Source: Candidatus Poseidoniia archaeon (GTDB lineage: Archaea; Thermoplasmatota; Poseidoniia; MGIII; CG-Epi1). Taken from it: a stretch of 64,000 nt of DNA. This document shows positions 1-64,000 of this stretch, one piece after another; position 1 is the stretch's first letter, and the number at the start of each line of letters is the position of its first letter. Below the pieces are notes generated by a model that did not search any database, had not been told where the DNA came from, and saw only the letters and a list, made by a program, of their open reading frames with translations. The DNA is taken from the NCBI GenBank assembly GCA_030754655.1, contig JASLZX010000001.1, forward strand, positions 14,400-78,399, in the 5' to 3' direction. Position numbers and translations under genes: made by a program.

Positions 1-391
1 CGACCTGCGCTCAATCATGGAGTCGGGCGGTGTGGCGATGATTGGCACCGGCGAGGCGCAGGGCACGGACCGCGCGGCCGAGGCCGTGCAGAGCGCCTTC
101 TCGTCGCCACTGCTGGAAGTCGATATCAGCCAGGCTTCGGGCGCGCTCATCAACGTCACCGGCGGCGATGACATGACGCTGCACGAGGCGCACGCGGTGG
201 TGCGCGAAGTGAATGCCAAGATTAATAAGGAGGCCCGAATCATCTGGGGAGCTTCCATCGATTCTTCTCTCGAGCATTCCATTCGTGTGATGCTTGTAGT
301 AACTGGTGTGAAATCATCCCAGATACTTGGTCCTCCAGAAGGAGTCGAAGATGAACTGGTAGCGCGCTACGGGATAGACTTCGTGCAATGA
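1..391 (+). CDS. ftsZ: Cell division protein FtsZ, C-terminal part (5' end outside window)
   Basis: [37 protein letters not shown] and RVMLVVTG motifs of the FtsZ C-terminal domain; archaeal GIDFV tail; conserved ftsZ-secE-spt5-rpl11 order. Confidence 0.95.
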
Positions 392-627
392 GCTACATCG
401 AGCGAATCTGGAATACGCAACAGGGTCTCGAGGACCGCTTCCGACGCATTGGCCGCGGCCGGTTCGGCCGCGTGCTGAGGCTGGCGCGCAAGCCGACCTA
501 CGACGAGTTCGTCAAGAGTTCGTGGATTGTCGGCATCGGCATCGGCATTGTCGGCCTTATCGGTTTCATAGTCTACTACATCTGGCTGAAAGTCCCCCCC
601 ATAATCAGCGACGTACTGGGAATCTAA
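388..627 (+). CDS. secE: Protein translocase subunit SecE (Sec61-gamma)
   Basis: [14 protein letters not shown] motif followed by one TM helix ([13 protein letters not shown]); synteny. Confidence 0.93.
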
Positions 628-635
628 GATTAACC

Positions 636-1175
636 ATGGCAACCTTCGAAGACGAAACAGAGCCTGAAACGCCTTCCCCAGAGGCGAGCATCTACATCAT
701 GAAGACCGCCATCGGGCGCGAGCAGACCGCCGGCGAACGGCTGGCTGACCGCGTTCGCCGCAGCGGCGCGCCGGTCTGGTCAATCCTGGCGCCCTCCAAA
801 CTGCGCGGCTTCGTGTTTGTCGAGACCGACAGCCCCGAGCTGCTGCGCGACAACCTGAAAGGGCTGACGCACGCCCGCGGCATGGTGATGGTCAAGGGCA
901 TCGGCTACGGCCGCTCCAAGCAGCCCGACTCCTTCGGCACCAGCACCCTAGAGGAGCTGAAGCCGCACCTGACCCCGCCGCCGGCCGTAACCGGCATCGC
1001 TGAGGGCAACATCGTCGAAGTCATCGCCGGGCCGTTCAAGGGCGAGAAGGCGCGCGTCCAGCGCATCGACGAGGGCAAGGAAGAGGTTACTGTCGAGCTG
1101 TTCGAGGCAATGGTCCCTATCCCGATTACCGTCCGCGGCGACCACGTCCGCGTGCTCGAGAAGGAGCCGAACTGA
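636..1175 (+). CDS. spt5: Transcription elongation factor Spt5 (NusG homologue)
   Basis: NGN domain (LRGFVFVE) plus KOW motif (GNIVEVIAGPFKGEKARV); start moved to ATG 636 because the longer ORF overlaps secE. Confidence 0.95.
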   Translation: MATFEDETEPETPSPEASIYIMKTAIGREQTAGERLADRVRRSGAPVWSILAPSKLRGFVFVETDSPELLRDNLKGLTHARGMVMVKGIGYGRSKQPDSFGTSTLEELKPHLTPPPAVTGIAEGNIVEVIAGPFKGEKARVQRIDEGKEEVTVELFEAMVPIPITVRGDHVRVLEKEPN

Positions 1176-1645
1176 TGGGCGAGACCGTCGAAGCCCTAGT
1201 CGAAGCGGGCAAGGCCAACGCGGGACCACCGCTCGGGCCGGCACTCGGCCCGAGCGGCGTCAACGTCAAGGCCGTTATCGACGAGATTAACGCTAAAACA
1301 AAGGCAATGGCAGGCATGAAAGTGCCAGTCAAGGTCAAGGTTGCTGACGACAAGTCGTTCAGCATCTCGGTCGGCACGCCCCCCGCGGCATCGCTGGTCA
1401 AGCAGGTTCTCGGCCTCGCCAAGGGGTCGGGCGAAGCGGGAACCGTCGTCGCAGCCGACATGACCCTCGAGCAAGCAATGACCGTTGCCAAGCAGAAGGG
1501 GCCTGCCCTTACGGGTGGTGACCTGAAGGCGATGACCTCCGAAATCCTCGGCGTCGCCAAGTCGATGGGGCTGACCTGCGAGGGGCAGGACCCCAAGGCA
1601 TTCCAGGCCAAGCTACGCGCCGGCGACTACGACGACAGGTTCTGA
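1175..1645 (+). CDS. rpl11: 50S ribosomal protein L11
   Basis: GKANAGPPLGPALGP, INAKT, VGTPP motifs; TGATG overlap with spt5. Confidence 0.97.
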   Translation: MGETVEALVEAGKANAGPPLGPALGPSGVNVKAVIDEINAKTKAMAGMKVPVKVKVADDKSFSISVGTPPAASLVKQVLGLAKGSGEAGTVVAADMTLEQAMTVAKQKGPALTGGDLKAMTSEILGVAKSMGLTCEGQDPKAFQAKLRAGDYDDRF

Positions 1646-2554
1646 ATGCGCGCCGTGCTGGCGCTGGGTGGTAACGCCCTCCAGCAGTCCGGCGACGACG
1701 GCAGTGTCGAAGGCGAGCTGCGGCGCGCGCATGCTTCGCTGGCTCCGCTGGCGGAATTGCTGGCGGGCCGCGACCGGCTGCTGCTGACGCACGGCAATGG
1801 CCCGCAGGTAGGGCACGCGCTGCTGCGCGCCGAAGCGGGGCGCCCTGAAACCCCCGAGCGTCCGCTCGACCACCTTGTTTCCGACACGCAGGGCGGGCTC
1901 GGTTACCTGCTCGAGCGCACGGTGCGCGAAATCATCGCTGGCGCGGGCGGCAGCCGCAGCGTCATGACCATGCTGGCGCAGGTTGAAGTCGCGCCCGAAC
2001 TGGGCGAGCCGTGCAAGCCGGTCGGCCCATGGTATCCAGTGAAATGCCGCGCCGAGCTGGAAGCGCGCGGCTGGGCGCTGGCCAAAGGTGAGCGGGGGGT
2101 GCGCCGGCTGGTCGTTTCGCCCGCGCCGCTGCGGGTGCTCGAACTGGATATCATCCGCTCGCTGTTTGAGAACCGGATGCTCTGCATCACCGCCGGGGGC
2201 GGCGGGACACCGGTGGTCCGTGATGGCAACCGCTGGCGCGGCGTCGAGGGCGTAATTGACAAGGATTCGGTGGCGGGGATGCTGGCGCAGCAGCTGAACG
2301 CGACGCACCTGATTATCGCCACCGACGTCGAGCACGCCTGGGTCGGCCCTGACCGGCGGCCGCTGGGCGAAGTAGGCATCGGTGAGCTGCGCAGCCACTA
2401 CGATGCGGGCGAATTTCCGGCCGGCTCGATGGGGCCCAAGGTGCGTGCCGCGCTCGACTTTATCGAGCGCGGCGGCGAAATGGTCATCATTACCGCGACC
2501 GGGGACGTGATGGCTGCGCTCGCGGGCGAAGCAGGAACGCGGGTCGTCGCCTAG
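1646..2554 (+). CDS. arcC: Carbamate kinase
   Basis: ALGGNAL, THGNGPQVG, KPVGP, GGGGTPV, VIDKD, GSMGPKV motifs. Confidence 0.93.
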   Translation: MRAVLALGGNALQQSGDDGSVEGELRRAHASLAPLAELLAGRDRLLLTHGNGPQVGHALLRAEAGRPETPERPLDHLVSDTQGGLGYLLERTVREIIAGAGGSRSVMTMLAQVEVAPELGEPCKPVGPWYPVKCRAELEARGWALAKGERGVRRLVVSPAPLRVLELDIIRSLFENRMLCITAGGGGTPVVRDGNRWRGVEGVIDKDSVAGMLAQQLNATHLIIATDVEHAWVGPDRRPLGEVGIGELRSHYDAGEFPAGSMGPKVRAALDFIERGGEMVIITATGDVMAALAGEAGTRVVA

Positions 2555-3009
2555 AGGAACTGCAACTCTTCCCCGGCGACCAGTCGCGCGCAGTAAGCGC
2601 ACGCCAGCTGGAGCGGCTCGCGGCTGCGCAGCAGCAGTCGGCTGGTGGCGCCGCGCTCGTTGTTGGAAATGCAGTTGGTGTTGGGGCAGCGCGCAACGCC
2701 CGCCACCTCTTCGGGAATTTCGACCGCCGTCTTCTCGGCAACCGAGTAGTTGCGAATGATATTGACATGAGCGCTGGGCGAGAGCAACGCGATGCGCTCG
2801 GTCTCGCTCTCAGTCAGTTCGCGGTCCTCAATCTTGATTATGTCCTTGCGCCCCTGCTTGGAGCTGGGGACGTTAATCAGCAGGCTGACCGTGTTACCGG
2901 TGCTCGCCACGTCGAGGATGTCGAGAATCTTAAGTCCGGCACCGGCGCGCAGGTGGTCAATCACGGTGCCGTTGCGAATCGGCTGTACCTTGAGCAGGTT
3001 GTCCGCCAT
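2551..3009 (-). CDS. pyrI: Aspartate carbamoyltransferase regulatory subunit
   Basis: IRNGTVIDH, KDIIKIE, CPNTNCISN and CAYC zinc ligands. Confidence 0.97.
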   Translation of the reverse strand: MADNLLKVQPIRNGTVIDHLRAGAGLKILDILDVASTGNTVSLLINVPSSKQGRKDIIKIEDRELTESETERIALLSPSAHVNIIRNYSVAEKTAVEIPEEVAGVARCPNTNCISNNERGATSRLLLRSREPLQLACAYCARLVAGEELQFL

Positions 3010-3914
3010 CAGCCGCCCCCGAGCAGCATTTCCAGCAGCGCCATCCGCACCGGGACGCCGTTGAACGCCTGGCGGAAGTAGGCGGCGTGGTCGGTCTCGT
3101 CGACGTCGGTCGCAATCTCGCCGACGCGCGGCAGTGGGTGCAGCACCCGCAGCCCCGGTTTCGCGTCGCGCAGCGTCTCGGCCGAGATGGTATAGGCGCC
3201 GGCGACACGGACATAGTCCTCCGGGTCGGGGAAGCGCTCCTTCTGGATGCGGGTGACGTAGAGCAGGTCCAGCTCCGGCAGCACTCCGTCGAGCGCCGTG
3301 TGCGCGCTCCAGTCGTCAGGCAGCCCCGCGGTCACGCGGCGTGGCATCGCTAGGCTTTCAGGAGCGATGAAATGCATCGTAGCATCGTAACGCGCCAGCG
3401 CCGCCGCAAGCGAGTGGACCGTGCGGCCGTAGCGCAAGTCCCCCAGCAGGCCGACCGTCAGCCCCTCCAGTTTGCCCAGCTCCTCGCGTATCGTGAAGAG
3501 GTCGAGCAGAGTCTGCGTCGGGTGTTGACCGGCACCGTCACCGCCGTTGATGACTGGGACATCGGATATTTCGGCCGCCAGCCGCGCCGAGCCTTCCTGC
3601 GGGTGGCGCAGGACGATGGCGTCAGCGTAGCCGGCGACCATCCGCACCGCGTCAGCCAGCGTCTCGCCTTTCAGGTGCGAAGTCGTCCGGGAGTCGGCGA
3701 AGCCGATAACATTGCCGCCCAGCCGGTGCATCGCGGTCTCGAAGGAGAGCCGCGTACGGGTCGACGGTTCGAAGAAGCAGGTGGCGAGGATTTTTCCGAC
3801 GAACGCGTCGCTGCGCTCTTCGCCGCGCGCTACCGGCAGCAGCTCGCGCGCGCGGTCGAGGATGAACGTGATTTCGTCATCGGTGAGGTCCTGTATGGTG
3901 ACGACGTGGTCCAC
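3009..3914 (-). CDS. pyrB: Aspartate carbamoyltransferase catalytic subunit
   Basis: FFEPSTRTRLSFE, HPTQTLLD, YVTRIQKER, HPLPR motifs. Confidence 0.97.
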   Translation of the reverse strand: MDHVVTIQDLTDDEITFILDRARELLPVARGEERSDAFVGKILATCFFEPSTRTRLSFETAMHRLGGNVIGFADSRTTSHLKGETLADAVRMVAGYADAIVLRHPQEGSARLAAEISDVPVINGGDGAGQHPTQTLLDLFTIREELGKLEGLTVGLLGDLRYGRTVHSLAAALARYDATMHFIAPESLAMPRRVTAGLPDDWSAHTALDGVLPELDLLYVTRIQKERFPDPEDYVRVAGAYTISAETLRDAKPGLRVLHPLPRVGEIATDVDETDHAAYFRQAFNGVPVRMALLEMLLGGG

Positions 3915-4026
3915 GGCGGGCGCAGGGAGGGGGGTCTTTTAGGGTTGACTCGGCGCGGCGAGATGGTTTCCGACACCGCCGGTAGCGCGCGCAACGGTTT
4001 ATAGACTCACTGCAAAGGCGACGCGC

Positions 4027-4590
4027 ATGCCACGAGAGGGACTCAGGCTGGCGCACAATCCACTGGTGCGCAGTGTCTGGATGCTACTGGGCCACGCCTG
4101 CGTCGCTATTGGCACCATCGGCGCGTATGTGCCAGGGCTGCCGACCGTCTCGTTCTACGTGCTGGCGGCGGCGTTCTATGCACGTGGCTCGGAGAAGTTC
4201 TACAACTGGCTGCTGCACCACCCGGTCTTCGGCCGCTACGTCCGCGACTACCGTGCCGGGCTAGGGATGCCGTTCCGCTCGAAGGTCTACACGATTGCAA
4301 TGATGTGGACCGCCGTGACTTACGCAGTCTACGCGTTGACGCGGCTGGGCGACCCGGGCTACGGGCAGGCGACGGTGCTGCTGGCGGGGGTCATCGGTGC
4401 CTGGTTCGTCGGCCTGCATATACCGACGCAGCACACTGACCGAGAAGCGAACATGCGCTGGCTGCTGCGCATCCTGAGCGCCGCTTGTGCGGCGCTCTAC
4501 ATCGTCGTGGCGTGGCTGGCGGCCGGGCCGCTGCAACTGCTGGCGCTGGTGGGGACCGCGATTGCGGCCGGGCTCGCGGCAAGGGCTTAA
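4027..4590 (+). CDS. YbaN/DUF454-family membrane protein
   Basis: IGAYVPGLPTVSFYVLAA...FYNWLLHHPVFG pattern typical of DUF454; several hydrophobic segments. Confidence 0.8.
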   Translation: MPREGLRLAHNPLVRSVWMLLGHACVAIGTIGAYVPGLPTVSFYVLAAAFYARGSEKFYNWLLHHPVFGRYVRDYRAGLGMPFRSKVYTIAMMWTAVTYAVYALTRLGDPGYGQATVLLAGVIGAWFVGLHIPTQHTDREANMRWLLRILSAACAALYIVVAWLAAGPLQLLALVGTAIAAGLAARA

Positions 4591-4591
4591 G

Positions 4592-5224
4592 TTGCTGGAG
4601 CATTCCCCCGACGTGGCTGCGCGCAAGGATACCAACATCGCCTACAAGATTTATGCGCCGGTTTACGACCGCGTTTTCGCGCCCAGTTTCGCCGAGGGGC
4701 ATACACGGATGGTCGAGGCGCTCGACGCACAGCCGGGCGAGCGGGTGCTGGAAGTGGGGGTCGGCACCGGCATCTCGCTACGCCACTACGTGGCCGGCGT
4801 CAGAGTCGACGCGCTCGACTTCAGCGCGGCAATGCTGAAAAAGGCGCAGAAACGGCTCGACAAGGGCGAGGTAGCCGCGGAGGTGACGCTGCACCAGATG
4901 GACGCGCACAAGCTGGAATTCGACGACGGCACGTTCGACCATGCGGTAGTGGCGCACGCGATTGCCGTCGTGGCGGAGCCGGAAGTGGTGCTGCACGAGA
5001 TGATGCGCGTCACCCAACCCGGCGGCAAGCTGGTGGTGGTCAACCATTACAAGGACGACCCTGGGAAGCTCTGGCGCGCGTGGAATCCGGTGCGGCGGAA
5101 GCTAGGGCTGGGGCAGCACTTCGACCTTCCGGAACTTTTGCAGGCGTGCGGGCTGGAAATCGTGAGCGACAATAGCGTCAATCGCATCAAGTCGCGACTG
5201 ATTGTGACGCGGCTGCCCACCTAG
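4592..5224 (+). CDS. Class I SAM-dependent methyltransferase (PmtA/UbiE-like)
   Basis: AYKIYAPVYD, VLEVGVGTG (motif I), PGGKLVVVNH; start placed at in-frame TTG 4592 after the upstream stop (uncertain). Confidence 0.8.
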   Translation: MLEHSPDVAARKDTNIAYKIYAPVYDRVFAPSFAEGHTRMVEALDAQPGERVLEVGVGTGISLRHYVAGVRVDALDFSAAMLKKAQKRLDKGEVAAEVTLHQMDAHKLEFDDGTFDHAVVAHAIAVVAEPEVVLHEMMRVTQPGGKLVVVNHYKDDPGKLWRAWNPVRRKLGLGQHFDLPELLQACGLEIVSDNSVNRIKSRLIVTRLPT

Positions 5225-6684
5225 AGGCCGTGGCGCGCAACGTGCAGGCCGTAGCTGCCGAGAATCTGCGGTGCAATCTGTAGCGACTCGGCGTTGATTT
5301 GCTCGATGGTATCATACGGCGTGTGGTATTCGGCCGAACCCGAACCGTAGCCGGTGGCGGTCGTAAAGCCCTCCATCGCGAAAGTGCGGTGGTCGGACGG
5401 TCCCGCCACGGCCGCGTAGCTAACCGGCGTCTGGTAGTCAGCTGCCAGCGCGGGGAACCGCTCGCGCCACAACTCCATGACTTTCTCGATTTCCGCTTTC
5501 AGGTCGGGGTTGTTGACCTCGAACGGGATGCTGTCGCCGCTCTCCCCGAGGTCGGCATGGGTCATGTCAAAGTTCAGGTAGAGCCGCAAGTCGCTCTGCA
5601 GGGCGGCCTCGTTCTGCAGGAAATAGCCGTACGAACCGAGCAGTCCCAGCTCCTCGGCGCCCCATGTCGCAAAGCGCACAGTGTATTCCAGTTCGCCCGC
5701 CTGCACGAACTGGCGCGCCATCTCGATTATTTCGGCGGTGCCGACGGTGTTGTCGACCGCGCCGTCGCCGACGTAATGCGTGTCCATGTGCGCACCGAGC
5801 ATCACGATTTGCGACGACTTGCCAACGATGTCGCCGGTGACGACACGCGTTTCGCGCAGCTCGATTACGACATTTATATCCAGATCGACGAGCGCCGACA
5901 CGTCGTCGTCCTCTTCGGCAGCGTCAATCCAGTCCTGTAATTGCTGGCCTGCCGTCTGGGAGAGCATCAGGTGCGGGATTAACTGGTCGGCATATTCTGG
6001 ATACGCTTCGGGAAATGGGATCATGTGGCCGCGCGCGTCAGCCCCGTAGGACGCCTTGCCAATCGGCCAATCACGCCCTACATCGTAAATCAGTGAGACT
6101 GCCGCGCCATTGTCGAGCGCCTGTAGATAGAGCGCGCTGTAGCTGAGCGCACCGTCGTTGGCGACCAGAACCGCCCGGCCGGAGACTGGTCCGGCAGCGG
6201 AATAGTTGGCGTCGTCACCATTGCCGACGAAGATCGCCTCAATGTCAGAGTCGTCGAGCGAGCCCGAGAAGGCGAGCACGGTGAAATCCTCGAGGTGCGA
6301 CAGCTGCTGCTCGTCGCGGTCGACCGTCACTCCCAGGATCTGCTCCTCACGGGCGATGGTCAGCTCCTGCGTCCCGACCGGCTCGTAGAGCGTCCACGGC
6401 ACGGGGTGGACTGTGACGCGCGCCAGCCCCGCCGCGGTAAACTGACTGGCGACATATTCGGCGCCCAACAACTCCGCTTCGCCGCCGGCAAAACGCGGAC
6501 CGTTGGCAGTCAACGCCTCGATATCCTCGTAGGCGCGCTGGTAGTCGAAGGCGATGAACTCCACCTCCGGCTCCCCGAACGGCCACCAGACCCAGGCGGC
6601 CGCGCCGCTGACGAGCAGCAGCAGCACCAGCGCCACCGCGATAATGCGGCCACGCGTCGTCTCGAGGCTGGAGGGAAATTGCAC
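5221..6684 (-). CDS. Membrane-anchored M28 aminopeptidase with PA domain
   Basis: N-terminal TM; GAHMDT, GAVDNTVG, WGAEELGLLGS, NFDM, SDH, YHTPYD zinc-peptidase motifs; GTG start at 6684 inferred. Confidence 0.88.
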   Translation of the reverse strand: MQFPSSLETTRGRIIAVALVLLLLVSGAAAWVWWPFGEPEVEFIAFDYQRAYEDIEALTANGPRFAGGEAELLGAEYVASQFTAAGLARVTVHPVPWTLYEPVGTQELTIAREEQILGVTVDRDEQQLSHLEDFTVLAFSGSLDDSDIEAIFVGNGDDANYSAAGPVSGRAVLVANDGALSYSALYLQALDNGAAVSLIYDVGRDWPIGKASYGADARGHMIPFPEAYPEYADQLIPHLMLSQTAGQQLQDWIDAAEEDDDVSALVDLDINVVIELRETRVVTGDIVGKSSQIVMLGAHMDTHYVGDGAVDNTVGTAEIIEMARQFVQAGELEYTVRFATWGAEELGLLGSYGYFLQNEAALQSDLRLYLNFDMTHADLGESGDSIPFEVNNPDLKAEIEKVMELWRERFPALAADYQTPVSYAAVAGPSDHRTFAMEGFTTATGYGSGSAEYHTPYDTIEQINAESLQIAPQILGSYGLHVARHGL

Positions 6685-6752
6685 GGGGCGCCAGCGTGGC
6701 GCGCTAATAAGCGCAATCCGCTTATACGCAGCACATAAAGGGGTCGCATAGC

Positions 6753-8180
6753 GTGCAACGCAAGAACTTCGGCCGCAACCAGGTGCTTCAGCCATCGGCG
6801 GCCTACACCCCAGCCGACGAGCAGGAAGTCCTACAGATTCTCGACAGACACCGCGGCCAGCGCATCCGCGCCGTCGGCAGATTGCATAGCTGGAGCGAGA
6901 CAGTTCTCGGCGACGGCGTGCTGCTGGACCTGCGACGATTGAACGACGTCCGGCTCCGGCCCGACGGCGACCAGCTCGTTGCCACGGTTGGGGCCGGATG
7001 CCAGATCAAACGCCTCCTCAAAGAGCTCGATCGCGATGGCGCCACCCTGCATTCGCTGGGCCTGATCACGGCCCAGACAATCGCCGGGGCGATCTCCACC
7101 GGCACTCACGGTTCGGGACGCAACAGCATGTCGCACTATGTGGTGGGGGTGCGGCTGGCGCGCTATGACGCTTCCAGCGGCCAGGCTACCATCGAGGAGC
7201 TGAGCGCCGGAGAACCCCTGCAGGCAGCTCGCTGCTCACTGGGATCGCTCGGGATCATCCTGACCGTGAAGATTCGCTGCCGCGCACAGTACCACGTGCA
7301 GGAGCACTTCACCGAGTCCCGTCGGCTGTCGGACGTCCTGGATGCCGAGGCGTCATTTCCGCTCCAGCAGTTCTACCTCGTCCCCTGGCGCTGGTCCTAT
7401 TTCATCCAGCACCGGCGTGAGCATGACCAGCCTCGTTCCCGCCTCGCTAGGCTGTACCGGCTCTACTGGCTGGGGGTGATGGACTACGGCTTGATTCTGC
7501 AAATCCTTTTCCTGGAACGCGTGGTGCGAAGTCGGCGCTTGATTCGGCTTGCCTTTCGTCGCATCATCCCGGCCTTCCTGATTCGCAACTGGAGGGTCAC
7601 GGACCGCTCCTCGTCCATGCTGGTGATGAGGCACGATGCCTTCCGCCACATCGAGATTGAGGTGTTCGTGCGCCGAGACAAACTGGTGGACGCGCTCAGG
7701 TTTGCCCAAGAAACCATCAAGGTCGCTGGCGGAAGGGAGTCAACGTTGTCCGCAGACAACCAGCAGCGAATCGAGGGGCTCGGCATGCAAGAGGCACTAG
7801 CCGAGCTTCACGACCAGTACTGCCACCACTTTCCCATCTGCGTGCGGCGGGTGCTTCCCGATGACACCCTGATCTCGATGGCCAGCGGTGCGGGGGAGGA
7901 CTGGTACGCGCTGAGCTTCATCAGCTACGCGAGACCAGCACGGCGTGCTGGTTTTTCCCTGTTCGCGAGCTTCATGGCCCGAAGCATGTCACGACTGTTC
8001 CATGCTCGTCCGCACTGGGGAAAAGTCTGCCCACTGGAGGACAACGAGCTGACATCCCTCTACCCCAAGTTCAATGCTTTTCGCACCGTCTGCAATACAC
8101 TTGATCCGCAAGGCGTCTTTCAAAATGGCTGGACGGCAGCGCTGCTGGAAGCAGATGGTCCTGCGGGAGATATTCCTTGA
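6753..8180 (+). CDS. FAD-linked oxidoreductase (D-arabinono-/L-gulono-1,4-lactone oxidase family)
   Basis: GRLHSW FAD-binding His motif, GAISTGTHGSG, SLGSLGII, RPHWGK, LDPQGVFQN. Confidence 0.85.
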   Translation: MQRKNFGRNQVLQPSAAYTPADEQEVLQILDRHRGQRIRAVGRLHSWSETVLGDGVLLDLRRLNDVRLRPDGDQLVATVGAGCQIKRLLKELDRDGATLHSLGLITAQTIAGAISTGTHGSGRNSMSHYVVGVRLARYDASSGQATIEELSAGEPLQAARCSLGSLGIILTVKIRCRAQYHVQEHFTESRRLSDVLDAEASFPLQQFYLVPWRWSYFIQHRREHDQPRSRLARLYRLYWLGVMDYGLILQILFLERVVRSRRLIRLAFRRIIPAFLIRNWRVTDRSSSMLVMRHDAFRHIEIEVFVRRDKLVDALRFAQETIKVAGGRESTLSADNQQRIEGLGMQEALAELHDQYCHHFPICVRRVLPDDTLISMASGAGEDWYALSFISYARPARRAGFSLFASFMARSMSRLFHARPHWGKVCPLEDNELTSLYPKFNAFRTVCNTLDPQGVFQNGWTAALLEADGPAGDIP

Positions 8181-8258
8181 AGGATGGCTCGAGTGAACGT
8201 GCGTAGGTGCCGTTCTGGAAACGAGTTATGATGTCGCGCCTGTTTTAAATATCGGTCG

Positions 8259-9263
8259 TCAGAGAAGCTCGGGGTGGTCACGCACCCATTCCAGCGTGTC
8301 GCGAACGGTCTGCCGGATGGGGCGCGGGCGCCATCCCAGCTCGCGGCGAGCCTTGCTCGTATCGTAATTGGTCGGCTTGCCCAGGTATTCACGCACGGTT
8401 TCCGGCGTCAGCCGCGGCTCGCGCCCAAACCAGCTGCGGAACTGCTCGAGCCGCGCCAGCGCGCGCACCTGCCAGAGCGCCGCTTGGCGGGTCGGCACCG
8501 CAATCGTGGGGTCGATGTCGCGTACCAGCGCGACCAGCTCGGCGGCCGGCAGGCATTCGGTACAGAGAATGTGGCGGCCGCGCGCCTGCCGCGTTTCGTA
8601 GGCGAGCACGTGCCCCTGCGCGACGTCGCGCGCGTCGACCAGCCCGTAGGTGATGGGCGGAATGCGGCGCAGCTCGCCGCGCAGCAGCATGCGATACGGC
8701 ACGGTCGAAGGCGTGTGACGGTGGAAGTCGGGGCCGATGACTGCCGTCGGGTTGATGACCAGCAGGTCGAGCCCACTCTCCTCGGCGAAGGCCCAGGCGC
8801 GGTGCTCCGCTTCCGTTTTCGCGTAGGAGTAGGGATGGCGCGACGCGTCGTTCCAGTCCGCTTCGCTAAGCGGTGCGCCATCCGGTCCCGCCCGGCCGAC
8901 GGCAGCGGTCGACGACGTGAAGACCACGCGCCCGACGCCCGCCACGTGCGCAGCGCGCAGCACGTTGATGCCGCCGGTTATCGACGGTTCAATGATTTCG
9001 CGCTGCGGGTCGCGCGCCCAGCTGCGGTAGACTGCAGCGACCTGGAACAGCCCGTCGCGCCCCTCCATCACCGGCGCGAGCGTCTCCGGACGCATCAGGT
9101 CCGCCTGCACGATTTCAACGCCCATGGCTTCGAGATGCGCTGTTTTGGCGGGGTCGCTGGCGTCGCGCACCGTCGCGCGCACGTCGTAGTCGCGCGCGAC
9201 CAGCAGCTTCGCGACCGAATATCCGACGTGTCCGTTGGCGCCAGTGACGACTACGCGCTTCAC
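8259..9263 (-). CDS. NAD-dependent epimerase/dehydratase (dihydroflavonol-reductase-like extended SDR)
   Basis: VTGANGHVG, VVFTSS, YSYAK catalytic motif, VDARDVA. Confidence 0.88.
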   Translation of the reverse strand: MKRVVVTGANGHVGYSVAKLLVARDYDVRATVRDASDPAKTAHLEAMGVEIVQADLMRPETLAPVMEGRDGLFQVAAVYRSWARDPQREIIEPSITGGINVLRAAHVAGVGRVVFTSSTAAVGRAGPDGAPLSEADWNDASRHPYSYAKTEAEHRAWAFAEESGLDLLVINPTAVIGPDFHRHTPSTVPYRMLLRGELRRIPPITYGLVDARDVAQGHVLAYETRQARGRHILCTECLPAAELVALVRDIDPTIAVPTRQAALWQVRALARLEQFRSWFGREPRLTPETVREYLGKPTNYDTSKARRELGWRPRPIRQTVRDTLEWVRDHPELL

Positions 9264-9820
9264 GCGCTCTCCGGCGGCTGCATGAACTGCGCGCGGTAGA
9301 ACTTGAGCTCGGCGATTGACTCTAGGATGTCACCCCGTGCGCGGTGCGCCTCGAGCTTGGAGGGAGCCTGTTTCATTGCCTTCGGGTACCAGCGCCACGC
9401 CAGTTCTTTGATACTCGAAACATCAACGACGCGATAGTGGCAGCGGTTCTCCAGTTTAGGCATCTGCACTTCCAGAAATCGCCGGTCAGTGCCAATGGAG
9501 TTGCCGCACATTGGTGGCCGGTAGTCCTGCGGCAAGTGCGAGTCGATGAAACTCAGCGTCTGTTCCTCCGCTTCCGCCAGTGTAAGCTCCGAAGCACGAA
9601 TTTCATCGAGCAGTCCCGAGCGCTGATGCATCTCGTGGACGTAGTCGCCCATCCGCTCCAGCCGTTCCTCGTGCGCATGCACTATCAGGTCCGGCCCCTC
9701 CGCTATTACCTCTAGGTGCGCATCAGTGATGACAGTCGCAATCTCGACGATATCGTGATAATTTGAATCGAGTCCCGTCATCTCCAAATCCAGCCACAAA
9801 AGTTCTCTAGCCATATTCAC
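9260..9820 (-). CDS. orn: Oligoribonuclease (DEDDh 3'-5' exonuclease)
   Basis: WLDLEMTGLD (ExoI), GNSIGTDRRFL (ExoII), HYRVVDVSSIKEL, HRARGDILESI (ExoIII); start may be ATG 9814. Confidence 0.92.
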   Translation of the reverse strand: MNMARELLWLDLEMTGLDSNYHDIVEIATVITDAHLEVIAEGPDLIVHAHEERLERMGDYVHEMHQRSGLLDEIRASELTLAEAEEQTLSFIDSHLPQDYRPPMCGNSIGTDRRFLEVQMPKLENRCHYRVVDVSSIKELAWRWYPKAMKQAPSKLEAHRARGDILESIAELKFYRAQFMQPPESA

Positions 9821-9828
9821 CCTAAATT

Positions 9829-10635
9829 CTAGCCACTAAACGCGACATCAAGTACCATCATAACAGAGAAACCCAACATCACACCCATTGTGGCGATGTC
9901 TCCATGACCCCCTCGATGTGCCTCAGGTACCAGTTCTTCGACCACCACGAAAATCATCGCGCCAGCAGCAAATGCGAGTGCATATGGAAGGAGCGGGTCC
10001 ATGTACACTACCACGGCAGCGCCCAGAACTGCGGCAATTGGTTCTACCAGAGCAGATAGCTGGCCCCACCAGAAGCTCTTTTTCCTTGAAAGACCTTCTC
10101 TCCTTAGGGGTAGGGAAACTGCAGCTCCCTCTGGAAAGTTCTGTAAGCCTATGCCTATTGCCAAGGCAATGGCGGCACCAAAACTGTCTCCTGTGGCTGC
10201 TGCACCGAATGCAACGCCAACTGCCAGTCCCTCCGGTATATTGTGAAGTGTAATTGCTGAAACAAGAAGCATACTCCTGTGCCATGTGGTCTTAATTCCC
10301 TCAGTTTCTTCAGGAGGCGCCCCGGGATGAAGGTGGGGGAGAAACCTGTCGATTATTCGCATGCAAACGCCTCCAAGCAGGAAACCAACCAGTACGGGAA
10401 GGATACCATTCAGGACTGTGCCGTCCGAGTGTTCAATCGCCGGCGCCAGCAATGACCAGAAACTGGCCGCAATCATTACGCCTGCTGCAAAACCCAGCAT
10501 CGCATCCAGAATCTTCCTGTCTACCTCCTTGAAAAAAAAGACCAGCCCGGCACCAGCAGCAGTCATACCCCAGGTGAAAAGTCCGGCTGCTAACGCTTGT
10601 TGAACCGGATGCCATCCGTCCAGAAATTCGAACAC
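9829..10635 (-). CDS. ZIP-family metal transporter (ZupT/GufA)
   Basis: [37 protein letters not shown] motifs. Confidence 0.92.
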
Positions 10636-10743
10636 TATCTCAGGCTATTTTAGAGGCGTATTTAGCGTTGACCTCATACTCCACAAGAACTACGGTAAAC
10701 CAGCCTACCCAGCAGTTTTTATTCACCTACCAGTCGCCGCCCG

Positions 10744-13248
10744 ATGGCTGCCAGTATCGCATCGCCGCGCATGGAGGAGCTTTCGCGGCTCGTCGCCGCA
10801 CGACCGTGGGCGACCGTGCTGCTGGCACTGCTGGTAAGCGGGCTGGCGCTGCAACCGCTCCAGGCGATGGATACCGAGACGTCGCTCGAGGACTACCTGC
10901 CGCCGTCGAACGAGGTCAGCGCGGGGCAGGTCGCCTATGGCGACTTCCCGTTGCCGTTCTACGTCTCGGCCGTGGTCGAGGCGCCGGGCGAGAACCTGCT
11001 CTCGCGCGAGTCGCTGCAGGAATTGCTGCGGCTCGAAACGCACATGCTCGCATCACCCGAAGTGCAAACGTGGGCGTATGACACCAACGCAGTCGTGCGG
11101 TCGCCCGGCTCGGCCGTGAACTCGTCACTGGCGTTGCAGGGACTGGCGCTCGACAGCGCCCCCGATGCGACGCTGCAAGCTGCGCTGGGTGCGCTCATCG
11201 AAGACCCGCAGGCGGGCGGCATGTTCGGTGCGCCTTCCTACGAGGACGGGGCGTGGCAGGCGCGGTCGATCTTCGTCACTGTGACCGTGGACAAACAGGG
11301 CGCCTACAACGACGAAGAGTCAGAACTTGCGGTGCGCGACGCGTTCCACGGCTTCGAGAGCGAAACGCTGGTGCTGAACTCTATGGCGGCCCCCAACCAA
11401 GCGATGCAGGAAGCGTCGCAAGCAACGCTCTCGACGCTACTGCCGCTGACGCTGGGCGCGATGGCGGTGCTGCTCTGGTTCTCGCTGCGCCGCCCCACCG
11501 ACGTCGTGCTGAGTCTCGGCACGGTGATGATGGCATTGCTCTGGATGTTCGCTGCCGGTGAACTGCTCGGCCTGCGCTTCTCGCAATATACCTTCATCGC
11601 GCCGATACTGGTGCTGGCGCTGGGCGTTGACGACGCCATCCACATCCTGCACCGCTATCGCGCTGACCACTACCGCGGGCCGGAGCGGGCGCTGCGCATC
11701 TCGGTGCGGCTCGTCGGGACGGCACTGCTACTGACAACGCTGACGACCATGGCTGCCTTCGGCGCCAACCGCATTTCCGAAGTGCCGGCGATTCGCGATT
11801 TCGGCGTCCACGTCGCGCTCGGCATCGGCGCCGCGTTCGTCCTGACCACCACTTTCCTGCCGGCAGCGCGGCTGCTGCTCGACCGCTGGCTCGACCCTGA
11901 CCTGAAGGCTCTCGAGGATAGTTCGATGCTGGCGCCAGCGCTCGGCGCGCTGGCGACTGCTTCGCAAGCGCGACCGCTGACGGTGATTGCGGTCGCGCTG
12001 CTGCTCACGGGCGGCTCGCTCTGGGCAGCGGTCCAGCTCGACCAAGAGCTGGAGATGCAGGACCTGATTGACCCCACTTCCGAGATGTATCGCGCGTGGG
12101 TCATCTACGAACGTGACTTCGCGACCACGTCAGGCGAGGCGGCGGGATTGCTGGTCGAGGGCGACGACCTGATGCGGCCCGAAGTGTTGCGCGCGCTGCT
12201 CGAAACGCAGGCGGCGATGGCAAACGACTCGAAGGTGGCGCAGCTGGGCGGCCAGCCACGCGTCTGGTCCATCGCGAACGTCATGCAGCAGGCGTTCTCG
12301 CTGATGGCGCCGCAGCTCGGCATGGCCGACAGCGATGGTGACGGGCTGCCCGACAGCGCTGCCGAGACGCAGCAGCTGCTCGGAATCCTGCTGGCGCAGG
12401 GCGCCGGCGACCTGACGCCGACCGAGATCAGGGCGTTCGTGCGGCCCGACGCCAACGGCAGCGCTGACGGGATGCTCATCCGCGTCTCCAGCGCCGACAT
12501 CGGGACCATGGGCGGCGAGGTGCTGCTGGAGGAGCTGGAGGAGGACGCCGCGCCGCTCGAGGCGCTAGGGCTCGAGGCGACCCCGTATGGTCAGCCGATT
12601 GAACGCTACCAGATGATGAGCACCATGACCGACGGGATGCTCAAGTCGCTGGCGCTCTCCATCGTCATTTGCCTGGGTTTGTTGATAGCGTTGCGCCGCT
12701 CGTGGGTCGAAGGCGTCGAGGCGATTGTGCCGGTGCTGCTGGTGACCGCGTGGGTCTACGGCACCATCTGGGCGCTCGGCTGGAGCCTGAACCTGGTCAC
12801 CGTCTCGATTGCCGCCATCACCATCGGCGTCGGCGTCGACTTCGCAGTGCACCTGCTCCATCGCTACCGCGAGGCGCTGGCGGAGGGCGACCTGCCCGAA
12901 ACGGCGATGGTCACGGCAGTGCAGCACGCCGGGACACCCATCACCGGCGCGGCGCTGACGACCGCGGCCGGCTTCGGTATGCTCTCATTCTCGTCGATGA
13001 CCGTCTTCAGCCAGTTCGGAATCCTGACCGCGGCGATGATACTCTACGCGCTCGCGGCGACGCTGCTGGTACTGCCGGCAGTCGTGCTGACCGTCACCGA
13101 ATACCGCGCCCCGCCCGCCTTTCCGCCGCGCGCCGACGCGGGCGCCAGCGGCGCGCCCGACAACGTCTGGGGCGAGAATGACGGGAGTATGCCAAACACA
13201 CCGCCCCGGCGGGTGGTGCGGCGCGTGAAGAAAGTACGTCGGCGCTAG
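10744..13248 (+). CDS. MMPL/RND-family membrane transporter
   Basis: Two TM halves with LGVDDAIH and GVGVDFAVH signature motifs and two large extracytoplasmic loops. Confidence 0.9.
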   Translation: MAASIASPRMEELSRLVAARPWATVLLALLVSGLALQPLQAMDTETSLEDYLPPSNEVSAGQVAYGDFPLPFYVSAVVEAPGENLLSRESLQELLRLETHMLASPEVQTWAYDTNAVVRSPGSAVNSSLALQGLALDSAPDATLQAALGALIEDPQAGGMFGAPSYEDGAWQARSIFVTVTVDKQGAYNDEESELAVRDAFHGFESETLVLNSMAAPNQAMQEASQATLSTLLPLTLGAMAVLLWFSLRRPTDVVLSLGTVMMALLWMFAAGELLGLRFSQYTFIAPILVLALGVDDAIHILHRYRADHYRGPERALRISVRLVGTALLLTTLTTMAAFGANRISEVPAIRDFGVHVALGIGAAFVLTTTFLPAARLLLDRWLDPDLKALEDSSMLAPALGALATASQARPLTVIAVALLLTGGSLWAAVQLDQELEMQDLIDPTSEMYRAWVIYERDFATTSGEAAGLLVEGDDLMRPEVLRALLETQAAMANDSKVAQLGGQPRVWSIANVMQQAFSLMAPQLGMADSDGDGLPDSAAETQQLLGILLAQGAGDLTPTEIRAFVRPDANGSADGMLIRVSSADIGTMGGEVLLEELEEDAAPLEALGLEATPYGQPIERYQMMSTMTDGMLKSLALSIVICLGLLIALRRSWVEGVEAIVPVLLVTAWVYGTIWALGWSLNLVTVSIAAITIGVGVDFAVHLLHRYREALAEGDLPETAMVTAVQHAGTPITGAALTTAAGFGMLSFSSMTVFSQFGILTAAMILYALAATLLVLPAVVLTVTEYRAPPAFPPRADAGASGAPDNVWGENDGSMPNTPPRRVVRRVKKVRRR

Positions 13249-13796
13249 GCGTGCTGGAGCCGCTCGCGGAGCCTGTCCTTCAGGTGTGGGTTGCGGCCGT
13301 GCGGCTTCTTGGGCATGTCACACTCACCCTCACCGGAGCTGCACGCCTCCAGCTTGGCGAGCCGCTCGGTGAGCCGCTCCTCGAGTGCATCCAGCTTTTC
13401 ATCGTCGGCCGGGCAATCCTCGGAGGCGCGGCACTCGGCGATGCGATCCAGCGCCGCCTGCGTGCGCGCGGTCATTTTCTCGAGCGTCGCCTCGCGGTGC
13501 TCCTCGCGCTTTGCGTCGCGCTCGGCCTTGCACGCCTCGCGGTCAGCGGCGCATTCCGCCAGCTTCGTCTGGCGCGTCTCGAGTCGCTCCTTGAGCGCAT
13601 CGAGCCGCGACGTGTCGGCGTCATCCGGTAGATTCTCGCGGAAGTCGGCCAGTCGCGCTAGCCGCTTCTCGATGTGTTCTTGCAGCCTCACCAGCCGGTC
13701 CGGCCGCTCGCCTTCAGCCTCACCTTCCGCAACAACTGCGCCAGCAAGTGTGCCGACGAATAACAGGGCGGCAAAAAGAGCCGTGATTTTCGACAT
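13245..13796 (-). CDS. Secreted coiled-coil protein with paired-cysteine repeats (hypothetical)
   Basis: Signal-peptide-like MSKITALFAALLFVGTLAGAVVA, E/R/K/A/L-rich helices, three C-x5/6-C motifs; TATA box ~25 nt upstream of ATG 13796. Confidence 0.7.
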   Translation of the reverse strand: MSKITALFAALLFVGTLAGAVVAEGEAEGERPDRLVRLQEHIEKRLARLADFRENLPDDADTSRLDALKERLETRQTKLAECAADREACKAERDAKREEHREATLEKMTARTQAALDRIAECRASEDCPADDEKLDALEERLTERLAKLEACSSGEGECDMPKKPHGRNPHLKDRLRERLQHA

Positions 13797-13815
13797 AGTC
13801 CGAATGCAGATACTG

Positions 13816-13850
13816 GGTATATAAAAGGGTGCCAAATATTTTTTGCACCA
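13816..13850 (-). promoter_or_regulatory. TATA box plus adjacent palindromic operator-like site
   Basis: Minus-strand TTTTATATA at 13818-13826; inverted repeat GGTGC-caaatatttttt-GCACC at 13828-13849. Confidence 0.5.
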
Positions 13851-13950
13851 ACGTCATCGATGTGACAACGCTGTCTGTTTGCTCACATTGGAATGTAGAC
13901 TGCCGCCGTCGCTGAAACCAGCCTTATAGCGGTGGGGCGCATGCGCGCGC

Positions 13951-14904
13951 GTGGGCCTCTTCAACCCCGCCAGATTTGCGAAGGAGGCAGTCGCCGCCAT
14001 CGAGAAGCAGGTCCAGGGACGGGCGATTATCGCCGCCTCGGGTGGTGTCGATTCTATGGCGGCGGCGGTGCTCGCGTCGCAGGCGCTGGGCGAGCAGCTG
14101 CTGGCGGTGCACGTTGATACTGGCTACATGCGACAGGACGAATCGACGGTGGTCGGTCGCATGCTCGTTGATATGAAAGTCAACCACCACGTGGTTGACG
14201 CCAGCGACCGTTTCTACGCGGCGCTGGAGGGAGTGACCGACCCCGAGCTGAAGCGCACGCGCATCGGCGAGCTTTTTATACGCGTCTTCGAGGAAGAGGC
14301 GCGCGGTTTCGACGCGAAATGGCTGGTGCAGGGGACCATCGCGCCCGACTGGATTGAGTCGGGCGGCGGGCTGCGCGACACCATCAAGTCGCACCACAAC
14401 GTCGGCGGCCTGCCGGAGGACATGGAAATGGAACTCTGCGAGCCGCTGCGCGAGCTCTACAAGGACGAGGTGCGCGCGCTGGCGGAACACCTCGGCGTTG
14501 CGGTCGCGCAGCGTCAGCCGTTCCCCGGCCCCGGGCTGGCGGTGCGGGTGATGGGCGAGGCGACCCGAGAGCGCACCGCGCTGGTGCGGCAGGCGTGCTA
14601 CATCGTCGAGCAGGAACTCGAGACTGCCGCGGAGGCGGGCGAGATGGAACTGCCGTGGCAGTATTTCGCCGTCCTGCTCCCGGTGCGCACCGTGGGGGTG
14701 CAGGGCGACGTCCGCGCCTACGGCCACACGATTGCCGTGCGGGCGGTCCAGAGCTACGATGCGATGACTGCGCAGGCGTCAGCGATGCCGTGGGGAGTGC
14801 AGCAGCGCATCTCGCGCCGCATCACCAACGAACTCAAGGAAGACATCAACCGGGTGGTTTACGACGTCACAGACAAGCCGCCTGGAACTATAGAGTGGGA
14901 ATGA
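13951..14904 (+). CDS. guaAB: GMP synthase subunit B (ATP-pyrophosphatase subunit)
   Basis: SGGVDS, QGTIAPDWIES, IKSHHNVGGLP, PFPGPGLAVR, KPPGTIEWE; no glutaminase domain (archaeal split form). Confidence 0.96.
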   Translation: MGLFNPARFAKEAVAAIEKQVQGRAIIAASGGVDSMAAAVLASQALGEQLLAVHVDTGYMRQDESTVVGRMLVDMKVNHHVVDASDRFYAALEGVTDPELKRTRIGELFIRVFEEEARGFDAKWLVQGTIAPDWIESGGGLRDTIKSHHNVGGLPEDMEMELCEPLRELYKDEVRALAEHLGVAVAQRQPFPGPGLAVRVMGEATRERTALVRQACYIVEQELETAAEAGEMELPWQYFAVLLPVRTVGVQGDVRAYGHTIAVRAVQSYDAMTAQASAMPWGVQQRISRRITNELKEDINRVVYDVTDKPPGTIEWE

Positions 14905-15101
14905 ATATGTTTTGTATTAAAGCCGAAATACCTCAAGAAATATGTGATGTTGATGATGAGTTAAAGGCAATTTATCACAGCAAAGATTGTGTTTGTATTT
15001 GGGTGTTTGAGAAAAGAGAAGATAGAAATAGATTCGTGGATGAAACTGCCGGTATAATGAAAGACGAAAGACAAAGGCATTTTGAGAACTTTTATTCATA
15101 A
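14901..15101 (+). CDS. Small AT-rich hypothetical protein (66 aa, MNMFCIKAEIPQEIC...)
   Basis: ATG overlaps the guaAB stop (ATGA); frame open to TAA 15101; ~30% GC. Confidence 0.7.
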   Translation: MNMFCIKAEIPQEICDVDDELKAIYHSKDCVCIWVFEKREDRNRFVDETAGIMKDERQRHFENFYS

Positions 15102-15106
15102 TTCTC

Positions 15107-15120
15107 TTTTTTGTAAAAAA
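15107..15120. terminator. Bidirectional oligo-T terminator candidate
   Basis: TTTTTT-GT-AAAAAA gives a T6 tract on each strand between the convergent small ORF and tRNA-Met. Confidence 0.5.
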
Positions 15121-15123
15121 TCA

Positions 15124-15199
15124 TGGTGCCGGGAGCGGGGTTTGAACCCGCGACCTCCGGATTATGAGTCCGGCGCGCTACCAACTACGCCACCCCGGC
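15124..15199 (-). tRNA. tRNA-Met (CAT), probably elongator, intron-less, CCA encoded
   Basis: Reverse complement GCCGGGGTGGCGTAGTTGGTAGCGCGCCGGA-CT-CAT-AA-TCCGGAGGTCGCGGGTTCAAACCCCGCTCCCGGCACCA folds as a cloverleaf; G1:C72 argues against initiator. Confidence 0.93.
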
Positions 15200-15280
15200 A
15201 CGCGGTGCGGCGGACGGCGGGCGCCATAAAAGGATTAAGACTCGGGCGGGCTTTTTAGCGGGCGCCAACTGCCGCACGCG

Positions 15281-18200
15281 ATGGCAGACGACTCCGTCGG
15301 GGATTACAACCCGGTAGCGCTCGAACAGGCGGTCGCCGCGCGCTGGGCGGCCGACGGCACGTTCGCGCGGCAGGTGGCGCAGCGCGAGGGGGCGCAGCCG
15401 TTCGTATTCCTGGAGGGGCCACCGACTGCCAATGGCCGTCCGGGTATCCACCACGTCGTCTCGCGGACCTACAAGGACCTGGTCTGCCGCTGGCGAGCGA
15501 TGCAGGGGCGCTACGTCGAGCGTAAGGGGGGCTGGGACACCCACGGGCTGCCGGTCGAAATCGAGGTGCAGAAAGCGCTCGGACTGGGGACGAGCAGCGA
15601 AATCGAGGCTTACGGCATCGAGAAGTTCAACACCGCCTGCCGGGAATCCGTCTGGACCTACGAGTCGGCGTGGCGCGAGATGACCGAGCGCATGGGATTC
15701 TGGGTCGACATGGATGACCCCTACGTTACGCTCCACGACGACTACATCGAGTCGACGTGGTGGTCGCTGAAGCAGATGTTCGATAAGGGGCTACTCTACC
15801 GCGACTACAAGGTGCTGCCCTACTGCCCGCAGACCGGCACGAGTTACAGCAGCCACGAGGTTGCGCTGGGCTACAAGGAAGTCAGCGAGCCTTCGCTCTA
15901 CGCCCGCTTCCGGCTGGTCGACGACGACGCGTCCATCCTGGCGTGGACCACAACGCCCTGGACGCTGCCGGGCAACGTCGGCCTTGCTGTCGGGCCGGAC
16001 GTCACCTACTGCCGCGTGCGCGTCACCGCGCCGCCCGAGGGCTGGACCGGCCCCGGCGGCGCCGCGGTGGGCGACGAACTTATTCTCGCCAAGGAGTTGC
16101 TGAAGGCGACGCTGCGCCACCAGGCCGAGGTACTGGAGGAATTCCCCGGCTCTGAACTTGTCGGCCGGCGCTACGAGCCGCTATTTCCCGGCGCGATTGA
16201 CGCCGGCGGCTCCGACACGGCGTGGACCATCGTCGCGGCCGACTTCGTCACCACCACTGAGGGGACCGGCATCGTCCACACCGCCGTCATGTATGGCGAG
16301 GACGATTTCAATCTGGGACGCGCCGTCGGGCTGCCCGAAGTGCACACTGTCGGCGCTGACGGCCGCTTCGTGACGGGCGTGCATCCTGACCTTGACGGGC
16401 GTTACGTCAAAGAGTGCGACGGCGATATTATCGGCCTGCTCGACGACGCGGGGCGGCTCTACCGCACCGAGGATTACACCCACGACTACCCCCACTGCTG
16501 GCGCACCGACCAGCCACTGCTCTACTACGCCATGGATTCGTGGTTCGTGCGGATGACTGCCGTGCGGGAGCGCCTGCTGGAGCACAATGCGCAGGTCGAA
16601 TGGGCGCCGACGTGGGTCGGCGAGAAGCGATTTGGCGAGTGGATTGAGAACGTCAAGGACTGGGCCATCAGCCGCGAGCGGTTCTGGGGCACGCCGCTGC
16701 CGGTCTGGCGCTGCGAGTGCGGCCACCAGCACTGCATCGGCTCGCGCGCTGAGCTGCGCGAGCTGGCGCTTGACCCCGCCACCGTCCCGGAGGACTTGCA
16801 CCGCCCCTACATCGACGCGGTGAAGCTGCGGTGCAGCGAGTGCGGCGGCGAGATGGCACGCGAGCCGTTCGTGATGGATTGCTGGTTCGACTCGGGCTGC
16901 GCCAGCTTCGCGCAATGGCACTATCCCTTCGCGGAGGACGGGAAATTCGAGGCGAATTTCCCGGTCGACTACATCTGCGAGGGGGTCGACCAGACGCGCG
17001 GCTGGTTCTATTCGCTGCTGGCGGTCGCGACTACAGTCTTCGACTCGCCCTGCTACCGTAGCTGCCTGTCGCTGGGGCTGATTCTTGACCACGAAGGCAA
17101 GAAGATGTCCAAGTCGCGCGGCAACATCGTCAACCCGGGCGACCATTTCGACCGCGAAGGCGCCGACGCCGTGCGCTGGTATATGGTGACGGCGGGCGCC
17201 CCATGGGCTGAACTACGGTTTGATGCCAAAGGGCTGCGCGAAACCTTCGCGCGCTTCTTCCTGACGTTGTGGAACACCTACCGCTTCCACGCTGACTACG
17301 CCGCGCTCGACGACTTCGACCCAGGCGCGGAGCCGCCCCCGCTGGCGCCGCTCGACCGCTGGGCGCTCTCGCGGCTCTCTACCGTCGTCGAGGAATATAC
17401 TGCGCTTTTCGAGCAGTGGCGCTTCCACCGCGCGGCGCGGCTACTGGAGGAGTTTGTCGTCGACGACGTCAGCAACTGGTATGTGCGACGGTCGCGGCGG
17501 CGGCTCTGGAGCGACGCGCCGTCGGAGGACAAGACCGCCTGCCAGCATACGCTGCACACATTGCTCGCGACCGTCTGCCGATTGATGGCGCCAATTGCGC
17601 CTTACATGAGCGACCATATCCACCACGCACTGGCGGGCAGCAGCGTCCATCTCGCCGACTGGCCGGCGCCTGCGGAGCGCGACGTCGCGCTCGAGGAGCA
17701 AATGGCGCTGGTGCGCGCACTGGCTGAAGCGGGGCGCCGCGTGCGCGCCGAGTCGCAGCGGCGGCAGCGGCTGCCGTGCCGCGCCGGCTGGATTGTGGGC
17801 GGCCCCGACATCGCACAGTTCCATTCGCTACTGGCGGAGGAGCTGAACGTCGAATCGCTGACGATCGAGCCGAAGCTGAAGAAGTTCCAGCAGGTCGAGC
17901 TGCGCCCCAATTTCGGCACGCTCGGCGCGAAGGTTAAGGGCGATCTGCCCGCCGTCAAGGCGGCGCTCGAAGCGCTTGACCCTGAGGAGGGTGCCGCTGC
18001 GCTCGAGGACGGCCGGCTGGAGCTAGCCGGCCACGCCATCGCCCCGGAGGATGTCGATCTGCTGCGTGTCGAGCGTCCCGGCTTCGCCGCTGCGACGCTC
18101 GATTCGGGCGTTTCGCTGGTGCTCGACATGGCGGTCAACGACGCGCTGCTCTCGAAGGGACTGGCGCGCGAAATCACCCGCCGCGTGCAGGCGCAGCGCA

Positions 18201-18409
18201 AGGCGCTCGATTTGGCAATCGAGGACCGCATCGCGCTCGAGGTGTGGCTGCCCGACGGGACGCCCGAACTGGCTGCCGCCGACTGGGAGTGGGTGCAGTC
18301 AGAGACCCGCGCCGCTGACGCAAAACTGCACCGCGAGGTGGCGCCGAAGCGGACGGAGCGCTTCGAGGTCGACGGCGTCGCGCTGGGCTTCACCGCCCGC
18401 CACGCTTAA
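15281..18409 (+). CDS. ileS: Isoleucyl-tRNA synthetase
   Basis: EGPPTANG, GWDTHGLPVE, AWTTTPWTLPGN, DWAISRERFWGTP, EGVDQTRGWF, KMSKS. Confidence 0.97.
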   Translation: MADDSVGDYNPVALEQAVAARWAADGTFARQVAQREGAQPFVFLEGPPTANGRPGIHHVVSRTYKDLVCRWRAMQGRYVERKGGWDTHGLPVEIEVQKALGLGTSSEIEAYGIEKFNTACRESVWTYESAWREMTERMGFWVDMDDPYVTLHDDYIESTWWSLKQMFDKGLLYRDYKVLPYCPQTGTSYSSHEVALGYKEVSEPSLYARFRLVDDDASILAWTTTPWTLPGNVGLAVGPDVTYCRVRVTAPPEGWTGPGGAAVGDELILAKELLKATLRHQAEVLEEFPGSELVGRRYEPLFPGAIDAGGSDTAWTIVAADFVTTTEGTGIVHTAVMYGEDDFNLGRAVGLPEVHTVGADGRFVTGVHPDLDGRYVKECDGDIIGLLDDAGRLYRTEDYTHDYPHCWRTDQPLLYYAMDSWFVRMTAVRERLLEHNAQVEWAPTWVGEKRFGEWIENVKDWAISRERFWGTPLPVWRCECGHQHCIGSRAELRELALDPATVPEDLHRPYIDAVKLRCSECGGEMAREPFVMDCWFDSGCASFAQWHYPFAEDGKFEANFPVDYICEGVDQTRGWFYSLLAVATTVFDSPCYRSCLSLGLILDHEGKKMSKSRGNIVNPGDHFDREGADAVRWYMVTAGAPWAELRFDAKGLRETFARFFLTLWNTYRFHADYAALDDFDPGAEPPPLAPLDRWALSRLSTVVEEYTALFEQWRFHRAARLLEEFVVDDVSNWYVRRSRRRLWSDAPSEDKTACQHTLHTLLATVCRLMAPIAPYMSDHIHHALAGSSVHLADWPAPAERDVALEEQMALVRALAEAGRRVRAESQRRQRLPCRAGWIVGGPDIAQFHSLLAEELNVESLTIEPKLKKFQQVELRPNFGTLGAKVKGDLPAVKAALEALDPEEGAAALEDGRLELAGHAIAPEDVDLLRVERPGFAAATLDSGVSLVLDMAVNDALLSKGLAREITRRVQAQRKALDLAIEDRIALEVWLPDGTPELAAADWEWVQSETRAADAKLHREVAPKRTERFEVDGVALGFTARHA

Positions 18410-18433
18410 GCGGAGGCGGAGCCTGCGGGCGCG

Positions 18434-18955
18434 ATGGAGTTCCGCAAGGCGACCGACAGCGAAATCGTTGCCGCCGCGGTCGCGACGCTCGTAGCTTCGG
18501 GCCACGTCGGGACGCAGGGCGAAATGCAGCGGCGGGTGCTGGCACGGCTCCACGAAGAGGACGGCGAATTCCGACTCGGCGCCGAACGGATGCGGCGGGT
18601 GATGGTGCACTCTGGCCGCGTCAAGCTGGACATCCGCACCCGCTCGGTCGGCGCGGCGCCGGAGCCTGACGATACCGACCTGCGGCGGATGGGCATGCGC
18701 TACGACCCAGTCGTCAAGCGCTGGCGCCGCGTCCGCGAAGGGGATGACCTTACGGGGCACCACCACCACCGCGGCGAGTTCGCCGCCCCTGGCGTCCCGT
18801 GCCCGGTCTGCCGCGAGCCGCTGGCAAAGGTGCACAACGCGACGCTCTCGGGTGGCCGCGTCGCCATCGGCTTCCGCTGTCCACTCTGCCGCTACACGAC
18901 GGGACACCGCTGGCGCGAGCCGGCGCGCTACGGCTTCTCACTGCGGGAGGAGTGA
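18434..18955 (+). CDS. Hypothetical protein with C-terminal zinc ribbon
   Basis: CPVC...CPLC; fills the gap between ileS and the next gene, with a TGATG overlap downstream. Confidence 0.7.
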   Translation: MEFRKATDSEIVAAAVATLVASGHVGTQGEMQRRVLARLHEEDGEFRLGAERMRRVMVHSGRVKLDIRTRSVGAAPEPDDTDLRRMGMRYDPVVKRWRRVREGDDLTGHHHHRGEFAAPGVPCPVCREPLAKVHNATLSGGRVAIGFRCPLCRYTTGHRWREPARYGFSLREE

Positions 18956-19947
18956 TGCAGGTTTTCGCGCACGGCGGTATCTGCGTCTCCGACGGCAAGG
19001 GGGCGGTCTACCTTGACCCGTCACGCGGCCGCCCCGACGGAGTGGTAACGCACGCGCACTCCGACCACCTGCGACCGCGGACGCACATGACACCGGCGAC
19101 AGCCGAAGTGATGCACGCGCGCACCGGCAGCCGCAAGGCGCAGCTGCACGGCTACCGCGAGCCGTTCACCGTACGCGGTATCGAGGTTGAATTCTACGAC
19201 GCCGGCCACGTCATCGGCAGCGCAATGGTCGCGGTCGACGGCGGACGCGTGCTCTACACCGGCGACTTCAACCCGTATGGCACCATCACCGCCGGACGCG
19301 CCGAGCCGCAACGGTGCGAGACGCTGGTAATCGAGGCGACTTACGGCAAGCCGGAGCAAGTGCTGCCGCCGCGCCAGCGCGTACTGCGCGACCTACAGGG
19401 GTGGATGCTGACGGTCGCGGCCAACGGCGGCGGCATCGTGGGGGCATACACACTCGGCAAGGCGCAGGAGGTCGTCGCGGCCGCCAACGCCGCCGGACTG
19501 CGCCCCGCGGTCTCTGACGAGGTGGGCGAGGTGTGCGACATCTACGTCGCGTACGACGTGCCGCTGGAATACGACCGCTTCGCGGCGCTCTCGCCCGAGC
19601 AGCGCGCCGCGCCGGGGATGCTCGTGACGTCATCGACCGCAACCAGCGGCCGCCGCCCCGACGCGGTCGTGCTCGAGCTGCGGCAGCGCGGCGCGCACAC
19701 TGCGCGCGTTTCCGGCTGGTGCGCTTTCGCGCCGTGGGCGCTGCGCGGCGTCGACGCGGGGTTCCCGATGAGCGACCACGCCGACTTCACCGGGCTGCTC
19801 AACTTCGTCGAGGCGTGCGCGCCGCAGCAGGTCTACACAGTCCATGGCGCGCAGAGCGAGCTGGCGCGCGAAATCCGTAAACGGCTGGGAATACCTGCAC
19901 AAGCACTCCCCGACCGGGGGGAAACGACGCTGGAGGAATTTACGTGA
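18955..19947 (+). CDS. Metallo-beta-lactamase/beta-CASP-type nuclease
   Basis: THAHSDH, AGHVIGS, YTGD, IEATYG, SDHAD, VHG motifs; ATG at 18955 overlaps the upstream stop. Confidence 0.88.
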   Translation: MQVFAHGGICVSDGKGAVYLDPSRGRPDGVVTHAHSDHLRPRTHMTPATAEVMHARTGSRKAQLHGYREPFTVRGIEVEFYDAGHVIGSAMVAVDGGRVLYTGDFNPYGTITAGRAEPQRCETLVIEATYGKPEQVLPPRQRVLRDLQGWMLTVAANGGGIVGAYTLGKAQEVVAAANAAGLRPAVSDEVGEVCDIYVAYDVPLEYDRFAALSPEQRAAPGMLVTSSTATSGRRPDAVVLELRQRGAHTARVSGWCAFAPWALRGVDAGFPMSDHADFTGLLNFVEACAPQQVYTVHGAQSELAREIRKRLGIPAQALPDRGETTLEEFT

Positions 19948-20594
19948 CTCCAGGAAAACTTGTACTGGTGCGTCACGGGCTCTCAACCTACAACGACCAG
20001 AACCGGTTCACCGGCTGGAAGGACGTGCCGCTCAACGCGCAGGGCGTCGCCGAAGCGGAGCAGGCGGTGCCGCTGCTGCGCGGGATGGAGTTCGGCATCG
20101 CGTTCACGTCACTGCTAGTGCGCGCGCAGCACACGCTCGACATCATGCTCGCCGGCCTCGGGCAAGAGGACATCCCAGTCGAGCGCGACCTAGCGCTCAA
20201 CGAACGCAACTACGGCGACCTTATCGGGCAGGACAAGGCCGAGGCAGCCGAGCGCTTCGGAGCGGAGCAGGTGCACCAGTGGCGCCGTAGCTTCGACGTC
20301 GCACCCCCGGGCGGCGAGTCGCTGGCGGACACCACCGACCGCGCGATTCCCTACCTGCACGACCACATCCTGCCGGAGGTCAGGGCCGGCCGCAACGTGT
20401 TGGTGAGCGCGCACGGCAACTCGATTCGCGCCATTGTGATGCAGCTGCTTGACTACAGCCCGGCGCAAATCCTGCAGACCGAAATCGGCTGGTGCGAGCC
20501 GTGGGTCTTCAGCTTTGGCAACGATGGGGTGGTGGTGGACCTGCAGGTCATCCCACGCCCCGGTGTCGAAAGCATGAGCCGGCTACCGCAGTAG
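19944..20594 (+). CDS. gpmA: 2,3-bisphosphoglycerate-dependent phosphoglycerate mutase
   Basis: LVLVRHG, NRFTGWKD, LNERNYG, WRRS, PPGGESL, SAHGNSIR. Confidence 0.93.
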   Translation: MTPGKLVLVRHGLSTYNDQNRFTGWKDVPLNAQGVAEAEQAVPLLRGMEFGIAFTSLLVRAQHTLDIMLAGLGQEDIPVERDLALNERNYGDLIGQDKAEAAERFGAEQVHQWRRSFDVAPPGGESLADTTDRAIPYLHDHILPEVRAGRNVLVSAHGNSIRAIVMQLLDYSPAQILQTEIGWCEPWVFSFGNDGVVVDLQVIPRPGVESMSRLPQ

Positions 20595-20625
20595 CGGGTC
20601 GCAGCAGGCTACCGACGGGCGCGAC

Positions 20626-20907
20626 TCAGTCGCGCGACTCTGACCAACCCTTGATCTCCTTCAAATTGCCGCGCGTCGGGCGCAACTTCAGTTCGCGGCC
20701 CCATTCGTCCTTCAGGACAACGTAGTCCTTGCGCGGGACGAAGCGCGCCGAGACGAAGTAGCCGGACTCTGACTTGAACTGGATTTCCAGCACCTCGCCT
20801 TCATCCTCGGCGTCACTCCAGGTCAGCGGATAGCCAAGCCCTTCGTAATGGCTGGAAATCGCGTCCATGAATTTCTGGACCGAGCTCTTGGAGACTGCTT
20901 CACTCAT
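20626..20907 (-). CDS. Hypothetical protein (93 aa)
   Basis: Protein-like composition, host codon usage, TATA-like TTAAAA ~30 nt upstream. Confidence 0.65.
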   Translation of the reverse strand: MSEAVSKSSVQKFMDAISSHYEGLGYPLTWSDAEDEGEVLEIQFKSESGYFVSARFVPRKDYVVLKDEWGRELKLRPTRGNLKEIKGWSESRD

Positions 20908-20992
20908 GACGACTGCTAACGCGCACGCAGACTGCGAGTTTTAATGGTTGCGCGGGAGCGCTTCTATAACCAGCGCCTGCTCGACGGCAGGC

Positions 20993-21068
20993 AGCCCCGT
21001 GGTGTAGCGGTCCAGCATGCAGGCCTTTGGAGCCTGTGACCCAGGTTCGAATCCTGGCGGGGCTACCA
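20993..21068 (+). tRNA. tRNA-Gln (TTG), CCA encoded
   Basis: AGCCCCG...CAGGC-CT-TTG-GA-GCCTG...GGTTCGAATCC...CGGGGCTACCA; A1:U72 typical of archaeal tRNA-Gln. Confidence 0.95.
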
Positions 21069-21138
21069 TTTACGGGCAAAGACGACTGAACCAGCCTTGC
21101 TCGCGAAAATTCTATAGCGCACCCCCTCTTCAAAATCC

Positions 21139-21258
21139 GTGAAGGCTGCCGCTGTCGCACTATTGCTTGCCCTGCTGCTGGTGCTCGTCATCGCTGTAGT
21201 GGTCGCCGGGGTGGCGGTGCTGGCGCGCTGGCGGCAGAGGCGTCAGGCCAGCCCGTAG
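21139..21258 (+). CDS. Small membrane protein candidate (39 aa, MKAAAVALLLALLLVLVIAVVVAGVAVLARWRQRRQASP)
   Basis: GTG 21139 to TAG 21258; long hydrophobic run plus basic tail; BRE/TATA-like CGAAAATTCTATAG ~25 nt upstream; below the ORF-track size cutoff. Confidence 0.5.
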   Translation: MKAAAVALLLALLLVLVIAVVVAGVAVLARWRQRRQASP

Positions 21259-22733
21259 AGCGCCCCGAACTTCCCCTTCAGGTAGCGCACGAAAGCCTCT
21301 GCACCGGGCTCCACGCCGCTGGCGCGCTGCATCAGCTCCTCTGGCTCCCAGCGACTGCCATACACGTGGATGTGGCTGCGCATCCATTCCAGCAGCGACG
21401 CGGTTTTCCCGACGGCAATCTGCTGCGGCAAGTCAGGCAGGTCACGCAGCGTCGCTTCCCACAACTGCGCCGCGTAGAGATTTCCGAGGGTGTAGGTCGG
21501 GAAATAGCCGATAGCGCCCATGCTCCAGTGGATGTCCTGCAGGACGCCCTGCGTATCGTTCGGCGGGGTTATGCCGAGGTATTTCTCCATGCGCGAGTTC
21601 CAGAACTGCGGTAGGTCGCCTACCGGGACTTCGCCGTTGACCAGCGCCTTTTCGACTTCGTAGCGCAGCATGATGTGCAGATTGTACGTGGCTTCATCCG
21701 CCTCGACGCGAATCAGCGACGGGTGGACGCGGTTCGCCGCCCGGTGGATTGTGTCGAGGTCAAGGTCGCCGACGTGGGGGAACGTCTCGCGGAAATCGGG
21801 CAGCCAGTGTTCCCAGAACTCGCGGCTGCGGCCAACCAGGTTCTCCCACAGCCGCGACTGCGACTCGTGCACTCCGAGCGACACAGCCTTGCCAAGCGGG
21901 GTGCCCTCGTGCTCCGCAAGCAGCCCCTGCTCGTAGAGCCCGTGGCCGGTCTCGTGCATCACGCCGTAGAGGCAGCCGAAGGGGGATGACTCGTCGTAGC
22001 GTGTCGTGAACCGCACGTCGCGCGGGCCAGCGCCGGAGCAGAAGGGGTGCGTCGACGTATCCATGCGCCCCGCATCGAAGTCGAACCCAATGGCAGCGGC
22101 GACGCGCAGCGAGAACTCGCGCTGCCCCGCCTCGGGGAACGGCCCGCGTTCCATGAACGACATGTCGGGCTGGTCGCAGCGGCCGATGGCCTTCACCAGC
22201 GGGACGATTTCCTCGCGCAGCCCGGCAAAGAGCGGGTCGAGCTGCGCGACCGTCATCCCCGGCTCGTAGTTGTCGAGCATCGCGTCGTAGATGTTGTCAT
22301 CGTAGCCGTAGTGCTCTGCCGCCCGGCATTGCAGCTCGACCATCTTCTCGAGCGCCGGCTGGAACTTCGCGAAGTCGTCCTCCGCGCGCGCCTCCTGCCA
22401 TACCTGCAGCGCCAGCGACTTGTGCCGCGCGATTTCCTCGACCAGCTCGGCCGGCAGCTTCGTCGCCTTTTCCCACGCATGGCGCACCTCGCGCACGTTG
22501 GCCTCCTGTCCCTCATCGAGGTTGGCGCCCTCGAGCTTCACAAGCAGCTCGCCCATCGCCGGGTCGACCAACCGCGAATGCGCCAGCCCCGACAGGAACG
22601 CCAGCGACTCGGCACGCAGCTTCCCGCCCTTCGGCGGCATCATGGTTTCCTGGTCCCAGCCGAGCAGCCCGCCGATGCTCTCGATAGTCGAGAGCTCCTC
22701 CACGCGAGCGATGAAATCGTCGTAGTCCGACAT
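21243..22733 (-). CDS. Carboxypeptidase Taq (M32 family)
   Basis: WDQETMMP, HPF, HETGHGLYEQ (HExxH), HESQSRLWEN, IRVEADE, QDIHW, GYFPTY. Confidence 0.95.
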   Translation of the reverse strand: MSDYDDFIARVEELSTIESIGGLLGWDQETMMPPKGGKLRAESLAFLSGLAHSRLVDPAMGELLVKLEGANLDEGQEANVREVRHAWEKATKLPAELVEEIARHKSLALQVWQEARAEDDFAKFQPALEKMVELQCRAAEHYGYDDNIYDAMLDNYEPGMTVAQLDPLFAGLREEIVPLVKAIGRCDQPDMSFMERGPFPEAGQREFSLRVAAAIGFDFDAGRMDTSTHPFCSGAGPRDVRFTTRYDESSPFGCLYGVMHETGHGLYEQGLLAEHEGTPLGKAVSLGVHESQSRLWENLVGRSREFWEHWLPDFRETFPHVGDLDLDTIHRAANRVHPSLIRVEADEATYNLHIMLRYEVEKALVNGEVPVGDLPQFWNSRMEKYLGITPPNDTQGVLQDIHWSMGAIGYFPTYTLGNLYAAQLWEATLRDLPDLPQQIAVGKTASLLEWMRSHIHVYGSRWEPEELMQRASGVEPGAEAFVRYLKGKFGALYGLA

Positions 22734-22807
22734 GTTCCCGCTATTGGCCCGGAGATAAAGGGTTTGACGCGGGAAACCGTATTTGCGCCCGCGGCTAGTG
22801 GGGCGCG

Positions 22808-24247
22808 ATGCGGCAGTTGATTTTGCTGGCTACGCTATTGCTCTGGCTGGCGCCAGCCACGGCGGGCGAGCCGCCCGAACAGGTGCATCTGGCGACGAAT
22901 GCCCTAGGCGACGGAATGGTTGTGCAGTGGGGCACCGCTGAAGCCACGACGCTGCTCTGCACCTCGTCCAGCGACATCGAATACGGCCTCGGACCGGACA
23001 GCCTCAACCAGACCGCGTCGGGTTCGTGGGAGATGTATGACTGGACCACCTGTATCCATACCGTCGAGCTGGCTGGCCTCGCTCCCAACAACACCTACCA
23101 CTACCGCGTCGGCGGCGACGGCGAATGGAGCGACGTCGCCAGCTTCGTGACCGTGCCGCAGGGCAGCCGCCCGGTGCGTATCGGCGCCATCGCTGACCAT
23201 GGCATTTCCTCTGATGCCGAAGCGACAACGCAGAAAATGCGCGCCGCGAGCCTGGACCTGGTCATCCACGCCGGCGACATATCATACGCTAACGACGTCG
23301 GCTCGGGGGGCGTAGCGGACCAGTCCCTCTGGGATGACTACCAGAACCAGATCCAGCCGCTGGCGGCAACGGTGCCGCACATGTATGCTCCCGGCAACCA
23401 CGAGGATGAGGCCTACTACGAGTTCGACGCGTATGAAACGCGGTTCTACACGTCAGGGTCGAACCCGTTCTGGTACAGCTTCAGTTTCGAGGGGATCCAC
23501 TTTATATCCCTGTCGTCGGAGCACGACTACGGGCCCGGCAGCCAGCAGTACAACTGGCTGGAGAGCGAACTCCAAGAGGTGGACCGCCAAGCGACGCCGT
23601 GGCTGGTGGTGTTCGCGCACCGGCCGATGTACAGCTCCAACTCGGCACACGGCAGTGAAGTCGATTTCCGTGACGCGATGGAGGAGCTGCTCTACGATTA
23701 CGGCGTCGACCTCGCCGTCTGGGGGCACGACCACAGCTACGAACGCAGCTACCCCGTCTTCCAGGAAGAACCTCTCTCAAATTCTACTTCCAGCGCGACG
23801 GAACCGTACCGCAACCCCGGCGCACCCATCCATGTCGTCGTCGGCACCGGTGGCCGCTCGCTCTACGACGAGTTCGACGAACCACAGCCCGCTTGGTCCG
23901 CCTACCGCGAGGCATCCTACGGTTACTCGGTCTTCGAAGTTACCCCGCAAGGCGAGCTGCACTTCAGCTTCATCCGCAACTCCGACGGCGCGGTCGCCGA
24001 CCAGTTCTGGATTTCGAAGGCGTCGTCGCCCGGTCCGGGCAGCGGCGACGGGAACGGCGACAACATGACCGACCCCGACGGCAACGCCAGTGACTCAAAG
24101 GCGGGATGGCAGCAGAAACTCGAGGAGCTGCCCGGCCCCGGCCTGCCGGTCGCGCTCAGCGCGATGGCAATCGCCGCACGGCGACGGCGCCGACTACTCG
24201 AGCCCGTTGCTGGTCAGCAGGAAATCGGCGACGCCTTCGGGCAGTGA
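22808..24247 (+). CDS. Secreted purple acid phosphatase-type metallophosphoesterase
   Basis: Signal peptide; FN3-like PEQVHL/YHYRVG domain; DHG, GDISYA, GNHE, FAHRP, GHDH motifs; C-terminal LPGPG-hydrophobic-RRRRR sorting-like signal. Confidence 0.9.
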   Translation: MRQLILLATLLLWLAPATAGEPPEQVHLATNALGDGMVVQWGTAEATTLLCTSSSDIEYGLGPDSLNQTASGSWEMYDWTTCIHTVELAGLAPNNTYHYRVGGDGEWSDVASFVTVPQGSRPVRIGAIADHGISSDAEATTQKMRAASLDLVIHAGDISYANDVGSGGVADQSLWDDYQNQIQPLAATVPHMYAPGNHEDEAYYEFDAYETRFYTSGSNPFWYSFSFEGIHFISLSSEHDYGPGSQQYNWLESELQEVDRQATPWLVVFAHRPMYSSNSAHGSEVDFRDAMEELLYDYGVDLAVWGHDHSYERSYPVFQEEPLSNSTSSATEPYRNPGAPIHVVVGTGGRSLYDEFDEPQPAWSAYREASYGYSVFEVTPQGELHFSFIRNSDGAVADQFWISKASSPGPGSGDGNGDNMTDPDGNASDSKAGWQQKLEELPGPGLPVALSAMAIAARRRRRLLEPVAGQQEIGDAFGQ

Positions 24248-24832
24248 GCGGTGCTTCTTGAGGCGCGCGTGCCGCAGCCCGGGCGCGTGCGCCTTTTCCA
24301 GGTGGAGCAGCGTCTTGGCCATGTGGACCAGCGACTTGCCGTAGTAGGGGCCGACTTCACCATCGCGCTCGTAAACCTGCCCTGTCAACAGGATGGGGAG
24401 ATCATGCCGCGTCGCAAGGTTGTACAGACCAATCATCATGCGCGTGAAGACCCGCTCGCACTTCTCCTTGTCAATCGCATACTCCAGCCGCGCGTATGCG
24501 TTTACGGTATCGATGATAAGCAGCGCCGGCGGATTATCCCGGCCTTTGAGCAGCTCGAGCAGTTCAGCCTGGTCGACCGGCACCGCGATGGATAGACCGT
24601 CAGGCGCTTCGCCGCCACACACCTGCTCCAGCCGTTCTGCCGAGAGCCCTTCGGTGTCGATGAACAGTACCGACTTGCCACCGCTAGCGAGCACTTCACG
24701 CGACAATTGCAGCGCTAGACTGGTCTTGCCACTCCCCGGCTCGCCGTAGACCAGCGTCAGCGCGCCCGCTTCGACCCCGCCGCCGAGCAGTTCATCAATG
24801 CTGGGGCACCCGGTCGGCAGTCGCGCGAGCAT
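24194..24832 (-). CDS. radB: DNA repair protein RadB
   Basis: LPTGCPSIDELLGGG, GEPGSGKT Walker A, IDTEG, C-terminal KHR motif characteristic of RadB. Confidence 0.9.
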   Translation of the reverse strand: MLARLPTGCPSIDELLGGGVEAGALTLVYGEPGSGKTSLALQLSREVLASGGKSVLFIDTEGLSAERLEQVCGGEAPDGLSIAVPVDQAELLELLKGRDNPPALLIIDTVNAYARLEYAIDKEKCERVFTRMMIGLYNLATRHDLPILLTGQVYERDGEVGPYYGKSLVHMAKTLLHLEKAHAPGLRHARLKKHRSLPEGVADFLLTSNGLE

Positions 24833-24906
24833 GCCGGGGCAGTCGCTGGCGCGGTTATGAGGGCTAGGCTGGTGCGGAAAGAGCTACAAGAGCAGGGATT
24901 CGAAGC

Positions 24907-27900
24907 CTAGCGACGACGGAAAACCGCTAGAAGGCCGAGCATCGCCATCGCACTCAGCAGGCTGAATCCGGGCAACAATCCACCCTCTTCTTCCAGTTGC
25001 TCGAGCAGCTCGATGGGTATGGTCGCCTGCTGGCAGTCTTCACCACCGTCATCATCGGTCGCGCAGACCGTGACGGTGTAGGTGTCAGACTTGCTGTAGG
25101 TGTGGGTCACGGTCCCGCCCTCGTAGGTGGTTCCGTCACCCATGTTCCAGGTGATAGTGACCTCGTCGTCACCGGGGTCGGTCGCCTCTATTGTGATGGT
25201 GACATCCTCGCCCTGCCTGACCGCCGGTGGTAACTGTAGGTTGGTCAGCGATGGCGCGACGTTGGCGATGTCGAGGTAGACCTTTTCGCTGGTAACACCA
25301 CCATCTTCGTCGGAGGCGATGACCTCGACCACGAAGGTGCCGTCGTCAGTAAAGGTGTGCGTCACCGCCAGGCCATTCGCAGTCTGTCCGTCGCCGAAGT
25401 CCCACGTCACGCTGACGGTGTCATCGGTGACGTCGCTCGTGACAGCGCTGAACGCGAACGAGTCGCCCTCGTCGCCGCTGGTCGCCGACGCGGAGACCTG
25501 CAGGGTCGGTGCGCGGTTGCTGATGCTGATGTTGAATGTCTCGGTCGTCTCGCCACCATCCTCGTCGGAGGCGGTGACTGTTACGGTGTAGGTGCCGTCA
25601 TCGGTCCAAGCGTAGGTCACCTCATCGCCGCTGCCAGTCTCACCGTCGCCGAAATCCCACGTCACGCTGACGGTGTCGGCCTCGACGTCGCTCGTGTCAG
25701 CCTCGAAAGTGCACGCCTGCGCCTCCTGGCCGGAGCTGGCTCCATCGACCGAGAGCGTCGGCGCAACGTTGGTGACGGAGACGGTCGCGCTTTCGCTGTC
25801 CTCCTCCTCACCGTCGCTCACCGTGACCGTCACGGTGTAGTCGCCGTCGTCAGCCCAGGTGTGCTTGACGTTCTCGCCACTGGCAGTCTCGCCGTCGCCG
25901 AAGTCCCAACTGTAGGTCAGGTTGTCGTCATCGTCATCGTGCGCGTCAACGCTGAGCGAAACCTCTGCACCCTCATCGCCATCAGCGACGTTGAGCGCAT
26001 CAATAACGGGGGCCGCGTTCTGTTCCGCCTCAGTTAGCTCGACGCCGTAGATCCAGAAGTTGTCTTCTTCGTGTCCGTATTCCTGGTCGTACAAATAAAC
26101 ATTGAAATCATAGGTGCCCTCGTAATAGGTCCAGTCCTGCCCGAACCAGTCTTCTTCTTCGTTGTAAATGGTATGATCGTCGTAGAGAGAATCAACGTAG
26201 TCACCGGTCTCGTTGTCGAAGACGTCGATGTAGACCTCGATGTCGACATAGCAGTCACAGCTGGTATCGGGGTCGTAGCTGATTTCGATTCTGGCATCTT
26301 CGGTTTCGTAGTCCCACTCGTCGAACCACTCATCCTCGTCACCAGTACCGCCGCCGCCTTCACTGAGGGATACGTTATAGATCCAGAACCAGTCCTCCAA
26401 GTTGTAATCCTCGTCGTAGAGTGAGACGTTGAAGTCGTAGGTCCCGTTCTCGTCGGCAGTCCAGTCCTGCGCGAAGTCGTCGCTCTCCTCGTCGTAAATC
26501 GTGTGCTCGGCATAGGTCCAGTCAACGTAGTCACTGGTCTCGTTATCGTAGACGTCGACGTAGACCGTGATGTCGACTTCGCAATCACAGGTGGTATCGG
26601 GGTCATAGCCTATCGTGATAGTGTCTGAAGGATCAACATCGTAGTCCCAGTAGTAGAACCACTCGTCCTCGTCTCCAGTGCCGTTACCGCCGCCGCCTTC
26701 ACTGAGGGATACGTCGTAAATCCAGAACCAGTCTTCTAGGTTGCCGTTCTCATCCTCGTAGAGTGAGACGTTGAAATCGTAGGTGCCGTCCTCCTCGGCG
26801 GTCCAGTCCTGTTCGAACCAATCGACCTCCCCGTCGTAAATCGTGTGGTTGGTGCCGTCCTCGTCCCAGTAAACCAAGTCGCCGGTCTCGTTATCGTAGA
26901 CGTCGACGTAGACTGTGATGCTGATGTTGCAGTCACAGGTGGTGTCGGGGTCGTAGCCGATTACGATTGTGTCGTCCTCGCCATCGCCATTGTCATCTTC
27001 GGTGTCGTAATCCCAGTCGTAGAACCACTCATCCTCGTCTCCAGTGCCGTTACCGCCACCGCTGCCGGAGGTGAGGGATACGTTGTAAATCCAGAAATCG
27101 TCCTCCTGGTTCCAGTCCTCGTCGTACATGTCGACCCAGAAGTCGTAGGTGCCGTCCTCGCTGGCAGTCCAGTTCTGCTCGAACCAGTCACCCTCCCCGT
27201 CGTAAATCGTGTGCTCGGCGTCGATTCCGTCAACCCACTCGCCGGTCTCGTTATCGTAGACGTCGACGTAGACCGTGATGTTGACGTAGCAGTCACAGGT
27301 GGTGTCGGGGTCGTAGCCGATTATGATTGTGTCGTCCTCGTCATCCTCATTGGTGTCCTCGGTAGAGTAATCCCAGTCGTAGAACCACTCGTCCTCGTCA
27401 CCTTGGCCACCGCCACCGCCACCGCCGTTGGTGAGGTAGACATTGTCGATTTCGAACTCGTCCTCGTAGTTGTCGTCTTCATCCCATAGACTTACCTGGA
27501 AATCGTAGCTGCCGTTTTCGGTAGCAGTCCAGTTCAGCTTGAACCAGTCGTCGGCAGTGCCGTTGATTGTGTATTCACCATAGGTGTAGTCAATCCAGTC
27601 ACCTGTATCGTTCTCGTAAACATCTACGTAAACTTCGACATCGACCTCGCAATCACACTCGGTCTCGGGATCGAAGTAAATGTTGATGGTGTCATCCTGG
27701 TCGTCCTCGTTGGTGTCCTCGGTAGAGTAATCCCATTCCGCAAACCATTCATCGGTGTTGTTATCGGTGCTGCCGTAGGAATAGAAACTGCCATTCTGTA
27801 GCAGGTCTCCATCCTGCTCCTTGTAGATGTAGTGGGTGTAGTTGCCCTGTTCCAAGTCGTACGAGACAAAGAAATTGTAGTCGCCAAAGCTTTCGTCATC

Positions 27901-28773
27901 GGTGGTGCCGTCGTCGACCAGGTTCTCGTCCTCGTCGTAGATTTCGACATAGCCGTCATCCCTGCTGCCGTTACCTTCTGGAATCAGGACCACGAAGTCG
28001 TCATAATCACCAACTCCATCCCAGTCATCAATCACGCCGATGTGCCCCGTCGTATAGGTCTGGTCGACGACGGCGTAACCGCCTTCGTTGGTGAGGTCTT
28101 CCCCGCCAAATGAGGCAGCCCACATGTAGTCGCCACTCGTGACGTTGTTCAGGTTCAGTTCTCCCGCGTCATCCGTGGTACCGTTGTCATAGAAGTCCCA
28201 CTGCCCGAGCAGGTTCTTCTTCCAGACCGTGATGTTGACGGCTTCTATGTCATCGTTCTTGGTGTGCGCCCAGAAGTCGAAATCATTCATCAGGGTATCC
28301 TCATCATCATTGGTGACTGCGTTATCGACGTTGATGGTCTCGTCCGTTGAACCCGTCATTGCCCATAGCTCAACATCGTACCAGTCCGCGTAGTCCTCTA
28401 GGTAACCCTCGTCGTCGTAGAGCGTGATGTTGAAGTCAAAAGTGCCATTGTAGTCGGGGGTCCAGTCCTCTTCGAACCAGTCGCCCTCGCCATTGTTGAT
28501 TGTGTACTCAAAGCTGCCGGAATCCACCTCGTCACCGGTTTCGCTGTCGTACACTGTGATGTAGACGTAGATATCAACATCACATTCACAGGTGGTATCG
28601 GGGTCGTAGCCGATCGTGGCGGTGTCGTTGTAGCCGTCACCATCCTCGTCGGTGGTGTCGCCTGTTATATCCCAGAACCACTCGTCGTAGTCGCCGCCCG
28701 CAGTCACGGTAGGTACGGAGCTTAGCAGGAATGCAGCCAGGATAGCCCAAGCTACCCTTTTGTTACTGAACAT
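24907..28773 (-). CDS. Large acidic surface protein: six CxC-containing repeats, four PKD domains, PGF-CTERM-type anchor
   Basis: Signal peptide from ATG 28773; repeated DEWF..WDY..YDPDTTCDC units; WDFGDG PKD motifs; LLPGF-hydrophobic-RRR C terminus. Confidence 0.88.
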   Translation of the reverse strand: MFSNKRVAWAILAAFLLSSVPTVTAGGDYDEWFWDITGDTTDEDGDGYNDTATIGYDPDTTCECDVDIYVYITVYDSETGDEVDSGSFEYTINNGEGDWFEEDWTPDYNGTFDFNITLYDDEGYLEDYADWYDVELWAMTGSTDETINVDNAVTNDDEDTLMNDFDFWAHTKNDDIEAVNITVWKKNLLGQWDFYDNGTTDDAGELNLNNVTSGDYMWAASFGGEDLTNEGGYAVVDQTYTTGHIGVIDDWDGVGDYDDFVVLIPEGNGSRDDGYVEIYDEDENLVDDGTTDDESFGDYNFFVSYDLEQGNYTHYIYKEQDGDLLQNGSFYSYGSTDNNTDEWFAEWDYSTEDTNEDDQDDTINIYFDPETECDCEVDVEVYVDVYENDTGDWIDYTYGEYTINGTADDWFKLNWTATENGSYDFQVSLWDEDDNYEDEFEIDNVYLTNGGGGGGGQGDEDEWFYDWDYSTEDTNEDDEDDTIIIGYDPDTTCDCYVNITVYVDVYDNETGEWVDGIDAEHTIYDGEGDWFEQNWTASEDGTYDFWVDMYDEDWNQEDDFWIYNVSLTSGSGGGNGTGDEDEWFYDWDYDTEDDNGDGEDDTIVIGYDPDTTCDCNISITVYVDVYDNETGDLVYWDEDGTNHTIYDGEVDWFEQDWTAEEDGTYDFNVSLYEDENGNLEDWFWIYDVSLSEGGGGNGTGDEDEWFYYWDYDVDPSDTITIGYDPDTTCDCEVDITVYVDVYDNETSDYVDWTYAEHTIYDEESDDFAQDWTADENGTYDFNVSLYDEDYNLEDWFWIYNVSLSEGGGGTGDEDEWFDEWDYETEDARIEISYDPDTSCDCYVDIEVYIDVFDNETGDYVDSLYDDHTIYNEEEDWFGQDWTYYEGTYDFNVYLYDQEYGHEEDNFWIYGVELTEAEQNAAPVIDALNVADGDEGAEVSLSVDAHDDDDDNLTYSWDFGDGETASGENVKHTWADDGDYTVTVTVSDGEEEDSESATVSVTNVAPTLSVDGASSGQEAQACTFEADTSDVEADTVSVTWDFGDGETGSGDEVTYAWTDDGTYTVTVTASDEDGGETTETFNISISNRAPTLQVSASATSGDEGDSFAFSAVTSDVTDDTVSVTWDFGDGQTANGLAVTHTFTDDGTFVVEVIASDEDGGVTSEKVYLDIANVAPSLTNLQLPPAVRQGEDVTITIEATDPGDDEVTITWNMGDGTTYEGGTVTHTYSKSDTYTVTVCATDDDGGEDCQQATIPIELLEQLEEEGGLLPGFSLLSAMAMLGLLAVFRRR
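26030..27760 (-). repeat. Tandem intragenic ~330-360-bp repeats (five adjacent copies; a sixth near 28360-28690)
   Basis: Recurrent DNA such as GGTCTCGTTATCGTAGACGTCGACGTAGAC and CAGTCACAGGTGGTGTCGGGGTCGTAGCCGATT inside the surface-protein gene. Confidence 0.85.
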
Positions 28774-28831
28774 GAGTTGCCTCGGCGGCCACTGCCCTAG
28801 CTGCATACTTAAAACTGTTCAACTCCGTATT

Positions 28832-29512
28832 TCAGCCGCCGCGCTCGTCGAGCCAGCGCCTCCCGGCGCGCGCCAGCGTGTACGCCACGAAGTAGGTGTC
28901 CTCCCACGGCCGCAAATAGCCCACGTCAAGCGCATATTGCAGGAATTCCTCCTGCATCACCGTACCGCGCGAAACCTGCTCGGCATCTTCCTCCGCCATC
29001 CCGCGCGCCATCAGTTCGTGCGGGTAACCCTTGCGATGCGGTTGGTAGAGCAGGTAAGCCGGAATCAGCTCGCGCGCCAGCTCCGCCTCGTTGCGGCAAC
29101 GGCCATACTCCCCGGCGAGGAACGCTACTTCCGAGAGGCCGGCGCGCGCCTGCCGCGCAAGCCGCAGCGGCTCGGTCGCCACGTCGCCGTCGAGGTCGTC
29201 CGGCAGGTCGGGCATCGCCTCCGCCAGCACCTGTTCGAACAGCTCGCGCGCTTCACGCAAGTTCTCCCGGGGGGAGAGCCGCAGCAGGACGCAGACGGCG
29301 CCGCGCGATTCCTCCTCGCGTGCGCCCAGAACGCCGCCGCTGGCGGCCGCCGGCAGCTCGAGGCTGCGACGCAGCTCGTCGTCGCGAGCGCGCCGCTCGC
29401 CCAGGACGCCGAAGCCGAGGGCGTTGCCGCGCGCGGCGCGGGCGTCCTCGCTGCCCCGCTGGTCCTCCAGCTGCTCGCGCAGGTGCTTCGCCAGCCCGTC
29501 GGGGAGCTGCAT
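28832..29512 (-). CDS. Hypothetical protein
   Basis: ATG 29512 overlaps the upstream stop (TGATG); helical, protein-like sequence. Confidence 0.65.
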   Translation of the reverse strand: MQLPDGLAKHLREQLEDQRGSEDARAARGNALGFGVLGERRARDDELRRSLELPAAASGGVLGAREEESRGAVCVLLRLSPRENLREARELFEQVLAEAMPDLPDDLDGDVATEPLRLARQARAGLSEVAFLAGEYGRCRNEAELARELIPAYLLYQPHRKGYPHELMARGMAEEDAEQVSRGTVMQEEFLQYALDVGYLRPWEDTYFVAYTLARAGRRWLDERGG

Positions 29513-30012
29513 CAGTCGCGCGACGGCAACGCCTCGCCCGCCTGCCAGCGCGCCATTACCCACAGCAAGTCCGAAAGGCGATTCAGGTACGCCAGCGCGC
29601 CGCCCCCAACGCCAGCCGCCAGCGCGCGCCGTTCGGCGCGCCGCGCGACGGTACGCGCATGGTCGAGCAACGCTGCCACCCGGTTCTCGCCCGGAACGAC
29701 GAACTCCTGCGGCATCTCGAAGCGGTCGCCGAGCGAGTCAATTTGCTCCTCGAGCCACGTGACCATTCCGGGCGTGACACCGTCGCCACGAACGGCGCCC
29801 GCCAGCTCGCCCATCACCCGCCAGAGGTCGCACTCGAGCTGCTCGACCAGCTCCGCCAGTTCGCCCCCAGCTTCGGCGCGCACCAGCCCCAGCACCGCCT
29901 GTGCTTCGTCCACTGCGCCGTACGCTTCCGGCAGCGACGAATCCTTGCTGACGCGCGCACCGCTCCCGAGAGCGGTCGAACCGTCGTCGCCGCGGCGGGT
30001 GTAGATTTTCAC
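29512..30012 (-). CDS. pduO: ATP:cob(I)alamin adenosyltransferase, PduO type
   Basis: KIYTRRGDDGST, YGAVDE, ARTVARRAER, YLNRLSDLL. Confidence 0.92.
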   Translation of the reverse strand: MKIYTRRGDDGSTALGSGARVSKDSSLPEAYGAVDEAQAVLGLVRAEAGGELAELVEQLECDLWRVMGELAGAVRGDGVTPGMVTWLEEQIDSLGDRFEMPQEFVVPGENRVAALLDHARTVARRAERRALAAGVGGGALAYLNRLSDLLWVMARWQAGEALPSRD

Positions 30013-30043
30013 GCGTGCGCAGCGGGCTGGCGCTAATTAATCT

Positions 30044-30445
30044 TCACACGCCGAGGTTGAGCAGTAGCACCCGCCGCGCGCCGCGGTGCTCGGAGACCGC
30101 CAGGAAACATTCGCGTTCGGCGTCCACGAGATGCCGTGCCCACGCCTCGGCTTCGTCGGGCGAGGATTCGCCGGGCTTCTCGTCGGTCCCCTTCGCGAGT
30201 CCCGCCAGCCGCTCCAGCAACAGCAGCGGCATCCGCGCGTGGCCGCCGACTGCGCCGACGTGCTCGGGCCATTCGCGAGCGACTAGTGCCGCGAAGCGCT
30301 TCAGCGGCGCGGCCGCCTCGTCGAGACCGGCGGTCCCGCACTCACCGTGCACCTGCAGGTCAACCCCCTTCGACGCGCGCGCAGCCGCTTTGGGGGCGAA
30401 CCCCCAGTAGGCGAGCGCGGCCTTGCGGGCGGTCGCAGCACTCAT
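30044..30445 (-). CDS. Hypothetical protein
   Basis: ATG 30445 with TATTAAG ~23 nt upstream; co-oriented with pduO. Confidence 0.55.
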   Translation of the reverse strand: MSAATARKAALAYWGFAPKAAARASKGVDLQVHGECGTAGLDEAAAPLKRFAALVAREWPEHVGAVGGHARMPLLLLERLAGLAKGTDEKPGESSPDEAEAWARHLVDAERECFLAVSEHRGARRVLLLNLGV

Positions 30446-30479
30446 GCCGCGGCTATGCCGGCGCGGCTTAATACGGTTC

Positions 30480-30758
30480 GGCGGGACCCCGGATGGCGTC
30501 GGCCCGATCCTGGCACGCATGGAAATCGACTACCGCCTACCGGTCAAATTTCCCGACACAGTCCGCTGCGCAGCGGCCGTCACCAGCTTGGGAAACTCGT
30601 CATACCGCATGGCGTACCGCCTCCACTCGGAAGCGCACGGCGGCATCGCGGCGGAGGGCGACTCGGTGGTGGTGATGGTAAACTACGGGACCGGTCGCAG
30701 CGTCCCGCTCAGCGACGAACTGCGCAGCGCTATCCAGAACCTCGAAGACGGAGTCTGA
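30480..30758 (+). pseudogene. N-terminally truncated 4HBT-like acyl-CoA thioesterase
   Basis: GPILARMEIDYRLPVKFPD...LGNSS...GDSVVVMVNYGTGRSVPL matches the C-terminal half of hotdog thioesterases; the catalytic DxxGHVNN N-terminus is absent and there is no room for it. Confidence 0.6.
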
Positions 30759-30776
30759 TTCCGTTACAGTTTTATG

Positions 30777-31150
30777 GGGCCGGCTCAACACCGGCCTTGT
30801 CCAGAAGGGTTGGGTCCCGAACGACCATTCCCCCCTGCGGGGTCGTGGCTGCCGGGGCCCGGGTTCGGGCGCCGGGTTTCCCCTTGCGGGGCTCCCCGGT
30901 CCCTGTTGCCTTCCGGTCCCTCCGTCCCCCGCCTTGGGTCTTGGCCTTGCGGCCTCCACCTTCGGCTTCTTCCGGAGTTTCCGGTTGGCGTCCGTCCGGT
31001 TCCCCCAGCTTCCGCTTCGGTCCTCCGCCTTGCGGCTTCGGTCCTGGGCTTCCGCCGGTTTTTCCGGTCGGTCCCTCGCCTTGCGGGTTATCTCAGCCCT
31101 TCGGATGAGAATATCCCAGCGCGGGAACTCATCATAGGCGAGGGGCCTAT
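30777..31150 (-). ncRNA. Candidate large structured non-coding RNA of unknown family
   Basis: Intergenic; only 3 A on the + strand over 30828-31089; four CC-GCAA-GG hairpin cores, further GGAA loops, long-range helices, terminal GGCCGG/CCGGCC hairpin. Confidence 0.65.
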
Positions 31151-31233
31151 TTACTGCCATTCGCAAACACGTAAATATGATGAGCGCAGCGACGCCTCCG
31201 CGGTCCTTTTCTGGCGCCGCCGGCTGACTTCCC

Positions 31234-32076
31234 GTGCACCCCTACCTGGAAATCACGCGCCCCGCCAATTGCGTGCTGACCGCGGTCGGCGTGGCGGTCG
31301 GCGCGTTCGTCGCGGTCGGCCCGGAGCTGGCCGAAATGGCGCCGCAGCTGGCGCTCGGTTGCGGCGCGGCAATGGCATGCGTCGCCGGGGGCAACGTGCT
31401 CAACGACTGGTTCGACCGCGAAACCGATCGCGCCAACCATCCGCAGCGGCCGCTCCCCTCCGGGCGGCTGCAACCGACGGCGGCGCTGCGCTGGGCGCTG
31501 GCGCTGCTGGCGGCCGGACTCGCGGCGCTGGCGGCCGGCTGGTTGACCGGCCTGCTCAGCGCGCTGCCGCTGGCAATTGCCGGCGGCGGCTGCCTGCTGC
31601 TTGGCAGCTACGAAACCGGACTCAAGGCAACCGGGCTGCCCGGCAACGTGCTGATTGGACTGCTCTCGGGCGCCGTGTTTCTCTACGGCGGCTCGCTCAC
31701 CGACGATCCTGGGCCCGCGCTGTGGCTCTTCACGCTGGCGGTGCTCGCCTCGGTCGCGCGCGAGATCGTCAAGGACGTCCAGGACCTAGTGGGCGACCAC
31801 GACCGGCGCACGCTACCGGCCACCATCGGGACGCCGCGCGCGCTGGCACTGGCCGCCATCGCACTGCTGGTAGCCGTCGCGCTGAGTTTCTACGCGGGCG
31901 CGGGCTTTGACGGCGACGCGCGCAGTGGCTATTTGGCACTGGTCGCGGCCGCCGACGCGGTGATGCTCTACGGCCTCTGGCAGGCACAGCAGGGCGACGC
32001 GCGCACCGGACAGAAACTGCTGAAACAGGGAATGTGGGTCGCGATGGCGGCGTTCATCGTCGGGGCGGGGCTATAG
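31234..32076 (+). CDS. Digeranylgeranylglyceryl phosphate synthase (UbiA family)
   Basis: EITRPANC, NDWFDRETDRANHPQRPLPSG, REIVKDVQDLVGD, RTLP motifs; multiple TMs. Confidence 0.88.
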   Translation: MHPYLEITRPANCVLTAVGVAVGAFVAVGPELAEMAPQLALGCGAAMACVAGGNVLNDWFDRETDRANHPQRPLPSGRLQPTAALRWALALLAAGLAALAAGWLTGLLSALPLAIAGGGCLLLGSYETGLKATGLPGNVLIGLLSGAVFLYGGSLTDDPGPALWLFTLAVLASVAREIVKDVQDLVGDHDRRTLPATIGTPRALALAAIALLVAVALSFYAGAGFDGDARSGYLALVAAADAVMLYGLWQAQQGDARTGQKLLKQGMWVAMAAFIVGAGL

Positions 32077-32104
32077 TTTTATAATTGCACAAATATACAA
32101 CTAT
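32077..32104 (+). promoter_or_regulatory. TATA box and probable ArsR-type operator
   Basis: TTTTATAA then imperfect palindrome TTGCA-CAAATA-TACAA immediately before ATG 32105. Confidence 0.5.
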
Positions 32105-32419
32105 ATGACCACACAAGCTCAATTCTTCAAAGCTCTGGGCGACGCGCGCCGGCTGCGCATCGCCGGCGCGCTGCTCGAAGGCGAACTCGACGCGGGGCAG
32201 CTGGCGGCCGTCGCGGGACGCGATTCCTCAACGGTATCGCGCCACCTGAGGGTGCTGGTCGAAGCCGGGATTCTGCGGCGGCGGCGCGACGGCCGGCGCA
32301 TCATCTACACCATCGTCTCGCCCGAGATGGCGGGGCGGCTGCGGCGCATCGGGGTCGCGCCGCCGGTCGCGCCGCCGGAGCTGGAGGGACGCATCCGCGA
32401 CTTCCTCGCAAGCCAGTAG
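32105..32419 (+). CDS. ArsR/SmtB-family transcriptional regulator
   Basis: FKALGDARRLRI, STVSRHLRVLVEAG, RRDGRRIIY winged HTH. Confidence 0.9.
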   Translation: MTTQAQFFKALGDARRLRIAGALLEGELDAGQLAAVAGRDSSTVSRHLRVLVEAGILRRRRDGRRIIYTIVSPEMAGRLRRIGVAPPVAPPELEGRIRDFLASQ

Positions 32420-32466
32420 TAGCGCGCGGCGCCACCGTTATAGCCGGCGCGGACTGCCACCACGCG

Positions 32467-33258
32467 ATGCACGGCGACCCACAAGGCATGGCCGGTGATG
32501 GCGAGCGACGCACGCAGATCGTCGTCGCGATTACGCTGGTGATGATGGTGGTTGAAATCGCCACCGGCCGCATCGCCGAGTCGGTAGCGCTGCTCGCCGA
32601 CGGCTGGCACATGGGCACCCACGCCGCGGCGCTGGGAATCACACTTTACGCCTACCATTTCACGCGCACACATCCCGACATCAAAGAGGGCAGCCCGCAA
32701 GCGAGTCGAGCCAGCGCGCTGGGCGGCTTCGCGAGCGCCATCGTGCTCGGCATCGTCGCGCTCTACATCGGCTACGAGGCGTTCCTCCACATTGTCAAGC
32801 AGCCTCCAATCAACTACGGGCAGGCGCTGCCGGTCGCCGTCATCGGGCTGTTCGTCAACGGCTGGTGCGCCTGGATCCTGGGGCAGGGCCACGAAGGCGG
32901 CGGCCACCCGCACGGCCACTCGCACGACCACGCGCCGCGTGACTTCGGCCAGTGGAACCGGCTGATACAATCCTACATTGAGGACTTCGAGTTCATTCTG
33001 GTCCGCATCGGGCGGCTTTTCGCCAGCTCGCAGGACATCACCGACCTGAACCTGCGCGGCGCCTACCTGCACGTGCTGGCTGACGCGCTCATCTCGGCCT
33101 TTGTCATCCTGGCGCTGCTGCTAGGGGCGGCGTTCGGCAGCGGTTTCGCCTACCTTGACCCGCTGGTCGGTATCGTTGGCGGCGTCGTCATCGCGCGCTG
33201 GGCGCTAGGGCTGATGAGCGACTCGAGCCGGGAACTGCTGGGGCTGGAGCAAGCTTAA
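32467..33258 (+). CDS. Cation diffusion facilitator (DmeF-like metal efflux)
   Basis: ALLADGWHMGTH, His-rich loop GHPHGHSHDH, NLRGAYLHVLADAL, LDPLVG; no C-terminal cytoplasmic domain. Confidence 0.88.
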   Translation: MHGDPQGMAGDGERRTQIVVAITLVMMVVEIATGRIAESVALLADGWHMGTHAAALGITLYAYHFTRTHPDIKEGSPQASRASALGGFASAIVLGIVALYIGYEAFLHIVKQPPINYGQALPVAVIGLFVNGWCAWILGQGHEGGGHPHGHSHDHAPRDFGQWNRLIQSYIEDFEFILVRIGRLFASSQDITDLNLRGAYLHVLADALISAFVILALLLGAAFGSGFAYLDPLVGIVGGVVIARWALGLMSDSSRELLGLEQA

Positions 33259-33375
33259 TCACGCTCCCCAGTGCCACCCCCCCATGCGCTGTTCCGAGTG
33301 CAACTGTGACATTGAGGCGGGCGTCCGCGTCAAGTGGTGCGCCGGTGATTGTTGTTGTAGCCACTTACCGAGTTG

Positions 33376-34389
33376 TTAAGCTTCCATCCCTGCCACGTAG
33401 CGGCCGTAGCGCGCGGCTCCGTTGAGCCGCGCGCGCTGGACGAACACCGCCTGCGCTGCTGCGCAATTATCTGCGTCGCCACCCCACGTTTGTAGCGCCG
33501 ACTGCTGCAGTGCGCGGCCGTAGGAAAACGAGAGCTCCCACGGGCCACCGCCCTGCGCGTTCATCGTGTTAAGGTGCGCCGTCGCCTCGACTTCCGACTG
33601 GCCGCCGGAGAGGAACATGATACCGGGAACGTCGGCCGGTACGGTCGCCTTGAGGCAGCGCAGCGTTTCGCTGGCGACCTCATCGACGCCGGCGCGGTTC
33701 GCGGCGTCGCTGGCGGAGATGACCATATTGGGCTTTAGCAGGATGCCTGGCAGATGGACGCCGCGGTCGGCGAGCGCGTCGAAAACCCGGTTGAGCGTGC
33801 ATTCGGTGATTTCGTAGCAGCGGCCGATTGAGTGCATGCCGTCCATCAGCACCTCGGGCTCGACAATCGGCACAAGGCCGGCCTCCTGTGAAATACACGC
33901 ATAATCGGCCAGCGCGTCAGCATTGGCCTGCACGCAGGGGCTGGTCGGCAGACCTTCGCCGATGGTGATTACGGCGCGCCACTTGTCGAAGCGGGCGCCG
34001 AGTTCGTAGTATTCAGCACACCGCTCCGCAAGGCCGTCGAGCCCCGCCGTCAGCTTCTCGCCCGGCGCGTCGTCCATCGGGTGCGCGCCGCCGTCGACCT
34101 TAATCCCGGGGATGACGCCTTGGGACTCGAGGATTTCAGCCATGCCGCGGCCGTCGCTCGCCGCCTGCCGTAGCGTTTCGTCAAACAGGATGACGCCTGA
34201 GATGTGCTGCTCCATCCCCGGCGCGGTGAAGAGTGTCTCGCGGAACTCGCGCCGCAATCCGGGCTCGTTGGGCAGCCCCAGCTGCGCCAGCCGCTTGCCC
34301 ATCGTGGGAGTGGATTCGTCCGCCGCCAGGATGCCCTTGCCCGGCGCCGCCAGCGCGTGGGCGGTCGCCTCCAGTGCCTCCCGGTCCAT
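33376..34389 (-). CDS. Fructose-bisphosphate aldolase, class I (eukaryote-type glycolytic family)
   Basis: GKGILAADES, GIKVD, KWRAV, VPIVEPEV, LLKPNMV (Schiff-base Lys), FLSGGQSE, FSYGRALQ. Confidence 0.94.
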   Translation of the reverse strand: MDREALEATAHALAAPGKGILAADESTPTMGKRLAQLGLPNEPGLRREFRETLFTAPGMEQHISGVILFDETLRQAASDGRGMAEILESQGVIPGIKVDGGAHPMDDAPGEKLTAGLDGLAERCAEYYELGARFDKWRAVITIGEGLPTSPCVQANADALADYACISQEAGLVPIVEPEVLMDGMHSIGRCYEITECTLNRVFDALADRGVHLPGILLKPNMVISASDAANRAGVDEVASETLRCLKATVPADVPGIMFLSGGQSEVEATAHLNTMNAQGGGPWELSFSYGRALQQSALQTWGGDADNCAAAQAVFVQRARLNGAARYGRYVAGMEA

Positions 34390-34410
34390 ATGCCCCGAGG
34401 CTGGCGCAGC

Positions 34411-35364
34411 TTAAGAGGCTGGCGCGTGTTCGTGACGGATAATTTCGTCGCGGCTGTCGGCAACCGAGATGACTCGACTGGTCGTCACCGTTCCCGACTT
34501 CCCCGCCACGGGGCCGGGCAGCCAGCCGTCGCAGACACCCGTCGCCACGAAGACTGCGTCGTCGGAAGTGCAGAGCTCGTCGCGCTGCCAGAGCCGGTCG
34601 ATGTCGTCGCCGAGCATCTCGACTGCCCGCGCGCGGAACTCCGGCTTGTGGAAATGCAGCCGCCCCTCGAAGAAACCGCCAATCCCGCGCAACGCGGTGG
34701 CGGTGATGACGCCTTCGGGCGCAGCGCCGATGCCGAGCAGCAGGTCGGCTTCGCCGGTCGCGGCACGCAGCGCACCAGCGATGTCACCGTCGCCGATGAG
34801 TTGCAGCTGCGCACCGGCTGCACGGATTTCAGCGATTAGCTGGTCGTGGCGCGGACGCTCGAGCACTATTACCCGCACCTCCGAGAGCGGCTTCCCCAGC
34901 ACTTCGGCCGTTGCGTGCAAATTGTCGGCAACCGGGGCGTCAAGGCTGACGTGGCCCGTCAGCTCCGCCGGGCCGGCAATCTTGTTCATATAGCAATCAG
35001 GCGCATGGAGGAGCGCGCCGCGCGGTGCCGCCGCCAGTACGGCAAGCGCGTCGGGGTCGTCTCGCGCGCAATTGTTGGTGCACTCAAGCGGATCGATTGC
35101 GATATCGACTGCAATCGCGCCAGGGTCGCCCTGCCGCGAGCCGAGCGGCTCGCCAATCCAGAGCATCGGCGCCTCGTCGCGCTCGCCCTCGCCAATCGCG
35201 ACACGCCCGTCGAATGCGATGGTGTCGAAGACCGCACGCATCGCGGCCACCGCCACCGCGTCAGCCACCTTGTTGTCGCCGCAGCCGCGCATGCCGCCGG
35301 CGGCGATAGCGGCTGCCTCGGTGGCGCGCAGGAATTCAGGCGCCAGACTCGTAACAGACTCCAC
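34411..35364 (-). CDS. glpX: Fructose-1,6-bisphosphatase class II
   Basis: TEAAA, IGEGERDEAPML, DIAIDPLE, RPRH, DGD, APEGV, ATGV motifs. Confidence 0.93.
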   Translation of the reverse strand: MESVTSLAPEFLRATEAAAIAAGGMRGCGDNKVADAVAVAAMRAVFDTIAFDGRVAIGEGERDEAPMLWIGEPLGSRQGDPGAIAVDIAIDPLECTNNCARDDPDALAVLAAAPRGALLHAPDCYMNKIAGPAELTGHVSLDAPVADNLHATAEVLGKPLSEVRVIVLERPRHDQLIAEIRAAGAQLQLIGDGDIAGALRAATGEADLLLGIGAAPEGVITATALRGIGGFFEGRLHFHKPEFRARAVEMLGDDIDRLWQRDELCTSDDAVFVATGVCDGWLPGPVAGKSGTVTTSRVISVADSRDEIIRHEHAPAS

Positions 35365-35543
35365 GCGCCGCGATTGCGCGCGGCTTTATAATAACGGCTA
35401 CGGAAGCCACCCCGACACCACTTCCAAGGTGACAAAATGACCATCTCTGTCGTCAAGGGCCCTTGTCGACCCCTGAAAATCAGAAATTATTATATAGTCC
35501 TCTTGCTTGGCGAGCCGCTCCAGCGTGTCGGCGGTGCATAGAA

Positions 35544-35617
35544 GGGCCTGTAGCTTAGCCAGGTAGAGCGTCCGGCTTTTAACCGGACGGCCAAGGGTTC
35601 GAATCCCTTCAGGCCCG
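35544..35617 (+). tRNA. tRNA-Lys (TTT), CCA not encoded
   Basis: GGGCCTG...TCCGG-CT-TTT-AA-CCGGA...GGTTCGAATCC...CAGGCCCG. Confidence 0.95.
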
Positions 35618-35660
35618 CCGATAGCTGGAGTATAAGGCAAGCGCGGAAGGGGGAATTAAC

Positions 35661-35906
35661 TTGAACGAAAATCTATTGTGGCTTCATAAACTGGTGCCGG
35701 GACATCGAAAACTCGAAGCTGAAGAGGTAAAGAGTGCGCTCGGTGAGCTGAATGTCAGGGTGGAGCAACTGCCACGCATCCTGCTCTCTGACCCCGCTAT
35801 TCAGGCTATAGATGAGGAAATCCAGGGCGGGGACGTCATCGAAGTTTCACGCAGTGGCGGCCGCGCCGGGATTAACTTGGCGTACCGGCTGGTGGTGGCA
35901 GAATGA
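35661..35906 (+). CDS. rpoH: RNA polymerase subunit H (Rpo5)
   Basis: HKLVPGH, QLPRILLSDP, GDVIEVSR, AYRLV. Confidence 0.93.
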   Translation: MNENLLWLHKLVPGHRKLEAEEVKSALGELNVRVEQLPRILLSDPAIQAIDEEIQGGDVIEVSRSGGRAGINLAYRLVVAE

Positions 35907-38900
35907 ACATGCGACCGCTAATCAAGTCCTTCTTCCGCGGCAAGAGCACCGCAGGACCTAGCGCGGCGATGGTCAACCATCAGCTCGGTTCGTTCAATGA
36001 CTTCCTGCCGCACGCCGATAACAGCGCGCCCTGGATGCAGCGAGTCGTCAACAATATCACCGTTGGCGCCGACGAGAGCATGCGCGGCTCCATCCGGCTC
36101 GAACTGGGTGATCTGGACGTTATCGTCAAGCTGGGCGACGTGCGCGTCGGGCGACCGATGGTCTATGAAGCCAACGGCTCGCAGTCGGACGCCATACCGA
36201 TGATGTCGCGGCTGCGCAACCTCACCTACGCTGCGCCCATCCTGCTGCGCTTCACGGTTATCGAGGAAGAAATCGAGATTGAAGATATCGAGGAAGAAAT
36301 CGGGCTGATGCCGATTATGGTCAAGTCCTCGCTCTGCAACCTGTACCGCAATTCGGTTTACATCCAGGAAAAATACGAAATCGAGTCCACACCCACCGAC
36401 GCCGAATATCGCACCATCCTCCAGCAGGAGCAGGAGGACCCGGAAGATCCCGGCGGCTATTTCATCGTCAACGGCACCGAGCGCGTGCTCGTTTGCCTCG
36501 AGGACTTGGCACCCAACCGGGTGATGGTCGAGCGCAATGCGCGCTACCAGCGGCAGACCGAACTCGCCAAGGTCTTCTCACAGCGAGAGGGCTTCCGCGC
36601 CCTCACGGTGGTTGAGAAGAAGAAGGACGGTATCCTGCAGGTTTCGATTCCGGTCGCCTCGGGGCAGGTCCCGCTGGTGGTGCTGATGATGGCGCTCGGG
36701 ATGGAGTCAGCTGACGAAATCATGTCAGCCATCAACGCCGACGACACCACCCAGAATCAGGTGCTGGCCAACATCGAGGAGATTCACCATAATGAATCGG
36801 TCTTCACGACCGAAGAGGCGCTGCAGTACCTGGAGCGCCGTTTTGCCGCCGGGCAGTCGAAAGAGTACCGGCGCAAGCGCATCAACTACATCATCGACAA
36901 CACCCTGTTACCGCACCTCTCGACCAGTCAAGAAGTGCGCGGCAAGAAGGCGCTCTTCCTCGGCCGCATGGCGCGCGAAGTGCTCGAGCTAGCGACCGGC
37001 AGCCGTAAGCCGGACGACAAGGACCACTACGCCAACAAACGGCTCAAGCTGGCGGGCAACCTGATGGAAGAGCTGTTCCGCACGGGCTTGCAGGCACTGC
37101 TCAACGACATGAAGTACCAGATGGAGCGCAATTACGCCAAGCGTAAGGATAACCGTGTCCACAACGCCGTGCGACGCGACGTGCTCACCAACAAGATTAT
37201 GCACGCCATGGCGACCGGCAACTGGACCGGTGGCCGCGCCGGCGTGTCGCAGCTGCTTGACCGCACCTGCAACATGGCGACGCTGAGTCACCTGCGCCGC
37301 GTGATTTCACCACTAACCCGCAGCCAGCCACACTTCGAGGCGCGCGACCTGCACTCGACCCAGTTCGGACGACTCTGCCCCAACGAGACGCCAGAGGGGC
37401 AGAACTGCGGACTGGTCAAGAATCTGGCGTTGATGGTTGATGTTTCCGAAAACCTGCTCGACAGCGAAATACTGGGTACGCTACGTGAACTGGACGTCCA
37501 GCCGCTCGAAAAATTTGAAGAGGGGTGGGGCAAAATCTACTTCAACGGCGATCTGGCCGGTTGCCATCCGGCTCCGAAGGACCTCGTCCTCAAAATTCGG
37601 CAGCTACGACGCGAGGCGCGCATCCGCCATACGGTGAACGTGCGCTATGACGATTCTCTCGATGACGTTATTATAAACAGCGACCCGGGCCGTATCCGCC
37701 GCCCGCTGCTGATAGTTGACCGCAACAACAAACTGCGCATCACCAACAAGGATATCGAGAATGCCGACTCAGAGAAGGTGATCTGGAACGACCTGCTGGA
37801 GCGGGGGCTTGTCGAATATATCGATGCCGAGGAGGAGGAAAACTGCCTGATTGCGCTCAACACCGATGACCTAGCGCGCAACCGGAAGACCCACGCCTAC
37901 ACCCATATGGAAGTAGATCCTATGGTTATTCTCGGTGTCGCGACCTCCAACGTTCCCTTCCCCGAGCATAACTCGTCGCCGCGCTGTACGATGGGCGCCG
38001 GTATGGCGAAGCAGTCGCTCGGGATGGGGCAGTCCAACTACCGGCTGCGTCCCGATACGCGCGGCCACCTGATGCACTACCCGCAACAGCCGATGGTCCA
38101 GACTGAAGCGATGCGCTACAACACCCTGCGAGTCCGGCCCGCGGGGCAGAACATGGTCGTGGCGGTGATGAGCTACCACGGCTACAACATGGAGGACGCG
38201 CTGATTTTCAATCGCGGCTCAATTGACCGTGGCCTCGGTCGCTCCAGTTTCATGCGCTCCTACATCTCCGAAGAGCGACGCTACCCCGGCGGTCAGGAGG
38301 ACCGCTTCGTGATTCCCGGCCCCGACGTACGCGGTGCGCGCTCCGAAGAGGCGTACTTCAACCTCGAGGAGGACGGGCTGATTTACCCTGAGGTCGACCT
38401 GCGCGGGCGCGAGGTGCTGATTGGCAAGACCAGTCCGCCCCGCTTCCTCGCCGAGCCTACTGACTTCCTGACCCCACAGAAAGTGCGCGAATCGTCGCTG
38501 ACGGTACGCCACGGCGAGAAGGGGACGGTCGATTCGGTGATGCTCTCCGAGACCGAGAGCGGCTCGCGCATCGCACGTATCCGCGTGCGCGACCAGCGCG
38601 TCCCGGAGCTGGGCGACAAGTTCGCCAGCCGGCACGGGCAGAAGGGAGTCATCGGCCACATGGTGCCATCGGAGGGAATGCCCTTCACCGCCACCGGTAT
38701 CGTCCCAGATCTTATCATCAACCCACACGCGATTCCGAGCCGCATGACTGTCGCCCACGTACTGGAGATGGTAGGCGGCAAGCTGGGCGCCATGCGAGGC
38801 AGCCTCATCGATGGTAGCGCATTCTCGGGCGAGAAGGAGGATGAACTGCGCGGTGAACTTGCCGGCCTCGGCTTCAAGCACACTGGCCGCGAGTCGCTCT

Positions 38901-39343
38901 ACGACGGGCAAACCGGCCGCCGCATCGACGCCGACATTTTCATCGGCGTCATCTATTACCAGAAGCTGCACCACATGGTCAGCGGCAAAATGCACGCCCG
39001 CTCACGCGGACCGGTGCAACTGCTGACGCGCCAACCGACCGAGGGGCGCGCCCGCATGGGCGGGCTGCGGTTCGGTGAGATGGAGCGCGACTGCCTCATC
39101 GGTCACGGTGCGGCAATGGTCATCAAGGACCGATTGCTCGACGAGAGCGACAAAACACTGCAGTATGTCGACAGTCGTTCGGGACACATTTCCTACATGG
39201 ACCGGCGCGGCGTGCTGACCTCGCCCTTGGGCGACAATACCGCCATCTATCCCGTGACGATGTCATATGCGTTCAAGCTACTGCTTGAGGAGCTGAAGTC
39301 GCTCGGCATCGCGGCGCGGCTGCGCCTAGAGGACCGCTCATGA
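35903..39343 (+). CDS. rpoB: RNA polymerase subunit B (single-chain Rpo2)
   Basis: GGYFIVNG, ETPEGQNCGL, GYNMED, GDKFASRHGQKG, RQPTEGR, GLRFGEME. Confidence 0.98.
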   Translation: MNMRPLIKSFFRGKSTAGPSAAMVNHQLGSFNDFLPHADNSAPWMQRVVNNITVGADESMRGSIRLELGDLDVIVKLGDVRVGRPMVYEANGSQSDAIPMMSRLRNLTYAAPILLRFTVIEEEIEIEDIEEEIGLMPIMVKSSLCNLYRNSVYIQEKYEIESTPTDAEYRTILQQEQEDPEDPGGYFIVNGTERVLVCLEDLAPNRVMVERNARYQRQTELAKVFSQREGFRALTVVEKKKDGILQVSIPVASGQVPLVVLMMALGMESADEIMSAINADDTTQNQVLANIEEIHHNESVFTTEEALQYLERRFAAGQSKEYRRKRINYIIDNTLLPHLSTSQEVRGKKALFLGRMAREVLELATGSRKPDDKDHYANKRLKLAGNLMEELFRTGLQALLNDMKYQMERNYAKRKDNRVHNAVRRDVLTNKIMHAMATGNWTGGRAGVSQLLDRTCNMATLSHLRRVISPLTRSQPHFEARDLHSTQFGRLCPNETPEGQNCGLVKNLALMVDVSENLLDSEILGTLRELDVQPLEKFEEGWGKIYFNGDLAGCHPAPKDLVLKIRQLRREARIRHTVNVRYDDSLDDVIINSDPGRIRRPLLIVDRNNKLRITNKDIENADSEKVIWNDLLERGLVEYIDAEEEENCLIALNTDDLARNRKTHAYTHMEVDPMVILGVATSNVPFPEHNSSPRCTMGAGMAKQSLGMGQSNYRLRPDTRGHLMHYPQQPMVQTEAMRYNTLRVRPAGQNMVVAVMSYHGYNMEDALIFNRGSIDRGLGRSSFMRSYISEERRYPGGQEDRFVIPGPDVRGARSEEAYFNLEEDGLIYPEVDLRGREVLIGKTSPPRFLAEPTDFLTPQKVRESSLTVRHGEKGTVDSVMLSETESGSRIARIRVRDQRVPELGDKFASRHGQKGVIGHMVPSEGMPFTATGIVPDLIINPHAIPSRMTVAHVLEMVGGKLGAMRGSLIDGSAFSGEKEDELRGELAGLGFKHTGRESLYDGQTGRRIDADIFIGVIYYQKLHHMVSGKMHARSRGPVQLLTRQPTEGRARMGGLRFGEMERDCLIGHGAAMVIKDRLLDESDKTLQYVDSRSGHISYMDRRGVLTSPLGDNTAIYPVTMSYAFKLLLEELKSLGIAARLRLEDRS

Positions 39344-42006
39344 TTCGACACATGATCCCCAAGCGCATCTGCAGCATCGACTTCGCGCTCATCGGGCCGA
39401 AGGAGATTCGCAGCCTCTCAACCAGCAAGGTCATCACTGCCGACACCTACGACGACGACGGCTTCCCGATTCCGATGGGGCTGATGGACATGCACCTCGG
39501 CGTCATCGAGCCGGGACTGCGCTGCAAGACCTGCAGCCGCAAGCTGGATGAGTGCCCCGGCCACTTCGGCCACATCGATTTCGCGATGCCGGTCATCCAC
39601 TCTGGCTACTCCAAAGTCATCAAGGACGTGCTCTCGTCGACCTGCTCCGGCTGCAGCCGGCTGCTGCTGCCACAGGAGCGCATCGACCACTACACCTCGC
39701 TGCTCGAGAAAATCCACGAGTCTGAGGCGGGGACCACAGTCACGATGCAGGAACACATCCGCCGCGCCATCCGCGAGGCGGTCAAGGCCAAGACCTGCCC
39801 GCACTGCACTGAGGCGCAAATCAAGCTCACGCTCGACAAGCCGACCACCTTCCGCGAGGAAGGGCGCAAGCTGACTCCAAAGGAAGTGCGCAGCCGGCTC
39901 GAGAAAATCCCCGCAGGTGACCTGCGGACGCTCGGCTTCAACCCCGAGACGACGCGACCCGAATACATGGTGCTCACCGTCCTGCCGGTCCCACCGGTCT
40001 CGGTGCGCCCCTCGATTACCCTCGATAGCGGCGAGCGCTCCGAGGACGACCTGACCCACAAGCTAGTCGACGTGCTGCGGATTAACCAGCGGCTGCGCGA
40101 GAACCGCGATGCTGGCGCCCCGCAGCTCATCGTCGAGGACCTGTGGGAGCTGCTGCAGTACCACGTCACGACCTATTTTGATAACCAGACTGCCGGCATC
40201 CCCACCGCGCGCCACCGCAGCGGGCGGCCGCTGAAGACCATCATCCAGCGGCTGAAGGGAAAGGAGGGGCGCTTCCGCTCCAACCTGAGCGGCAAGCGTG
40301 TCAACTTCTCGGCGCGCACCGTGATTACCCCAGACCCCTACCTGAGCATCAACCAGGTCGGCGTCCCCGAGATGGCGGCGCGCGAGCTGACCGTCCCGGT
40401 CCGCACCAACATCCACAACCTGCAATTCATGAAGTGGCTGATGAAGGAGAACTTCGACCCCAGCGACCCTAAACGCTACATCCCCGGCATCAACTACATG
40501 ATTCGCCCCGATGGGCGTCGCGTCAAGTTGACCGAGGAGAACTGGGAGTTCAACCTGGAGCGCCTCGAGCCGGGCTTCATCGTCGAGCGCCACCTGATGG
40601 ATGGCGATATCGTGCTGTTCAACCGGCAGCCATCGCTGCATCGCATGTCGATGATGGCGCACGAGGTGCGTATCATGAAGGGCAAGACCTTCCGCATCAA
40701 CCTCTGCGTCTGTCCACCCTACAACGCTGACTTCGACGGCGACGAGATGAACCTACACGTCGTCCAGTCCGAAGAGGCGCGCGCCGAGGCGCGCATCCTA
40801 ATGCGGGTACAGGAACACATCCGGTCACCCCGTTTCGGCGGCGCGGTGATTGGCGCTATCCACGACCACATCACCGGCATGTTCCTGCTGACCCACGGTG
40901 ACGCGAGCTACGACCGTGACCAAACCGTGCGCATCCTGTCGCGCATCGACTACCACGGCGCACTGCCAAAGCCAGCCTACCCCAAAGCGACCGGTGGCCC
41001 CAAATGGTCGGGACGGCAGATTTTTTCGGCGCTGCTGCCGAATGACATGAACCTGGAGTTCAACGCCTCGGTCTATTTCCCCGGGCGCAGCGTGGAGGAG
41101 AATGCCGACCTCGACACGATTGTCGAAATCCGCAACGGCGAGATGCTGCGCGGACCGGTCGACGGCCGCTCCATCTCCGCCTTCAAGGGCATCATCCTGG
41201 AAGAGATTTCGCGCCTTAAGGGGCCGAGCGCGGCACGCGAGTTCATTGACCTCGTCACCCGCCTCGCCGTCGGGGCCTTGATGGAGACCGGTTGCACGAC
41301 CGGGATTGACGACGAGGATATCCCGCCGGAAGCTATCCTGCAGATTGAGGACGCCATGAAGGGCGCCATGAAGGGCGTCAACAAACTAGTCACCTCCTAC
41401 AACAAGGGCAACCTCGAGAGCATGCCTGGACGCAGCCTCGAGGAGACGCTCGAGGTGGAGGTGATGAAGAAGCTGGGGCAGGCGCGCGACAAGGCGGGCG
41501 ACATCGCCGGCTGGCACCTTGGCATGGACAATTTCGCCGTTATCATGGCGCGCTCCGGCGCGCGCGGCAGCATGCTCAACCTGTCGCAGATGGCGGGCAG
41601 CATCGGCCAGCAGGCGGTGCGAGGCGAGCGGATTTCGCGCGGATACGAGAAGCGCACCCTTTCACACTTCAACCAAGGTGACCTGGGTGCCGCGGCGAAG
41701 GGATTCGTCCGCTCCAGCTACAAGCACGGGCTGAGCCCGACCGAGTATTTCTTCCACTCCATGGGCGGCCGTGAGGGGCTGGTCGATACCGCCGTGCGCA
41801 CCTCGCGCAGTGGCTACATGCAGCGACGGCTGGTCAACGCGCTGGAGGACTTGCGCGTCAAGTATGACGGCACCGTCCGCAACACGGCCAACACCGTCAT
41901 CCAGTTCAGTTACGGCGAGGACGCGGTCGACCCGACCCGCTCTAAGTTCGGGGAAGGCATTGACGCCGACGACATTGTCGAGGCCGTTGTCGGGGGAGGC
42001 GAGTAA
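39340..42006 (+). CDS. rpoA1: RNA polymerase subunit A' (Rpo1N)
   Basis: [26 protein letters not shown] catalytic motif, [11 protein letters not shown]. Confidence 0.98.
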
Positions 42007-44282
42007 TGGCGCGTAGCGACACTATCCGCGCACTCGAGCGGCGTGGTATGGCACGGCCACTGGCAGCCAAGGCGGCCGATGCGGGCGAGCAGCTCGGGAC
42101 GCTCAAGAATGCGAGCCTCGCTAAGCTGCGCAAACTCTTCAGTTTCCGCGAAATCCTGGAAGTCATCGAGGCAGTCGGCAACCGCAAGGTCGACCGCGAA
42201 GAGGTCGTCGCTGGCGCCCTCGAAGAGGAGAAGTCAGGCGATGGCCCCTTCTCGGCCGACGCCGCGCTGCGGAGGGTCGAGAAGAAACTGGGCGTCATCT
42301 GGTCGCTGCCTGACGGTTACACGATTGACGCGATTAACGAGCATGTCGCCTCGAAGGGCGAAGTGCTGCTGGGGGTCGCTTTCCCGATTAACGCGCGGCA
42401 GTTCCGTTACCCCTTCAGCGGCTACGTCTACCTCAAGGAACACCACGGCATCCGCTACCTCTCCATCATCTCCGAGGTGCTCTCGTTCGACCGCCCCGGC
42501 ACTCCCGAGGAGGAAGAGCTGTTGCTGCCGGCACACGTTGAAGAACCTTACGTTACTTTCCTGCGCATCGAGCGAATGGTGCCGCTGCCGCGCACGCTGC
42601 GGCTGGACGAGTTCCACAAGATGGACGGCACGGCTGTCCGCTCGGCGCGCAACTACACGCAAGTCGAGGACTCGTTCGACCTGTCACGCGACCGGCTGCG
42701 CTTCGAGCAGGAGCGCATCGACGCGCAGCGGGTCTACACCGATCTCGGTTTCTCCGAGAAAACCGCGCAGGGTCTCTTCACCGGCGGACTCTACCACCCC
42801 ACGCAGGCGGCCGCTGCCACCGACGAGGAGCTGAAGGACGCTGACGTCCCGATGTCGCGGCTGGAGGAATTCCGCAAGGCGGTCGAGGAGGCTGCCGCGA
42901 AGGCGCTGGCCGAGCCGGCCAAGGCGCCGACCAAGGGAGTCGAGGTTGCCGACCTAGAGGAAGAGGAAGAGGCGGGGCGCAAGCTCAGCCCGTTCCGCAT
43001 CCGCGCGCTCAAGCTGGCGAAGGGGCTCCCGAGCCACTACGTCGAGGAAATCGCGTGCAGCGCCGAGAAAGGGCGTCTGAAGGCTAAGGGCGTCAAGGAA
43101 CTGGTGGCCACCTTTAGCGAGCTGGTCGCTACTGAGGAGAAACTACAACAGGCGCTCGCGAAAGCAAAGGCGAAGCTGCCGCAGGGTATCATACGGCAGC
43201 TGGCCGAGAAAGCGGCTGACCACAAGCTGAGTACGAAGCAATACAACGAAATTGTGAAGCTGGCGCTGGGACAGTATAATCTCGCACAGGTCGACGCTAC
43301 CGAGGCGGTCGGCATCCTCGCGGCACAGTCGATTGGCGAGCCGGGGACGCAGATGACCATGCGTACCTTCCACTACGCCGGTGTTGCCGAAATGAACGTT
43401 ACACTGGGACTTCCGCGGCTAATCGAGATTGTCGACGCCCGCCGCGAGCCCAAGACGCCAATCATGGAGGTCTACCTCGAGCCACAGTTCGCCGCCGACC
43501 GCAAGGTGGCGCTGGACGTGGCGGCGCGGATTGAGGCGCGCTCGGTCAGCAGTCTGGCGCGTATCCGCACAGACATGACCAACCTGCGGCTGATTATCGA
43601 GCCGGACCAGAAGGAACTGAAGGCGTGCAAGCTGACCGACGAACTGCTAGCGGCGCGCATCAAGAAGCAGGGACGACTGCGCTGCCTGATGACCATTGAG
43701 GGTGGCGAAATCGTCATGACCGATAAAGAGCCGTCGTTCAAGAAACTCTACGTCTTGGAAGACAAGGTGCGCCAGCTCAAGGTGGCCGGCATCGCTTCGA
43801 TTTCCCGCGCCATCGTGCGCAAGGACAAAGACGAATATATCATCTTCACCGAGGGCTCCGACCTAAAGGCGGTCCTAGCGGTGCCGGAAGTCGACCCGAC
43901 CCGCACTAGCAGCAATTCGGTCCACGAAATTGCCGCAGTGCTCGGAATCGAGGCGGCACGCAACTCCATCACCTACGAACTGAACCAGACGCTGAACGAG
44001 CAGGGACTCTCGGTCGACATGCGCCACAACCTGCTGGTCGCCGACGTAATGACAAACACTGGCCGTGTCAAGGCGATTGGCCGACACGGGATTTCTGGCG
44101 CGAAGACCTCAGTCCTCGCCCGGGCCGCGTTCGAGATTACATCGACCCACCTGCTGCTGGCTGGCCTCTCCGGAGAGGTAGACGTCCTGACCGGCGTTGC
44201 CGAAAATATCATCGTTGGCCAGCCAGTCCACCTTGGCACCGGCGCGGTGAGCGTCATCTACAAGCCCGGTAAAGGAGCTTGA
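42006..44282 (+). CDS. rpoA2: RNA polymerase subunit A'' (Rpo1C) with long N-terminal extension
   Basis: [45 protein letters not shown] in the C-terminal ~390 aa. Confidence 0.96.
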
Positions 44283-44572
44283 TGGACCTCAACAAGGCAC
44301 TGCGCAAGGCCATCGCCACCGGCGAGGTTGACCTTGGCGCCAACCAGTGCCGCGAGGCAGTCGCCAGCGACGAGGCACGGCTGGTGATACTGGCGAGCAA
44401 CTGCCCATCAGGGGTACGCGAGATCGTCCTCGAGGCTGAAGCGAACGTTTACCAGTTTGACGGAACTAACTCTGACCTCGGTGCCGCGTGCGGAAAGCCT
44501 TTCCCGATATCGGCGGTGACCATCATCGAAGGCGGCAACTCCGAAATCCTGAGGCTCAAACCCAACCTCTGA
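44282..44572 (+). CDS. rpl30e: 50S ribosomal protein L30e
   Basis: ATGEVDLG, LASNCP, LGAACGKPF; conserved position after rpoA2. Confidence 0.93.
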   Translation: MDLNKALRKAIATGEVDLGANQCREAVASDEARLVILASNCPSGVREIVLEAEANVYQFDGTNSDLGAACGKPFPISAVTIIEGGNSEILRLKPNL

Positions 44573-44612
44573 GGGTTACGTTTAAGCCGGGCCTCAAGCT
44601 GCCCCGGCGGGC

Positions 44613-46508
44613 ATGGCTTTTCCCCTCGACCTCAGCGGCTTTTCGCGGCTGAAATTACCTCTTGAACCAGAGCTTGACGAAGCGAAGTTGGCGCAGCTGG
44701 AAAGCGACATTGCGCTGCTGCGCGACACCATCATCACGCTGACCGCAATCGCCCGCGCACGAGGCCTCGGCGGCCACACCGGCGGGCCGTACGACATCGT
44801 CCCCGAAGTGCTGATTGTCGACGCGCTGCGCGACGGCGGAGCCGCGATTCACCCCGAGTTTTTCGACGAGGCGGGCCACCGCGCTGCGCTGCAGTACGCG
44901 CGCGGCGCGCTGCGAGGCGGCTTGCCGCCGGAACAACTGCTGCACTACCGCGAATACGACTCGGGACTGGCGGGCCACCCGGAAAAGGAATTGCTCAACT
45001 GCATCGACTTCTCGAGCGGGCGGCTCGGCCACGCAGCGGGGCATGTCAACGGCGTCGCGCTCGCCTGTCCAGAGCAGGCGGTGGTGATGTTCGGCTCCGA
45101 CGGCTCGCAGATGGAGGGGAATAATGCGGAGGCAGCACGGCTGGCGGTCGCCAACGGGCTGAACGTCAAGTGGATTATCGACGACAACAACGTCACGATT
45201 GCCGGCTACCCCGACCGCTACCTGCCCGAGTTCGACCTAGAGCGTACCCTCGGTGGCCACGGCTTCGCAGTCTTCTCGGTCGACGGCGAAGACGCGCGCG
45301 CGCTACTGGCGGCAATCATCGCCGCGCTGCAGCACGATGGCCCGGCGGCAGTACTCTGCCGCCGGGCCATGGGACCGGGCGTCCCACAGCTCGAAGGGAC
45401 ACCACAACTGCACGACGTGATTACGCTCGCTGCAGCACGCGAATACCTTGCTGCGCGTGGCCACGACACCGCGTTGGCGCTGCTGGACGAAATCGAAGGC
45501 GGAACGGCGGCGCCCCCGGCAAAGATGCTCGGCAGCGGCGCAACCGGCGCCTGCCGCAAGCAGTTCGGCACCGCGCTGGCGGGCGTGCTGGCGGATCTCT
45601 CGGCCGACGAGCGGCAGCGCGTCCGCGCCTTTGACTCGGATCTCGAAGGCTCGGTTGGCCTGACAGTGGTTCGCGAGCAGTTCCCCGAGTGCTTCACTAG
45701 TGGCGGGGTGCAGGAGCGCGGCAACCTGCTCGCTGCCGCTGGCTTCGGCTCGCAGCCGGACTGCCAGGGGGTCTTCGCGACTTTCTCCGCCTTCCTCGAA
45801 ATGGTGATTTCCGAAATCACGATGTCGCGGCTCAACGAGTGCGACCTGCTCTGCCACTTCTCGCACGCTGGGGTTGATGCCATGTCTGATAATACCTGCC
45901 ACTTCGGGCTCAACAATTTCTTCGCCGACAACTACGTCGACGAGGGCACCCCGACCGCTCTTTATTTTCCGGCCGACGTCCACCAGATGGACGCCGTCAT
46001 CCGCCACGTTTTCCCCAGGCCGGGGCTGCGCTTCGTCTTCTCCAACCGCTCGAAGCTGCCAGAAATTCTTGACGCAGCGGGCGCGCCGCTCCACGGTGGT
46101 GACTACCATTTCGAGCCGGGGCGCGACGAAATCGTGCGCGAGGGTGACGCGGGCTGGATTGTGAGCTACGGCGACATGCTCCACCGCAGCCTACACGTCG
46201 TCGAAACACTGCGCGCCGAGGGGATTTCGGTGGGACTGGTGAACAAGCCCACGCTCAACGTCGTTGACGAAAAGATGCTCGCCAGACTTGGCAAGGCTCC
46301 TTTTATACTGGTCGTCGAGAGTCTCAACCGGCGCACCGGGCTCGGCATCCGCTACGGCAGCTGGCTGCTCGAGCGCGGATTCGCACCGCGCTATGGCCAC
46401 ATGGGCACCACCCGACCGGGCAATTGCGGGCAGGCGGAGCAGATTGCGCACCAGCGGCTCGCGTCGGCCGACGTGGAAGCGCGCGTCAGGGAACTGCTGG
46501 CGGCCTGA
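44613..46508 (+). CDS. Transketolase-like TPP enzyme (single chain)
   Basis: GGHTGG, GHPE, SGRLGH, GSDGSQMEG...DDN TPP motif, DSDLEGS, GVQERG, ATFSAF. Confidence 0.8.
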   Translation: MAFPLDLSGFSRLKLPLEPELDEAKLAQLESDIALLRDTIITLTAIARARGLGGHTGGPYDIVPEVLIVDALRDGGAAIHPEFFDEAGHRAALQYARGALRGGLPPEQLLHYREYDSGLAGHPEKELLNCIDFSSGRLGHAAGHVNGVALACPEQAVVMFGSDGSQMEGNNAEAARLAVANGLNVKWIIDDNNVTIAGYPDRYLPEFDLERTLGGHGFAVFSVDGEDARALLAAIIAALQHDGPAAVLCRRAMGPGVPQLEGTPQLHDVITLAAAREYLAARGHDTALALLDEIEGGTAAPPAKMLGSGATGACRKQFGTALAGVLADLSADERQRVRAFDSDLEGSVGLTVVREQFPECFTSGGVQERGNLLAAAGFGSQPDCQGVFATFSAFLEMVISEITMSRLNECDLLCHFSHAGVDAMSDNTCHFGLNNFFADNYVDEGTPTALYFPADVHQMDAVIRHVFPRPGLRFVFSNRSKLPEILDAAGAPLHGGDYHFEPGRDEIVREGDAGWIVSYGDMLHRSLHVVETLRAEGISVGLVNKPTLNVVDEKMLARLGKAPFILVVESLNRRTGLGIRYGSWLLERGFAPRYGHMGTTRPGNCGQAEQIAHQRLASADVEARVRELLAA

Positions 46509-46519
46509 ACTATGCTGCC

Positions 46520-46975
46520 ATGGAACTGACGCGTCTGGAATCCGCCACCGGCGCAATAATCGCCGCGGCGACTGACCGCGACGGTGCACTGCGCGAAATC
46601 GCGCAGCTGCTCGAAGCGCGCGTGGAGCACTACGACTGGGTCGGCTTCTACCTCGCTGAAGGCCGCGAACTCGTCCTAGGGCCGTTCGTCGGCGCACCGA
46701 CCGAACACGTCCGCATCCCCTTCGGCTGCGGCGTCTGCGGGCAAGTGGCCGAGAGCGGCGAGACGCTGGTTGTGTCCGACGTAGCGGCGGAGGCGAACTA
46801 CCTTTCGTGCGGCAGTACGGTGCAGTCGGAAGTTGTTATTCCAATCCATGCCGACGGCGAGTTCGTCGCACAGCTCGATATCGACTCGCACACGCGCGAC
46901 CCTTACTCGCAGGGCGAGGTGGTATTCCTGCAGCGGCTCTGCACGCGGCTGGCGCAGCTCTGGAACGAAACTTAA
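46520..46975 (+). CDS. GAF-domain protein, free methionine-R-sulfoxide reductase-like
   Basis: DWVGFY, LGPFVG, IPFGCGVCG, YLSC, SEVVIP, LDIDS. Confidence 0.85.
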   Translation: MELTRLESATGAIIAAATDRDGALREIAQLLEARVEHYDWVGFYLAEGRELVLGPFVGAPTEHVRIPFGCGVCGQVAESGETLVVSDVAAEANYLSCGSTVQSEVVIPIHADGEFVAQLDIDSHTRDPYSQGEVVFLQRLCTRLAQLWNET

Positions 46976-47066
46976 TTAGCCGCGACCGCAGCGTGGGCGG
47001 CGCAGTGATGGTGATTGTCGGAGTCTACCTCGTCTGGTTCTACCTCTCCACCAGCACCACCCTGCT

Positions 47067-47756
47067 CTAGGCCGGTTGGTAATTGTAGTCAAGGAAATCC
47101 CCGGGCAGCGCTGGCTCCGCGACCGCGTCCCCGTCAGGCCACGCGCGGCTGCCGACGGAGACCAGCGCCTGCTCGCCGAACTGCAGCGCGCTCGCGAGCA
47201 GCGCGCTCGCGGCGACGGGGCGATGCGCCCGCTCCGGCGGGTCGAGCGGGTTGTGGACCAGCAGGTCGCTGCCGCGCAGCCCGGTCACCAATATCCAATG
47301 TGAAATCTCGTCCTCCTCTTCCGGGAAGAGCGCGGTCGAAACCAGCGCCAGCACCAGCCGTTCGGCGGTCAGCGCGGCGCGGATGTCGCCCAGTGCCGGC
47401 TGGCGCCGCTCCTCCGTAACGCCGTTGCGTGCGCAGAGCCGCTGCTGCATGACGTGGAAGAATTCCAGTGTGCCGGGGTCGACGCCGGCGACGCGCTCGT
47501 GGATGCGCTCCATCAGCCCCTGCCCATCGGCGCTCGAGATAATGTGCGGCCGTAAGCCTCGCAGGGCAAGCGGCGCCGCGACGCCGTAGCGGCCGCAGCC
47601 GCCGACTTCGACCGCGTTGGTCTCGCGCCACACCTCGACCTCCAGGTCGCGGTCGAGCGGGGCGGCCAAGTTGAAGTGGCCCAGCGCCATCAGCGCGCAG
47701 GCGGAGCCGCAGCTGAACTCCATCGTCTGCGCGTAGAATGGGGCTTCCAGCTTCAC
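47067..47756 (-). CDS. Peptidase C39-like (papain-fold) protein
   Basis: PFYAQTMEFSCGSACALMAL (Q/C), HWILVTG, VHNP; GTG start at 47756 inferred. Confidence 0.8.
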   Translation of the reverse strand: MKLEAPFYAQTMEFSCGSACALMALGHFNLAAPLDRDLEVEVWRETNAVEVGGCGRYGVAAPLALRGLRPHIISSADGQGLMERIHERVAGVDPGTLEFFHVMQQRLCARNGVTEERRQPALGDIRAALTAERLVLALVSTALFPEEEDEISHWILVTGLRGSDLLVHNPLDPPERAHRPVAASALLASALQFGEQALVSVGSRAWPDGDAVAEPALPGDFLDYNYQPA

Positions 47757-47778
47757 GCGCCGGCAGCGGTCCGGGGAT

Positions 47779-48441
47779 TTAGTGGCTTGCCAGCGGCAGC
47801 AGCGAATTGGCCGCGTGCTCGGTGGCGTTGGCGACGTCGTCCAGTCGCTGCGCGACGCGATACATATGCGCCGCCGCGAGCGGCGCATCGTCGCCGTGCG
47901 AGAAGACGTAGGCGGCCGTGGCGGCCTCCTTCTCATCGGCCTGGTGCTCAAGCAGGTTGACGCTGGCAATCAGCTGGTGCAGCTCCTCTTTCACCTTCGT
48001 CGCGAAGCCCGATTCCATCAGCTCCTGCAGCTTTTCGACCGCCTTTGCATATTCGTTGACCGTCGCCTGCACCGACTGCGCCTGCGCCAACAGTAGCTTG
48101 CGCGCCTGCGCATCTTCGTAGAGCGGCCGGAAGGAGATTATTTCGGTGACGTTTTCGGCGTAGTCGGCAATACGGTCCTGCCGCGTAATCATGTCGAGAA
48201 ACACCTCTTTTGAGATGGCGAGCCGTACGCTGCCGCGCATCACTCCGCGCAGCTCGTTCTTCAACCCGTCCGCCTCCAGCTCAGCGTTCGAAGTCGCCGC
48301 AATCGCCTCAGCGGTATCGCCGTCATCGCAGGCGATGGCGACGCAGCGCTCCATGTGCTCGACCGTCTCGAGCGCCTTAGCAGCGTGGCGGTAGTAGGTC
48401 TCGAAAACGCTGGGGCCGATGCGGCTCTCGAAAAACTTCAT
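47779..48441 (-). CDS. DUF47/PhoU-like phosphate transport regulator
   Basis: ELEADGLK and LEHQAD repeats, DRIADYAE, DDVANATE; directly downstream of a PiT gene. Confidence 0.85.
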   Translation of the reverse strand: MKFFESRIGPSVFETYYRHAAKALETVEHMERCVAIACDDGDTAEAIAATSNAELEADGLKNELRGVMRGSVRLAISKEVFLDMITRQDRIADYAENVTEIISFRPLYEDAQARKLLLAQAQSVQATVNEYAKAVEKLQELMESGFATKVKEELHQLIASVNLLEHQADEKEAATAAYVFSHGDDAPLAAAHMYRVAQRLDDVANATEHAANSLLPLASH

Positions 48442-49847
48442 TCTACGCCCCCCATATCTATTTCAACCCGGGGTCCCGCCCGGATGGACTTGTAGAGAAT
48501 CCAGGCAATGGCTCCCAGTATCAGGCTGACCGAGACGATGAAACGGGTCTCATCTAGCCCGAAAATCAGGTAGAGCAGGACGGCCCCGATGCCGGCGGCC
48601 GGGATGCTAGCGACCCAGCTGGCAGCAATTTTCCCGAAAACGCCGAAATCCACCGATGCAGTCCCCCTTGCCAGCCCGACCCCCACGACCGAGCCTACAA
48701 GGGTATGGGTAGTGGAAATGGGCACTGCGAGGAAAGGCAGGGAGAATAAGAGTACGACGGTTGCGGCGGCGAATTGGGCCGCGAACCCGCGCGTGGGGGT
48801 GATGTGGGTGATTTTCTCGCCAATCGTCTTCATCACGCGATGACCCCAAGTGGCGATACCAATGACGATGCCGGCGCTTCCCAGCAGCACCAGCCAGAGT
48901 GGTACCGAAGCTTCGGGGCTCAGCACGCCCACCTGGTAGACCTGCCAGACGGCCGCCATCGGCCCGATGGCGTTGGAACGGTCGTTGGCACCGTGCGCGA
49001 AGGCGACGTAGCAGGCGGTGATTATCTGGAGCCAGACGAAAATCTGCTCGACCCCCGCGTAGCCGCTCTCCTTGAACTCGTAGTTGCTCAACAGCAGGTA
49101 GAGCGCAAGGCTGGCAAATGCCCCCAGCAGCAGCGCTATCTGCAGGCTCGGCAGCGGCAGGCATTCGGCGACTGCGGCCATGAAGCTAGCGTCGACGGCG
49201 CAATCCTTGGCCGGCAGCCATGTGGCGGGCAGCAGGTGCTGGAGAGCCTTGAACTGAAGCGCCAGCCCCAGCACGAAAAAGGTCGGGAAGGCGAGTATTG
49301 GCGCCATCCAGCGGGAGCGCTGGATAGGGTCATCGGACTCCATGATGGTCATGCGAATGATCATGAAAGTCCCGTAAGCCAGCACTCCGCCCAGCAGCGG
49401 GGAAATTACCCAGCTCAGGACTATCTGGCCGACTTTGTGGAAATCGACCAGTGAAGGATCGATGAAGAGGCCGAAACCGATGATGCCGCCGATGATGCTG
49501 TGCGTCGTCGAGACCGGCAGCCCGTAGCGCGTGGCGACCGTAATCCAGAGCGCAGCCGCCAGCATGGCAGCGATGAAGCCATACTGCAACTCGCTGGAGA
49601 GGCTGGCCATCTCCTCCTCGGAAATAACCAGCACTCCCTTGCGCACCGTGTCGGTGACTGCATCGCCGGCGAAGAAGGCGCCGCAGAACTCGAAGACCGC
49701 CGCGATGATGATCGCGTTGCGCAGCGTCAATGCCCCACTCCCGACGCTGGTACCCATGGCATTGGCGACGTCGTTGGCGCCAATGTTCCACGCCATGTAC
49801 GCCGCCACCGCAATGGCGAGCAGTATCATCAGTTCGAGGCCAAACAT
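48438..49847 (-). CDS. Inorganic phosphate transporter (PiT family)
   Basis: IGANDVANAMGTSVGSG, PVSTTH, AHGAND, PISTTH signatures. Confidence 0.94.
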   Translation of the reverse strand: MFGLELMILLAIAVAAYMAWNIGANDVANAMGTSVGSGALTLRNAIIIAAVFEFCGAFFAGDAVTDTVRKGVLVISEEEMASLSSELQYGFIAAMLAAALWITVATRYGLPVSTTHSIIGGIIGFGLFIDPSLVDFHKVGQIVLSWVISPLLGGVLAYGTFMIIRMTIMESDDPIQRSRWMAPILAFPTFFVLGLALQFKALQHLLPATWLPAKDCAVDASFMAAVAECLPLPSLQIALLLGAFASLALYLLLSNYEFKESGYAGVEQIFVWLQIITACYVAFAHGANDRSNAIGPMAAVWQVYQVGVLSPEASVPLWLVLLGSAGIVIGIATWGHRVMKTIGEKITHITPTRGFAAQFAAATVVLLFSLPFLAVPISTTHTLVGSVVGVGLARGTASVDFGVFGKIAASWVASIPAAGIGAVLLYLIFGLDETRFIVSVSLILGAIAWILYKSIRAGPRVEIDMGGVE

Positions 49848-49865
49848 TGGTCGGGGCTGGCTGAG

Positions 49866-49905
49866 GGGTTAAATAAATATTTCCTATATAATTTATATAA
49901 TTTAC
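49866..49905 (-). promoter_or_regulatory. AT-rich promoter of the PiT operon with a tandem 9-bp repeat
   Basis: Minus-strand TTTATTTAA ~25 nt upstream of ATG 49847; TATATAATT x2 at ~49885-49902. Confidence 0.55.
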
Positions 49906-50318
49906 TTATTTTTTACAGTGGCGAGCAACACCTCCACCCGCGCCCGAATCTCGTCGCGCGCTGCGCGGAACGGCGCCAGCGGGTCGTCTCCCGCTGGCGC
50001 CGCTACCGGGTCCGCTATCGGCCAGTGCTCGCGCTGTGTCGCCGGTGACCACGGCAGCGCGACGCACTCCTCGCGCGCGGAGCCGCAGAGGGTGACGGCG
50101 ATATCGGCATCGCGCCACGCTGTCGCAGAGAGTGGTTTCGAGCGCTGTACGGAGATGTCGACGTTCGCTTCCGCCATCGCAGCCCCAGCGCGGCGCGAGA
50201 GGCCAGCCGGTTGGGTGCCAGCGCTCTCCACCGCGACCGCGGGCACCAGGTGGCGCGCCCATCCCTCGGCCATTTGCGAACGCACGGCATTTCCGGTGCA
50301 GACGAAGAGGATTCGCAT
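49902..50318 (-). CDS. arsC: Arsenate reductase (thioredoxin-coupled, LMW-PTP fold)
   Basis: ILFVCTGNAVRSQMAEG P-loop, SAG, TLC...C, HW..ADP, RDEI; ATG 50318. Confidence 0.85.
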   Translation of the reverse strand: MRILFVCTGNAVRSQMAEGWARHLVPAVAVESAGTQPAGLSRRAGAAMAEANVDISVQRSKPLSATAWRDADIAVTLCGSAREECVALPWSPATQREHWPIADPVAAPAGDDPLAPFRAARDEIRARVEVLLATVKNK

Positions 50319-50383
50319 CACGGCTCTACTGTGCGGCACGCCAAAAACCTGCTGGTCGCTCGTCGATAGGAGGTTGTCCCACC

Positions 50384-50434
50384 ACCCCTCTATTTCCTGT
50401 GGAAAGGTGGTACAGCAAGCTGCTTTTCCACAGG
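50384..50434. promoter_or_regulatory. ORB-like element and inverted partial copy
   Basis: Minus strand 50405->50384 TTTCCACAGGAAATAGAGGGGT; inverted TTTCCACAGG at 50425-50434. Confidence 0.5.
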
Positions 50435-50483
50435 CTACCCTAATCCAAAAACTTTAAAAGGTGGAACCAATGGCACAGGGCTT

Positions 50484-51482
50484 ATGGTCTATCTTACGCC
50501 TAAGACCACTCGCGGGCAGCAGTACTGGTATCTCGTCAAGTCGTTCAAGTTCAACGGACGCGTCGAGAAAGTGCAGCATTACCTCGGTTCCGAGAAACCC
50601 AGCGAGCGGGAACTGGAGCGGCTCAAAGCCATCCATGAGCCCGAGCTGGAGCTCGCCGCGGTCGAGCGAATGGCGAAGGCGTCGGCCGAGATGTTTCGCA
50701 CTCCCTATCTCGACACGAAAGCGCTGAAAGGGCTTGAGCGCCTGAAATTCCTGCGACGCGCGCTGAACCGTCTGCAACAGGACCGCAAGGCGCGCGAACG
50801 CGAAGCAGAGCAGTCGGAGCTGGCGGCGGTGCACGGCAACCTGATGCTCACCTCCGAACCTCTGGCGCGCGAGCAGACCGAGGCGATGCTGCTGCATGAC
50901 CGCGCGCCCGCGGGAATCCCGCTGTCGCGCGTGCTCGAAGTGCTCGCGCTGCGGCGACTCCACCGCGAGGTGGGTGAACGTATCGCGCGGCTCGACCGAC
51001 GCGCCATCCTCAAACTGCACCTCGAAGTGCGCGAGGGGCAGGGCGACGGCGGCCACCTGCGGCAGGACAGTGCCAGTCTCCCCGGCTCGGCTTTCGTCCC
51101 GCCACCGCCGGTGCTGATTGAGGACGAACTCGACGCGCTGCTCGAGTGGTGGCACGACCCGTCGCCGCTACACTCGTTCGAGCGCGCGACGCTGTTCCAC
51201 CACCGCTTCCTGCAGCTGCGGCCTTTCGAGGCTGGCAACGGCCTCGTGGCGCGACTGCTGCTCGAGGGGATGCTCGTGCGCGCGGGACTGCCTGTGCCCA
51301 TGTGGCAGCGGGAAGACCGTTCGCGCTACCTCTCGGCGCTAGTGGCAGGCGACCGCGGCGACCGCGGCCGGCTCATCAGCGGATTCTGGAAAGCGTACCG
51401 GCAGCACCACCGTTCTGGTGTCAGGGGCGAGCTCACGGCACTGAAGACTGAACCGCGCCAGGCACACCTGGAGGCTTTCTGA
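50484..51482 (+). CDS. Fic/DOC-fold protein with degenerate active-site motif
   Basis: ATLFHHRFLQLRPFEAGNGLVARLL aligns to HPFxxGNGRxxR; ILKLH, GHLR and PPP upstream; basic N-terminal beta-rich domain. Confidence 0.82.
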   Translation: MVYLTPKTTRGQQYWYLVKSFKFNGRVEKVQHYLGSEKPSERELERLKAIHEPELELAAVERMAKASAEMFRTPYLDTKALKGLERLKFLRRALNRLQQDRKAREREAEQSELAAVHGNLMLTSEPLAREQTEAMLLHDRAPAGIPLSRVLEVLALRRLHREVGERIARLDRRAILKLHLEVREGQGDGGHLRQDSASLPGSAFVPPPPVLIEDELDALLEWWHDPSPLHSFERATLFHHRFLQLRPFEAGNGLVARLLLEGMLVRAGLPVPMWQREDRSRYLSALVAGDRGDRGRLISGFWKAYRQHHRSGVRGELTALKTEPRQAHLEAF

Positions 51483-54400
51483 TTGCAACTTCTCGAACTT
51501 GAGTTCGAGAACTTTAAATCCTTCAAAGGCCACGTTACCGTCCCCTTCGGCCCCGGCTTCACCTGCATCACCGGCCCCAACGGCTCGGGCAAGAGCAACA
51601 TCACCGACGCAATCCTGTTCATCCTCGGCTCGCGCTCGACCAAACTGCTGCGCGCGCGGCGGCTGAACCAGCTAATTTTCGGCTTTCAGGAAGGCAAGAA
51701 ATCGCGCAGCACGGCGAAACACTGTCGCGTCAGCATGGTCTTCGACAACAGCGACCGCTTCCTCTCCATCGAGAGCGACCGGGTGCGCTTCACCAAGGGC
51801 GTGCGGCTGCGCGGGGGGAAGCCTACCACTTACTACCGGCTCAACGGCGACACCTCCTCGGCAGGGGAGTTCGAAGCGCTCTTCTCGCGTGCCGGACTTT
51901 ACGCGACCGGCTACAACATCATTCAGCAGGGCGACGTCATGCAGACCTCGCTTATGTCGGGCACCGAGCGCCGGCGCAAGCTGGAGGACGTCGCCGGCAT
52001 AACCGCGTACGACCAGCGGTTGCGCAAGACCCGCTCGGCGCGCGAACATGTTGGCACCGACCTGACGCTGCTCGACGAACGCATGCGCGAAGCGCAGCGG
52101 CTGCTACGACAGCTCGAGCGCGAGAAGCGTGACGCCGAACGGCTTGAGGCCATCCTGCAGCAATTGCAGGAAAACGCACTGCAGCGCAAGTGGCGCCGTG
52201 TGCTCGACCTGGAGGCAGAGCTGGAGTCGCGACGCGGACTGATTGTGCGCCACGAAAAAGAGCTGGAAGAGCTCGTGGGAGAGCTGGAAGAGCGGCAAAC
52301 TGCAATTGGGGTTCTCGAAGACTCTTATAAAAAGGTCGAAGAGGAAATTTCCGACGCGGGCGGCGACCGTGCGCGCGAGTTGCAGGAGCAGCTGGACAAG
52401 GCGCGCGTCGAACAGGCACTGGCACAGAGCAACTCCGAATCGGCTGACGCGCGGCTTGTGGAACTGGAGGCATCGCGCCGCCAGCTGGGCGATGCGCGCA
52501 AGACTGCCGCGGCGGAGCTGAAAGAGCTGCGCGACGCCCTCGATACGGCTCGGGCGGGCACCGGCGAGCTGGAAGCGCAAGTCACAACCGCCGCCAGTGA
52601 GCTGGCGCGGCTCGAGGCTTCGGCTGCCGACGGTTCGCAGGAAATCTCTGGCCAGCGCGACGCCCTCGATGCGCTGAGGCAGGCGGCGGGTGAGCTAGAA
52701 ATGCAGCGGCACCGGCTCGAGGGCGAGCGCGAGCAGCTCGAGCGACAGCTCCAGCTGGCGCGTGAGCAGTTGGAACGGTCGGAGCAATTGCTGAAAGCAG
52801 CGCGGGAGGATTCGGCTGACGCCGATTTCCAGCTGCAGGACCTCGAACTCGGGCGCAAATCGGCGGCCGATAACCTGCGCAAGGTCACCGCCAAACACGG
52901 TAAGCTTGTGAGTGAGCTGGCGCTGGCGGCCGACCGGTTGGAGCGCAGCGAGGGCAAGCTGCGCGAGGCGGCGCTGGCGCTGGCGGCCGAAGAAGCGGCT
53001 ACGCGCGCCCGCGATGAAATCGGCGGCTACGCGCGCGCGGTGCAGTCGATTCTCGCGGCGCGCGATACGGGCGAGCTGGACGGCATCGTCGGGACGATTG
53101 CAGAGCTGGGGCAGGTGGACGAAGAGCATGCGCTGGCGCTCGAGGTAGCGGCGGGCGCGCGGATGCAGTCGGTCGTCGTCAGGGATGACTCGGTTGCGGC
53201 GGAGGCTATTGCGTTCCTGAAGCAGCACAAGCTGGGGCGGGCGCGCTTCCTGCCGCTCAACCGGCTGCGCCGGTATCGCCCCGGCGCCAACGCGCTGCTG
53301 CTGGTGAAGCAGTCCGGCGCAGTCAACTTCGCGCAGGAGCTGGTGCGGTTCGACCCACGCTACGTGGACGCCTTCGGCAACGTCTTCGGCGACACGGTCA
53401 TCATGCGCAGCCTCGACGAGGCGCGCAGCTACCTCGGCAAGGGGCGCATGGTCACGCTGGCAGGCGAACTGCTCGAGGCGGGCGGCGCGATGGTGGGCGG
53501 CTTGCCACCCCGCTCGGGAATCCACTTCGGGAGCGGCACCCGCGACGACCTTGACGAGCTAGTGGTTCGCCTCGGCAGCGCCGAGGCGCGCAAGCTCGAG
53601 GCGAGCGCCACGGTGCTGGAATTACGCGAGGAATTGGCGGAAGTGGCACAGGCGAAGGCAGCGCTCGAGAGCAAGTGCTCGACCACTCAGACGCGCGTGA
53701 CCGATTTCGACGAACAGGCGACCAAGTCGGCCGACGGACTGCTACAGGCGCAGCAGTCGTTCGAGACGCGACAGGGTGCGCTGACGGCGCTCGAGGGCGA
53801 ACTGGGCGAGCGCGAAGCGGCGCTGGTCGAGCTGCAAATTACGATTACCGACCACGCCGGGAGCGTGGAGCAGGCGGCGACTGCGTTGCAGGAGCTGACC
53901 GGGGGTGTGGCGGCCGAACGGCTAGCGCAGCTCCAAGCGGCGCTCGGGCAGCAGCGCGAAAGCCTCTCGGAGGCGCGCGCCAGTGTGGCGCGTTTCGAGG
54001 CGGCCGAGGAACCCGCCGCAGGCGAGGAGCAACGACTGGAAAGCGAACTGGAGCAGAACCTGGTGGAGCAGAAGGAGCAGCAGACGCTGCGGCGCGACGA
54101 ACGCGAAACGGCGCGCAAACTGGCGCGCGAAGTCAAGGCACTGAAGGTCGAGGAAGACACCAAATTCCGCGAGCTCAAGGAATTGCGCGACCGGCGCGAC
54201 CGGCTGCGCGACGAACTGGCCGAGGCGCGCACGACGCTGGCGCAGCGCGAGGAGTTCGGGCGCGGGCGGCGGCACGCTACGGATGAACTGAAGATTGAGG
54301 TCGCGACCCGCGAGCCGAAGCTGGTCGAGGCGCAGCAGCGGCTGCCCGAAAAGGCGGAGCAGCCTCCAAAGGTCGGCGGCAGCGAGCAGCTAGAGGCGCA

Positions 54401-55067
54401 GCGCGAGACGCTCGAGGGGCAGCGCGGGCGGCTCGGCAACGTCAACATGCTTTCGCTCGAGCACTACCGGCAGGAGGAGGAGCGGCTGGCGCGCATCCGC
54501 GAGGACCGCAAGCAGCTGCGGCGGGAGGTGAGGCGGCTCGAGGCGCTCGAAGCCAAGATATCGGCGCGCAAGCTTGAGCGCTTCAGCGAAGTTTATAAAC
54601 ATATCGACGAGAACTTCCAGTCCACTTTCACTGAGCTTACCGGCGGCGGTAAGGCGTGGCTGGAGCTGGAGAAGCCGGAAACCGTCTTCGACGGCGGCGT
54701 CTCAATCAAGGCACGCATGCCGCGCAAGCGGCTCTTCCCGGTCGAGGCGCTTTCCGGCGGCGAGAAATCGCTCGTCAGCATGGCATTCATCTTCGCCATC
54801 CAGCGCTACGACCCGAGTCCGTTCTACCTGCTCGATGAGCCGGACCAGAACCTGGACGGCGTCAACACCGAGCACATCGGCCGCGCGATTGCGCTGCAGT
54901 CGGCGGTGGCGCAGTTCCTCGTCGTGAGCCTGCATCACGCCGCGCTGCGCGAGGCAGCACACGTGATTGGGGTCTTCATGGGCGACGACGGTGTTTCGCA
55001 CCTGCACCAGATTCACGATGTCGACCACTTCATCGCTTCGCTGCCCACTGAGGAGGTGGCGGCGTGA
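51483..55067 (+). CDS. smc: Chromosome segregation protein SMC
   Basis: ENFKSF, GPNGSGKSN Walker A, IIQQGD Q-loop, hinge (GRARFLPLN, VTLAGELL..GG), LSGGEKS, LLDE; TTG start after GGAGG. Confidence 0.96.
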   Translation: MQLLELEFENFKSFKGHVTVPFGPGFTCITGPNGSGKSNITDAILFILGSRSTKLLRARRLNQLIFGFQEGKKSRSTAKHCRVSMVFDNSDRFLSIESDRVRFTKGVRLRGGKPTTYYRLNGDTSSAGEFEALFSRAGLYATGYNIIQQGDVMQTSLMSGTERRRKLEDVAGITAYDQRLRKTRSAREHVGTDLTLLDERMREAQRLLRQLEREKRDAERLEAILQQLQENALQRKWRRVLDLEAELESRRGLIVRHEKELEELVGELEERQTAIGVLEDSYKKVEEEISDAGGDRARELQEQLDKARVEQALAQSNSESADARLVELEASRRQLGDARKTAAAELKELRDALDTARAGTGELEAQVTTAASELARLEASAADGSQEISGQRDALDALRQAAGELEMQRHRLEGEREQLERQLQLAREQLERSEQLLKAAREDSADADFQLQDLELGRKSAADNLRKVTAKHGKLVSELALAADRLERSEGKLREAALALAAEEAATRARDEIGGYARAVQSILAARDTGELDGIVGTIAELGQVDEEHALALEVAAGARMQSVVVRDDSVAAEAIAFLKQHKLGRARFLPLNRLRRYRPGANALLLVKQSGAVNFAQELVRFDPRYVDAFGNVFGDTVIMRSLDEARSYLGKGRMVTLAGELLEAGGAMVGGLPPRSGIHFGSGTRDDLDELVVRLGSAEARKLEASATVLELREELAEVAQAKAALESKCSTTQTRVTDFDEQATKSADGLLQAQQSFETRQGALTALEGELGEREAALVELQITITDHAGSVEQAATALQELTGGVAAERLAQLQAALGQQRESLSEARASVARFEAAEEPAAGEEQRLESELEQNLVEQKEQQTLRRDERETARKLAREVKALKVEEDTKFRELKELRDRRDRLRDELAEARTTLAQREEFGRGRRHATDELKIEVATREPKLVEAQQRLPEKAEQPPKVGGSEQLEAQRETLEGQRGRLGNVNMLSLEHYRQEEERLARIREDRKQLRREVRRLEALEAKISARKLERFSEVYKHIDENFQSTFTELTGGGKAWLELEKPETVFDGGVSIKARMPRKRLFPVEALSGGEKSLVSMAFIFAIQRYDPSPFYLLDEPDQNLDGVNTEHIGRAIALQSAVAQFLVVSLHHAALREAAHVIGVFMGDDGVSHLHQIHDVDHFIASLPTEEVAA

Positions 55068-55906
55068 GTCTGGTCGAGAACCACCTGCTGTTCCACAAGG
55101 CCATCGTGGGAAGCGATACGGAGCGGGTCGACGACTATCTCGGCCTGGCTCAGGCTTCCGAGGCGGGGGCTGAAATCACCGCCATCGAGGACCCGCTGGC
55201 GCGCAGCATCGCGGTGCTGTTCCAGCTGGTGCGCGAGCACGAACTGGACCCGTGGCAGCTCGACCTCGGATTTGTGCTTCAGGAATACCAGCAGCATGCG
55301 CTGCGCGCCGACGCGCTCGATTTTCCACTCGCGGGCGCCATCCTAGGCTGGGCCTGGGATGTGCTACGGCTGCGCTCGGCGGGTGCGGTCGTGGCGAGCG
55401 AGCCGCTCCCCGAGCCACAGGCAGAGTGGGAGCCATTCGACTTCGGCTGGGAACCGACTTACGCCGAGCGGCTCGAGATGGTCGCCGAGCCGCCGCTGGA
55501 GGAGGCACTCCGTTTCCGTGGCGAACGGCGGGTGACGCTGATGGAGCTGGTGGGCGCGCTGGAAGAGGCGCGGCAGGTCGAGCTGGAACACCGCGCGCGA
55601 ATGTCGCGGCGCAAGCAGCTGCGCGAGGAGCGGAAGACTATGCTGGACGACCGCGCCAGTCATCTGGGCGATAAAATCCACACCGATGACCCGGCACTCT
55701 ACAAGGAGCAGGTGTGGCAGAAAATCAGCGCGCTGAATGGCAAGCCGATTCCGCTCGGCCAGCTGGTTGACGCTCCCGAGCGTTCCAGCGTCGTGCGCAC
55801 CTTCGTCGGCTCGCTCTTCCTGGCGCGCGAAGGACGCATCGAAATCCAGCAGAAGGACCTGCTCAGCCACTCAATTTACATCCGCAACCGGGAGGCGGCG
55901 GGCTGA
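55064..55906 (+). CDS. scpA: Segregation and condensation protein A (kleisin)
   Basis: LDPWQLDL, LRLRS, RRVTLMELVGAL, FVGSLFLA..GRIEIQQ; GTGA overlap with smc. Confidence 0.88.
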   Translation: MSLVENHLLFHKAIVGSDTERVDDYLGLAQASEAGAEITAIEDPLARSIAVLFQLVREHELDPWQLDLGFVLQEYQQHALRADALDFPLAGAILGWAWDVLRLRSAGAVVASEPLPEPQAEWEPFDFGWEPTYAERLEMVAEPPLEEALRFRGERRVTLMELVGALEEARQVELEHRARMSRRKQLREERKTMLDDRASHLGDKIHTDDPALYKEQVWQKISALNGKPIPLGQLVDAPERSSVVRTFVGSLFLAREGRIEIQQKDLLSHSIYIRNREAAG

Positions 55907-56400
55907 GCGCCGTCGCGGCAGAGGCGGCGCTCTTCTCCGCTGGCCGGCCGCTGACACCGCAAGAAGTCGCCGAAGCGACCGGGCTCTCCCGCCGGACGGC
56001 GGAAACGGCGCTGCAGGAGCTGGTCGACGCCTGCCGCGACCGTGAAGGCGCGCTGGAGATTGTACAGCTTGGTCCCAAGTATGCGCTGCAGTTGCGCCGC
56101 GGCGCCATCGAGTATGGACGCCGGCTGGCACCGCAGGAAATCCCCGGCCACCTGCTACGGACGCTGGCACTGGTGGCACACGAGCAACCGATGCTACAAT
56201 CGGAGCTCAAGCGCCGCATGGGAGACCGGGTCTACGAACACGTTGGCGAGCTGCTCGAGCTGGGAATGCTCGAGCGCGAGCGAAGCGGTCGCAGCTTCGC
56301 GCTCTCCGTGACCGAGGCGTTCGACGAGTATTTCGGCATCGGCGCAACAACGCAGGCGGAGCGACGCGCTTTTCTGGAGCAGGCGCTCGGCGCCCCGTGA
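55903..56400 (+). CDS. scpB: Segregation and condensation protein B, probable CTG start
   Basis: Frame of ORF 56092-56400 extends upstream through EAALFSAGRPL to CTG 55903; LRTLALVA..QP, YEHV.EL, T..F..YFG. Confidence 0.88.
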   Translation: MSAVAAEAALFSAGRPLTPQEVAEATGLSRRTAETALQELVDACRDREGALEIVQLGPKYALQLRRGAIEYGRRLAPQEIPGHLLRTLALVAHEQPMLQSELKRRMGDRVYEHVGELLELGMLERERSGRSFALSVTEAFDEYFGIGATTQAERRAFLEQALGAP

Positions 56401-56666
56401 ACGGCCCCGGACTGCTCGAGCTACTGATCATCGGCCTGCTGGCATGGCTGCTACTCGGCCCGCAACGACTCGCCGAGGTGGCGCGCAGTCTGGGCGTCGC
56501 CTGGCGGGAATTCCGCGGCTACCGCGCTTTCCCGCTCGGCGCGCCGGGCGCGCGCGGCGAGGAGGAGCAACTGCGCGCGGCGGCGGAGCGACTCGGAATC
56601 GCGACCGACGGGCTGGACGAGAGCGGGCTGCGCGTGGCGCTGCAGGCGCGATTGTCCAAGGATTGA
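56397..56666 (+). CDS. tatA: Twin-arginine translocase TatA-like subunit
   Basis: ELLII...LLGPQRLAEVARSLG.AWREF TM plus amphipathic helix; archaeal-type AAERLGI..DG tail. Confidence 0.78.
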   Translation: MNGPGLLELLIIGLLAWLLLGPQRLAEVARSLGVAWREFRGYRAFPLGAPGARGEEEQLRAAAERLGIATDGLDESGLRVALQARLSKD

Positions 56667-56726
56667 ACCACAATAGACCATAGCGGAGCGGTAAGCTACA
56701 AATATCCGGAGCGGTGCGGGCGACGT

Positions 56727-59700
56727 ATGCAACGCTTCATGGCGCTCCTGCTGGTCCTGATGCTGCTGCCGGCGTTTCCGGTAGCGCAAGGGGCTAACGA
56801 CGCGCGGTCCGACACTGACCGGGGCTACCTGAGCGAGGCGTGGCGCGCCGGCCTCGGTAACGGGCTCGGCTCGCTGAATTCGATTCGCGTCGCCGACATT
56901 GACGCCGACGGCGAGGACGAAATCCTGGTCGGCAACGCGCAGGGCTACCTGCACATGCTCGACTGGAACGGCTCGCTCAACGTGTGGGTGGAGGGCTTCC
57001 ACAGCGTCGACCTCGGTGGCTCGGTGAAAGGGATGGACATCGCGCAGCTCGATGACGACGACGCGCTCGAGATTGCGGTTGGCTACAACTGGAACGGCGA
57101 CTCCGGCAAGGTGCGCATCATCGACGGTAGCACCCTCAAGGCAGAGGCCAACTGGTCCTCCGGCATCTCCTGGTCGCACACCGAGTGGACTGAGGGGTGG
57201 CCTTACGGGCTCGCGCTAGGCGACCTTGACGGCGATGGGCGGGCGGAGCTGGCGATGGGCGCCGACCGCGGCTACTTGTGGGTCGTCGACACCGATACTC
57301 CCGAAATTTACGTCGGCCGCGACATTACCTTCGACGAGGCGGAGTGGTATCTCGACCTCTCCGGCTCTTCGGCCTTCAACAAGAACACCGAGAACGTCTG
57401 GGGTGTCGCGATGGGGCAGTTCGACTCCGACGACGCGCTCGAGATTGCGGTCGGCTCGAAACAGGGCTGGGTCGGTATCTTCGACGGTGAAACTGAGGAG
57501 TTGCAGTGGAAGAAGGACATGGATGACAACGACAACACTGACTCCCTGGTCTACGGGATGCTGGCGGCCGACCTCAACGGCAACGGCATCGATGAGCTTA
57601 TTGTGGCGCAGCAATCGAAGCTCTCGGTCTTTATCGACGGCGACCGGGACGAGCAGGCCGACGAGCCCGGAATCAATTCCGGCTACGGGCTGGCGGCGGC
57701 CGACCTGTTCGGATCGGACCGCAACGAGCTGGTGGTGACTGACGGCAGCGGCAATGCCTACATCCTCGGGCTGAGCGGCACTTCGCTCACAACCTATCAG
57801 GAGTGGAATACGGAGCAGGTGATGAACACCGGTGCCGGCGTCGCGATTTCGTTGACGCACGACAATCCCTGGATTGTGCATGGTGGCGACGCGGGAATCC
57901 TAATGGCGTGGGAAGTCACCTCTTCCTCGAGCCACGCGCTGGCGTGGGACTCGACCAGCGACAATAACGGCGGCAGCACACTCTACTCGCTCCCGGGCGG
58001 TAACACGCGTGGCATCGGCGCCGGCAACATCGATTCCGACCCGGCGATAGAGATCCTAGTTGGCAGCGGCGCTCGCCGGGTGTACGCCTTCGACGGCATC
58101 ACCCACGCGGTCGACTGGGTCAGCCCGGTACTGGACGAGCTGCCAATGGGAATTCAGGTGGCTAACCTTGATGATGATTCTGATAACGAAATCGTGATTT
58201 CGACCGGCAATCCGGGCGAGGACCGGCTGGCCGACAGCGGCGAGGGGGCCGACGGTCACCTCTACGTCTTCGACCGCAGCGGCAGCAGCTTCACGCAGGC
58301 GTTCAAGAGCGACAATATCGACGCCGCGCTCGGCGTCGCGGTCGCCGAGCTGGATGGCTCGAACTACCCCGAAATCGGCGTCGTGACCGGCTACACTCTG
58401 GTTTACGCTGGCTCCAGCCCACCACCCCCCGACCACTTCGGGCGGCTGATTGTTTTCGGCTTCGATGGCGAGGACTCCATCTATGAAGAGGAAGGCGACA
58501 GCGGCGAACTGGACGACCCGGTGCGCGGTATCGCCGCGGGCGATGCCGATGACGATGGGGGGGCCGAGTTTGTAATCGGCACCCGCAACGGTGAAGTGCT
58601 GGCATACCATCACAGCGGCTCCGACTACGTGCAGGATGGCTCGACCATCGACACCGGGCGGGTCAACGCCTACGGGATTGCGATTGCCGACCTCGACGGC
58701 GACGACGCTACCGAGATTATCGTCGGAACCGGCAAGGAGAGCAGCGAGAAGAAGCCGCTCATCCAGGTCTACCGCGGGTCGAACCACGCTAAGGAGTGGG
58801 AGAAGGAAGTCGACACCAGTTCACTCTGGGGTGTCCTCGGAGCGGACTTCGACAACGACGGGGTGGTCGAGCTGATTTACGGCACTAGCGGCGGCGAGCT
58901 CTTCACCTACGACGGGGAGACCAAGGACTTCGAGGCCAAGACCAGCGCTCTTTCGGGGCAGACCGGCCACTACGGCAATATCCGCATGGCGAACCTCGAC
59001 GGCGAAGGGGCCAACGAACTGGTGGTCGGGAGCACCGCCTACCTGTGGATATTCACCGCCGAAGGGCAGACCAATAACCCTGACCTCGCCATCGAGGGCG
59101 GTGACATTCTCGTTACGCCCGCGGAGCCGACCGAGGATGATGACCTGACGGTCAACATCACGTTGCACAACTACGGCGGCGCTGCCATCAGCGACTGGCG
59201 GGTCAAGATTTACGACGGCGACCCCGACAGCGGCGGTAGCAAGATTACCGAGTACAGCTGCCAGTCGGGCGAGCCCGACCAGCGCGACGGCTGCCGCACC
59301 ATCCCGGCGGGCGGCGAGGCGATGTTCGAATTGTTCTGGAGCAGCCAGCAGACGACTCCCGGCTACCACGAGCTCTACGCTAAGGCGGAGGATATCCAGA
59401 GCCCGCGGCAGGAGACTCGCTTTTCCAATAACAAGGACTACACGACGGTCGAAATCGAGGAAATCCCCAACGACGCGCCAGTGGTCAGCGCCTTCCTCGA
59501 GCTGACCGCGGTGTGGGTCGAAGAACCGGTCCGCGTCGATGGCGGCGACTCGTACGACAACGAAACAACGGAGGGGCAGGCCGACCGCGACTACGGCAGC
59601 GGCGCGACAATGGAATACCGCTACTATCCCGTTGACGGTACCTGGTCCGGCTGGATGTTCGACTACACGCGCGACCTGATATTTACCGAGCCGGGCGTCA

Positions 59701-60854
59701 AGGAGGTACGGATACAGGTGCGCGACGAGCGCGGCAAGGAGTCGCAGGAACTGGTGCTGACGCTGACGGTCAAGAGCAACTCGGCACCGGTCGCGATGCT
59801 CGCCGCCAACACCACTTCGGTCATGCTGGGTGGCTACGTCACCTTCAACGCCTCCGCTTCGAATGACCCAGACAACCGCGCTGACCTTGAGTTCCGTTTC
59901 AACCTGGGCGACGGCGTCTATTCTGACTGGGTCGAGGAGAGCGAGACCGTGCGGCTCTATCACAACGCGCTGTTTGACAGCCAGGGCAACCTGCTCGAGG
60001 GCGCCGGCGAGCAGCCGCTGCGCGACGACTCGGGCATCATCCGCGTCTTCGTGCTCTCGGCGGGGCGGCTGATGGAATACCGCGACAGTCAGCTTACAGG
60101 TAACGGTTACAACTACTCCCTACCCACCAGCAGCGACCAGACCAACTACATGGCGCAGGTGATGGTGCGCGAACTGCCGCGCGCCGCAGGCGACGAATCG
60201 ATGCTGCAGAGCAGCTGGTCGGCGGCGGCGATGGTCACCGTGCTGCGCCCCGACAATGTGCTGCCGACAGCGGTCGCGCTGGTTGGCATCTTCTTCGAGG
60301 GGGTCGGCACCTGGTCCGACACGCAGATTTCGGCCAGCACAGGCGAAGGAATTAGCTTCTCGGCGGCCGATTCGGTCGACCCGGACGGCGCCGATTCCGC
60401 GCTTGAATACGAATGGCGGGTCGTCAAGAGCGGCGGCGTCCTGTTTAACCTGCTAACCGACCACAATTCGCGCAGCTTTACCAAATACTTCAGCACCGCC
60501 GGCACCTACGTCGCGACACTGACCGTGACCGACGAACGGGGGGGCGAACACTCCACGACTGTGGAAATTGTGGTCAAGGCGGCCGCGAGCACCAACGGCG
60601 GCGAGGAGGAGGGGCTCGACCTGATGAAGCTGCTGGGGCTGGTGCTGCTCGGTACCGTGCTTGTCGCTGGCGGCGCGATGGCCGTGGGACGGCTGCGCGG
60701 CGGCGGCGGTGGTGACGAGGAGTTCGACGACGTCTCGGGGCCACTCGAACTGGCGTGCCCTTCGTGCCAGAGCACGATTGCGGTCCACACGCCGCAGCGG
60801 CCAATCCAGGTCGGCTGCCCCATCTGCCAGTCGCAGTTCATCCTGCGCGAATAG
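56727..60854 (+). CDS. Large surface protein: FG-GAP/VCBS repeats, CARDB and PKD-like domains, TM anchor, C-terminal zinc ribbon
   Basis: Signal peptide; many D.DGDG..E(I/L).VG repeats; PDLAI...VNITLHNYG; FNLGDG; GTYVATLTVTD; TM then CPSC...CPIC. Confidence 0.85.
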   Translation: MQRFMALLLVLMLLPAFPVAQGANDARSDTDRGYLSEAWRAGLGNGLGSLNSIRVADIDADGEDEILVGNAQGYLHMLDWNGSLNVWVEGFHSVDLGGSVKGMDIAQLDDDDALEIAVGYNWNGDSGKVRIIDGSTLKAEANWSSGISWSHTEWTEGWPYGLALGDLDGDGRAELAMGADRGYLWVVDTDTPEIYVGRDITFDEAEWYLDLSGSSAFNKNTENVWGVAMGQFDSDDALEIAVGSKQGWVGIFDGETEELQWKKDMDDNDNTDSLVYGMLAADLNGNGIDELIVAQQSKLSVFIDGDRDEQADEPGINSGYGLAAADLFGSDRNELVVTDGSGNAYILGLSGTSLTTYQEWNTEQVMNTGAGVAISLTHDNPWIVHGGDAGILMAWEVTSSSSHALAWDSTSDNNGGSTLYSLPGGNTRGIGAGNIDSDPAIEILVGSGARRVYAFDGITHAVDWVSPVLDELPMGIQVANLDDDSDNEIVISTGNPGEDRLADSGEGADGHLYVFDRSGSSFTQAFKSDNIDAALGVAVAELDGSNYPEIGVVTGYTLVYAGSSPPPPDHFGRLIVFGFDGEDSIYEEEGDSGELDDPVRGIAAGDADDDGGAEFVIGTRNGEVLAYHHSGSDYVQDGSTIDTGRVNAYGIAIADLDGDDATEIIVGTGKESSEKKPLIQVYRGSNHAKEWEKEVDTSSLWGVLGADFDNDGVVELIYGTSGGELFTYDGETKDFEAKTSALSGQTGHYGNIRMANLDGEGANELVVGSTAYLWIFTAEGQTNNPDLAIEGGDILVTPAEPTEDDDLTVNITLHNYGGAAISDWRVKIYDGDPDSGGSKITEYSCQSGEPDQRDGCRTIPAGGEAMFELFWSSQQTTPGYHELYAKAEDIQSPRQETRFSNNKDYTTVEIEEIPNDAPVVSAFLELTAVWVEEPVRVDGGDSYDNETTEGQADRDYGSGATMEYRYYPVDGTWSGWMFDYTRDLIFTEPGVKEVRIQVRDERGKESQELVLTLTVKSNSAPVAMLAANTTSVMLGGYVTFNASASNDPDNRADLEFRFNLGDGVYSDWVEESETVRLYHNALFDSQGNLLEGAGEQPLRDDSGIIRVFVLSAGRLMEYRDSQLTGNGYNYSLPTSSDQTNYMAQVMVRELPRAAGDESMLQSSWSAAAMVTVLRPDNVLPTAVALVGIFFEGVGTWSDTQISASTGEGISFSAADSVDPDGADSALEYEWRVVKSGGVLFNLLTDHNSRSFTKYFSTAGTYVATLTVTDERGGEHSTTVEIVVKAAASTNGGEEEGLDLMKLLGLVLLGTVLVAGGAMAVGRLRGGGGGDEEFDDVSGPLELACPSCQSTIAVHTPQRPIQVGCPICQSQFILRE

Positions 60855-61676
60855 ATGCGCATCGGCAGCCTCGAGCTGGATGGACGCTGCCACGTGATGG
60901 GCATCCTCAACGTCACGCCTGACTCGTTCTACGACGGCGGACGCTACGGCGCCACGGAGGCGGCCATCGCACGCGGGCTCGAGATGGCCTCCCACGGAGC
61001 AGATATTATCGACGTCGGCGGCGAATCAACTCGCCCCGGCGCGCCAGCCGTCCCGGAAACGGAGGAACACGAGCGGGTCGTACCGGTCATCGCGGCGCTC
61101 GCCGCCGAACTGGATATCCCAGTCTCTATTGACTCGCGCAGGCCAACAATCGCACGCGCCGCGGTCGCGGCGGGCGCCGCGCTCATCAACGACGTCGGTG
61201 GGCTGCGCGACCCCGGAATGGTCGCGACGGTCGCCGAGCTGGGCGTTCCCGCCGTAGTGATGCACATGCAGGGCACGCCGGAGACAATGCAGCGCAAGCC
61301 GGACTACGACGAAGTCGTTGGCGACGTGAAGGCGTGGCTGGCGGAGCGCGTCGCCGCGGCAGAAGCGGCGGGCGTCGCGCGCGAGCAGCTCATCGTTGAT
61401 CCCGGCATCGGCTTTGGCAAAACACTCGAGCACAACCTGGCACTGATGGCGCGGCTCGCTGAGTTCCGCGTCATCGCGGGCGGCGTGCTGCTCGGCGCGA
61501 GCCGCAAGTCGTGGCTCGAAGCGCTTTCGGGCGCCGCACCGGAGCAGCGGCTGCCGGGCTCGCTCGCCGCGGCAACCGTCGGCGCACTCGCCGGAGCCGA
61601 CATCGTGCGAGTGCACGATGTCGCCGCGACGCGGCAGGCGATGGATGTCGCGGACGCGCTGCGTAAATTTAAATAG
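60855..61676 (+). CDS. folP: Dihydropteroate synthase
   Basis: MGILNVTPDSF.DGG, DVGGESTRPG, INDV, DPGIGFGK, GASRK, RVHDV. Confidence 0.95.
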   Translation: MRIGSLELDGRCHVMGILNVTPDSFYDGGRYGATEAAIARGLEMASHGADIIDVGGESTRPGAPAVPETEEHERVVPVIAALAAELDIPVSIDSRRPTIARAAVAAGAALINDVGGLRDPGMVATVAELGVPAVVMHMQGTPETMQRKPDYDEVVGDVKAWLAERVAAAEAAGVAREQLIVDPGIGFGKTLEHNLALMARLAEFRVIAGGVLLGASRKSWLEALSGAAPEQRLPGSLAAATVGALAGADIVRVHDVAATRQAMDVADALRKFK

Positions 61677-61691
61677 CGGTCGTCGGGGGAA

Positions 61692-64000
61692 TTATCCCAG
61701 TTTATGCATCGCTCGCAGCGCGTCGCCGAACTCAACCAGCGCTTCCGGCACCTCGATGCCCTCAATCCCGGCGGCGAGCGAGAGCCCGGCGTCCTTCTTC
61801 GCTTTCCAAGTCGCCGAGTTGAACTCGACCAGCGCTGCCGTGAGCGCGCGCAGTCGGTCGCCTTGCGGGGATCCGGCGGCGAGCTCCACCAGCGGCGACG
61901 CGGGGAACTCGCGCTGCTCGACCGCGCTGCGGCCGTAGAGCGTCTCCGACAGGAAGTGGCAGAAGAAGGGGCAAATAGGTGAGAGCATCACCAACAGGTC
62001 GTGGAGCGCGCGGTGCAGCGTCCATGTCGCCGACGCGTCGCCATCGTAGAGTCGCTGCTTGGCCATCTCGAGCCAGTGGCCCGGGAAGAGCCCGGTCCCA
62101 AAACGCTTCAGCGCCTGCGTGCCGCGGAAAATATCGATGGCACGATAGCCGCGCTCGACCGTGTCGAGCACCGCCGAAAACTCGGCCAGCAGCCAGCGGT
62201 CCTCGGGCGCCAGCTCGGGGCGCTGCGCCATGTCGGGGACGGGGAATTGCGACGCGAATCTGGCGACGTTGAAAATCTTCGTGAGTACGCCGAAGTATTT
62301 CGCCTCGATTTCCTCTGGGTTAATCTGGAAATCGTCACCCACCTGCGCGTCGCACGCTTTCCAGAGTCGGAAGCACTCGGAGCCAACTTTGTTGGCGCGC
62401 AGCGTCACCTGCTTGCCGCCCGGGCCACGGATTTTCCACGAGCCGGTGCGACCGCCAGCGCCACACTCGAGCACCGACTCCGCGTCGATGCCGTTGCCGA
62501 GCGACTTGGACATCTTGCGCCCCCACGGGTCCATTCCCAATCCATCAATCCAGACGTTGGCGAAGCCCGGCTTGTCGAGTAAGAGCGCGCTCTTGAGCAG
62601 CGTGTAGTAGAGCCAAGTGCGGACAATTTCCTTGCCCTGCGGGCGCAGCGTCGTTGGGAACGCGCGCTCGAAAAGGTCGTCGTCGCCAAGGTAGCCGCTG
62701 ACGAACAGGTTCGAGTTCGACGAGTCCATCCAGGTGTCGAACACCTTCTCCTCGCCCTCCAATTCCCCCAGCTCACCCGCCAGCTCTTCATAGCTCCCTA
62801 GCTCTTTGCGGCTTTCGCGGTCCAGTACGGTCGAGCCAGCGGGCGGCGCTTCGCGCCACGGCTGGACGTAGCTGCCGGCGGGCGGCAGGACGACGCGGCT
62901 GCGGTCGGCGGAATACCAAACGGGGATTTCGGTGTGATACCAGCGGCGGCGCGAGACCGGCCAGTCGATGCTGATGCCCTTCATCCAGTCGAGCAGGAAC
63001 TGCTTGTTGCGCGGCGGAACAAAAGTGATGTCGTCGGCCAACTCGCGCATCCGCCCCAGAATATGCGTCTGCCTCACATACCACTCCTTGAGCAGGATTA
63101 TTTCAATCGGGTTCTTGCCGCGCTCGGAGACCGGGATTTCCTGCTCGCGCTCGGCGCTCGCGGCGATGCGACCAGTAGCTTCGAGCATTTCGGTCGCGCG
63201 CTTCCGCGCCTCCGTCACCGGCATCCCGGCGAGCGGCCCCCCGACGTCGGTCATGCAACCGTCAAGGTCAATGGCAGCGAACGGCTCCAGCCGCATATCG
63301 CGGAAGACCGCGACGTCATTCTGGTCGCCGAAGGAACAGACCATCAGCACCCCGCTGCCGAACTCCATGTCGACGCTGGCGCGGCTGCGCACTTCCACCT
63401 CGGTGGCCCGGTCGCCCGCCGGCAACGGCAGCCGTAGCTTCTGGCCGACAAGATGTGCGTAGCGCTCATCGTCGGGATGCACGATGACGACGCCGCAGGC
63501 GCAAATCAGCTCGGGGCGCGTGGTGGCGATGATGACGTCATCGCCACCGTCGACAGGGCTCCAGCGCACGTCGAGCAGCCGCGTGTTCCGCTGCAAACGC
63601 GTCACTTCCGCCTCGGCGATGGTCGTGCCTTCGACCGGGTCGTAGAGATTCGGCCGCAGCGCCTCGACGATTTCGCCGCGGCGGAACAGGTTGACAAAGA
63701 TGGACTGCGTCACCATACGGTAGTTGGGGGAATCGGTCTGGTATTCGTTCTCGAAATCGCACGAGAGTCCGACGCGGCGCGCAATGTGCCGCATTTCGGT
63801 GGTGAATGATTCGATGGTCTCGCGGCATAAATCAAGGAATTCGCCGCGCTCCCAGCTGCGCATTTTGCGGCCATGCTTCTTCTCGACCGTGAACTCGACA
63901 TTGATGCCGTTGCGGTCGACGCCCCACGGAAACTTGACTTCCTTGCCGAGCAGCCGCTGGCTGCGCGCAATCACGTCAATCATCGAGTAGTGCGCGACGG
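61692..64000 (-). CDS. valS: Valyl-tRNA synthetase (5' end outside window)
   Basis: GVDRNG, IATTRPEL, GSGVLMVCSFGD, DWPVSRRR, DTWMDSS, RPQGKEIVRTW, KMSKS. Confidence 0.93.
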   Translation of the reverse strand, partial: VAHYSMIDVIARSQRLLGKEVKFPWGVDRNGINVEFTVEKKHGRKMRSWERGEFLDLCRETIESFTTEMRHIARRVGLSCDFENEYQTDSPNYRMVTQSIFVNLFRRGEIVEALRPNLYDPVEGTTIAEAEVTRLQRNTRLLDVRWSPVDGGDDVIIATTRPELICACGVVIVHPDDERYAHLVGQKLRLPLPAGDRATEVEVRSRASVDMEFGSGVLMVCSFGDQNDVAVFRDMRLEPFAAIDLDGCMTDVGGPLAGMPVTEARKRATEMLEATGRIAASAEREQEIPVSERGKNPIEIILLKEWYVRQTHILGRMRELADDITFVPPRNKQFLLDWMKGISIDWPVSRRRWYHTEIPVWYSADRSRVVLPPAGSYVQPWREAPPAGSTVLDRESRKELGSYEELAGELGELEGEEKVFDTWMDSSNSNLFVSGYLGDDDLFERAFPTTLRPQGKEIVRTWLYYTLLKSALLLDKPGFANVWIDGLGMDPWGRKMSKSLGNGIDAESVLECGAGGRTGSWKIRGPGGKQVTLRANKVGSECFRLWKACDAQVGDDFQINPEEIEAKYFGVLTKIFNVARFASQFPVPDMAQRPELAPEDRWLLAEFSAVLDTVERGYRAIDIFRGTQALKRFGTGLFPGHWLEMAKQRLYDGDASATWTLHRALHDLLVMLSPICPFFCHFLSETLYGRSAVEQREFPASPLVELAAGSPQGDRLRALTAALVEFNSATWKAKKDAGLSLAAGIEGIEVPEALVEFGDALRAMHKLG

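What the first reader, a model, noticed from the sequence alone, without database searches (positions are those of the whole stretch)
30777..31150. Candidate novel large ncRNA: nearly uridine-free and rich in GNRA hairpins
Seen: between a truncated thioesterase and the DGGGP synthase gene, the + strand has only 3 adenines in 262 nt (30828-31089), so the minus-strand RNA has 3 U. That strand carries four exact CC-GCAA-GG cores (30882-89, 30945-52, 31028-35, 31079-86; extended to CCCC-GCAA-GGGG, GGCC-GCAA-GGCC and GCC-GCAA-GGC in three). It also has CCCC-GCAG-GGGG, GC-GGAA-GC twice, CC-GGAA-GG, CCGG-AAAAA-CCGG, an 11-nt direct repeat AGGACCGAAGC (31014-24, 31035-45) and a 3' hairpin GGCCGG-N7-CCGGCC. 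A weak TATA-like TATTTA lies ~25 nt upstream of ~31150. Known: GNRA tetraloops and purine-rich linkers mark structured RNAs and indicate the strand. The RNase P CR-I/CR-V motifs (GAGGAAAGUCC, ACAxAA..GCU) and the SRP helix-8 motif are not visible. Inference: an undescribed ~370-nt archaeal ncRNA, such as a scaffold or protein sponge (many GGA-containing loops, reminiscent of CsrB-type RNAs) or a ribozyme-like RNA. Avoiding U would also prevent archaeal oligo-U termination.
Basis: partly seen in the sequence, partly recalled or inferred. Interest (0 to 1): 0.85.

Follow-up and report, generated by a model that had tools for sequence, protein, structure and literature searches.

The report
Abundant uridine-poor structured archaeal RNA
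This stretch is the gene for a previously uncatalogued, highly expressed, tightly folded non-coding RNA found only in one high-GC genus of uncultured marine group III archaea; it is built almost entirely from G, C and A, and its function is unknown.

Summary
The + strand has 3 A in 262 nt (30828-31089; window mean 48, sd 9.5), and CCGCAAGG occurs four times. The only comparable stretch in the 1.2-Mb genome is a coding acidic tail of ribosomal protein uS3.

It is a minus-strand non-coding RNA gene, not a protein gene. Homologues differ by indels of 1 and 14 nt and show no codon periodicity. A consensus fold of 82 pairs is 99.2% paired. Six pairs carry compensatory changes, including a long-range closing helix. 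Pairing needs G·U on the minus strand (1301/1311 cells against 1213/1311). Hairpin caps vary only among GCAA, GUAA, GCGA and GCAG.

Contigs from four metatranscriptome studies cover the element. In one run their depth is 10^2-10^4 times that of neighbouring genes, and three studies run into adaptor at 31113-31119.

No Rfam family matches. SRP and RNase P RNAs lie elsewhere. The RNA was found in 6 of 8 genomes of one MGIII genus and in 0 of 142 other Poseidoniia genomes.

Function is unknown. My best guess is a stable protein-binding scaffold.

The parts
31147..31153 (-). TATA-like box TAAATAG, the likely promoter of the RNA
   Evidence: Invariant in 15 of 16 aligned homologues (L052 reads AAAAAG). 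The SRP RNA gene of the same genome has AAATAG 19 nt upstream of its first base. The same spacing predicts a start near 31128. Function inferred, not shown.
31155..31200 (-). Conserved upstream block with a second TATA-like TATTTA (31179-31174) and GCTGCGCTCATC
   Evidence: Conserved between clades A and B even though the upstream gene differs. It therefore travels with the RNA gene. It could be an upstream promoter or regulator site, or a divergent promoter. Role not tested.
31131..31146 (-). Variable spacer between the TATA-like box and the predicted start
   Evidence: Clade A CCCCTCGCCTATGATG against clade B CCCTGCTCTTATGAT. Invariance begins again at column 22-24 (31130-31128).
30801..31128 (-). 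Minimal ncRNA gene (5' end 31128-31117; 3' end at or beyond 30801, possibly about 30766)
   Evidence: Conservation, covariation and strand test. RNA contigs X1, X4, X8 and X11 lie within 30809-31125, with adaptor read-through at 31113-31119.
31111..31130 (-). Invariant 5' segment AAGUUCCCGCGCUSGGAUAU
   Evidence: Identical in 16 of 16 sequences apart from one S position. It spans the predicted start and the observed fragment ends.
31097..31105 (-). 5' strand of the closing helix P1 (UCCGAAGGG)
   Evidence: Pairs with 30801-30809. Two compensatory pairs: CG to UA in 7 sequences and AU to GC in 7 sequences.
30801..30809 (-). 3' strand of P1 (CCCUUCUGG), holding the first U-run of the transcript
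   Evidence: It reads CCCUUUUGG or CCCUUUUAG in other homologues.
31076..31096 (-). Variable 5' hairpin region; CC-GCAA-GG (loop 31084-31081) occurs only in clade A
   Evidence: Clade B has GUUA-N8-UAAC instead.
30993..31070 (-). Arm 1: long imperfect hairpin with G-C helices, symmetric purine loops (AAAAA/GGGAA, GGAA/GGAA) and a GCAA cap at 31033-31030
   Evidence: Pair 117:126 changes GC to AU in 7 sequences. The cap reads GCAA in 10 and GUAA in 6.
30908..30989 (-). Arm 2: paralogue of arm 1, with a GCAA cap at 30950-30947
   Evidence: Self-match of about 74% over 80 nt at an offset of about 82 nt. Pair 166:243 changes CG to UA in 8 sequences. Clade B is 14 nt shorter at the tip but still ends in GGC-GCAA-GCC.
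30867..30903 (-). Arm 3: CCGGG-GAG-CCCC-GCAA-GGGG-AAA-CCCGG, with its cap at 30887-30884
   Evidence: The cap reads GCAA in 14, GUAA in 1 and GCGA in 1.
30812..30860 (-). Arm 4, with a GCAG cap at 30838-30835
   Evidence: Pair 299:337 changes CG to UA in 6 sequences. The cap reads GCAA in 12, GUAA in 2, GCGA in 1 and GCAG in 1.
30766..30797 (.). Hairpin CCGG-UGUUGAG-CCGG plus CCCCAUAAAACUGU; on the + strand this reads ACAGTTTTATGGGG just after the thioesterase stop codon
   Evidence: Invariant or nearly so. It is probably the oligo-T terminator of the convergent thioesterase mRNA and/or the 3' tail of the RNA. AACU at 30771-30768 can pair with AGUU at 31129-31126, but there is no covariation.
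30423..30758 (+). Convergent thioesterase (4HBT_2), truncated in this genome
   Evidence: The linkage between the RNA and the thioesterase is kept in both clades.
31234..32076 (+). Divergent UbiA-family (DGGGP-synthase-like) gene
   Evidence: It is adjacent only in clade A. In G003, G005 and G007 it lies on other contigs.

Best explanation
The region is an independently transcribed gene on the minus strand for a stable, very abundant, highly structured non-coding RNA of about 330-360 nt. It is specific to one high-GC genus of marine group III (Poseidoniia) archaea.

Shown. It is non-coding, conserved, folded and present in RNA libraries. The fold is a closing helix that encloses four long arms. 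Each arm is made of G-C helices interrupted by symmetric purine-only internal loops, such as the invariant GGAA opposite GGAA, and is capped by a GNRA tetraloop. 79 of 82 adenines are unpaired, and no U in the core is conserved across clades.

Inferred. Transcription starts about 20 nt downstream of a TAAATAG box, near 31128. The three-letter make-up gives an unambiguous G-C fold. Adenines and guanines are left free as docking surfaces, and the body of the RNA has no U-tract that archaeal termination could use.

Most likely role (inference; about 35-40% of the probability that it is a real ncRNA). It is the scaffold of an abundant ribonucleoprotein or a protein-sequestering RNA. Its conserved GGAA/GGAA loops and GNRA caps would be the contact sites.
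For: Non-coding. Among 17 unique homologues, indels are 1, 1, 14, 1, 1 and 1 nt. Identical sequences recur in independent assemblies: L027 = L002, and L080 = L032 = L024 = L004. Variable columns fall 22/13/16 by codon position in clade A and 6/13/14 in clade B. Fixed differences between clades fall 11/15/18.

Structure. RNAalifold gives 82 pairs. 99.2% of 1311 cells are paired, against 21.8-56.7% when partners are slid. Six pairs (37 cells) change on both sides, against 0-2 pairs (0-7 cells) when slid. 0 of 500 shuffles reach the observed covariation score. The minimum free energy z-score is -2.81. 34 of 144 paired columns vary, against 95 of 181 unpaired columns.

Strand. 1301/1311 cells pair on the minus strand with 95 G·U pairs, against 1213/1311 on the plus strand. 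Loop variants are GCAA, GUAA and GCGA, with one GCAG. The + strand carries T5 at 31064-31068 inside the covered region.

Expression. In run X1 the organism is present: a 499-nt contig has 0 differences over 31121-31400 at depth 6.46, and a 333-nt contig covers 30584-30886 at depth 325.5. Contigs inside the element have depths of 642 and 6584, summing to about 143,000. Contigs of X1, X4 and X8 (three studies) run into Illumina adaptor at 31113-31119.

Not a known family. There are no Rfam hits at gathering score, and hits at E up to 10 are only noise. SRP RNA is at C56. RNase P RNA coexists with the element in G003, G004 and G006.

Distribution. 6 of 8 genomes of the genus carry it. The two without it also lack the neighbouring thioesterase and are 64% and 74% complete. 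It is a single copy.

Composition. All homologues have 3-14 U per 248-263 nt, whereas SRP RNA has 13.2% U.
Against: All homologues fall into two or three close lineages. The six compensatory pairs are therefore few independent events, and the shuffle control overstates support.

Many helices never vary, so several arms rest on thermodynamics alone.

Only contigs were available, not raw reads. Strand, exact ends and true expression level are not measured, and the tool warns that contig depth is a poor measure of expression.

High-depth contigs were not seen over 30766-30808, where the covarying 3' strand of P1 lies, so the mature 3' end is unresolved.

The observed fragment ends (31110-31119) are 9-18 nt inside the predicted start, which could mean processing.

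No partner protein, target or activity is known. The scaffold role is inference from anatomy only.
Confidence: 0.8

Rival explanations
1. RNA-only machine: a ribozyme, or a self-assembling multimeric RNA whose GNRA caps dock into the G-C helices of neighbouring copies, with no obligatory protein partner.
For: There are four to six GNRA-capped hairpins and many tandem C-G helices that could act as minor-groove receptors. Unpaired A/G blocks are invariant. The RNA is abundant. The docking chemistry is established knowledge recalled by me, not tested here.
Against: No catalytic motif or known receptor motif was recognised, and the U-free core cannot hold the classic 11-nt receptor or T-loops. There are no data on oligomeric state. 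A genus-restricted distribution is unusual for a ribozyme.
Confidence: 0.12
2. The functional transcript is the + strand (A-free, C/U/G-rich), for example a long 3' UTR of the thioesterase mRNA.
For: Both strands fold about equally well alone (-183.6 against -180.7 kcal/mol, z -2.30 against -2.81). Contigs cannot show strand. One X1 contig (30584-30886) joins the thioesterase 3' part to the element.
Against: 88 more cells would be A·C mismatches on the + strand. The loops would read UUGC, UUAC and UCGC instead of GNRA. A T5 tract at 31064-31068 lies inside the region covered at high depth. The TATA-like box, variable spacer and invariant start fit the minus strand. In this genome the thioesterase is a truncated remnant, yet the element is intact.
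Confidence: 0.05
3. A protein-coding gene for a low-complexity basic protein (minus-strand ORF 30600-31166, 188 aa). U-poor codons would explain the composition, as in the acidic tail of uS3.
For: The ORF is open. The only other U-poor stretch of the genome is coding.
Against: Without U, no stop codon is possible in any frame, so an open frame means nothing here. Frame-breaking indels occur even among sequences that are 92-94% identical, and there is no third-position excess. In clade B the frame and the ATG are not kept. The ORF would overlap the convergent thioesterase by about 160 nt. The only Pfam hit is noise, E = 0.071.
Confidence: 0.02
4. A diverged member of a described RNA family: the abundant MGII ncRNA Tan1, or SRP RNA, RNase P RNA or a C/D-box sRNA.
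For: Tan1 is also an abundant orphan ncRNA of Poseidoniia (PMC5069720, passages read). This genome's copy has AUGAUGA...CUGA and a SNORD34 match at E = 4.8.
Against: SRP and RNase P RNAs are elsewhere. The C-box-like heptamer is present in only 2 of 16 sequences (L001, L048) and lies upstream of the RNA fragment ends. Tan1 is 229 nt and was reported from MGII. The 3'-domain model found nothing in 106 MGII genomes (f3 0/41, f4 0/65).
Confidence: 0.04
5. Mainly a cis-acting element: a structured bidirectional terminator or insulator, or an antisense regulator between convergent genes, with the RNA as a by-product.
For: The RNA is always convergent with the thioesterase. One X1 contig at depth 325 runs from the element into the thioesterase.
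Against: About 330 nt of conserved multi-arm structure with its own conserved promoter, and depth far above both neighbours, is more than a terminator needs. The thioesterase is degraded in this genome while the element is intact.
Confidence: 0.04

Closest known systems
Tan1 (Thalassoarchaea ncRNA 1), Hou et al. 2016, Sci Rep 6:35470 (PMC5069720; passages read)
   Same: An orphan, highly abundant, structured ncRNA seen in marine metatranscriptomes of Poseidoniia archaea. It ranks alongside RNase P and SRP RNAs, its function is unknown, and its homologues are confined to close relatives.
   Different: Tan1 is 229 nt and was reported from MGII (Thalassoarchaea). This RNA is about 330-360 nt and belongs to one MGIII genus. 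My 3'-domain model hit 0 of 106 MGII genomes. The Tan1 sequence is only in a figure and supplements, so homology could not be tested.
Housekeeping stable RNAs of archaea: SRP RNA (RF01857) and RNase P RNA (RF00373)
   Same: Similar size (about 300 nt), high G+C content, a multi-helix fold, high abundance, and an independent gene with an AAATAG-type promoter.
   Different: There is no covariance-model match. Both RNAs exist elsewhere in these genomes. They have 12-13% U, against 1-5% here. This RNA is restricted to one genus.
Large orphan bacterial ncRNAs (OLE, GOLLD, ROOL, IMES-1 to -4); recalled from memory, no paper read
   Same: Large, elaborately folded RNAs of unknown function. Some are extremely abundant in marine metatranscriptomes, and several are rich in GNRA loops.
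   Different: Those RNAs are bacterial or phage-associated. No Rfam model of any of them matches here. None is known to me to be nearly free of U.
CsrB/RsmZ-type protein sponges and 6S RNA
   Same: Abundant RNAs that act by binding and titrating a protein through repeated structural motifs. Here CGGAAG and CCGGAA are repeated 4 times each, against 0.3 expected.
   Different: In CsrB the GGA sits in apical ANGGA loops. Here the apical loops are GNRA, and GGAA sits in symmetric internal loops. No CsrA was found in this genome. There is no 6S-like central bubble and no Rfam 6S hit.

Membership tests
Archaea_SRP (RF01857) | Covariance-model score at or above the gathering score (96.5 bits); one SRP RNA per genome | tested here: not met
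   No hit on the element at gathering score or at E up to 10. The true SRP RNA is at G000:C56:31095-31405, 148.5 bits.
RNaseP_arch (RF00373) | Covariance-model score at or above 84 bits, with the CR-I to CR-V core | tested here: not met
   No hit on the element. G003, G004 and G006 each have a full RNase P RNA (202-216 bits) as well as the element. This genome's copy is cut by the end of contig C44.
Archaeal C/D-box sRNA | Conserved C box (RUGAUGA) and D box (CUGA) forming a K-turn; size about 50-70 nt | tested here: not met
   SNORD34 scores 16.1 bits against a cut-off of 38, E = 4.8. AUGAUGA is present in 2 of 16 aligned sequences and lies upstream of the RNA fragment ends.
Any other Rfam 15 family (4227 models, including IMES, OLE, GOLLD, ROOL and 6S) | Covariance-model match | tested here: not met
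   Window at gathering score: only 3 tRNAs, none in the element. Element at E up to 10: 1 noise hit. Clade B copy: 5 noise hits, the best at E = 0.26 and 21.3 bits against a cut-off of 41.
Tan1 (Hou et al. 2016) | Sequence and structure shown in Fig. 5 of the paper; 229 nt; MGII hosts | not testable with these tools
Indirect evidence: the length differs, and 0 of 106 MGII genomes match model R1.
CsrB/RsmZ-type sponge | Many ANGGA motifs in apical loops, and a CsrA partner in the genome | tested here: not met
   The apical loops are GCAA, GUAA or GCGA. PF02599 (CsrA) is not found in G000, which is 94% complete.
Protein-coding gene | Reading frame kept among homologues, with third-position excess of substitutions | tested here: not met
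   Indels of 1 and 14 nt; codon-position counts of 22/13/16, 6/13/14 and 11/15/18.
Structured ncRNA (generic) | Sequence conservation above that of the neighbours, compensatory base changes, strand-specific G·U pairs, and presence in RNA libraries | tested here: met
   Caveat: there are few independent lineages, and only contigs were available.

The most novel reading that the evidence does not exclude
This is a natural three-letter RNA. An abundant archaeal ncRNA has evolved to work almost without uridine: G-C helices only, every adenine unpaired, purine-purine symmetric loops and GNRA caps. It folds into one rigid shape that either self-assembles into an RNA-only particle or forms the core of a new, genus-specific ribonucleoprotein. 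It is also invisible to U-dependent termination and cleavage (oligo-U pausing, aCPSF1/FttA). That would make it the first large orphan RNA machine described in planktonic archaea.
Probability: 0.2. Interest if true: 0.85.

Novelty: new variant of a known kind. Interest (0 to 1): 0.74.

Why it matters
Marine group II and III archaea are abundant and uncultured, and almost nothing is known about their RNA biology. One orphan ncRNA (Tan1) is in the literature I could search.

This RNA has depth figures in RNA libraries that exceed neighbouring genes by orders of magnitude. It is a defined, testable molecule of about 330 nt. It can be transcribed in vitro, probed, imaged and used as bait.

Its near-absence of U is unusual. 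No core U is conserved across clades, and the SRP RNA of the same genome has 13% U. This bears on general questions: how small an alphabet a complex RNA fold needs, how archaeal U-tract termination shapes RNA genes, and what purine-purine internal loops do.

It also corrects annotation. Gene callers will call an ORF here because a U-free strand has no stop codons.

Tried and rejected
RNase P replacement. The first search found no RNase P RNA in G000, which raised the idea that the element replaces it. I rejected this because congeners have both RNAs, and G000's RNase P gene is cut by the end of contig C44.

C/D-box reading. Rejected because the boxes are not conserved.

Leader helix CCCCUCGCC/GGCGAGGG (31145-31137 with about 31073-31066). 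It is attractive in G000, but it lies in the variable TATA-to-start spacer and is poorly kept in clade B. RNAalifold did not choose it.

Target search for the U-containing 5' tail. It gave only three chance 11-mers elsewhere in the genome, so I dropped it.

Shine-Dalgarno-like GGAGG repeats. They are not enriched (3 against 1.66 expected) and are not conserved in position.

Positional orthologue in the low-GC sister genera. In most of them the thioesterase is followed within about 20-70 nt by another ORF, so none was found.

Viral origin. The 5 IMG/VR pattern hits match only the 19-22-nt seed.

Paralogues. There are none in G000.

Literature searches (CC-licensed PMC plus bioRxiv only). They found no description of this RNA. 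Shi et al. 2009 is not held. Weinberg et al. 2009 was not read and is cited from memory. The supplements of Hou et al. 2016, which may hold the Tan1 sequences and MGII/III ncRNA tables, are closed.

Coverage gaps. X4, X8 and X11 show no contig outside about 30809-31125, and X1 shows no high-depth contig over 30766-30856.

Sequencing runs. 17 RNA-labelled runs in 10 studies hold 0.22-0.74 of the sampled words. Only 4 were laid, and the other shares are not used as evidence.

Adaptor type at 31115 in X8 (Read-1 type). It would fit a minus-strand RNA in a dUTP library, but the library chemistry is unknown, and X1 shows the same adaptor type in both orientations. It is not used.

A full-length covariance model could not be built because of the size and time limit, so only the 143-nt 3' domain was modelled. 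Distant homologues that keep other parts could have been missed.
Full report
OBSERVATION. The + strand of 30828-31089 holds 3 A, 105 C, 82 G and 72 T. Across the window a 262-nt frame holds 48.1 A on average (sd 9.5), and no other frame has 12 or fewer. CCTTGCGG (minus strand CCGCAAGG) occurs at 30882, 30945, 31028 and 31079. The whole 64-kb window has 6 + 9 copies on the two strands. The direct repeat, the other small hairpins and the TATTTA are all present. A mononucleotide shuffle gives 0.36 GNRA hairpins with at least 3 Watson-Crick pairs (maximum 4 in 5000), against 6 observed. In the whole 1.21-Mb assembly, only two places have 4 or fewer A or T in 150 nt. One is this element. The other is the acidic C-terminal tail of ribosomal protein uS3, which is coding. 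That second case made the coding hypothesis worth a serious test.

ORGANISM AND HOMOLOGUES. The window is G000:C11:14400-78399, in a 94%-complete MAG. Record titles of identical or near-identical loci name Poseidoniia/MGIII. BLASTN found the element in 6 of 8 other genomes of the same genus and in 0 of 32 genomes outside it. An 18-letter pattern from the invariant 5' segment pulled further copies from metagenome and genome collections. Most pattern hits were chance matches. After BLAST filtering there were 25 loci and 17 unique sequences. They form clade A (92-100% identical to the window) and clade B (74-78%). A covariance model of the 3' 143 nt (R1) found the same 6 of 8 genomes. It found nothing in 34 genomes of the two sister genera or in 142 other genomes of the class, including 106 MGII genomes. 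The sister genera have 34-39% G+C around the DGGGP-synthase-like gene, against 61-70% in this genus, so a diverged homologue could escape detection. No positional orthologue follows their thioesterase. The two congeners without the RNA are 64% and 74% complete and also lack the adjacent thioesterase, so the locus is probably unassembled there. The element is a single copy and has no relative in IMG/VR.

NOT CODING. A strand without U cannot contain a stop codon, so the 188-codon ORF at 30600-31166 carries no information. Inside the RNA, homologues differ by indels of 1, 1, 14, 1, 1 and 1 nt. L027 has a +1 and L080 has two -1 indels, at only 6-8% divergence. These same sequences recur in independent assemblies. 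Variable columns fall 22/13/16 (clade A) and 6/13/14 (clade B) by codon position, and fixed differences between clades fall 11/15/18. Pfam gives only noise.

STRUCTURE AND STRAND. RNAalifold on 16 sequences (A3) predicts 82 pairs in 17 helices. Counted on the alignment, 99.2% of 1311 cells are standard pairs, against 21.8-56.7% when the 3' partners are slid by 1-3 columns. Six pairs (37 cells) change on both sides, against 0-2 pairs (0-7 cells) when slid. 0 of 500 shuffles reach the observed covariation score or percentage paired. The tool warns that related sequences can beat every shuffle without any structure, and there are really only two or three lineages here, so the six double changes are about six events.

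These events are well placed. Two fall in a long-range helix (31097-31105 with 30801-30809; CG to UA and AU to GC) that closes the molecule. One falls in each of arms 1, 2 and 4, and one in a short helix of arm 1.

Strand. The same pairs give 1301/1311 paired cells on the minus strand with 95 G·U pairs, but 1213/1311 on the plus strand. The four conserved apical loops vary only as follows: GCAA 10 and GUAA 6; GCAA 14, GUAA 1 and GCGA 1; GCAA 12, GUAA 2, GCGA 1 and GCAG 1. The fourth arm tip differs by 14 nt between clades yet is capped by GCAA in both. Paired columns vary less than unpaired ones (34/144 against 95/181). The single-sequence fold has z = -2.81.

ANATOMY. Inside the closing helix lie a variable 5' hairpin and a 3-bp helix (31073-31075 with 30861-30863). 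There are four arms: 30993-31070, 30908-30989, 30867-30903 and 30812-30860. Arms 1 and 2 are paralogues (about 74% over 80 nt at an offset of about 82 nt). The arms consist of 2-7-bp helices, almost all G-C, separated by symmetric internal loops made only of purines (AAAAA/GGGAA, GGAA/GGAA, GAA/GGA). Both GGAA strands of the 4x4 loop are invariant in 15-16 of 16 sequences. In G000, 79 of 82 A are unpaired, and the paired positions are 71 G, 65 C, 10 U and 3 A. CGGAAG and CCGGAA occur 4 times each against about 0.3 expected. Every homologue is U-poor in the core (3-10 U in clade A and 9-14 in clade B, per 248-263 nt). No core U is shared by both clades. The SRP RNA of the same genome has 13.2% U.

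EXPRESSION AND ENDS. 17 RNA-labelled runs from 10 studies hold part of the 901-nt query. I laid four runs from four studies, and all are assembled contigs. In X1 the organism is clearly present. A 499-nt contig has no differences over 31121-31400 at depth 6.46, and a 333-nt contig covers 30584-30886 at depth 325.5. Contigs inside the element have depths of hundreds to thousands (642 and 6584), and 98 contigs sum to about 143,000. The tool cautions that contig depth is a poor measure of expression, so I read this as a strong hint of very high abundance rather than a measurement. Contigs of X1, X4 and X8 run into Illumina adaptor at 31113-31119. Allowing for letters shared by the adaptor and the genome, the inserts end at about 31110-31117.

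Independently, sequence invariance starts at 31130-31128, after a variable 16-nt spacer downstream of an invariant TAAATAG (31153-31147). The SRP RNA gene has AAATAG 19 nt before its first base. I therefore place the start near 31128. The fragment ends 9-18 nt further in are either the usual loss of 5' ends in cDNA libraries or the result of processing.

The 3' end is unresolved. Covariation requires the transcript to reach 30801. The invariant tail to 30766 may belong to the RNA, because AACU could pair with the 5' AGUU, although nothing varies there. It may instead belong to the oligo-T terminator of the convergent thioesterase (ACAGTTTTATGGGG on the + strand).

CONTEXT. In both clades the RNA is convergent with a 4HBT_2 thioesterase. 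An unknown ORF and a cobalamin adenosyltransferase follow. The upstream neighbour differs. It is the UbiA-family gene in clade A, but in G003, G005 and G007 that gene lies on other contigs. About 50 nt upstream of the TATA-like box is still conserved between clades, so this block belongs to the RNA gene. In G000 the thioesterase has lost its first 52 residues while the RNA is intact, which argues against the RNA being an appendage of that gene.

WHAT IT IS NOT. No Rfam 15 family matches at gathering score. At E up to 10 there is only noise: SNORD34 at E = 4.8, and for clade B a flavivirus repeat at E = 0.26 plus miRNAs. SRP RNA is at C56. RNase P RNA is present together with the element in G003, G004 and G006, and in G000 it is cut by a contig end. 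The C-box-like AUGAUGA is present in 2 of 16 sequences. CsrA is not found.

WHAT IT MOST LIKELY DOES. Shown: a conserved, folded, abundant, independently promoted RNA. Inferred: its role. The anatomy consists of rigid G-C rods, invariant purine-purine loops, several GNRA caps and no conserved U. It shows no conserved single-stranded seed and no genomic target. This points to a molecule that acts through its shape: a scaffold or titrating partner for a protein (my first choice), or an RNA-only assembly or ribozyme (second choice).

U-avoidance has three non-exclusive rationales, none of them tested:
- With no U there are no A-U or G·U alternatives, so the fold is unambiguous and the adenines stay free.
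- No internal U-tract is available to archaeal termination or cleavage.
- The U-free state may be inherited from a duplicated U-free module (arms 1 and 2).

Termination alone is insufficient as an explanation, because SRP RNA tolerates 13% U.

NOVELTY. In the searchable literature I found only Tan1, a 229-nt abundant orphan ncRNA of MGII (PMC5069720, passages read), as a comparable object. Six literature searches found no description of this RNA. The library lacks most subscription journals, and I could not read Shi et al. 2009 or Weinberg et al. 2009. I rate it a new family of the known kind "abundant orphan structured ncRNA", with an unusual three-letter composition.

VERDICT. The reading as an undescribed minus-strand ncRNA is supported, with revised ends and promoter. 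The function remains open. Confidence that this is a genuine ncRNA gene on the minus strand is about 0.9. Confidence in the whole statement, including the inferred start and architecture, is 0.8. Confidence in the scaffold role is about 0.35.

Noticed in passing
G000:C11:86173-86356 (outside the window): This is the only other U-poor stretch of the genome (6 T in 184 nt). It is the Glu/Ala/Pro-rich acidic C-terminal tail of ribosomal protein uS3, followed by the L29 gene. It shows that coding low-complexity tails can mimic the composition signal.
   Followed up: yes
window 30423-30758 (+): The thioesterase of G000 matches only residues 53-139 of the congeners' 139-142-aa protein. No frame in 30100-30800 encodes the N-terminal 52 residues, so this is a 5' deletion. 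Other genomes of the genus have the full gene.
   Followed up: yes
G000:C44:95020-95184 and C4:1078-1127: The RNase P RNA gene of G000 is split by the end of contig C44. This explains why the Rfam model finds only weak fragments in this genome.
   Followed up: yes
window 31155-31227: The block upstream of the RNA promoter is conserved in both clades although the neighbouring gene differs. It holds a second TATA-like TATTTA (minus strand), GCTGCGCTCATC and, on the + strand, a short ORF starting ATGATGAGCGCA (16 codons here, 24 in clade B, with only the first residues alike). It could be a divergent promoter or a regulator site.
   Followed up: partly
window 31074-31143 (-): G000 and L048 carry AUGAUGA...CUGA, which resemble C and D boxes (SNORD34 at E = 4.8). 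The resemblance is not conserved in the other 14 sequences.
   Followed up: yes
G000:C56:31025-31095: The SRP RNA gene has CCAAATAG 19 nt upstream of its first base, the same AAATAG motif as the element. This may be the TATA consensus for stable-RNA genes of this genus.
   Followed up: partly
L080 (CAUZDT010000007.1) against L079 (JAKURS010000118.1): Public records of the same genus (by the genome tool's grouping) are labelled Thalassarchaeaceae (MGII) by one submitter and MGIII by another, so record names are inconsistent.
   Followed up: no
window 30044-30520 (-) and L090:2886-3356 (+): A conserved ORF of about 156-158 aa with no Pfam family lies between the thioesterase and the cobalamin adenosyltransferase in both clades. 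In G000 its 5' part overlaps the thioesterase remnant.
   Followed up: no
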